Below are positions 1-64,000 of a stretch of DNA of 64,000 nt, piece after piece. The DNA is taken from the NCBI RefSeq assembly GCF_947568905.1, contig NC_079164.1, positions 39,618,001 to 39,682,000 of the forward strand, in the 5' to 3' direction. Position 1 is the first letter of the stretch. Each line of letters begins with the position of its first letter. The notes under the pieces are model-generated. The model did not search any database. It was not told where the DNA came from and saw only the letters and a program-made list of their open reading frames with translations. Source of the DNA: Ostrea edulis. Taxonomy: Eukaryota. The position numbers and the translations under genes were made by a program.

Positions 1-28920: not shown

Positions 28921-31900
28921 AATAGTCATATAATGATATGCTAGTATAAAAGGTGAAAAGTGATCAATGTCATAACTCCTACATTGTATAAACAATACAA
29001 AATTATGAATTGGGCAAACATGGACGCCGGGATATACAAGTGGTGGGATCAGGTGCCTAGGAGGATCACACACACCCTGTCAACCGGTCACACCCGCCGT
29101 GGGGCCTATATCTTGATCAGATAAACGGAGTGATCCGTAGTGAGAATCATCTTCAGGTAGTTCAAATTCAATTTTCTTCAATTCAGTCCCCCCCCCCCCC
29201 CTCGGGTGGGATCACAATAGGAGGAGATCAAAGTTTTATATCATTTTATGATGTAATAACCCAAACTAGCGTCTCTAATAACGGTTTACTAAGTATTGCT
29301 GTCTAGCTGTCTTCAAAGATGGACAACTATGTATCGTTTCATTGACTCTAGTAGCCTGTTTTGAATTATTCATTCTGGTTTGTCCAAGGGGTCGTGTTTG
29401 CCCTTTTCTTAATTTTGTATTTTTATAAGATTTATTAGTTTAATCAGTGTGTGTTATCTCAACTTGTTTATTAAACAAACTGTAACATTTTGCGGCCAAA
29501 ACGAAGTTTTAGCTACCCTCGAAGTGAACAGTGGCGTTTTCCGGTCAATACGAAGTTTTAGTTATCCTCGATGTGTAATAAACACCTCGCTCTCTGGTTT
29601 TGGTAATTATTGTACTTATAGGTATCTAAAGCACCGTATTGACTTGAAAAAAAAAAAGTCATTAATATTGTAATATAAAAATATATGATCATTGAAAGAC
29701 TGAAGAGTAACTAAACTACCAATGAAAGCTGATGGAAAGATAATTGAGTGATTACATGCAATTGATTGTATCTTGTTTAATGTCCCTCTCGAGAATTTTT
29801 CACTTATATGGAGACGTCACCAATGTGAAGGGCGTGAAATTTAGGCTTTAGATGCTCGGCGCTTACGTAGTAGTTCCATCCTCCTGTGACGTCATGAGAT
29901 TTTGCAAAATCAATGATTTATTTTGATTTATGCGTGATAGGAAGTTAGATTTTGTTGGAGTCTTTTTCAATAGTTATTGTAAAAAATCTTGTTAAATTTA
30001 GAATATTTCAAAAGTCTAAGTTACATGTATATATATTAATAATCAATAATATGTTTCAAAATATTGAATTCAAAGGCAATAACTCTTGTTTTCATTTAAT
30101 CATTTATCAAATTCATTACGCAATAGTGTTTTTTTTTTTGTTTTTTTGTTTTTTTTAACAGAAATTTTGAATTGTTTTGTGAAGAAACAGTTTCATGAAA
30201 TTAATGTGAATACTATTATATCGTTTTAATCAGTTTTTGTGAAATTTTTATAATGCTGTTGAAAACAAATTGCAATTTTCTGACGTTGATATATGATTTT
30301 ATAAATGCATGCCTCGCATCTTAAAAAACTGCGATATTTTATTTGATAATTTAGTAGTTTTAACTCTAATAAATTAAAATAAATACATTTTAAACATTTA
30401 TCAGATAATAATTCGAGTATTGAGTTACCTTTTAATGTCATTTCCGAGGACCCGTGACATTCACATCTGATGCCTAGCGTTTGGCGATGGAACTGTCCTT
30501 ACCTGTTTTAACGACTTAGGTATGTCGCGGCCGGGATTAGAACCCCGATCTTCCGCATGCGGGGCAAACGCTCTACCTCTAGACCACTGTGGCGGTTATA
30601 ATTGAATAATAACTGAAATATCACCGAATGGTTTTAACTGAACAGTTTTAACTGAATGATTCTGTGAAAATGTCAATAATTGTCCAATTGAATTGCTTGA
30701 TTGATTGTATATTGTTTAACATCCCTCTCGAGAATCTTTCAATCGTATGCCGGTGAAGGGCTGCAAAATGTAGGCCTATGCTCGGCGCTTACGGCCTTTG
30801 AGCAGGGAGGAATCTTTATCATGCCACACCAGCTGTGGCACGGGACCTCGATTGTTGTGGTCTTATCCAAAGGACCGACCCATTTAGTCGCCTCTTGCGA
30901 CAAACAAGGGGTACTCTGAGGACCTATTCTAACCCGGATCCCCAAGGGATTTGTATATTAAAATTTTCAATATTGACCCATGATTTATGACATTCAATAC
31001 ATATTTATAAATATTTCATAAGAGAAAAGAAATGCATATCTCCTGCAAGTTACGCGATTAATTCGATATTATGCCGAGAAAAACTACCAATACAGTGTTT
31101 AAAATTTAATTGGATAAAATAAAATTCATATCCACGATATACTGATATTATTCACTTGATTTAAGCATGCTTTGAATAATTTAAACTATATGTATTTGTT
31201 TATACATGTACATAATAAACCTTCATAATATGAAAACAAAACCCAGTCATTCACATTTTGAGGTTTTATCTAACCTGCCAGTACAAAGATCGACAACTCG
31301 ATTGATTTCTTATCACAGTGTACCAAACAAGGCCTGCTTGTGTGTGCATTTTTTGTCAAAGTATATTAAAACTGTCTAAATCAATATAGTTGTCCATACT
31401 GATTAAAATTGTTTCAGACGAGTATACATTTTCTAAATGATACTTCATAAAACAATATGATGTATGTTTTAAGTAACCATCAAATTATTCCTAGAAATTT
31501 TCTAGCAATGCTATCGAATGACCAAGTTTGTTTTCTCAAATGGACTACGGTAGTTTTAAAGCATCTTTTGTAAGAATTCCACTGATCAATGTGAACATCG
31601 TTTTAAATTCATTTTCGTACCAAATGAGGCACAGAGGCACGAGATCGGAACAAGCTAGAATCCAAACGTCCAAAAGATGCTGAATAACTGGAATGTCTGA
31701 TTCTCTAACAACACTTTTACCCAATACCACAGTATCTTACGGCATAAATAGATCAACCATATACCGTATGAACAGCCAATACACGTTTGATTTATTTGCT
31801 ATTTTCCATAAACATCTTTATTTGTTCAATTGTGCATCGTATATCACTCATCGCGTTATTGAAGGAGTAACTGATATATAAAACTGTAAAGATTTATCTC

Positions 31901-32049
31901 GTTTATACGAGATATCAACACTAGTACATGTATCAGTGTAAAATATTTCCTCTTATCTAGCTCTATTTTATGTGTCATAACTTGAAATGTTTTTATCAGA
32001 TATTAAATTCAAATGTTGTATAACGCCCCCCATACTATAAAACGTTTAG

Positions 32050-32221
32050 ACAGCTTCGGAATTTAGATTCAAAATGGAACCAGATTGTCCATCAACAGCA
32101 GAAGCATGGAATGAAAAGTCTACTGAAAGAGCTTGCACCCCAAAAGGAAATTACCATTGTATGCAAACACAGGATGGTAAAGTGATTGAACTGTGTAAAA
32201 ATCCTATCTGGATAGAAGCAG
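32050..32221 (+). CDS. Cys-rich ectodomain/TM/STAND-NTPase gene, first recovered coding exon
   Basis: tttag|ACA..., with an alternative acceptor 4 nt downstream. Reads TASEFRFKMEPDCPSTAEAWNEKSTERACTPKGNYHCMQTQDGKVIELCKNPIWIEA-G|gtatgt (phase 1). Confidence 0.8.
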
Positions 32222-32417
32222 GTATGTACAGTTGTATCCCTTATTAGTTAGACCAGTATGTTGAGGTTTTTTCAAAACGTTTTTTATTTACCATACTCTC
32301 AATCCATGGATAAAATGTATGTCGGATTGTTTATCTAAATTCATTACTTCTGCATTATTTACAGAACACAAACGTCATACTATTTCCAGTTTTCAAACGT
32401 TTTTTTTTTCCTTTAAG

Positions 32418-32528
32418 GTAAATGTCCCATCTACAATAAAGCGGGAATGTTGGATTCCACGTCATGTGTATCACGACCGCCAAAACCGTGTCCATCAAAC
32501 GCTTACAAATCCAATACAGTCTTTAAAT
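32418..32528 (+). CDS. Same gene, Cys-rich exon 2
   Basis: ctttaag|...T|gtaagt, 111 nt, phase 1-1: GKCPIYNKAGMLDSTSCVSRPPKPCPSNAYKSNTVFK-Y. Confidence 0.82.
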
Positions 32529-32980
32529 GTAAGTGTTAAACCCCCCATTCTGAGTATGGATGCACGCAACAGATTGTGCTCTCTGTGTTAATGTAGTCAA
32601 TATAAAAGTTACAGCATTTGACACAAGTAAAGGTTTTGTGCTAGCTCTTGTTTCCCCTTCATAAAGGAAGATATTCACGGCAATAATATTCCTAAACTAA
32701 AACACTCACCGAAGACATTGGTGAATTTTCTTTTCGGACGACCTGTACATTCTTCATAAGGAACAAGAAAGCTCCATAACTCAATAACAAACCTTACCTT
32801 CTCTGTGGCGAAAGAGAAAGTTCTCGACTTAAGTAACACACTTTTCTTTCTGTCTCTGCAGAAAGAGAAAGTATTGTATGATGAATTTGTTGTCTTCTTA
32901 ATTTGTATATTACAAGTGATATTCATGAACTATGATATAGTAGTTTAGATTCTGTTTGATATTGAATTATTAATTTACAG

Positions 32981-33005
32981 ACCTAGCGTGTTTCCCAGAG
33001 AAGAG
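32981..33005 (+). CDS. Same gene, 25-nt microexon (YLACFPEKR)
   Basis: ttacag|AC...AG|gtaggt, phase 1-2. Needed to bridge the phases of the flanking exons and supplies the eighth ectodomain Cys. Confidence 0.72.
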
Positions 33006-33146
33006 GTAGGTGATACTCAATGTATTGTCGGCCATGAATAATTATGTCTGAAATGCCCATTGTTATGATTTTTAAAATAAAATTCAAAGAATAAGAGTTG
33101 GTCAGAAATTGAAAATTCAATATTTATCATTTTATAGTTTTACAAG

Positions 33147-33340
33147 AATTTCTTCAACAACTAGCCGAGGTGTTAACCATGCTGATCAACAACAAAACAC
33201 ATCAACAATCAGAACGAGTACACATGACGGGGGAGCTGGTCCGGAGCTACTGGCGCTAATCCTTCTCATCATTCCTGTGGTTATTGGTGTTATCGTTTTC
33301 TTACAAAGAAGAGGGTACATCAAACGATGGCGACGAAACA
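33147..33340 (+). CDS. Same gene, Ser/Thr-rich stalk plus transmembrane exon
   Basis: tttacaag|A...A|gtaagt, phase 2-1: ISSTTSRGVNHADQQQNTSTIRTSTHDGGAGPE-LLALILLIIPVVIGVIVFL-QRRGYIKRWRRN. Hydrophobic helix followed by a basic stop-transfer cluster. Confidence 0.85.
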
Positions 33341-33449
33341 GTAAGTATACATTGTATATCAGTTTTATTCTGTACTTGTTATGAGTTATATATTTTAAGA
33401 TTATTTTGGATGATACTACTCTATCAATTCTTTTCATTTGTCTCTGTAG

Positions 33450-33509
33450 TCAACAGAAGACGTCATCCTGAGAATATCACGGAGGAATCTGCAATACCTT
33501 CACCTACTG
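33450..33509 (+). CDS. Same gene, cytoplasmic linker exon
   Basis: ctctgtag|...G|gtcaga, 60 nt, phase 1-1: INRRRHPENITEESAIPSPT. Confidence 0.72.
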
Positions 33510-33664
33510 GTCAGATTCTGTTCATGAATATCAAACATATTTATACAGAGTTTGGGTTCTATCAGATATTTATTTTCTAACTAAGCAAATTCTGTCACAT
33601 CGAAAGGACATGTGTACGATATTGTATTTATCTTATACAAATAATTAATTGTGATATCTTATAG

Positions 33665-33742
33665 GTACAAACGTTGAGGACGACCATGGCGAGGATCAAG
33701 CGTTGATACGTACTAATGACACTCCCAATCTGTCAGTTGAAG
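33665..33742 (+). CDS. Same gene, cytoplasmic linker exon
   Basis: ctttatag|...G|gttgat, 78 nt, phase 1-1: GTNVEDDHGEDQALIRTNDTPNLSVE. The donor is weak. Confidence 0.65.
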
Positions 33743-33929
33743 GTTGATATAAAACGATTCTCTAAACATTTCGATAATGTTGTAATCAGATCAATGTTCG
33801 AATTAGCCAAGGTGAAGGGATATTTGTTTAGAACCAATTTCCGTAATACTTGTGGATAAATCCACACCTGTAGACATCCTCTCAACACCAGGTTAAATCC
33901 AACAGATAATGTAATTAGCTGTCCTTTTC

Positions 33930-34240
33930 CATAGAAAGGTATAATTCTATGGTCGTTATAACGATCTAGTTCGTCAATACAACCTATCCTTGGGTCAAAT
34001 GCTGTCTGACGTATTAAGCCGTTCTTGGCACACTGATTTTGACTACAGATAACTCCATTTACCTGATCAGGATATAGGGCTCACGGCGGATGTGACCGGT
34101 CGACAGGGGATGCTTACTCCTCCTAGGCACCTGATCCCACCTCTGGTGTGTCCAGGGGTCCGTGCTTGCCCAACTATCTATTTTGTATTGCTTGTAGGAG
34201 TTATGAGTTTGATCACTGTTCGTTATCTTCACCTTTCATT
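33930..34240 (+). mobile_element. Penelope-like 3' segment
   Basis: Shared motif ...cacggcggatgtgaccggtcgacaggggatgcttactcctcctaggcacctgatcccacctctggtgtgtccagggg...gatcactgttcgttatcttcacc. Confidence 0.75.
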
Positions 34241-35590
34241 GTAAATTGCTTACATAATCTACTGTGTCGGATTAACTGGCGGCAATACTGCATGCTATGG
34301 TAAGTCATATTGTAGTTTTTAAAATCTTTTATTTTGAATTCCTTTTTTCCTGACCAGGCCATGCTAATATTCAGCCCAAAACTTGGATGTACCGTAAATC
34401 AAAGAAGGACTTACTCCCAATGTACGTAAAGTTAGGTTAAATAATTTCGAATGTTGACAGTCTAAATCTGCGTAGTTACAATTTTGTAAAATAAATATAG
34501 CAAAAATGATTCGATATGATATCAGTACCATGCAAGAATACTTTCGTGAAGCCTGAATATTTTCCGATCTATCCCAAAGTGAAAGAAGACGCCATGTACA
34601 TTTCAGTCACTAGGCCTAACAGCTTCGGTAATTATCGTTTCGTTTAATGATAATGTTTATGATAATAATGTAAAACTACCAAAATTGTACACAGTTTTTA
34701 AGCAACGATGCAATGAAGATGCTTTGTGAACGACTTTAAAAGATGAAAACAACTAGGTATTGAAAATGAACATCTATAGGCCTAGTAAAAGGGCAAAACA
34801 AGCTGCAACCGAAAACTATTATTAGGTGAAGGAATTTCCCTTGCCTTAAACATAAACACCGAACTAAAATGACCTATAGAATCTACATGACACGAAATAA
34901 AGAACGTAGTTTCTTTCTTCATAAGATACTTAAATCAGCCATATTATCTGTAAAATTCAAGTTTATTACCACCAGCGCATTAACCGTAATATTTTTCAGA
35001 AATCCGGAATATCGTTTTTTGAAAAATAAAAATGGTGCTCCTAGCTCACCCTAAAATATTTTTGCATTGATGGTCAATTGAAAAGGTGTATATTATGAAA
35101 ATACTTTAAATATTTTGGGCGAGATGAAACCAGTATGGCAAAACCTTTACAAAGTAAACAGTTTTTGGTGAAAAATGACAAAAATACAGTACCATATCTG
35201 GTTCTACTATGTATACAGCTTTAGTTGTGGTCTTATTTTTAAAATCTAACATGTTTTTTTAAACCCCGGATTCTGATACATACTTATAACACCAATACTC
35301 CTATTCAACATTTACTTTCATTTTTATATATTTTAAGGGCCATATTTTGGGGTTTGTGAATCAGGTTCTTTTCTTATTCTTTTACTCCATATCTTATCTG
35401 TGTCTAGAGGAGGAATCAGATATAAAACATAATCCAGAGAACGTACTTTGTAGTGGAAGAAGCAGGCAAAATCCTTACTCTATGACATTGTATAATACAT
35501 ATCTCTGTGTTGGTTATTTCTAATAGCAATGATATTTTTGTAATTAGAACTAGCGTCTTTGATACCTTTTAACTAAATAATTATATGTAG

Positions 35591-35671
35591 GATCTGATAC
35601 AAATGTCATCCATCGACCTGGCGAAAATCAAAGTTCGGGAAGTACAAAAGAAATTAATTCAACTCCCAAAG
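35591..35671 (+). CDS. Same gene, duplicated linker exon A
   Basis: atgtag|...G|gtatgt, 81 nt, phase 1-1: GSDTNVIHRPGENQSSGSTKEINSTPK. Confidence 0.7.
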
Positions 35672-37200
35672 GTATGTACAAATACCCAAGAACAATCATC
35701 ATACATTGTAATATTATAAACTCGACAATCATTGAAAAAAAAAAACTTCAATTTATTTTAGAATATTTAGTAAATACAATTATGTATATCACATGCAAAA
35801 TGGGATTCTTAAGGTAGATCGATCCTCGTGTGATGACATAGGTTTTTGCATAAACTTTATCAAATTAAACTTTGCACGTGTTAGAAATATATCTTTTAGA
35901 GGAATTTTATTCACTAGATATAATAAAAATATGATAAATCTATTCATAGTGAAAAAGTTTATATTTTCCATAGATGATTATGTATAAGGAACACAGTGCT
36001 GTCAAGGGCAATGACTCCTATGCTGGTAGTTCCTCTACTGTATGTCTATTATACAATAATCTCCCTAATATCCACAATTAATTTATACATATTTATATAT
36101 TAACAGTTTCTCTAAACTGTTTACATTAAAAAAATTCATTTCATTAAGGTATTCAATGTATAATGACCATATCTCATATCTAATAAATGGATGGTGGAAT
36201 ATATGTAATCATGGTATCATTTTGAAGGGTTCATCAAATAAAAATAATCCACCGTAGGAATTTTCAAAATTTTGTTTACTGCTCGATTTATTTCACCTAG
36301 AATTTAACATTGAAGTATATGGGGAAAGCATGTTTTATTACATATTTTAAAAACAAATTATATTTTCATACTAATCTCTTGGTAGAAAGTTACGTACACA
36401 CTTTCTTTTTATGAAAATATGAAATAAAATAAATCATTGACCACACACATTGTTAGAAAATTAGAGTTTTCTTATTTTTACAAAGGTCAGACAACTCTTC
36501 CCAAAAGTCTTAAGTGCAAAAAGGTCAGCTTCTAATCATTTATCAGTCATGTGAATTTCATCTGCTTCACTTTCATCATTATTTAACAATAAACTTTTAT
36601 GTTGATCTAAATCCTTCAAAATTGTTTATTATTATCTTTTTATTATACATGAAATACCTTAAAAAGTATGTCATTTTAACATTTTTTTATCTATGTTTTA
36701 TTATTCTGTTTTAAGAAAATGTGTGTTTTTGTATGTCTGACATATACATTTTCTTTGGTTATTAATTAAATTAAGTTACATTGAGTGAATATTAATACAG
36801 TTTTTCCAGTTTCAACCATTGATATTGTTAAGTCACAGGATAGTGGAGCTACCTTAAGTTAAAGTCTCCCAAATATTCATACTCTGAGATCGCTATTGAC
36901 GAAAGAACGTTTTTAGTGTTCCAACAGGACATTATGTTGAATTGGAATTGATATTGTACATGTATAATTGACTGAACAAATTCACAGATTATTCATTATT
37001 TATGCGAGAGAAATTCGTAAAATTGCATTTTTGGTAATTAATATATTTATATTATCATTATATGGTGATGTTCACATTATCCCATCTATGACATTGATAC
37101 GATATGATGTATCTGTTTTGTTGTTGGTTATTTCTAATGAAACTTGTATTTTTGTAAAAAGTAGCCTTTATGATAGACATTATTGAATAGTCATTTGTAG

Positions 37201-37287
37201 GACCTGAAATGACTGCCATCCAGCAACCGCCTGCTGGAGACAATCAAAGTTTGGGAAGTACAAAAGAAATTAATTCAACTACCAATG
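37201..37287 (+). CDS. Same gene, duplicated linker exon B
   Basis: tttgtag|...G|gtatgt, 87 nt, phase 1-1: GPEMTAIQQPPAGDNQSLGSTKEINSTTN, paralogous to exon A. Confidence 0.7.
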
Positions 37288-37419
37288 GTATGTAAAATGC
37301 ACAAGAACAATCATCATGATTTACTAAAGTATATCAATAGTACAAACTATTTAATGAATTTAGACAATCATTGGAAAAATTTCAATCTTATCTAAAATAT
37401 ATAGTAAATACAAGCAAAT

Positions 37420-37990
37420 ATATGAACGGTGAAGATAACGAACAGTGATCAATGAAAGATAACGAAGAGGTACATGTAACAAATAACGAACAGTAATCAA
37501 TCTCATAACTCCTATAAGCAATACAAAATAAAGAGTTGAACAAACACGGACCCCTGGATATAATAGAGGTGGGATCAAGTGCCTAGGAGAAGTAAGCATC
37601 CCCTGTAGACCTGTCACATCCGCCGTGAGTCCTATGACTTGATCAGGTAAACGGAGTAATCCGTAGACAAAATCAGACAAGCCAGACACCATTTGACTCA
37701 ATGATAAGTTATATTGGCAAACTAGTTCATTATAACGACCATAGAATTTGCGAAATGCTGACTTTAAACGAGACTGTTGAATCCCTATAACATCAACTTT
37801 GTCGGTAGCCATCCTCGATTTAGAAACTGCCCAAACGCAGAACAAGCTCTTGTGTATCGAGTCAATTGAGAGATATGAAGACCAAATGCAGGTGATATTG
37901 GAATATTGCTATATAGATATGGAAAGTTGACGATAGAGAAGCTGAAATCATCCCGTTTGTAATGAGTTGTTAGTTTGCTGTTATTACATG
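37420..37990 (-). mobile_element. Penelope-like 3' fragment inside the intron preceding the NTPase exon
   Basis: ORFs YKRDDFSFSIVNFPYLYSNIPISPAFG..QLTRYTRACS and SAFRKFYGRYNELVCQYN, followed by the shared 3' segment. Confidence 0.8.
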
Positions 37991-38327
37991 TATCCATTTA
38001 CGAAGCAGATATGGAGGATTCACATGCAAAATGGGATTATCTAAGTTAAAGTGTCTGAAGTTGGTTATATTCCTACTTTGAGATCGTTGTTGATGAAATA
38101 TTATTTTTCGAGTTCAGACAAATTTAATTCATTTTGTAGTAATTGTCTGAGAAATTTATAAAATTTTTATCGTTTATGTGAGAGAAAGTCGTAAAATTGC
38201 ATTTTTGGGGTATTTAATATATTGTTCATTATCTGGTGATGTTCACATTATCCCATACACTTTTGTTTCTATTGAATGTTATTCATCAAAATGTGACATT
38301 GTTGATATGCATTATCTCTCTTCACAG

Positions 38328-39469
38328 AACGGCGTATATACGTGAATATGGCGAACTTATCTTTCATAGACAAGATGGCAAAATCACTGTTATCTCTAAA
38401 TATCATGGTGATTATTGGATTACCTGGAAGTGGAAAGACTTCTCTCGTTTCCGAAACAGTTATGTTTGCTTGTCAAAAATTTACCACTAGTGCACATGTC
38501 CGGCACATGAAGGACATAAAAGAGTTAAAGGAAATAACCACGGACCAGAAAACTTTCCTTATACTGGATGAGTGTATCAAAAGTTGGTTCAATAAAAATA
38601 CCATTGCTACTTTACTTAAAAATGTTGAAAATGTTGTTGAAGCTGGAAAGGGAAAGATCCATGCATTGATATGTGTTCCAGCTACTATTTCAAAACATGA
38701 TCTCGAGGAGTTCCTAAAAAGTAGTTCTTTGCAAGATAAAATTTATGATCTAACCGTAGATGGGTACACCGAAGAAGACTGGGGAGCAATATTCGACAGT
38801 CATAAGCAAAGTAGAAAGGAATGGATCGAGAATCAAAAATACGAGAAAGGGGGCATCGTTAAATATAGGGAGGCTTACATTCAATGTAAAGCTAAACATA
38901 TAGGAAAAGCGACAATACCGTCTCTCCTCTTTGAAAACGCGTATTATCTAACGAGTGCTTTAAAATTTCTCGAAAATCCATATGACTTGATGTTGCAGCG
39001 AATCAATGGTTTATCCAAATCAAATAGCGGATCTGATGTTCGTCATTTTGCTGCTCTCGTAATTCTCATGTTGCACAATGGAAAAACAAACATTCGAGAT
39101 ATAAACAAAGATATGGTCACTGAACTATGTCAAGTTTTCAAAGTGGAGAATTTTTCATTGTCTCACGACTTACAGCATGAAGACGTGGAACAGTATGGAG
39201 ACATTGTCTCAATACACTGCAGAGAAACAGTTCGTGTCACATTTGATGTTGTTTGGAAGGAGAGAAAAGATTTGATCATCAAATACTGTGACGGTGAATT
39301 ATTTTTGGAACGCGTCTCCTTATATGGAGTGAAAAAAGTTGATCTCCTCGCAATAAACGATCGCTTTCAAACGATTATATCAGCTGGAACGCCATACGTA
39401 TGTGAACACAGTATTTGGGAAGAGTTACGAGCGAAATGTTCTACTTTTAAAAAACAACCGCGTTTTTGA
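38328..39469 (+). CDS. Same gene, terminal exon: STAND-like (nSTAND3-type) P-loop NTPase plus helical region
   Basis: Acceptor cttcacag|AA is in frame with the 375-aa ORF 38342-39469. Walker A VIIGLPGSGKT, Walker B FLILDE, then helical segments (HFAALVILMLHNG; IIKYCDGELFLERV) like those I recognise from bivalve nSTAND3 proteins. The nine exons total 1950 nt (649 aa + stop). Confidence 0.8.
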
Positions 39470-40668
39470 CAAATGATTTTTGATAGCTCTTACTGAGTAT
39501 TTTGTGTAGTTGTTCAGTCTGCGATCAATATTTGACAGCGTTACTTATTTTCATAGGTCTATTAATGTGTGTTTTCATAATTATATAATTTATATGCAAA
39601 TGAATGCATACTTGACTGAAATTCTATTGAGCTACCGTGGTGCTTTTATTAGTGTGTGTTTTCATATTCCTAAAATTTGTATGCTTACCAATATTTGCTG
39701 TCCAGAAAGTAATTGAAAATAATGTATGCTCTGAACCAACAATATTTTCATTGTATTTGTATGTTAAATGGTTGAATCAGGTACCAATAAAGTTATGTTA
39801 TTGCATAACCAGTCAGTTATGGCTATCTCTATCTTTTAGAACGGCTAATTTGCAATAAATAGGATAGAAATTGGGAAGCAATGAAAAAATCCATCGAAAT
39901 TTTAAAGAAAAAAGTTTACTTGCCGGCCGTAACCTTAATATACTGTCATTTGGAAAGTAAAACCAATATACTGGAACATTTTATTTAACATCTAAGTTAT
40001 ACATAAAGCTACTTTTTTTTTATTACATATATCTAATGAAAATAGCTACAAGTGTGATCCGATATTTTACTGCCATATAATCACTCATCCGGATGATATA
40101 GGTCAATAGCAACAAAGGATGCAAGTCTTAATGAATATGTAACTACTATGATTTAACCAGCCTTTTAACACCCGGATAATGTAATATCCGTGTAGTACGA
40201 TAACATTACCTGTGTGAGTCGCACAGCTAATGTGATCCTTAGTATATCAATGGTCGCGAATGCACCCGCTAATGCAATCCCTTTCCAATGCACAAGTGAT
40301 TGACGATGTAGATATCACCTGCAATATCAACCGATAATATAATACATATCTTATTGTATGACGCTATTGCCAAACTGAGGTTGGAAGAGCACTTTTTAAA
40401 GTGGGATTAACTGGTGAAACTGCCACATTGCTTTTTAATTGGAATTACATTAGGTATGCGTTGACATCCTTGAAAGTTATCTTGGTAAGAAAAGCCAGAA
40501 AATCCGCGATATTTTCTCTAACCCTGAATGTGTATCATGTTGCGGTGAAAAGACGAAGACTATCGCCTTCGATTTTTCTCAAAGAAATAACGAAAACTAT
40601 AATCATGATTATGTGTATATACATAAACTAAATGATACCTTGCTATTCTTTATTTTTGGGTGAAATGA

Positions 40669-40928
40669 TGGATTAATTGAAAATTGTTTAACGTCCCTCT
40701 CGAGAATCCTTCACTCATATGGAGACGTCACCACTAACGGGCTGAAAAATTTAGGCCTATACTCGGTGCTTATGGCCTTTGAGAAGGGAGGGATCTTTAT
40801 CGTGCCACACTTGCTGTGACACGGGACCTCTGTTTTTGCGATCTCATCAGAAGGACCGCCCCATGTAGTCGCCTCTTACGATAAACAAGGGGTACTGAGG
40901 ACCTATTCTAACCCGGATCCCCACGGGA
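40669..40928 (-). mobile_element. SINE-like element, family A (non-tRNA head, Nin/Deu-like core, (CAAT)n tail)
   Basis: Full length with a 13-bp TSD ttgggtgaaatga (40656-40668 / 40929-40941). Core gtcccgtgtcacagcaagtgtggcacgataaagatccctcc. Confidence 0.85.
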
Positions 40929-43074
40929 TTGGGTGAAATGAGAATCATTTTATATACCAAATATTAATGGGTGATAAATCGCAATAGATTATGTAACAAC
41001 TGTTGGATGTATATTATAAAATCTATGATAGGACACCAAGAAGGTATTTACCCGGTACCTATGAGGCTCGTTACAATAATAGGGTTCGAAGGTACCTATC
41101 TATATCAATGAAGAAAATGTATAATAGTTACTACAATAATTTATTGATAGTATCAAAAACACAAGTATAGTCACAGTTCAACTGCTCGGCTAAAATGTCT
41201 TAGTAATAAAACACTGATGGAAATCCGGTGTTGATCGGTGCCCGGTGCAACTAGGTGTCCGGTGTAATTAATTGTCCGGTGTTGGGTGCTACAGGTGTAG
41301 TCGTTCTCGAACGCTAAGACTAGTCTAGTATACTACTAGATTATAATGGCATCAGGATTACAACCTGGACTAATTTAATTATACGTAAAATCCAACCCCC
41401 AACGTCTATAGCATATCATGCATATAGAACATTGTTAAACTAAGTACGATATCTAAGTAACTCGGTGCAAGGTGCTTCTGCACCGACTCAAAAACTACTC
41501 CGTGCGCAATATACTAACGTCAACCACCCTAAATCTATAACACCGTCATAGACTATATATTCAATGAACAGGGATATATCATATGCATGCCATGCAAATC
41601 TACCGCTACCAAGTATACATTCATACAGAAGATATAATTAATCAATTCTAAATTCAACGCTCCTGAAATGTGCGGTGACGGTACAACTTTGCACCGAACT
41701 ATAAACTTATCTAAGTTTTCTAATTTATATTAAATCCAACTGGATCCGTTGAAATAACAATGATTTTAATAACTATAAACTATAAAATATAACTAGTAAC
41801 TAACTGGGAGAGACCTTGCGTGTCTCCCAGGGACAGAACCCCGAGTGCACCGACTATCAAATTTCACGACAAGAATTAATATGAATTTCTAAGTACTCAA
41901 TAAATTTACTATACTTTAATTCTCTAAAATTCCCTTTCTTGTACTATCTAGATAATCTAAATCAGCTACGTATTTTAATACTTAAAGTATTTGCTAAAAT
42001 AAAGGAAATACCTCAACTTCGGTGCAGCAGTCGGTTCCAAACTTCGTAATGTAATATATTTTGTAGAATTCTGTCGCCGCGGACTATGATTCGCGGCTTT
42101 TATATCTTGACGCAATGGTGCAGCTGATTACGTCATGTACTGTACCTAAAACTCCTAAAACATGCTTTTCTCAATAAAGTGAGATCTTCTGACTTACTAA
42201 TATAATTCGTATATAACTTGGTAATTTATCTATGATTTTTAATGTAATCTAAGCATTTTATCTATAAAGTTTCATTTCTAAAACTATTGAAGTGTCGACG
42301 TGTCCTTCCTAAATCCGGAAAATATCCGTCTCTATCATACGGATTCTGTAATTATCGTGCGAAAAGCATTTCCTGTCTGTACGTCTAATGACATCAAGGT
42401 AATAAACAAATGAGAATTTCTAACACTTTTAAGTGATATCAGTCGTAAACTCTATCGGAATCATCCTAATAAAAGTATATCTCACGGGCGCAACAATTAT
42501 ATACGGTTGAGTTTGTTATGTCGTAACACACTTTGATATGATTTTTCATAAATTCGTACAATATTTTATTTTTGACAAATCAGAGTCCACCATGTCCTCC
42601 TTTTATAACAGATCACAACAAATTACGATTGAGTTTGAACTGTCATAATACACCTGTATATCAAATTAAAAATTATCCAAGTTCGTTTTATAACAAGCTA
42701 TTGTGAATCGAAAATGCAGACTCTCAGCTCCCTAAAACCCACAATTTCAGAAGATACGAGACTGATGTTTTGATATTCTCACAATAAACAACTTTGTTTA
42801 TATAATATTTTATAAATTGATTGTCTTTTTTTCAGTGAAGTCAAAGAAGTTTTCGAACTTTCCGTCCCTAAATGCAATCCCCTTTTCTTGGTGTTATATA
42901 AAGGCTTGTGTAATTTAGTACAATTTCCCTCCTACATATTATTAAGTAACAAAATATTTACGGTTAAAGAGATGTAAAAGAAACGTGTGGAAACTTCTGA
43001 TATATGAACATGCCTTTGTGAGCCCGTCGGCGCTTTGCAATGGGGGTTTACAGAAATGCAAATATGGCACAAGA

Positions 43075-45870
43075 GTACTTACTTACTTATCCTCTTCGTG
43101 TTAGGTAAGACATAAGGCTTCCAACAGGTTCCGCCAACCAGCTCTGTCCTTTGCCTTTCTTTCTAATTCACCTCAAATGTATCCCAACTCTTTCATCTCC
43201 CTTTCAAGCGTTCTCCTCAATGTACCCTTCGGTCTTCCTGGTTTCCTCTTGCCAGCGGGTGTCCACCCCAGTGCTCTTTTTACATGCCTGGTGTTATCCA
43301 TTCTTAGTATATGTCCTGTAAATCTCCACCTTCTCTTCTTAATTTCCTCATTGATGTTGTTGATTCCTGTTCTTTCTGTGAGTTCGATACTCTGTCTGTC
43401 CATTTGATGTTCATGATCTTCCTTAGTAGCCTGCCTTCTACTCCTCTCAGTTTCCTTTCAATTTCCCTGTTTGTTCTCCATGTTTCTGCGCCGTATAGCA
43501 AAACTTTTATATAACCTTATCTTTGCCTTGTAGGGTATTTTTGTCGACTTCCAGATGTTGGACAGTTTATTAAAGGCTGATGTTGCTTTTCCTATTCTAA
43601 TATTAACTTCTTTCATCACTTCTCCATCACTACTAAGAGTGCTGCCAAGATAACAAAAATCTGATACCTCTTCAATTGGCTGTCTATTCATGATGGTACT
43701 TGTGTTACGACAGTTGATCTTCATGATTTTGGTCTTTTTGTCATTTATTTTTAGTCCTATTTTCTTTGCTTCTTTCATCAGATTTCATTTGCATGTAATG
43801 GTATGTGTGTGAAAACAGACTAATGTCGTCAGCAAAGTCCATGTCCTCCAATGTGTTCGTTAATCCCCATTCAATGCCTCTTGGTTCTTTTTGTTTTTGT
43901 TTTTTGTTTTGTTCTTTTCATGACCCAATCTATTGCAAGAATGAAAAGTAGAGTTGAGATTATGCATCCTTGCCTGACTCCAGATGTTATCAAAAACCAA
44001 TCGGTGAATTCACCATCATGCCGGACTGCACACCTGAATCCATTGTACATTTCTTTAATGTTATTCACAATTTTTTGGTTGATTCCATAATGCTGAAGAA
44101 TTTTCAAAAGAGGGTCTCTGTGAATACTATCGAAGGCCTTCTCAAAATCTATGAAATTAATGTATAGTGATGAATTCCATTCGTTAGTCTCTTCAATTAT
44201 GGTTCTTAAAATAAAGATATCGTCAATACATGATCAGTTTCTTCTGTAGCCCTTAAAATTTTGTCTACTGCTTCTTTCGTTCTGTCTAGTATAATCCGAC
44301 TCAAGATCTTCCCAGGCACTGACAACAGGCATATACCACGCCAGTTGTTACAATCAGTAAGTTGTCCTTTCTTTGGCAGTTTGACAATTACTCCTTGTTT
44401 CCATTCAGTTGGTAATATTTCATCTCTCATTATTTTATTCAAAAGGTCTCTTAGGATGTTTACACTGAGTCCTATATCTGCTTTTAAGGTTTCAGCTTGT
44501 ATTTGGTCAGTTCCTGCAGCTTTGTTGTTTTTCGGCTTTTTTTATTGCATTTCTAATCTCTTCTTCTGATATTTCACCAGTGTTGATGTCTAGTGCTGGT
44601 TCATAACCCTCATTGAATGAGTGCAGCTCTTGTGGTGACTCTCTGTTCAATACCTCACTGAAGTGTTCTTTCCATCGTTCTAGTTGGTCTTCTTGCCTTG
44701 TTAACCGGATTCCATCTTTCGATTTAACATGATTGTTACTGCTTAGGTGTTGACCACTTCGGCTCTTAGTAATTTGGTATAAGGCCCTCATGTTCCCACT
44801 ATTTGCTGCTTCTTCTGCTCTCTCTGCTTGTTCTTCAATGTAGTTCTTTTTGTCCTTCTTAGCATTCTTTTTTACTTCTTAGTTAAATTTACTGTATTCA
44901 TCCTTTTTTATATTATCATATGGGTTGGCTAACATTTGTTGTTTGGCTTCCTTTCTTTTCTCAATGACCCCCCCCCCCCAGGTTTGATAAGATATCCACT
45001 CTTTTCTCTGTTTGTTTCTAAAACCTAGTACCTCTTGGCATGACTCTTTGTAGATACTACATATGTCCTTCCAGCTCTCATCAACTGAACAATCCTCTAG
45101 TCCTCTCAAAGCTTGGTATTCATTCTTGAGTACAATAGTAAATTTTTGCTGTTTCTCTACATTCTTCAGCTGTTTAATGTTAAATGCAGTACTTTTCTTC
45201 TGCTTTCTGTTTTTTCTCATCTTTAGTCTTATTTTTCCAGTGACAAGATGGTGATCGCTACCAACATCAGCACCTCTCTTCACAGTTACATCTCTCAATG
45301 AAGTTTCCCACTCCTTGTTGATTAAGATGTGATCTATCTGGTTTTTGTTTCGTCCGTTTGGGGATACCCATGTTTCTTTGTGTATGTTTTTATGGTGGAA
45401 TAATGTGCCTCCAATAACCAGATTGTTAACAAGACATGTTTCTATACATGTAAGTCTCTCGCCATTAGCATTGATGGTTCCCATTCCATGTTTTCCCATG
45501 ATCTCTTCCGAGCCGGTGTTGTCTGTTCCAACCTTTGCGTTTAGATCTCCCATTACTATGATCGCGTCATGTTTTGGTGTTTCTGCTTATGCTGAATTCA
45601 ACTGGTAGAATTCATCTTTTTCACTGTCTTTGGCATCGTAGGGGCGTAAAACTGAAGGAATGTAATATGACCATAAGAGGTTTTAAACCTTGCTGACATT
45701 AGTCGTTCATTGTATGGTTTCCATTCTATCAAACATTTTGCTGATGTTTTGCTGACTATGATTGCAACTCCTTCATAATGTTTCCCATCATTCCTTTCTG
45801 AATAATAAACATTTGCTCCGGAGTTATGTACATCTGCACCTGAGTTTGTCCAACGACATTCACTTAGTGT
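43075..45870 (-). mobile_element. RTE-clade LINE, 5'-truncated and frameshifted (APE endonuclease plus RT)
   Basis: APE motifs (MGDLNAKVG, NQIDHILI, GADVGSDH) and RT motifs (CNNWRGICLLSVPGK, SGVRQGC, DMDFADD region). C-terminal RRWRFTGHILR...RKPGRP and a (TAAG)n tail at 43075-43090. Confidence 0.9.
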
Positions 45871-47729
45871 CTACAATAAACGTTTCAGTCCCCTATCTTC
45901 ATTACTTTTAGAGAAGATGCATGTACAAAATGGTACTTAAAATCAGAATAAACCTACTTCTCAAAGCGGAAATGACGTAATTCAAAGTCGAAGAAAATGC
46001 AGTCTCTATTAGATTGAATATTGTCTAAACGATTTTTGCGCTATAATTGTCACAAATCTTTAAAATAAACATAATAATAATGAAAGATATAAAAAAGAAA
46101 TTAAAGAAGAAAATAAAGGAAAAAAGAATCATAAGAATAACAGAAAGGTCTTCCTTTAAAGACGGAAGGCATTAATAATATCAATGATAAAATAACAACC
46201 ATTATTTTAATGCGAATCATAATTATAAGAAACAGAGTAAACAAAGTATGCCAACCTTAGATCAATGAACAGACGGGTATGACGTTAACGGTTTATAGTG
46301 GAGGAGGATGCATGTATATACACCATCAACATCTTGTGTTATCCATTGCAAAGAGCTAGGTACGTTTGTTATCATAACTAGGCCCTGTAAAATACTTCAA
46401 AAATGAAGAACAGTTATCAATACAAATCATTGATATATATGAAGTTGATGATCCCTAGTATTTATATATACAAACATGGATGTAGATCTTTTGTAATGTT
46501 GAGCACTATTCAAACATAACCGGAATCCGGAAAATGGACGATTTTCTTCACCTTTTCTACCTTTTAGGGGAAAATTCCTTGTCGCCACATGCATCGGTCA
46601 CAAAAAGCAGTAAACTAGAGATAGATTATCTTCAAAGGAAGTAATTGTGCATGTTTCGTTCTGGCCGTTGGCTGTGACCAATTTCTTCTTCTTATTATTT
46701 TTATATCTAATCAGGCGTTCTGATTTTGACGTTTGTGCACTGCCGGATCGCCATGTAGCGCATAGCAACGAATTGTACATACAGTGATATAAGAAAATTA
46801 AACATGTACTTGTTATTGTTTTAGTGACCACAATGATATAATGTATTAATAATTACAATCTAAAAAAATATTAGTTTATGAACAAATCCAGTTCGGATCA
46901 TTGAAATGCAAACAGCAACTGGACCGAATAAAATGCAGTACTAGGCCGGCTATGATGCACAGTTGTACACCAAATCTTGTCTTAATTTATATAAATGTGT
47001 ACAAGTGAAATGTTCCTATCGCTTATAAAATCATAAATATGCAATAATAATGCCAATATAAAGGTAAATTGGTTAATCCAACAGTTTAATACACATCATC
47101 TAAAAATAGTATTGAACCTTGTTTGCATTGACAACGTACAGTACGGACCAAAAATCTTTGTATAAATAGATTTCAAATGAGCTGTTCCAAGCTAAATAGT
47201 TTTAAAACATCATAGTGAAAAATGTGACGTCATTTTTGCATACTTTTAAAGAAAGACGTCATGATTACCAATCACAAGTAACTGTCATATTTGATAGAAT
47301 GTTGAAGGCTTCTATTGGGTTCATGAATTACTGTTTCAGCAACGTTTAGGCCTTAGAACTATGTAAAGAAAAATATTAGCATCTGTATAATTATGCATGA
47401 TTTCTAGAAATTACCGTCAGAATCAAGAGTTATAAAAATACTTGAAATATAATAAATATATACTTGATGAGTACATAGATCTATACAGGCACGTAACATC
47501 GTAATTTTTTATTCAAACAATTATAAAATTCTAAAAAAAAAACAAAAAAAAAAACAAAAGGGGGTGGGTGGGTAAAATATACTATTTTAAATTCATTGAC
47601 CATACTTCCATTGGGCCAATATGGTTGGTAGAATGTGCTAATATCATAAATAATCGGTGAACTGAGAATCAATAATCCAAATATTTAATTTTCAAAATAT
47701 GACAGAAAGAAACTTTATCGAAATCGAAA

Positions 47730-47990
47730 TTGGGTCAAATGCTGTCTGACGTGTTTCATACCGATTGTTAAGCCGTTCTTGGCACACTGATTTTGACTGC
47801 GGATAACTCCGTTTACCTGATCAGGATATAGGGCGCACGGCGAGTGTGACCGGTCAACAGGGGATGCTTACTCCTAGGCATCTGATCCCACCTCTGGTGT
47901 GTCCAGGGGTCCGTGTTTGCCCAACTATCTATTTTGTATTGCTTGTAGGAGTTATGAGATTCATCACTGTTCGTTATCTTCACCTTGGAT
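47730..47990 (+). mobile_element. Penelope-like 3' segment
   Basis: Same motif as 33930-34240. Further short copies at ~2880-3110 (+), 25320-25450 (+), 28945-29150 (-), 49500-49630 (-) and 52995-53155 (+). Confidence 0.75.
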
Positions 47991-48891
47991 AATTTCATTT
48001 TAGGATGCCAGGTTTTGGTCTTAGATATTTGGGACAAGATAAAAAAAGCTCAAAGTCTGATAAAAATCTTAATTCAAATATTTTGGGGGAAGGGGGAGGG
48101 GTGGTAAAAAACTCCCGCAAGTTTCAGTCATCGAATATCAATTTTATTATAATGCATGAATAATATTGCAGCACAAGGAACAAGACTGAAGTGACTCATA
48201 TGCTTAGAAATTAACATTTATTACATTTTAATGAACATTTAAAATGACATTTAAAAACTGCTTTTGTTAATAAACATTAGAAAATGTATATATTGTTATT
48301 CAGCTCTATTGTTTTATTGCATGATAATCGATTTGGGTGAACATTCATCATATTAAGTTTTAAGGGGGAGGGGGTATTGATGAAAACTATGTGAATTAAA
48401 TGTTTTGGTTTTTTTTTTATCAAACATTAAACGTTTGATCTTGCCCTTAATGTTTTTTTCTTCAATTCTTGATGTGCCGATACCCATTTTTGTTGAGTAC
48501 CCAAATTTTTCATCATTACCGATATTTATAAAACGTCCAACATTTCATTACATTAGCAGGTGCATTCTTAACCGTTACTGTAATCAGGATTACATTAGCT
48601 GGCGGGAATTACATTAGTCGGTGCTACACAGCCTTCTAAACTTTCAGTCTGAAGGAATTTGATTATATGCACCCTCGTCATTTATATAATATAATTTTCA
48701 GTGGTCAGACAAGGTCAACCAATATTCAATAGAAAGAAAACCATACTGAGGAGGATAATCGTGATATAAATCTCTTGAAGCATTCAAACGTTTTGTTGTT
48801 CTATGAATATTTGAAAATTCTGTGTAACTGTGACATACTATATGTATGACCGCTCGACCATCCAGGCAAGTCTAAAAAAAAAAAAAGAAGC

Positions 48892-49390
48892 GTGACGGGA
48901 ATTCCATCGTTATCGAAAGCAAGTTTTTTAGACTTGCCTAGATGGTCGAGCGGTCTAGCGCGCTGGTTACATGCTGCTAGGAGATTTGGTTCCGTAGGTC
49001 GTGAGTTCAACCCCGGGTAGGGGCGGAAGTGGGTATCAAAGTAAAGTGAAATTTTCTGTGCTTTCTATTAAATATTTGTTCACTTAGGGCAGTTGCTATT
49101 TCTGTGCTTTATATAAAATATTTCGAATGCAATGTGTATCATGTATGATCCTCTTAAATGTACGTTAAACAACTGTATCCCATTTCCAATCTCAATGACC
49201 GTGTAGCGTGTGACAGCGTGACGAGAATCCATCGTCATCGAAAGCAAGTTTTTTTTAGACTTGCCTAGATGGTCGAGCGGTCTAGCGCGCTGGTTACATG
49301 CTGCTAGGAGATTTGGTTCCGTAGGTCGTGAGTTTAACCCCGGGTAGGGGCGGAAGTGGGTATTCAAATAAAGTGAAATTTTCTGTGCTT
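48892..49390 (+). repeat. Two tandem copies of a tRNA(Leu/Ser)-derived sequence
   Basis: A box TGGTCGAGCGG and B box GAGTT(C/T)AACCCC at 48936-49024 and 49263-49351; acceptor and anticodon stems pair poorly. Confidence 0.7.
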
Positions 49391-50684
49391 TATATATATA
49401 TATATATTTGAATATGTAAAAGATCATTCTTATTACAATTTATTTAACATGAAATTAGCATAAACAAAGTCATCATCGTAGGTGAAAATAATCATTAATG
49501 AAAGAACAGTGATCAATCTCATGACTCCTATAAAGAATACAAATGAAAGCGTTGGGCAAACACGACCTCTGGACACACCAGAGGTGGGATCAGGTGCCTA
49601 GGAGGAGTAAGTATCCCCTGTCGATCTCCCACACCCGCCGTGAGCCCCCTACAATTAATCATATATAAAGCTCATTCTTATTACAATATTCATTTAGCAT
49701 GAATTTAGCAGTAACAAGGTCATCATCGACAGTGAAAATAATCATTAATATATATCTGATACCATTATCTAAATTTTAAACTCTCTGCCTTTCAATGATG
49801 CAGTTTTATTCAATTAGCTGACAACAGAGTTGCCTCATGTTTACCGGTAAAGGAAGCCTATGCATTAGCGGGGGTGGAGGTTAACTATTTATCATTTTAC
49901 TTTTAAATGAACCATGATCTTTATGTGTGCTTTCATTCGTGTAGTATCTAAAGAGAGAATATTTTCGTTTCTGATTCCGGAATATATTACGTTCTTGAGC
50001 ATATGTAATGACAGACGATGTAAACAAAGACTTGTCAGATATAACCAGACACAGGGTAAAGTGAAAATCCACGATACATGTACCCCCTCCCCTGTATCCC
50101 GTTAATTTTCAATATTACAAAAGGTAAATTTGATATTCAAACTAAACCACCAATAAAACATAATATATAACGTTATGAATTTCATATGATAACATATATA
50201 CAATGTTAGTGCACATAAATTTAAAATGCTGGATATATGATATTCAAGAGAAGCCGTAGGCCGAGCAAACACGGGTTACATAAAGGCATTTTGAGCAAAG
50301 ATATTCGAGAATTTTTATCATACCTGTCATAAGTACACTATCCATATATTTGTTACGGAAAAAATTACTTTAATCATTGTATCCATCGAGAAAGTTGCAA
50401 ATAAAACACTTTATTTGGCTACAAATATTTTCATCGTTGATTTCGAGATCGTCAGCTAAGAGGAAATCACGGGATTTTTAATTATATGTATCATGGACGA
50501 TAAGAGTTATTCGCATTTTACCAGAAAGAAAAAAAATGTGTAGTTTGCAAACAGTACTCGCTGTTATTATCTTTTTCTCAATTAGTACCTTCGAGTGGCC
50601 AGAAGTCGTATCCGTTTAAAGAAACAGTAAAATAAAACATTATCTATTTTCAAATGGTATTTTAACTTGCATGAACAATGAAAA

Positions 50685-51240
50685 GGTGAATATAACGAAT
50701 AGTGATCAATCTCATAACTCCTATAAGCAATACAAATAGATAGTTGGACAAACATGGACCCCTGGACACACCAAAGGTGGGATCAGATGCCTAGGAGGAG
50801 AAAGCATCCCCTGTCGACCGGTCACACCCGCCGTGAGCCATATTTCCTGATCAGGTAAACGGAAGTATCCGTAGTCAAAATCAGTGTGCCAAGAACGGCC
50901 TAACAATCGGTATGAAACACGTCAGACAGCATATGGCCCAATGATAGGTTGTATTGACGAACTAGATCGTTATAACGACCATAGAATTTGCGAAATGTTG
51001 GCTTCAATCGAGACTGTTGAAATACCTGTACCATCAACTTGATTGTCAGTAGCTTTCCTCGATTTAAAAACTGACCATACGCAGAACACGCTCTTGCATA
51101 TCGAATCAGTTGAGAGATATAAACACCATATGCAGGTGATAGTGGAATATTGGTATATAAATATGGGAAGTTGAATATGGAGAAGCTGAAATCATTCCGT
51201 TTGTCATACAGTTGAGTTGTCAGTTTGCCGTTAATGTTAA
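50685..51240 (-). mobile_element. Penelope-like 3' fragment upstream of the NTPase pseudo-exon
   Basis: Colinear with 37420-37990 and 14400-14700. Confidence 0.8.
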
Positions 51241-51737
51241 AATCTTACTTTCTCTTTATTCAAAATATTTCAGAGCGATTTTGAGACACAAAACAAGTGA
51301 AGCTCAACGTCTGCCATATTTGTTTAGGAACAGTAGTGGTGCACCCGGATGTAGCAGTAAAATGAGGTCAAGGAGAACACATTTTATTGTTTGGTGACTT
51401 TTTATCACATTTGTTTTATGCATTATCACAATTTGTACATAGTCGATTATTTTGTCGCTAATTGTGCGCCATAACCTGTTTGAGAGAGTAACTATGTGCG
51501 CGTTTGAATTTATATTGTATTAATTGTCTTAAAAAATTAGGAGGATTGTCATTGTGTATCTGAAAAAAGTTTTAGAATTGCATTTTATCGTAATGCTAGA
51601 GGAATTAATATATTGGGCCTAGTTATCTAGCAAAGTAAACATTATCCCAAACACTTTCGTTTCTATTGAATTCCATTCTTCCAAATGTTACGTTAGATAA
51701 CAGAATCCATGTTGAAATGCATTATCTTTCGTCACAG

Positions 51738-52850
51738 AACGCCGCATACACGTGAATATTCATAAAAAGGATGGCAAAATCACTTTCATCTCTCATGTCG
51801 TGGTAAGTATTGGATTGCGAAGTAGTGGAAAGACTTCTCGCTGAACAAACTGTTATGTCTGCTTGTATTGTTTTTCTCAAGGAGGCAACCTTTTGGTACT
51901 TGAGGGACTTAAAAGAGTTAGACGGTGTAGATAGAGATAAGAACACTTTCCTTTTGCTGGATAACTGTATCAAAAGCTTGTTCAATAAAACCATTATTGA
52001 TGATTTGGTTCAAAAACTCAAAAAAGCAGTAAACACTGGAAAGGGAAATGCATATGTATTGATTTGTGTTCCAGACACTGTGTTAAAAATGTCTCAGAGT
52101 TCCTAATTAAGAGTTCATTGACATCTAAAATTTATGATATAAGCTCTAGCGAAGAATGGTGCCCCAAAGAAGACTGGGAAGCAATATTCGACAGCCATAT
52201 GCAAAGTAGAGAGGAATGGATCGAGAATCAAAACTGCCAGCAAAAACCATCGATAAATACAGAGATGATTACATTAAATGCAAAGCTGGAAATAGAGGAA
52301 AAGCGACAATATCATCTGTCCTCTTTGAAAACGGGTGTTATTTAAAGAGTGCTGTCACATTTCTCAAGAACTCATATGACTTAATGTCGAAGAGAATCAC
52401 GGATTTATTTGATTCGGGATGCAGTTCTGATGTTCGCCATTTTGTTGTTCTCGTACTTCTCATGTTACACAATGGAAAAGCAAACATTGAAGATAAAAAC
52501 AAAGATATGGTCCCTGAAATATGTCAAGTTTTCAAAGTGGAGAATTTCCCATTATTTCTAGACTTACAACATGAAAAACTGGAACAATGTCTCAATACGC
52601 TGCAGAAAAACAGTTCGTGTCACGTTTGATGTTGTTTGCAAGAAAAAAAGATCTGATCATCAAATACTGCGATTACGAATTGTTTTGGAACGCGTCTCTT
52701 TACATAGAGTGACAGAACGTGATCTCCTCGCAATAAACGAACGGTTTCAGTCGATGATATCATCTTGTACACTGTACGTAGGAAAACACAGTATCTTGGA
52801 AGAATTTCGATCGACATGTTCTACTTTTGATAAAGAAACGAGTTTTGACA
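51738..52850 (+). pseudogene. Decayed paralogous copy of the STAND-NTPase terminal exon
   Basis: Same acceptor context (gtcacag|AACGCCGCATACACGTGAAT). Homologous peptides are split over three ORFs (51810-52106, 52216-52629, 52571-52879). Walker A has degraded to GLRSSGKTSR* with several frameshifts. Confidence 0.85.
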
Positions 52851-53384
52851 CATATTTTGATAGCTTGTATTTTATATAGTTGTTCAGTCTGTGATCAAGA
52901 TTTGAGAGCGTTACGTATCGAATTTTCAAAATTTGTTTGTGATTATGGTATATAAACATCTTTTAGAGTGTATTTTCAAGTTCCTATAATTTACATGCAC
53001 GGCGGGTGTGACCGGTCAACAGGGGATGCTTACTCCTCCTAGGCACCTGATCCCACCTCTGGTGTGTCCAGGGGTCCGTGTTTGCCCAACTATCTAATTT
53101 GTATTGCTTGTAGGAGTTATGAGATTGATCACTGTTCGTTATCTCCACCTTGCATGAAAGTAAACGATGTATGCGCTGAACCACGAGTGTTTTCACTGTA
53201 TTTGCATGTTAGGTGGTTGAATCAACTACCAATGAGGTTGTATTATTAACTTGTCAGTTATGAAAAATTGTATCCCTAATTATGAATACGTTTTAGAACA
53301 GATGATATGCAATTAATAATATAGACATTGGAAGGACGTACGGAAAAAAATAAAATATCTTGCGAACTTAAAGAAAACAAACAA

Positions 53385-54090
53385 GAGGCTTATGGGCCAC
53401 ATGGTTTGCAATCTTTATTCCCCAGAATTATTTGACCCCATATTGTTACCCCAACCTATCCCCATAGGGTAATGATATAACCATAATACAATGTCACAAG
53501 ATGAAAACACCATGGTATGAAATGTAAAGTCTTTACTATTAACAATCTATGTACAAAATATGAAAGTCGTACCTTAAACAGTTCAGAGGATATCACCTAC
53601 ATTAACTTTACTTAAAACTAGGTCAAAATCCAAGATTACAAGGTCACCAAATGTTTGGTACCAAACTAGTCTTTCACGAGGAATTCATACATGACACATG
53701 TATCACTCTGCATTCAAAAATTGTGAGTAAGGTTAAAGTTAACGTCAAACTTCAAGGCCAATGTCACATTGTCAAACACCATGACATAAAATCAAATTCC
53801 TTGCCATAAGGGATGTATGTACTAAATACGAAAGTCCTACCATAACCAGTTCAGGAGATCTTGCCTAGGTTAGGTTTTCTTATAAAGAAGGCCAAACTCA
53901 AGGGTCAATGTTACAAGGTCAAAACTTTTGGTATGAAAAGAAAGGTCTTGTCACAAGAAATACAAATATGAAATATGAGAGCCCTATCACTTACCATTCA
54001 AATGTTATGAACAAAGATCATGTTTCATTCAGACAGGCAAAAACAATATGCCCGTCCCCAGACTTCGGTAACAGGGGCATAAAATGAATC
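53385..54090 (-). mobile_element. HINE-like element with a different internal repeat
   Basis: aaacaagaggcttatgggccacat is the reverse complement of the HINE 3' end; internal repeats of the ggtcaa/gaaaggtcttgtcacaag type. Confidence 0.55.
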
Positions 54091-54324
54091 AGTAGGAAAA
54101 TTTCTATAATGGTATGATTTAGTGTGGTCCTTCTACTCTTGAAAAGAATTTACTTAAATTTCCTGTGTAATATTATCATACTTTGACCTCTTATCATGAC
54201 ACCACTCTTCCCCTTGGGCCCCTGAATTGAACAAACTAATTCACTTTACAATCTGAAGATGTTAGCATATCAATATGACTGACCATAGCCCTGCCCTGCT
54301 TTTCTAGAGAAGATTTCTAAAGAT

Positions 54325-55540
54325 AATAATAATAATAAAAATACACTTACATAGCGCCTCATCTAAAAATACTCTAAAGCGCTGTACAACATACTAAAAT
54401 TTACAATTGATAATTAAAAGAAAAACCATAGAATACACAACGAATAATCCTTACACATATAAGCATGAATGCAACATTGTGTCATAATGGATAAAAAGTA
54501 CAAATCAAGACAATTTAAAGTATAAAATATGATGCAAGCATACAACGTCCTAAATATATGAAAAACAAACAAGTAAAACTACTCAAAAGAATCAAAACAC
54601 AAATGTGCCCAAAGTTCATTAAATTTAACAGTACATAGCTATTTAAAGGTTATAGGATTGACAGAAAAGATGAGTTTTTAACAGACGTTTAAAACACTCA
54701 AGATTTTTGGCGTTTCTGAGCTGGCAAGGCAGATTGTTCCAGAGTGTGGATGCAGCCTTGTCGAATCTGCGTTCACCGTAGGTCTTAGTTCTGATTGATG
54801 GTACAGTTAATAGATTTGCGGTTTCTGAACGCAGGGCTCTTGTCGGGTTGTTTGGAATAATGAGTTCCATTAGATATCCTGGAGCCAGGTTGTGGAGACT
54901 TTTAAACACATAAAGGAGAATTTTGTACTGGATACGATAATCAACGGGAAGCCAATGAAGATTGATCAGAACAGGTGTGGTATGATCGTGTTTTGTAGTC
55001 TGTGTAATTATCCTTCCAGCGGTGCTTTGAATTCGCTGGAGTTTGTTTGTGAATTATTTGTAGATTCCATACAATAAAGCGTTACCATAGTCCAGCCTCG
55101 ATGTAACGAGATAATTCACTAGAATTTTACAAGCATCATCAGTTATAAACGGTCGAATGCTGCCTATTCGACGTAGATGCATGTAACATGATCTTGCAAC
55201 GGAACTGCTTTGTTTTTCCATTGTAAGGGATTTGTCGAGATACATTCCGAGATTTTTCACACTTTCAGTATCACAAAGGATGTTTTCATCGAAAGTTATA
55301 TTGAAATTATTGTTATCGTATTTGGTTCGTTTTGGGACAAACACCATTAATTCTGTTTTGTCTTGATTTAGTTTTAGCAGGTTAGTACACATCCATTTAC
55401 GGATATCTGAGAGACACTGTATTAACCTATTCGAAACACCATCCCAGTTTTGACGCAGTTCGACTACAATATAGATCTGGCTGTCATCAGCATAGCAGTG
55501 ATAGTCCATGTCATGAAGATCACATATTTGTCCTATCGTT
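54325..55540 (-). mobile_element. CR1/L2(Crack)-type LINE 3' fragment
   Basis: YHCYADDSQIY, LKLNQDKTE, LVTSRLDYGNALL, RTKTYGERRF..WNNLP, with a (TTA)n tail. Inserted into a satellite monomer. Confidence 0.88.
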
Positions 55541-55660
55541 TCCATATATATTACCATATAAAATTTTGATCCCCTGTTGTGGCCCTATCCTACCCAGATA
55601 TTGTAATTTGAACAAACTTCAATCTGCAGTATCTGGAAATGGTTGCATATCAATGTGAGT

Positions 55661-56741
55661 AATACGCAAGCTCCGAGTTACCCAAAAGTTATTTCCCTTT
55701 GTCGAACTCTTTCGCATTTTATGACGTATGGTGGGTACACAATGTATACATTATATCGTAGACTGGCATTGTACATAACGATTACGTACGATAAATGTAA
55801 TAAAAGCGTAACTTTTGTTTATATCAATCACTGGTACGCATATTCTGGCCATAATATGTTTTACGGCGTGACCGTGTTTGAGGGCGAAGCAAGAAAGTTT
55901 TGGCATTAGTATCTATATCCAAAACAGGACAAAAACAAATCGAAGTTATCACGCGGACGGAGCTGTATCAAAGCATCCTGGACATTTGATCCGCCTATAT
56001 ATTGAACGTGGGAAATATAACGCAATTGATGTCAACAGTACATTGTGACGTCATATTCAGCGTCGTTATTTAGTAAATTTACAAACATAGCGTTTGAACC
56101 ACAACAAAAACATGGCGTTAATGGTGGAGTGATTATATATGATTAAGAAAATAAGATTTACATGCCTTTACGGATTTTATGTAACATCTCAGAACGACGT
56201 GAACTACGGTAGACGAGATTCAAAATGGAGGAATACATGTCCACGCGCTAATATTCGAATCGACGCCATTGGTACCAAACTTTTCAAATTCCATAGGTAT
56301 GGTTTAATTTTTCATTATTTTCCTTTTAAACATGACTATTGTATATACGTGTTACCTATAGGGAGAGCTCCGCTCTCACGGCCCGTCGGGCCGTGAGATG
56401 GCTTCGCCCTGTATCAAGCATAATTTGTTTGAATAAGATCATCAAATTGGCTATTGAATCATTATTCGTTTCCTCTTCTACATGAGTGACGCTTTTATCA
56501 AAGAAAGATGGCAATTAACAATATTTGCTTGAGTCATTTTGTTATCCAATGCTCATAAACACACTAAAGTTGCCTTTTCCCTGAGATAGGATGGTCTCAG
56601 AAACTCTGGATATCATCTTTTAAGAAATAATACAACGACAGTAATTAGCAAATGTACCCACTGTCATCATATTTACGTCATAATTTACGGAAGAGTTCGA
56701 CAAAGGGAAATAACTCTTGGGGAACTCGGAACTTCCGTATT
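55661..56741. mobile_element. Non-autonomous TIR DNA element (MITE-like, ~1.08 kb)
   Basis: ~65-70-bp imperfect TIRs (aatacgcaagctccgagttacccaaaagttatttccctttgtcgaactct... / ...agagttcgacaaagggaaataactcttggggaactcggaacttccgtatt); no long ORF; splits a satellite monomer. Confidence 0.75.
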
Positions 56742-56938
56742 ATGGCCTTGCTGTAATTGAGATTTTTTCTATATATTCCGATGTAAAACTTTGATCCCCA
56801 ATAGTTGGCTCACCCTATTCCCGGGGACCACAATTTAGAAATATTTGAAACTACACTACCTTGATGCTTGCTTATTAATATGAGTAATCATGACCCTGTC
56901 GTTCTTGAGAAGAATTTTAAAGATTTATGCTATATATA

Positions 56939-58019
56939 TGTAACACACAAGTTCTTTTCACCTTTTATTCACAGTTGTAGTGTAATGTAATCAATCAATG
57001 AATCAATGACAGTGCTCCTATAAATATAAATAAATAAAAACACATTATAATTTGTGCTAGTGACTTAACCAATGTACAAGATTTGCTTGACCTCAATCAT
57101 ATATACAAACATATTTCCTATGCAAGGATTCATATGTAGTACATGTATTATAAACATGCATAATTAGCAACATGAACAAATAGCAATTGCAAATTAGAAA
57201 AAGGTTGCGAATACGCAAAGTTCACAAACCTAAACAAGGCACACAATATCCGGCCCAACAAATGGTCACCACGACAGGTCAAGGTCAACGTAATACACTG
57301 ATCACCTACATGTAGACCTATTAATAAAATAAACACTGTAAATATACTGAAACACACATATAACTCGAACACCGTTGTGTCACCAAAGTACATGTATGTA
57401 AAACTCAATTATATTCTCCCATTAAGTATAAATAGAAAACATTAAGCTATAAACTAGTTCTCAATTCTATATGTCTGATTAAAGCAAATGCTAAATATTG
57501 AATTCCGCTTCCTAACAGCATTGTTTAGCAAAGAATCCCCTACAATACCTTACACACGATATAGTGAATCTATGCACTCAAAATATTCACTGACAAATTA
57601 TTGTGTACTTGAAAAGGACAAATATATCACCAAAAACTTACACAACATCAGACACATCTTCGTTGTTCTGTATCTCGTGCAAAAATACCGCCAATAGCAG
57701 GTTCTATTATTACACACACTGACCAATCACTGACCGTCTTCATAAGTGTGAAAAATATTACACGAAATTATTTTAACTCAACAAGAGATACTTTTACCTA
57801 AAATTAATAGAATATAATACTCTTCAAAGTCAATTATAATTAATTTTACAATAATAATCAGACACACAGAATACCAAAAATATCTACATAGTTGCAGTCT
57901 CAATGGCGCAGAGGTTAATGCCTACCGTCCATCACACGCGACCGCCTCTCGGCACCCGGTTCGAATCCCATCTGATACAACTTATTTTTTTTTAATATAA
58001 AAAATGTTCTCCCCTTACA
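56939..58019 (-). repeat. Gypsy 3' LTR
   Basis: TG...CA termini; purine-rich aaaaagttgggagat (minus strand) immediately upstream; direct repeat of 60900-61953. Confidence 0.92.
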
Positions 58020-58148
58020 AATCTCCCAACTTTTTATCATTGCTTACCACAGCAATGGCAAAATTTACTTCAACCTTAAAAATATGTCAACACTGACATC
58101 AAAATAAATCTAAAAATATATACAATATTTCTTTCTGCACAAGACACT

Positions 58149-60879
58149 CTAAACTATGTCTCTAATCTGACTTTGTTTAGTCCAAGAATCACTAAGGGTT
58201 GCGCTTAATGTAACACCAAGATTCACAATAGCATCACTAAGTTCCTTAAAGTTTGAATTCTGGACCGAAATCTGATTACAAGAGTTTGACGACACGACAC
58301 TTTGCGGTAATTTAAACGGATTGGAATGTTTTCCAGCCGTTGTTCGTTTACTCCGGCGCGGCTGTTCTGGTTCAACGAACTCTTCGTCTGATTTGCGATG
58401 ACTCGACGACTCCTCAGCCTGGATCACTTCTTGTATTTGTTCTGGAATGTAATCACTATCTGAATCCTCCGTCTCGGAATCTTCACTACTAGCGGTCACT
58501 TTTTCACCAGTGTCTAAAATTTCCTTCCTAGTGACATTTTTTATTGGACCAGATCCATCCGCGAGTTGAATAGAATACACATTATCACCAAGATATTTCA
58601 CAACTTTATACGGAGTGGAACACCACGTGTCTTGTATCTTGTTGCGTCCAAGAACTCTGTTCTTCGTTAGAACTCGGGTTCCTATCGGAATAAATGAATC
58701 TGTAGCCTTTTTGTTCCTCTGTTTGTTCCTTTGTTCAGCCGATTTCCTCAGTTAGCGGATGAACACTCGTAGACTTCACACATCCTCTTTTTGTGACTCT
58801 CTAACCAATCATCAAAGGATACAGGTACGTTAGCATCACTACTTGACGATTTCCTGGTTACAAGGAGGAAGTCCACCGGTAAGACAGGTTCTCGACCAAA
58901 GAACAAGAAATGTGGAGAGTATCCCGTAGATGAGTGCACTGTGGAGTTGGATATATAAACCAACTCTGGAAGATACTCCGGCCATCTCTGTTTTCTTTCA
59001 GGTGGTAACGTTTTTAAGCGATCATGCATGGTGTGATTGAATCGCTCACATTGTCCGTTACCTTCAGGGTGATAAGGCGTTGTGCGTGATTTTTCTATAT
59101 GATAAAAATTACACAGTTCTCGGACAACAGAACTTTCAAAGTTTCGTCCCTGGTCGCTATGTATACGTGCTGGAACGCCAAACTTGACAAACCAGTCTTT
59201 AACAAGGATTTTTGCCACATTTGTTGCTTTTTGATCCTTGCAAGCTACAGCTTGCGTAAATTTGGTAAATATGTCCGTCATAATTAACACGTTTTCACGT
59301 CCATCTGACGACCTTTCCAACACTGTGAAATCAATAGCGAGAATTTCTAAGGGTTTGTATGCCATAAGATTGCTGACTGGGGGGTTAATGGCAGGAAGGG
59401 GAGCCTTCCCTATCAAACATCTCTCACAGGACTTGCACCATTTTTGAACATCTTGTAGCATGCTTGGCCAGAAACATCTTTTCTTTAGCAATGAATATGT
59501 CTTTTCAATGCCTTGGTGTCCCGCATAATTGTGAACACTCTGTAGAACTTTTTGTTTTAGAACTTCCGGAAGCAAAAGCTGATTCTGTTCTCCTGTTTCA
59601 TCCTGAATTTTCCTAAATATCACAGAGTTCTCAGCAAATAGTCTGTCTCTTTGATTAAGTAGTTTCCTGACACTTTTGTGCTCCTGTTTCAAGTCAGAAA
59701 CTGACGGTTTTGTTCCTGAAGTGCCGCAATGTCTGTTGGGATAAATTCAGGTAATGTAGCTGTCGCACACACGGAACGCAACTGAACGTTAGCTGCTTCT
59801 TCACTAATATAGTTCACGCTTCCCTTTAACACCTCCAACGATGTACTCTGCGTAATCCTGTTTAGAGTATCCACAACACTTTCTATCTCCGATGAAATAG
59901 GTCGTCGACTCAGAGCATCCGCATTTCGATTGACCCTTCCAGAACGGTATTTCACCGAGAAGTTGAACTGAGCCAATTCTCCGATCCAGCGCATTGTAGT
60001 TGCGTCGACACGCTGCTTGGTTTTGTGGATATAACTTAACGGATTATTGTCAGTATACACAATAAATTTCGATCCAAGAAGGTAGTCCCGAAATTTTTCG
60101 CTAACTGACCACTTGAGTGCTAATAATTCCAGTTTCATAGAACTATATTTCTCCATGTTTTTCTCTGCTTTCCTGGGTGATCTTAATGCGTAGGCAATCA
60201 CTACTTTACCATTTGGTGTCTCTTGCGACAAAACGGCTCCAAGACCTTCAAGACTAGCGTCCGTCTCCAAGATGAATTCTCGAGTGAAATCAGGAAATCC
60301 CAACGCTGGTGCAGTCGTAAGTCTCTCTTTCAATGTTTCGAATGCCTGAGTACACTCTTCAGTCCACAGTGCTTGAAATTGTTCGGATTTCAGTTTGGTG
60401 TTTTTCGGTTTAGACAATAAAGAATGGAGAGGAGATGCGATACTGGCAAATCCCTGTACAAACTTACGATAATAACTAGCCAGTCCAAGGAGTGAACGTA
60501 GTTGTTTTTCGGTGACTGGAATGGGCCATGATCGGATTACTGCTGTTTTATCTGGGTCGGTTGCAACACCGTTCTCGGACACAATGTGTCCTAAGAACCT
60601 AACCTCCTTCTGGAAGAAATGACACTTTGACATTTTCACTTTAAGTCCATGTAACTTAAGTTTGGTAAACACTTTGTCCAGTCTAAGAATGTGTTCTTCT
60701 ATAGTCCGTGAAAATACCAAAATGTCATCTAAATACAGAACAAGAATATCGAAGTTTTCATCACCGAGACACACTTCCATCAGTCTTTGGAACGTTGCCG
60801 GACTGTTACACAAACCGAACGGCATTCTCACATACTCAAACAGTCCTCCAGTTCCTACTCGGAATGCGGTCTTTAGAAT
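58149..60879 (-). pseudogene. pol: Gypsy pol remnant (partial RT, RNase H, integrase)
   Basis: ORFs 59689-60909, 58748-59692 and 58149-58601 are consecutive pieces of one polyprotein, separated by frameshifts near 59700 and 58750. Confidence 0.92.
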
Positions 60880-60897
60880 ATCCTGTCCACGACGCCA
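60880..60897 (-). promoter_or_regulatory. Primer-binding site, probably tRNA-Ser
   Basis: TGGCGTCGTGGACAGGAT, 2 nt inside the LTR. Its complement ATCCTGTCCACGACG-CCA resembles the 3' end of a metazoan tRNA-Ser. Confidence 0.75.
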
Positions 60898-60899
60898 TT

Positions 60900-61953
60900 T
60901 GTAACACACAAGTTCTTTTCACCTTTTATTCACAGTTGTAGTGTAATGTAATCAATCAATGAATCAATGACAGTGCTCCTATAAATATAAATAAATAAAA
61001 ACACATTATAATTTGTGCTAGTAACTTAACCAATGTACAAGATTTGGTTGACCTCAATCATATATACAAACATATTTCCTATGCAAGGATTCATATGTAG
61101 TACATGTATTATAAACATGCATAATTAGCAACATGAACAAATAGCAATTGCAAATTAGAAAAAGGTTGCGAATACGCAAAGTTCACAAACCTAAACAAGG
61201 CACACAATATCCGGCCCAAAAAATGATCACCACGACAGGTCAAGGTCAACGTAATACACTGATCACCTACATGTAGACCTATTAATAAAATAAACACTGT
61301 AAATACACTGAAACACACATATAACTCGAACACCGTTGTGTCACCAAAGTACATGTATGTAAAACTCAATTATATTCTCCCATTAAGTATAAATAGAAAC
61401 CATTAAGCTATAAACTAGTTCTCAGTTCTATATGTCTGATTAAAGCAAATGCTAAATATTGAATTCCGCTTCCTAACAGCATTGTTTAGCAAAGAATCTC
61501 CTACAATACCTTACATAGGATATAGTGAATCTATGCACTCAAAAAGGACAAATATATCACCAAAAACTTACACAACATCAGACACATCTTCGTTGTTCTG
61601 TATCTCGTGCAAAAATACCGCCAATAGCAGGTTCTATTATTACACACACTGATCAATCACTGACCGTCTTCATAAGTGTGAAAAATATTACACGAAATTA
61701 TTTTAACTCAACAAGAGATACTTTTACCCAAAATTAATAGAATATAATACTCTTCAAAGTCAATTATAATTAATTTTGCAATAATAATCAGACACACAGA
61801 ATACCAAAAATATCTACATAGTTGCAGAGTCTCAATGGCGCAGAGGTTAATGTCTACCGTCCATCATACGCGACCGACTCTCGGCACCCGGTTCGAATCC
61901 CATGTGATACAACTTATTTTTTTTTTTAATATAAAAAATGTTCTCCCCTTATA
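60900..61953 (-). repeat. Gypsy 5' LTR
   Basis: Direct repeat of 56939-58019 with a ~29-bp indel and roughly 15-20 substitutions by eye. The 5' terminus has mutated to TA. Confidence 0.92.
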
Positions 61954-62599
61954 TATACATGTACTCATGTATAACGTTGATCATCTATTGTTGCCCCATC
62001 CTACTCCTGGAAGTCATGATTTTAACACACTTCAATCTACACTATGTTAGGAAGCTTTCATCTCAGTTTCAACTTTTCTGGCCCAGCGGTTCTTGATAAG
62101 AATATTTTTAAATGACCATATTCTATTTTTGCATTTTCCTGATTACTCTTGATAACATACCCTATGCACAGAGCACGACCCTTCATTTGTACATATATTA
62201 ATTCCCGTTACCCAAGGTTGGTTTGTGTCAAGTTTGTTTGAAATTGACCCAGTGGTTCTTGAGAAGAGTTTTAAACGATGCCAACATTTTTGCTAATGTG
62301 ACCACATTCATAAATGTTGTGCAGTATTTTATGGGTTTTAAGACAATCTTTTAAGTAAATCTTGAATTCAATATTTTAACGAAATGAAAATGCAAATATT
62401 GTACATTGTTTTATGTTTATGTTGTAACAAGAAAAAGTTACAATATAAAGTTCCTTCCCTTTTCTGCATGTAATCACAGGGTCGCGCATATATACACATA
62501 TAGTGTAATTGAATGATGAAATATAGTTAATAAGATTAAATCAGAGCTATGGAGATAATGCTAGAATGTTGGATATTCCAAATTTAATATCTAGATAGC

Positions 62600-64000
62600 A
62601 GAGGAACGTAAACATTCTACGTCAAAGTGGTTGGAGGAGGTCCATAAATGTTAGAAGTGCGACGAAGCTCACGCGACGAGTTGATCGCAAGTTGGTTTTA
62701 TCTTAATTAAATAGTCAGGTATTAAATACTTCCAGACCTAGCTTTATAAACGGCACATATTTGTTGCCATTCCTGACGCCAACTAAACAATAAACAAGAT
62801 GATAACATTTTACATGTTTATTAAAGACTTAACAAGCATTTACAAAATATGTTGTGAACTAAGATGTACAAGTAAATTGGCGTTTTATGACCGCATTGTG
62901 TAAATGTACAATTAAATACTGGGTCCAGAAGGGATAGCTGGTATACCGACTAAAACGTACCGGGCAAAACCAGTGGCCCTGCGTTGGGCGCAGGTGCCAG
63001 GGATCCCAAATTTAGGTACTAGACATTTGGGTCCGAGAGAGTTGGGAGCACATCTGTATACCCTGTTTCCCGATGATTGCTTCTGGTCAGTAGTACTTCT
63101 CTACCCAAGTACTCCAGTACTAAGTCTCCCCTCCTGTTCTGAGAGGTGGAGAGGGTCCCAAGCCTGCAGACTTGGCTATGACCCCAATCGAAAACTTTTT
63201 ACTTATTTGATTACATGCTCTGCATGGCATACGTTTGTAGACAACCTGTCTACCCAACATTACACCCACCATCATGCATGACGGCTGGGCAGGGAAACAA
63301 CGAGCCAGATATGCTCACAACCATATGATGTTCCTCCATTACTCTGGGGATACCTTTCTCCTGGAGGAAAAATTACAACGAGGATACCTTCCCCTGGATA
63401 AGGGACAACAAACCCTGCCTTAGATCGTTTAGAAAAATGTTGTTGCCAAACTCAGATAGGTGAGTACCATCAAATCTAAACAAGTGATGATTGGTAACAG
63501 ATAGGTTTGGATGGGGAATTACACCCCCACCCAATGTAGTGACAAACTTTGAGATTTTACTGTTAATTCTTTTGCGTTTTTTGTCAATTTTGATACCAGT
63601 ATTGAGTGGGGCTCCATGTCAGTAACGGCGTGGTAAAATGTGGGACCACACAAGCTAAGTATTTGGAAGGAGGGCGTTGTATCGCAGAAAGCTGCACTGA
63701 ATCTCTTCGATAAATTTTTTACTTGTTAAGTTTGGAGTTACCAAGTCATTGGATCCTAGGTGAATTACTAGATACTGAGGGGGTTCTTCTTGCCTGATGA
63801 GCTGTAGAATATGTGGGTCCAAGTCGTGCCAGCACATACCCCTGCGTGTTTTCCATATCAGAGTGGCCGGGAGGTTGAGGTTATATCCCCCCGGATTGTG
63901 TTTGGCTGCTTCTCCCGCCCAATAAGGGATGGAGGATCAAATTGTGATACGGCGTGTCCAATACTTTGGCTGCTTGCCTCGTGCCTGGTGCCGAAGAGGA
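62600..64000 (-). mobile_element. 3' end of a Ngaro/DIRS-like tyrosine-recombinase retrotransposon with a decayed SGNH-hydrolase ORF (runs off the window)
   Basis: Minus strand reads ...NLNLPATLIWKTRRGMCWHDL..PPQYLVIHLGSNDL.. and, after a frameshift and a stop, ..HPNL..FRFDGTHLSEFGN (DxxH at 63460-63471). SGNH ORFs are known from Ngaro elements. RT and YR are not in the window, and the left boundary is approximate. Confidence 0.6.

What the first reader, a model, noticed from the sequence alone, without database searches (positions are those of the whole stretch)
32050..39469. Membrane-anchored STAND NTPase receptor: Cys-rich ectodomain, TM helix, linker, nSTAND3-like ATPase with no C-terminal sensor
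Seen: nine GT-AG exons with compatible phases join into one 649-aa frame. It has an eight-cysteine ectodomain, an S/T stalk, one TM helix with a basic stop-transfer, a low-complexity linker and a P-loop domain (GLPGSGKT / FLILDE) plus helical region that ends without ankyrin, TPR or LRR repeats. Established: STAND NTPases (NLRs, Apaf-1, bacterial Avs) are normally cytosolic switches that sense ligands through C-terminal repeats. Inference: sensing has been moved outside the cell, giving a receptor whose cytoplasmic signalling unit is a STAND ATPase rather than a kinase or TIR. It may be an oyster immune or allorecognition receptor. The ORF track shows only the last exon, so this architecture is easy to miss.
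Basis: partly seen in the sequence, partly recalled or inferred. Interest (0 to 1): 0.85.

Follow-up and report, generated by a model that had tools for sequence, protein, structure and literature searches.

The report
Membrane-anchored nSTAND3 ATPase of flat oyster
This flat-oyster gene encodes a single-pass membrane protein with a small eight-cysteine outer domain and a STAND-type ATPase switch inside the cell; it belongs to a bivalve family of shuffled immune-type receptors that was partly described in 2021, so it is a new variant and not a new class.

Summary
In Ostrea edulis gene LOC130046425, nine GT-AG exons (32074-39469, + strand) join into one 644-codon frame. It encodes an 8-Cys ectodomain, an S/T stalk, one TM helix with a strongly basic inner flank, a low-complexity linker and an nSTAND3 NTPase module with no C-terminal repeats. 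NCBI isoform X2 (588 aa) joins the same TM exons to the NTPase exon and skips the two duplicated linker exons.

The NTPase passes Pfam nSTAND3 (37 bits, cut-off 27.2). Its confident AlphaFold model aligns over about 300 residues (NBD, helical domain, winged helix) with MalT, NRC2, SAMD9, NLRC4 and Apaf-1.

The ectodomain has no Pfam family and no match among solved structures. It does define a bivalve family of 120 cluster representatives. At least ten of them, from four oyster genera, have the same ectodomain-TM-nSTAND3 layout. Four transcript-like contigs from three sequencing runs carry two such proteins as uninterrupted ORFs. Both O. edulis paralogues keep intact in-frame ectodomain and TM exons that NCBI left out.

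The claim of a new receptor class is overstated. Kaur et al. 2021 already listed oyster 'cysteine-rich region + TM + TRADD-N + nSTAND3 + ankyrin' receptor-like proteins. This gene is a minimal variant without adaptor or repeats. The signalling mechanism is inferred only.

The parts
32074..32221 (+). Exon 1: start ATG and first half of the 8-Cys ectodomain (Cys 5, 21, 29, 41). There is no signal peptide.
   Evidence: In-frame TAG at 32047-32049. 62-63% identical exons lie in paralogue loci L005 and L006.
32418..32528 (+). Exon 2: ectodomain, Cys 52, 66 and 74.
   Evidence: these Cys columns are invariant or >=90% conserved in 65 homologues.
32981..33005 (+). Exon 3: 25-nt micro-exon carrying the eighth Cys (C90).
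   Evidence: It is conserved with AG/GT sites in L005 and L006.
33138..33340 (+). Exon 4: S/T stalk, TM helix (about aa 132-152) and basic stop-transfer stretch.
   Evidence: It is 94-95% identical at the DNA level in both paralogues.
33450..33509 (+). Exon 5: juxtamembrane segment. In the paralogues this exon holds the ATG that NCBI uses as the start.
33665..33742 (+). Exon 6: acidic, low-complexity linker.
35591..35671 (+). Exon 7: linker repeat A (phase 1-1 cassette), skipped in NCBI isoform X2.
   Evidence: 91% direct repeat with exon 8. Both copies are used in paralogue models P0002 and P0003.
37201..37287 (+). Exon 8: linker repeat B (phase 1-1 cassette), skipped in NCBI isoform X2.
38328..39469 (+). 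Exon 9: the whole nSTAND3 module, comprising the P-loop NBD (Walker A and Walker B), a helical domain, a winged-helix domain with a conserved His, and C-terminal helices. Stop codon TGA at 39467-39469.
39786..39859 (+). Two AATAAA hexamers, candidate poly(A) signals 317-385 nt after the stop codon.
   Evidence: sequence motif only.
51710..52865 (+). Degraded duplicate of the NTPase exon with part of its upstream intron: a pseudogene fragment with many frame-breaking indels and no ectodomain or TM exons upstream.
   Evidence: 81% identity, 26 gaps, ORF split over three frames.

Best explanation
LOC130046425 of Ostrea edulis is a real gene. It encodes a single-pass membrane protein with its N-terminus outside the cell. 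It has no cleavable signal peptide, so the TM helix acts as a reverse signal anchor. The roughly 95-residue outer domain is an orphan eight-cysteine fold found so far only in oysters and mussels. A disordered linker, built partly from two duplicated cassette exons, connects the TM helix to a complete nSTAND3 module (NBD, helical domain, winged helix) that ends without repeats. The gene belongs to an expanded bivalve family in which this ectodomain-TM cassette is joined to interchangeable cytoplasmic immune or apoptosis modules: nSTAND3, HEPN+nSTAND3, AIG1 GTPase and ankyrin repeats. Inferred mechanism: an extracellular ligand, or contact with a pathogen or another cell, clusters the ectodomains. 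Clustering raises the local concentration of the cytoplasmic NOD modules, which then switch and oligomerise in a nucleotide-dependent way under the membrane. Because the protein has no effector domain, the oligomer most likely recruits or nucleates other proteins, for example soluble nSTAND3, Death-fold or TRADD-N proteins, in the manner of sensor/helper NLR pairs. Shown here: the gene model, domain identities, topology logic, family conservation and transcripts of homologues. Inferred: ligand binding, oligomerisation and downstream partners.
Against: I could obtain no RNA evidence for this locus. The exact protein is not on record on any transcript contig, and isoform X1 was not retrievable. 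The protein has no recognisable effector or adaptor domain, so the output of any oligomer is unknown. The sensor-1 position after strand beta-4 is Pro, not Arg, in this gene and its close paralogues, and the GxP proline is replaced here, so ATP hydrolysis and nucleotide sensing may be atypical. Many family members are short ectodomain-TM proteins of about 180-220 aa, and read-through of intron 4 would give such a product here, so a short isoform may also exist. No ligand is known, and the ectodomain fold has no characterised relative.
Confidence: 0.6

Rival explanations
1. Inside-out or tethering role. The nSTAND3 module is held at the membrane to sense a cytosolic or membrane-proximal cue, or to regulate other nSTAND3 proteins as a decoy. 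The small ectodomain would then serve for localisation, adhesion or shedding, and not for ligand sensing.
For: There is no effector domain. The same ectodomain-TM cassette occurs with unrelated cytoplasmic modules and very often alone. That pattern fits a generic anchor or localisation cassette. Related clusters keep C-terminal ankyrin repeats together with the ectodomain, so the ectodomain need not replace an intracellular sensor.
Against: Eight conserved cysteines, and Ka/Ks of 0.3 at a synonymous divergence of 0.8, point to a specific folded binding domain. A mere anchor would not need 95 structured residues.
Confidence: 0.22
2. Membrane-damaging executioner. NOD oligomerisation bundles the TM helices into a pore or channel, by analogy with CC-NLR resistosomes, so the TM segment itself is the effector.
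For: An effector domain is absent. The TM and stalk exon is by far the most conserved segment among paralogues (Ks 0.05-0.12, against 0.34-0.39 for the NTPase and 0.8 for the ectodomain).
Against: The TM helix is plainly hydrophobic, with no polar or charged face. The roughly 110-residue disordered linker decouples the NOD ring geometry from the helices. The high conservation of exon 4 can equally reflect gene conversion.
Confidence: 0.08
3. Annotation artefact. A short ectodomain-TM gene and a soluble nSTAND3 gene lie head to tail and are wrongly joined. NCBI models the two paralogues as soluble 479-481 aa proteins.
For: P0002 and P0003 start at an ATG in the exon-5 equivalent. A 135-aa model, P0005, covers only ectodomain exons 1-2 of those loci. 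Read-through of intron 4 closes the frame after 14 codons.
Against: Exons 1-5 stay open and in phase with the downstream CDS in all three loci. Exon 4 has no stop codon and ends at a consensus donor site. NCBI joins the two halves at this locus. Homologues with the same collinear layout occur as uninterrupted ORFs on transcript-like contigs from several runs and align end to end with genome-derived models from other genera.
Confidence: 0.07
4. Decaying, non-functional duplicate in a fast-turnover gene cluster.
For: A frameshifted copy of the NTPase exon lies 12 kb downstream. The sensor-1 Arg and the GxP Pro are substituted.
Against: The 1935-nt spliced ORF is intact, all splice sites are canonical, all eight Cys are kept, and Ka/Ks is 0.3-0.5 against paralogues.
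Confidence: 0.03

Closest known systems
Crassostrea virginica receptor-like TRADD-N expansion (Kaur, Burroughs, Iyer, Aravind 2021, eLife, PMC8195603), e.g. [quoted passage not shown]
   Same: Both are oyster proteins with a cysteine-rich extracellular region, a single membrane anchor and a cytoplasmic nSTAND3 NTPase. Both belong to a lineage-specific expansion with shuffled apoptosis or immunity modules (STAND, HEPN, AIG GTPase, ankyrin). I find the same set of modules behind this ectodomain.
   Different: This gene has no DED, no TRADD-N and no alpha-rich region (a low-complexity linker takes their place), no ankyrin repeats and no signal peptide, and it is 588-644 aa against about 2650 aa. 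The three family LOC identifiers and the one protein accession I searched for are absent from that paper's tables. Whether its 'cysteine-rich region' is the same domain as this 8-Cys fold was not tested.
Bacterial AVAST type 5 (Avs5: Sir2 - nSTAND3 - TPR/Sel1/PPR repeats; structures 9nc9, 9jap)
   Different: Avs5 is cytosolic, with an N-terminal Sir2 effector and C-terminal repeat sensor. The oyster protein has neither, and has an ectodomain and TM helix instead. No PADLOC model matches it significantly.
Classical STAND/NLR switches (Apaf-1, NLRC4, NOD2, plant NRC/ZAR1, MalT, SAMD9)
   Same: They share the tripartite NBD, helical-domain and winged-helix fold with Walker A and B motifs and a His after the WHD hairpin. 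The fold matches over about 300 residues.
   Different: Sequence identity is only 8-14% in the top-ranked STAND alignments. The NACHT and NB-ARC profiles do not match this protein at all. There are no LRR, WD40 or TPR sensor repeats and no CARD, PYD, TIR or CC effector. The protein is membrane-anchored.
Small TNFR-type cysteine-rich receptors (BAFF-R, TACI, Fn14)
   Same: Both are short cysteine-rich ectodomains on a single-pass protein without a signal peptide (the type III topology known for BAFF-R and BCMA, from general knowledge). There are weak language-model and fold leads.
   Different: There is no TNFR_c6 or related Pfam hit. TM-scores are only 0.40-0.45 and feature scores 0.6-0.7, all below the tools' own reliability marks. 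The predicted fold contains an alpha-helix plus two beta-hairpins.

Membership tests
nSTAND3 (Pfam PF20720) / STAND NTPases | Profile match above the curated threshold | tested here: met
   37.0 bits against a gathering score of 27.2, E 3.4e-9, covering profile positions 8-152 of 155. The next best family has E 0.012. The same holds for paralogues and for 10 TM-anchored homologues.
nSTAND3 (Pfam PF20720) / STAND NTPases | Walker A (GxxGxGK[ST]) and Walker B (hhhhD[DE]) | tested here: met
   GLPGSGKT at aa 295 and FLILDE at aa 341 of the 644-aa model. The two Walker A glycines are invariant in 30 sequences; the lysine is conserved in at least 90% of the 16-sequence alignment.
nSTAND3 (Pfam PF20720) / STAND NTPases | NBD followed by a helical domain and a winged-helix domain (NOD module), which distinguishes STAND from classic AAA+ | tested here: met
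nSTAND3 (Pfam PF20720) / STAND NTPases | Conserved GxP motif in the helical domain and His in the WHD (the MHD-like position) | tested here: inconclusive
   The family consensus is IGxP. This gene has IGKA...IP, while paralogues P0002 and P0004 keep GKP. His is present after the hairpin (VSIH, model residue 301) here and in several homologues, but it is absent in P0053, P0059 and P0082. Contact with the nucleotide could not be checked.
nSTAND3 (Pfam PF20720) / STAND NTPases | Sensor-1 arginine after strand beta-4 | tested here: not met
   This gene reads ALICVPAT. P0096, P0041 and P0084 have Arg at the aligned position. This residue is typical of STAND proteins but is not required by the Pfam family. 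It bears on catalysis, not on homology.
nSTAND3 (Pfam PF20720) / STAND NTPases | Nucleotide-dependent oligomerisation switch | not testable with these tools
   This needs biochemistry: nucleotide binding, SEC-MALS or cryo-EM of the cytoplasmic module.
Bivalve cysteine-rich-ectodomain/TM receptor-like expansion (Kaur et al. 2021) | Cysteine-rich extracellular region followed by one TM helix | tested here: met
   Eight Cys in aa 1-95; TM helix at about aa 132-152 with a positive-inside flank.
Bivalve cysteine-rich-ectodomain/TM receptor-like expansion (Kaur et al. 2021) | Intracellular DED plus NCOA6-clade TRADD-N module | tested here: not met
   No DED or TRADD-N hit at E <= 1 in P0001. The 113 residues between the TM helix and the NTPase are low-complexity, rich in N, T, E and S.
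Bivalve cysteine-rich-ectodomain/TM receptor-like expansion (Kaur et al. 2021) | Variable C-terminal immune or apoptosis module (STAND, HEPN, AIG, ankyrin) | tested here: met
   nSTAND3 occurs here. Behind the same ectodomain in relatives I find HEPN_DZIP3+nSTAND3 (P0104), AIG1 (P0058) and Ank (P0087).
Bivalve cysteine-rich-ectodomain/TM receptor-like expansion (Kaur et al. 2021) | Same cysteine-rich domain as in the published proteins | not tested
   The published accessions could not be fetched. The locus identifiers of my family members are absent from their tables.
NLR (NACHT or NB-ARC with LRR) | NACHT or NB-ARC profile match and C-terminal LRRs | tested here: not met
   NACHT and NB-ARC do not appear for this protein at E <= 1, and there is no LRR hit.
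TNF receptor superfamily | TNFR cysteine-rich domain profile or fold | tested here: not met
   No Pfam hit for aa 1-170 at E <= 1. The best fold similarity is TM 0.40-0.45.

The most novel reading that the evidence does not exclude
Bivalves possess a family of transmembrane NOD receptors. In them an orphan eight-cysteine ectodomain directly gates an nSTAND3 oligomerisation switch at the plasma membrane, with no adaptor, repeat sensor or effector in the same chain. The membrane-bound NOD would act as a nucleating sensor for soluble helper nSTAND3 or Death-fold proteins. That would be an extracellular-sensing counterpart of sensor/helper NLR pairs.
Probability: 0.3. Interest if true: 0.75.

Novelty: new variant of a known kind. 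Interest (0 to 1): 0.45.

Why it matters
STAND/NLR-type switches are textbook cytosolic sensors. A conserved, expressed family that bolts such a switch directly behind an extracellular domain would show that animals can couple surface recognition to NOD oligomerisation without a kinase, TIR or Death adaptor. It would also give a compact model of about 600 aa for studying nSTAND3, a family so far studied only in bacterial Avs5.

For oyster biology, it adds a defined receptor family to the candidates for resistance to Bonamia, OsHV-1 and Vibrio. It also adds an unnamed eight-cysteine ectodomain with no solved relative.

The practical annotation point is that two O. edulis paralogues are probably modelled without their ectodomain and TM exons.

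The value is tempered because the general theme was published in 2021 and because function here is inferred only.

Tried and rejected
1. A word-indexed homologue search restricted to residues 1-170 found only the protein itself. This was a sensitivity limit, because the exhaustive phmmer search then found 120 relatives.
3. The TNFR lead from language-model features (scores 0.6-0.7) and from fold search (TM 0.40-0.45) was too weak and was rejected as a family assignment.
4. Sequence searches of the NTPase against PDB chains gave only generic P-loop or AAA hits, with midasin best. PADLOC defence models gave nothing significant for this protein.
5. A look-up of the exact protein P0001 on assembled contigs found no record, so I have no transcript evidence for this locus. 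The 644-aa spliced protein has no reference and was not pasted into any tool.
6. A TATAAA at 32036, 38 nt before the ATG, looked like a promoter, but it is not conserved in the paralogues. I do not rely on it.
7. I searched Kaur et al.'s supplementary tables for three locus identifiers and one accession of my family members and for a direct 'TM+nSTAND3' architecture. None was found.
8. P0097 (ectodomain-TM plus kinesin motor) and P0078 (PKD repeats) were treated as a probable chimeric model and a probable spurious hit, and were not used.

Full report
**What is at 32050-39469.** The window is from Ostrea edulis. The last exon is 100% identical to NCBI's 'uncharacterized protein LOC130046425 isoform X2', which lies on a 112-Mb chromosome record.

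The nine exons are 32074-32221, 32418-32528, 32981-33005, 33138-33340, 33450-33509, 33665-33742, 35591-35671, 37201-37287 and 38328-39469. Every acceptor is AG behind a pyrimidine tract and every donor is GT, mostly GTATGT, GTAAGT or GTAGGT. The phases are compatible, and the join is 1935 nt, or 644 codons plus TGA.

An in-frame TAG sits at 32047-32049. With a stop-codon frequency of 0.070 in this window, the 265 stop-free codons upstream of the long ORF would arise by chance with probability about 4e-9.

NCBI's isoform X2 (P0001, 588 aa) consists of exons 1-6 plus exon 9. An independent pipeline therefore also joins the TM exons to the NTPase exon. It skips exons 7 and 8, which are a 91%-identical tandem pair of phase-1/phase-1 cassette exons. 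Both copies are included in NCBI's models of the two paralogues.

**Anatomy.**
- Residues 1-95 hold eight cysteines (5, 21, 29, 41, 52, 66, 74, 90).
- Residues 96-131 form an S/T-rich stalk with one NTS sequon.
- Residues of about 132-152 form a strongly hydrophobic helix (Kyte-Doolittle 3.4). The next 15 residues contain 8 K/R, against 1 in the 15 residues before it. By the positive-inside rule the N-terminus is outside.
- A 113-residue low-complexity linker follows.
- The last exon then encodes Walker A GLPGSGKT, Walker B FLILDE and about 220 further, mostly helical residues. The protein ends there with no repeat hit at E <= 1.

The N-terminus has no signal peptide. This is probably genuine. 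Many relatives begin the same way, a few residues before the first Cys. In four transcript-like contigs of two homologues an in-frame stop precedes the ATG. Other relatives place a clear cleavable signal peptide directly before the same domain, which fixes the domain as extracellular.

**The NTPase is a STAND module.** Pfam gives nSTAND3 (PF20720) at 37 bits, with a curated cut-off of 27.2 and E 3.4e-9. Nothing else scores better than E 0.01.

An AlphaFold2 model built on a 30-sequence alignment is confident (pLDDT 87.6, pTM 0.88). It shows a five-stranded P-loop domain, a helical domain, a winged helix with a beta-hairpin, and a short helical tail. Foldseek against the PDB ranks NLRP7, NLRP2 and SAMD9 first, followed by an archaeal AAA+ ATPase and Cdc6/ORC proteins, and then MalT, NOD2, Apaf-1, Avs5 and plant resistosomes. 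The E-values are only 1e-4 to 1e-3.

In the family alignment a GxP-like motif in the helical domain and a His just after the WHD hairpin recur. In this gene, however, the GxP proline and the sensor-1 arginine are substituted, so catalysis may be atypical.

**The ectodomain is an orphan bivalve domain.** It has no Pfam match. An exhaustive phmmer search of 1.84 billion representatives found 120 proteins at E <= 1e-3 and 23 at E <= 1e-10. In an alignment of 65 of them, six Cys are invariant and two are at least 90% conserved, along with a CP..T...W start and a YHC motif.

**The architecture is a family trait, and it is expressed.** Behind this ectodomain and a TM helix at residue 120-180, Pfam finds nSTAND3 in at least ten independent 50%-identity representatives. 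They are P0015, P0053, P0059, P0081, P0082, P0084, P0096, P0098, P0100 and P0104. They come from Saccostrea cucullata, S. echinata, Magallana gigas, Crassostrea virginica and O. edulis. All end after the NOD module without repeats.

The same cassette also precedes HEPN_DZIP3+nSTAND3 (P0104), an AIG1 GTPase (P0058) and ankyrin repeats (P0087). The ESM Atlas has mollusc clusters with this ectodomain fold plus nSTAND3 (806 aa, 78 members) and plus nSTAND3 and ankyrin (739 aa, 92 members). A Mytilus nSTAND3 protein carries the fold too.

P0081, P0082 and P0041 are encoded as uninterrupted ORFs with UTRs on 2.2-2.9 kb contigs assembled from single sequencing runs. P0082 comes from three runs and P0041 from two. 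Because the oyster genes are split into many exons, these contigs are transcripts. They align end to end with genome-derived models of other genera. For this locus I could get no RNA evidence.

**Paralogues.** NCBI models the two closest O. edulis paralogues (P0003 on the same chromosome, P0002 on an unplaced scaffold) as soluble proteins of 479 and 481 aa. Their loci nevertheless contain all nine exons in the same order. Exons 1-5 are intact, keep all eight Cys and the TM helix, and read in frame straight into the annotated start codon. Those models are most likely truncated at the 5' end.

Ka/Ks between this gene and the paralogues is 0.28-0.31 for the ectodomain (Ks about 0.8) and 0.47-0.62 for the NTPase (Ks about 0.35). 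The stalk and TM exon is nearly identical (Ks 0.05-0.12). The two paralogues share an almost identical ectodomain (Ks 0.018) but have diverged NTPases. This mosaic points to gene conversion or exon exchange within the cluster. It also shows coding constraint on both halves. It gives no support to the hypervariability expected of an allorecognition receptor, although a comparison of three genes is a weak test.

**What is known already.** Kaur, Burroughs, Iyer and Aravind (eLife 2021, PMC8195603) describe a C. virginica expansion of about 50 proteins. [quoted passage not shown] So a membrane-anchored oyster nSTAND3 receptor is not a new class. What I did not find in that paper is the direct ectodomain-TM-nSTAND3 layout without TRADD-N, DED or repeats, or any of the locus identifiers of the present family that I checked. 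Their survey was anchored on TRADD-N. Whether their cysteine-rich region is the same domain is untested.

The only experimentally studied nSTAND3 proteins I found are bacterial Avs5 (Sir2-nSTAND3-repeats), which assemble into filaments.

**Mechanism.** I regard the following as shown:
- a real, constrained gene;
- N-out single-pass topology;
- an orphan folded ectodomain;
- a complete NOD module;
- no effector and no repeats.

The rest is inferred from what STAND modules do in Apaf-1, NLRs, MalT and Avs (established knowledge). Ligand-driven clustering of ectodomains would promote nucleotide-dependent NOD oligomerisation under the membrane. Since no effector is present, the oligomer would recruit or nucleate other proteins.

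I put about 0.9 on the architecture and about 0.35-0.4 on this receptor mechanism. The rivals are a tethering or decoy role, a TM-bundle pore, mis-joined gene models and a decaying duplicate. They are set out with their tests in the Rival explanations section.

**Verdict.** This is a new variant of a published bivalve receptor-like theme and is moderately interesting.

Noticed in passing
window 51710-52865 (+): A degraded duplicate of the nSTAND3 exon, including part of its upstream intron. It is 81% identical, has 26 gaps, many of them frame-breaking, and its ORF is split over three frames. The P-loop remnant reads GLRSSGKT. No ectodomain or TM exons lie upstream, so it is a segmental pseudogene fragment and not a retrocopy.
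   Followed up: partly
L005 7669-10034 and L006 7630-10034 (O. edulis LOC130046552 and LOC125656503): NCBI models of both paralogues start at an ATG in the exon-5 equivalent. Intact, in-frame ectodomain, micro-exon and TM exons lie 0.1-2.4 kb upstream, so these models are probably truncated at the 5' end. A separate 135-aa protein (P0005) covers only exons 1-2 and then reads into the intron.
   Followed up: yes
window exons 1-9 compared with L005 and L006: Divergence among the three paralogues is mosaic. Ks is about 0.8 for the ectodomain (window gene against the others) but 0.018 between the two paralogues. Ks is 0.05-0.12 for the stalk and TM exon, and 0.34-0.39 for the NTPase exon in all pairs. 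This suggests gene conversion or exon exchange inside the family.
   Followed up: partly
window 34033-34226 and 37483-37676 (inverted, 88%); similar ORF fragments at 50721-50906 and 52984-53249: A dispersed repeat sits in introns 6 and 8 in opposite orientation and recurs near the pseudogene. Its copies share a short ORF with the motif PPRHLIPPLVCPGV. It is probably a transposable-element fragment. It was not classified.
   Followed up: no
They were not examined here.
   Followed up: no
P0097 (570 aa) and P0078 (1150 aa), hits: One ectodomain-TM protein continues into a full kinesin motor domain, which is probably a chimeric gene model. One PKD-repeat protein matched the ectodomain weakly, which is probably spurious.
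   Followed up: no
window 33341-33384 (intron 4): Reading through the exon-4 donor closes the frame after 14 codons. Intron retention would therefore give an ectodomain-TM-only protein of about 177 aa, the size of many family members in the databases (178-220 aa).
   Followed up: no

Follow-up and report, generated by a model that had tools for sequence, protein, structure and literature searches.

The closest described system is Helenus (TRIMp3), which comprises short non-coding elements with tRNA-derived A and B boxes in their LTRs, with 51 families in bivalves (PMC10886601). The Helenus cassette has been proposed to transcribe the element, and its boxes are conserved, while the tRNA fold is not (PMC10886601). 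In the Helenus supplement, B-box words numbered 44 in the sense orientation and 0 in the antisense orientation (PMC10886601). Kojima (2024) remarked on tRNA-like pieces in Repbase LTRs and analysed short elements alone (PMC10886601). Cassandra and Ajax TRIMs have another small-RNA-gene promoter in their LTRs (PMC10886601).

In this study, a Gypsy element with a tRNA-derived Pol III cassette in its LTRs was investigated in a 64,000-nucleotide stretch of Ostrea edulis DNA (the window). The element was consistent with Helenus in carrying A and B boxes in both LTRs, in the lost fold, in the 4-bp TSD, and in that the cassette was not a self-primer (PMC10886601). Helenus elements are 311–1263 bp long and non-coding (PMC10886601), whereas the cassette occurs in gag-pol elements of 7.5 kb whose LTRs measure 1.08 kb. 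The Helenus promoter is in the sense orientation (PMC10886601), whereas the cassette runs antisense and ends in a T-run of its own. Like the Cassandra and Ajax TRIMs, the element has the promoter of a small-RNA gene in its LTRs; the TRIMs differ in that their promoter is of type 1 and derived from 5S, that they are non-autonomous, and that Cassandra is transcribed from LTR to LTR (PMC10886601). The sequence-only reading had compared the cassette with Cassandra. The analogy held for the presence of a Pol III promoter in the LTRs, but here the promoter is antisense, terminated, and faces away from the element. A tRNA-derived promoter in an animal LTR was already known from Helenus; the antisense, terminated form in a protein-coding clade differs from it. 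The explanation given for Helenus, a promoter for the own RNA of tiny non-coding elements, cannot apply to the cassette. No description of an antisense, terminated tRNA-like unit in autonomous Gypsy LTRs was found in the literature, with Repbase entries and subscription journals lying outside the search.

The coordinates of the element and of its cassettes are given in Table 1. Pfam identified RT, RNase H, and integrase in the Gypsy order on the minus strand. This order between the LTRs, together with the PBS, the PPT, and the TSD, is that of Ty3/Gypsy elements. About 2.4 kb was missing from the window copy directly after the PBS, including gag, protease, and the N-terminal part of RT. The 5' LTR differed from the 3' LTR by 17 mismatches and 3 gaps. 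The window element belongs to a young, protein-coding Gypsy family, named family A here, and carries an internal deletion.

Table 1. Features of the Gypsy element and its Pol III cassettes in the window (positions are those of the window).
Feature	Position	Strand	Remark
3' LTR of Gypsy element, 1081 bp	56939..58019	-	U3 start at 58019; TG..CA ends, adjoining PPT
5' LTR	60900..61953	-	direct repeat; outer CA changed to TA
Left TSD, TATA	56935..56938	.	
Right TSD, TATA	61954..61957	.	
PBS, complementary to tRNA-Ser(CGA) 3' end plus CCA	60880..60897	-	tRNA gene in same genome (L261)
Polypurine tract (PPT)	58020..58035	-	abuts 58019
pol remnant	58149..60879	-	C-terminal RT, RNase H, integrase; three frames
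AATAAA, likely polyadenylation signal	56964..56969	-	sole one on LTR sense strand
tRNA-derived type-2 Pol III cassette in 3' LTR	57897..57993	+	
A box TGGCGCAGAGG	57904..57914	+	
B box GGTTCGAATCC	57958..57968	+	
T9 run, predicted Pol III terminator	57985..57993	+	A run in element's own RNA
Cassette in 5' LTR	61829..61927	+	A box 61836-61846, B box 61890-61900, T11 61917-61927

RNA contigs from four runs of one study spanned 56932–57123 and 57985–58267 without covering the cassette, and the contig gap is uninformative. In three of the four runs, contigs ended at 56954–56964, a weak indication for the polyadenylation signal from contigs without strand. A second copy of the element (L035, G000:C1:39736500-39746300) was found about 62 kb downstream, interrupted by another element with RT-like frames. 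It is a segmental duplicate or an assembly duplicate, because its right flank is identical to that of the window insertion. In the window, long inverted repeats (arms of 55 and 102 nt) were also observed at 50683–53151; the roughly 2.2 kb between them contains short ORFs, and the whole may be a DNA transposon. A fragment of LINE RT was found at 54643–55584.

The cassette of the 3' LTR consisted of the leader GTCTCAA (57897–57903), the A box, a 43-nt spacer, the B box, 16 nt, and T9, in this order. It has the structure of a type-2 Pol III unit, with A and B boxes at tRNA-gene spacing and then a T-run. The cassettes of the two LTRs differed by 4 substitutions in the first 83 nt, none of which fell within the boxes. 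Because of the placement of the PBS and the PPT, the element is on the minus strand and the cassette is antisense to it, 26–123 nt inside the U3 start. The boxes and the T9 and T11 runs reported by the sequence-only reading were confirmed in both copies by direct reading, and the PBS and PPT also confirmed that the cassette is opposite to the pol strand and near the U3 start in both LTRs. The pattern of A box, spacer, B box, and T6 was searched in the 895-Mb genome. It gave 122 overlapping matches and the reversed control gave 0, so the cassette pattern is not due to chance.

The A–B spacing was 43 nt in family A and 40–41 nt in the B-like lineages described below; that of native Leu and Ser tRNA genes was 41–44 nt. 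The T-run came shortly after the B box in the cassettes, as in the native Leu and Ser tRNA genes. Among 15 tRNA-type genes, the family A cassette was closest to tRNA-Leu(CAG), with 58/83 positions identical, and the B-like cassettes ended like tRNA-Leu(AAG/TAG). These comparisons indicate that the cassette is derived from a long-arm tRNA, the closest being tRNA-Leu. Departures from the primer tRNA fell at the free positions of the A-box consensus, as generally known and partly given in PMC10886601.

The tRNA fold was not retained. ARAGORN found one gene in the window, located elsewhere, and Rfam gave no tRNA match to the cassette at E ≤ 5. The native controls L261 and L272 scored 66 and 56 bits with the tRNA model, and the family B and relic loci gave no score. 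The family A cassette kept 5/7 acceptor pairs and 2/5 T-stem pairs, and the six B-like lineages kept 1–4/7 and 2–3/5; native tRNA genes had 7/7 and 5/5 (8/8). The stems were broken in 7/7 lineages scored. Folding was no better than that of shuffles on both strands (z 0.2–1.9, and −2.1 to 1.8 over 16 folds). The cassette had been called tRNA-like from its sequence, with tRNA models proposed as a check. It is tRNA-derived with intact boxes, but its stems are broken and neither ARAGORN nor Rfam detected it. Selection appears to have acted on the boxes and not on the RNA fold, because the boxes are kept, the stems are broken, and there is no hairpin.

A and B boxes at tRNA-gene spacing could point to a functional tRNA, a self-primer, or a promoter of genomic RNA as in Helenus, which is itself present in the genome (L067). 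These functions, and that of a mark of Pol III-directed integration, are all very improbable. A functional tRNA was rejected on the absent cloverleaf, the broken stems, and the negative results of ARAGORN and Rfam. A self-primer was rejected because the 3' end of the cassette is not complementary to the PBS. A Helenus-type promoter was rejected because the cassette faces outward and ends after about 90 nt; being outward-facing and terminated by a T-run, it cannot transcribe the element in the way proposed for Helenus. Integration near Pol III genes was rejected with A and B boxes in 2/63 flanks versus 5/140 background windows.

A captured SINE head had also been proposed from the sequence. The family A interior did resemble one common SINE head (z 3.4–4.8, the best of several comparisons, with 1779 candidate SINE places). 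That SINE runs from the head into a body, whereas the cassette head goes straight to the T-run. A SINE head is less likely because the T-run is at tRNA-gene spacing and no SINE body follows; an origin from a tRNA gene, or from a pre-tRNA with its trailer, fits better. An ARAGORN "tRNA-???" at 14290–14361 (minus strand) of the window is a tRNA-derived SINE head, which was also observed in several fetched loci. Other tRNA-like A/B-box heads, some followed by a T-run, occur in unrelated repeats at about 48930–49040 (plus strand) of the window and in L086, L092, and L109.

The distribution of the cassette in family A was investigated across genomic copies. Full-length members are about 7.5 kb long with 1.08-kb LTRs and have stop-to-stop frames of 368 aa for gag and 1383 aa for pol. 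There were 16 integrase matches at 95–100% identity, 8 of them within open frames of 1383–1386 aa. LTR pairs were 96.6–100% identical in 7/8 family A elements fetched, and the eighth was interrupted. The results indicated that family A is young and protein-coding. A total of 54 family A LTRs were examined, of which 47 were retrieved independently of the cassette, either with a U3 query that lacked it or from pol matches. In the U3 query, 40 of 94 candidates were scored and 30 taken; the sample leans to young copies.

Both boxes were present in 46/47 of the LTRs found without the cassette, and both were exact and followed by the T-run in 42/47. The remaining five had a changed A box (1), a changed B box (2), a cut before the T-run (1), or a cut before the B box (1). 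The T-run was found in 45/47. The cassette was thus copied with the LTR, as claimed from the sequence, since 46/47 cassette-independently found LTRs have both boxes. The top 30 matches of a cassette query were all in LTRs, with none outside. Among the 100 pattern matches listed of the 122, all were family A, family B, or relic L152, except one tRNA-Pro-like gene, and five further pattern places that were fetched were all in LTRs (5/5). The cassette is part of the LTR. The sequence-only reading had named two structural observations that would refute its interpretation. Absence from most family LTRs was not found, as the cassette was in nearly all family LTRs examined; a dispersed SINE fragment was likewise not found, as no cassette was outside LTRs among the places examined. 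A dispersed SINE was rejected on this result and on the T-run directly after the head.

Within family A, 0/22 box sites had shared variants compared with 28/914 in the rest of the LTR (p = 1). The boxes had 0/22 variable sites and the cassette interior 7/43 (p = 0.085). The boxes were present in nearly all these LTRs (46/47); within family A they were not measurably more constrained than the rest of the LTR. Four further runs (organisms A and B, 3 studies) had the same family and cassette with almost no box changes among those listed; these runs add no divergence to the conservation comparison.

From related Gypsy families, 40 loci were fetched, and a repeat pair was found in 32. Besides L039 and L067, 24 of the related LTRs included the U3 start, and A box, B box, and T-run together were found in 0/24 of these other-family LTRs. 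The nearest family, family B (L039), has a pol 57% identical to that of family A over 964 aa. Its LTR contains an antisense A box, B box, and T-run of its own, with the strand and the LTR end matching those of family A. The primer of family B is tRNA-Leu AAG/TAG and that of family A is tRNA-Ser(CGA). The B box is 87 nt from the LTR start in family B versus 60–74 nt in family A.

Between the two families, the B box was identical at 11/11 positions and the A box at 7/11. In blastn of the family A LTR against the family B LTR, the sole match with E < 0.8 was the B box plus T-run (39 nt, E 1.3e-4); the others had E ≥ 0.83. A profile of seven B-like LTR starts met the family A LTR at the cassette only (5.5 bits, E 0.023). 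The boxes and the terminator persist between families whose LTRs no longer align. This comparison of A and B gives a strong signal of conservation, and the other tests are modest or null. Both boxes exact plus the T-run were found in 12/20 family B LTR starts and the T-run in 19/20, with a query that included the cassette; 2/22 rows of this set had been excluded as an unrelated tRNA-like repeat (L086).

Family B LTRs had two lengths, 526 bp in L039 (1422–1947) and about 1.15 kb in L081-L085 and L111. The longer form has about 650 bp extra near the U5 end, and the cassette is in both forms. Inverted pairs of family B LTR starts close together were observed in L093 and L099. A C-rich triplet directly before the B box (window 57955–57957 and equivalents) recurred in A, B, and the relics; it matches neither the primer tRNA nor a paired T stem.

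Six relic LTRs, 57–76% identical mutually and to B, carried the cassette at the same place. In the seven B-like LTR starts, column identity was 0.83 for the A box, 0.87 for the B box, 0.67 for the interior, and 0.69 upstream. Among the upstream 11-nt windows, 39/257 were as conserved as the A box and 17/257 as the B box. Damaged boxes were found in relics L105, L126, and L153, which is expected because relics decay after insertion. In a tree of RNase H and integrase (36 rows, quick search), A, B, and relic L152 were on one side of a branch with SH-aLRT 98. Relic L152 is short and long-branched; loci with fewer than 250 covered residues were to be excluded, and none of the 36 were. A single capture in the ancestor of the clade would be the simplest reading. 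There may also have been two captures at the same spot, because the interiors of A and B are not alike beyond shuffles (z about 0; A versus five relics, z −0.2 to 1.8).

All comparative evidence came from one genome. Proteins 59–68% identical occur in public assemblies. No relatives were found in protein-guided scans of metagenome contigs and viral contigs. The pattern of B box, T-run, and LTR end gave 0 viral matches and 30 metagenome matches; 0/30 were near pol, and nearly all 30 were ordinary tRNA genes.

The cassette might be a neutral passenger, that is, one (or two) captured pieces of a tRNA gene or SINE head whose boxes look conserved through consensus donors and young families. Such a history is unlikely, although several results are consistent with it. 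The within-family tests were not significant, the interior in family A is similar to the head of a common SINE, and tRNA-like A/B-box heads occur in several other repeats of the genome. The damaged boxes of L105, L126, and L153 and the riding of an A-box-less fragment in a high-copy repeat also agree with it, and "not a few LTRs" in Repbase contain tRNA-like pieces (PMC10886601). Against a neutral passenger, the boxes are exact although identity to the closest tRNA is down to 58/83 and the stems are disrupted; the B box is 11/11 identical between families whose LTRs do not align; and the end, strand, and spacing of the cassette are the same across 8 lineages. Taken together, the cassette is a real, clade-specific feature, with fair evidence from one genome for selection on its boxes, and we infer that the boxes are selected as a promoter. 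The high-copy repeat mentioned above (L127-L139, about 1380–1650) holds a decayed piece of a B-like LTR start, in which the T-run and a remnant of the B box are left but the A box is missing. It is >3 kb long, with copies 98–99% identical in >30 places.

On the sense strand of the element, the cassette is the complement of the tRNA D and T-psi-C arms. In the genomic RNA, it could serve as a Ty3-like 3' PBS half that assists in priming or in the first strand transfer, like those of Ty3 and Drosophila gypsy; this option had not been raised by the sequence-only reading. Such a site would predict conservation of the same blocks. A tRNA-Lys3-like tract is found in U3-R of HIV-1. With Ty3 (PMC5371799) and Drosophila gypsy (PMC1635307), the cassette has in common this complementarity of a U3 sense strand to both tRNA arms. 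In orientation and in location within U3, it corresponds to the Ty3 3' PBS, whose pairing partners are these two arms (PMC5371799), and Drosophila gypsy also has a second, 3' PBS (PMC1635307). In the A and B LTRs, the cassette was the best window for a primer duplex, with −46 to −57 kcal/mol compared with −27 to −41 kcal/mol in 19 outgroup LTRs; such duplex energy, however, follows from tRNA ancestry alone. For family B, the best pairing was with the primer type of the family itself, tRNA-Leu AAG/TAG (top 3 of 15), and relic L153 shares the family B PBS. The family A cassette, however, fits tRNA-Leu(CAG) better than its tRNA-Ser(CGA) primer (58 versus 50 identities; −65 versus −50 kcal/mol).

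Other details also spoke against a 3' PBS half. The longest unbroken pairing with the free part of the primer was outside the cassette, with 11 nt in A and 9 nt in B, and outgroup LTRs had runs at least as long. Within the T stem, the 5' strand, which is free after priming, was unmatched, the mismatches were at promoter-tolerant positions, and the T-run is left unexplained. Unlike in Ty3, the 5' PBS of the cassette elements is already complete (18–20 nt), no long stretch pairs perfectly, and the terminator is retained (PMC5371799). A role in priming is accordingly rated as quite improbable.

The cassette is a complete unit from promoter to terminator, with the T-run in 45/47 family A and 19/20 family B LTRs, while a pure TFIIIC site would need the B box only. 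The functional product might then be an antisense RNA of about 90 nt to U3, dampening or tuning the element by double-stranded RNA, by endo-siRNA or piRNA seeding, or by interference near the PPT. Regardless of its interior sequence, such an RNA would pair along its full length with its own U3, in keeping with the rapid change of the interior (7/43 sites variable). Foamy viruses also have Pol III units in U3 (PMC3993851), and the cassette is like them in being a self-contained unit of A box, B box, and terminator in U3 of an autonomous LTR element (PMC3993851). The foamy virus units make stem-loop pri-miRNAs, detected by Northern blot and sequencing, whereas the cassette is hairpin-less and visibly tRNA-derived (PMC3993851). 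A miRNA-like hairpin was rejected with no fold above shuffles; because there is no hairpin, the cassette is not a miRNA of the foamy virus type. The missing hairpin also weakens the case for a functional antisense RNA, as does a complementarity to the rest of the element of ≤10 nt. The terminator would also be needed if Pol III must run for barrier activity. A functional antisense RNA is on balance an improbable product of the cassette.

The best explanation, tentatively, is that Pol III and TFIIIC would use the cassette as a boundary site at the edge of the LTR. A TFIIIC insulator was among the options of the sequence-only reading, as was an antisense RNA. The decayed tRNA gene, which lies backwards at the U3 start in one Gypsy clade, has kept its A box, B box, and T-run and lost its fold. 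TFIIIC, TFIIIB, and Pol III would assemble on the cassette at the outer LTR edge and act at the DNA level. The assembled complex would shield the element promoter from flanking silent chromatin or incoming transcription, and any cassette transcript of about 90 nt would likely be a by-product. In the 5' LTR, the cassette separates host DNA from the remainder of the LTR, a position that would suit a boundary.

This action would be consistent with known Pol III boundaries. tDNA barriers require TFIIIC and Pol III and are orientation-independent (PMC2040200), and TFIIIC sites block Pol II read-through in yeast (PMC4228148). The cassette shares A/B-box DNA with tDNA/TFIIIC barriers and B2 SINE boundaries, in which such DNA acts through bound Pol III factors in either orientation (PMC2040200, PMC4228148, PMC8136502). 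B2 SINE boundaries are mobile and tDNA barriers are host loci, whereas the putative cassette barrier would be an integral part of the LTR and serve the element itself (PMC8136502). Several points weigh against a boundary. In the 3' LTR, Pol II would have to pass the cassette to reach the sole AATAAA, and a bound complex could be a costly roadblock, judging from yeast (PMC4228148). Other Gypsy families in the genome are active without a cassette (LTR pairs up to 100% identical). The constraint on the boxes within family A was not measurably above that on the rest of the LTR, and among B-like lineages 39 and 17 of 257 upstream windows equalled the A and B boxes in conservation.

More broadly, it is possible, if somewhat doubtful, that a tRNA gene was domesticated by a protein-coding Gypsy clade, in which it would be an integral Pol III boundary or a unit for antisense RNA, kept by selection through LTR turnover and a primer switch. 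If the cassette is functional, autonomous LTR elements would use the Pol III machinery to shield their promoter or to limit themselves by antisense RNA. Each insertion would then place a TFIIIC site in the host genome, and under a boundary function, the element would carry its own tDNA insulator to every insertion site. The young family and its cassette-free sister families are natural controls.

A chimera between TATA duplications was observed at L067:944-9518 (G000:C2:20314379-20324378). It begins with a Helenus-type 142-bp LTR with sense boxes, followed by a PBS and a Gypsy internal region with gag and pol. It continues with the Gypsy's own LTR of about 490 bp, the same PBS, a short internal part with a PPT, and a Helenus-type LTR. 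An autonomous element with Helenus LTRs was rejected for L067, as it is a chimera with the Gypsy's own LTR. The arrangement looks like a template switch at the shared PBS, which, if correct, would name the autonomous partner of this TRIM.
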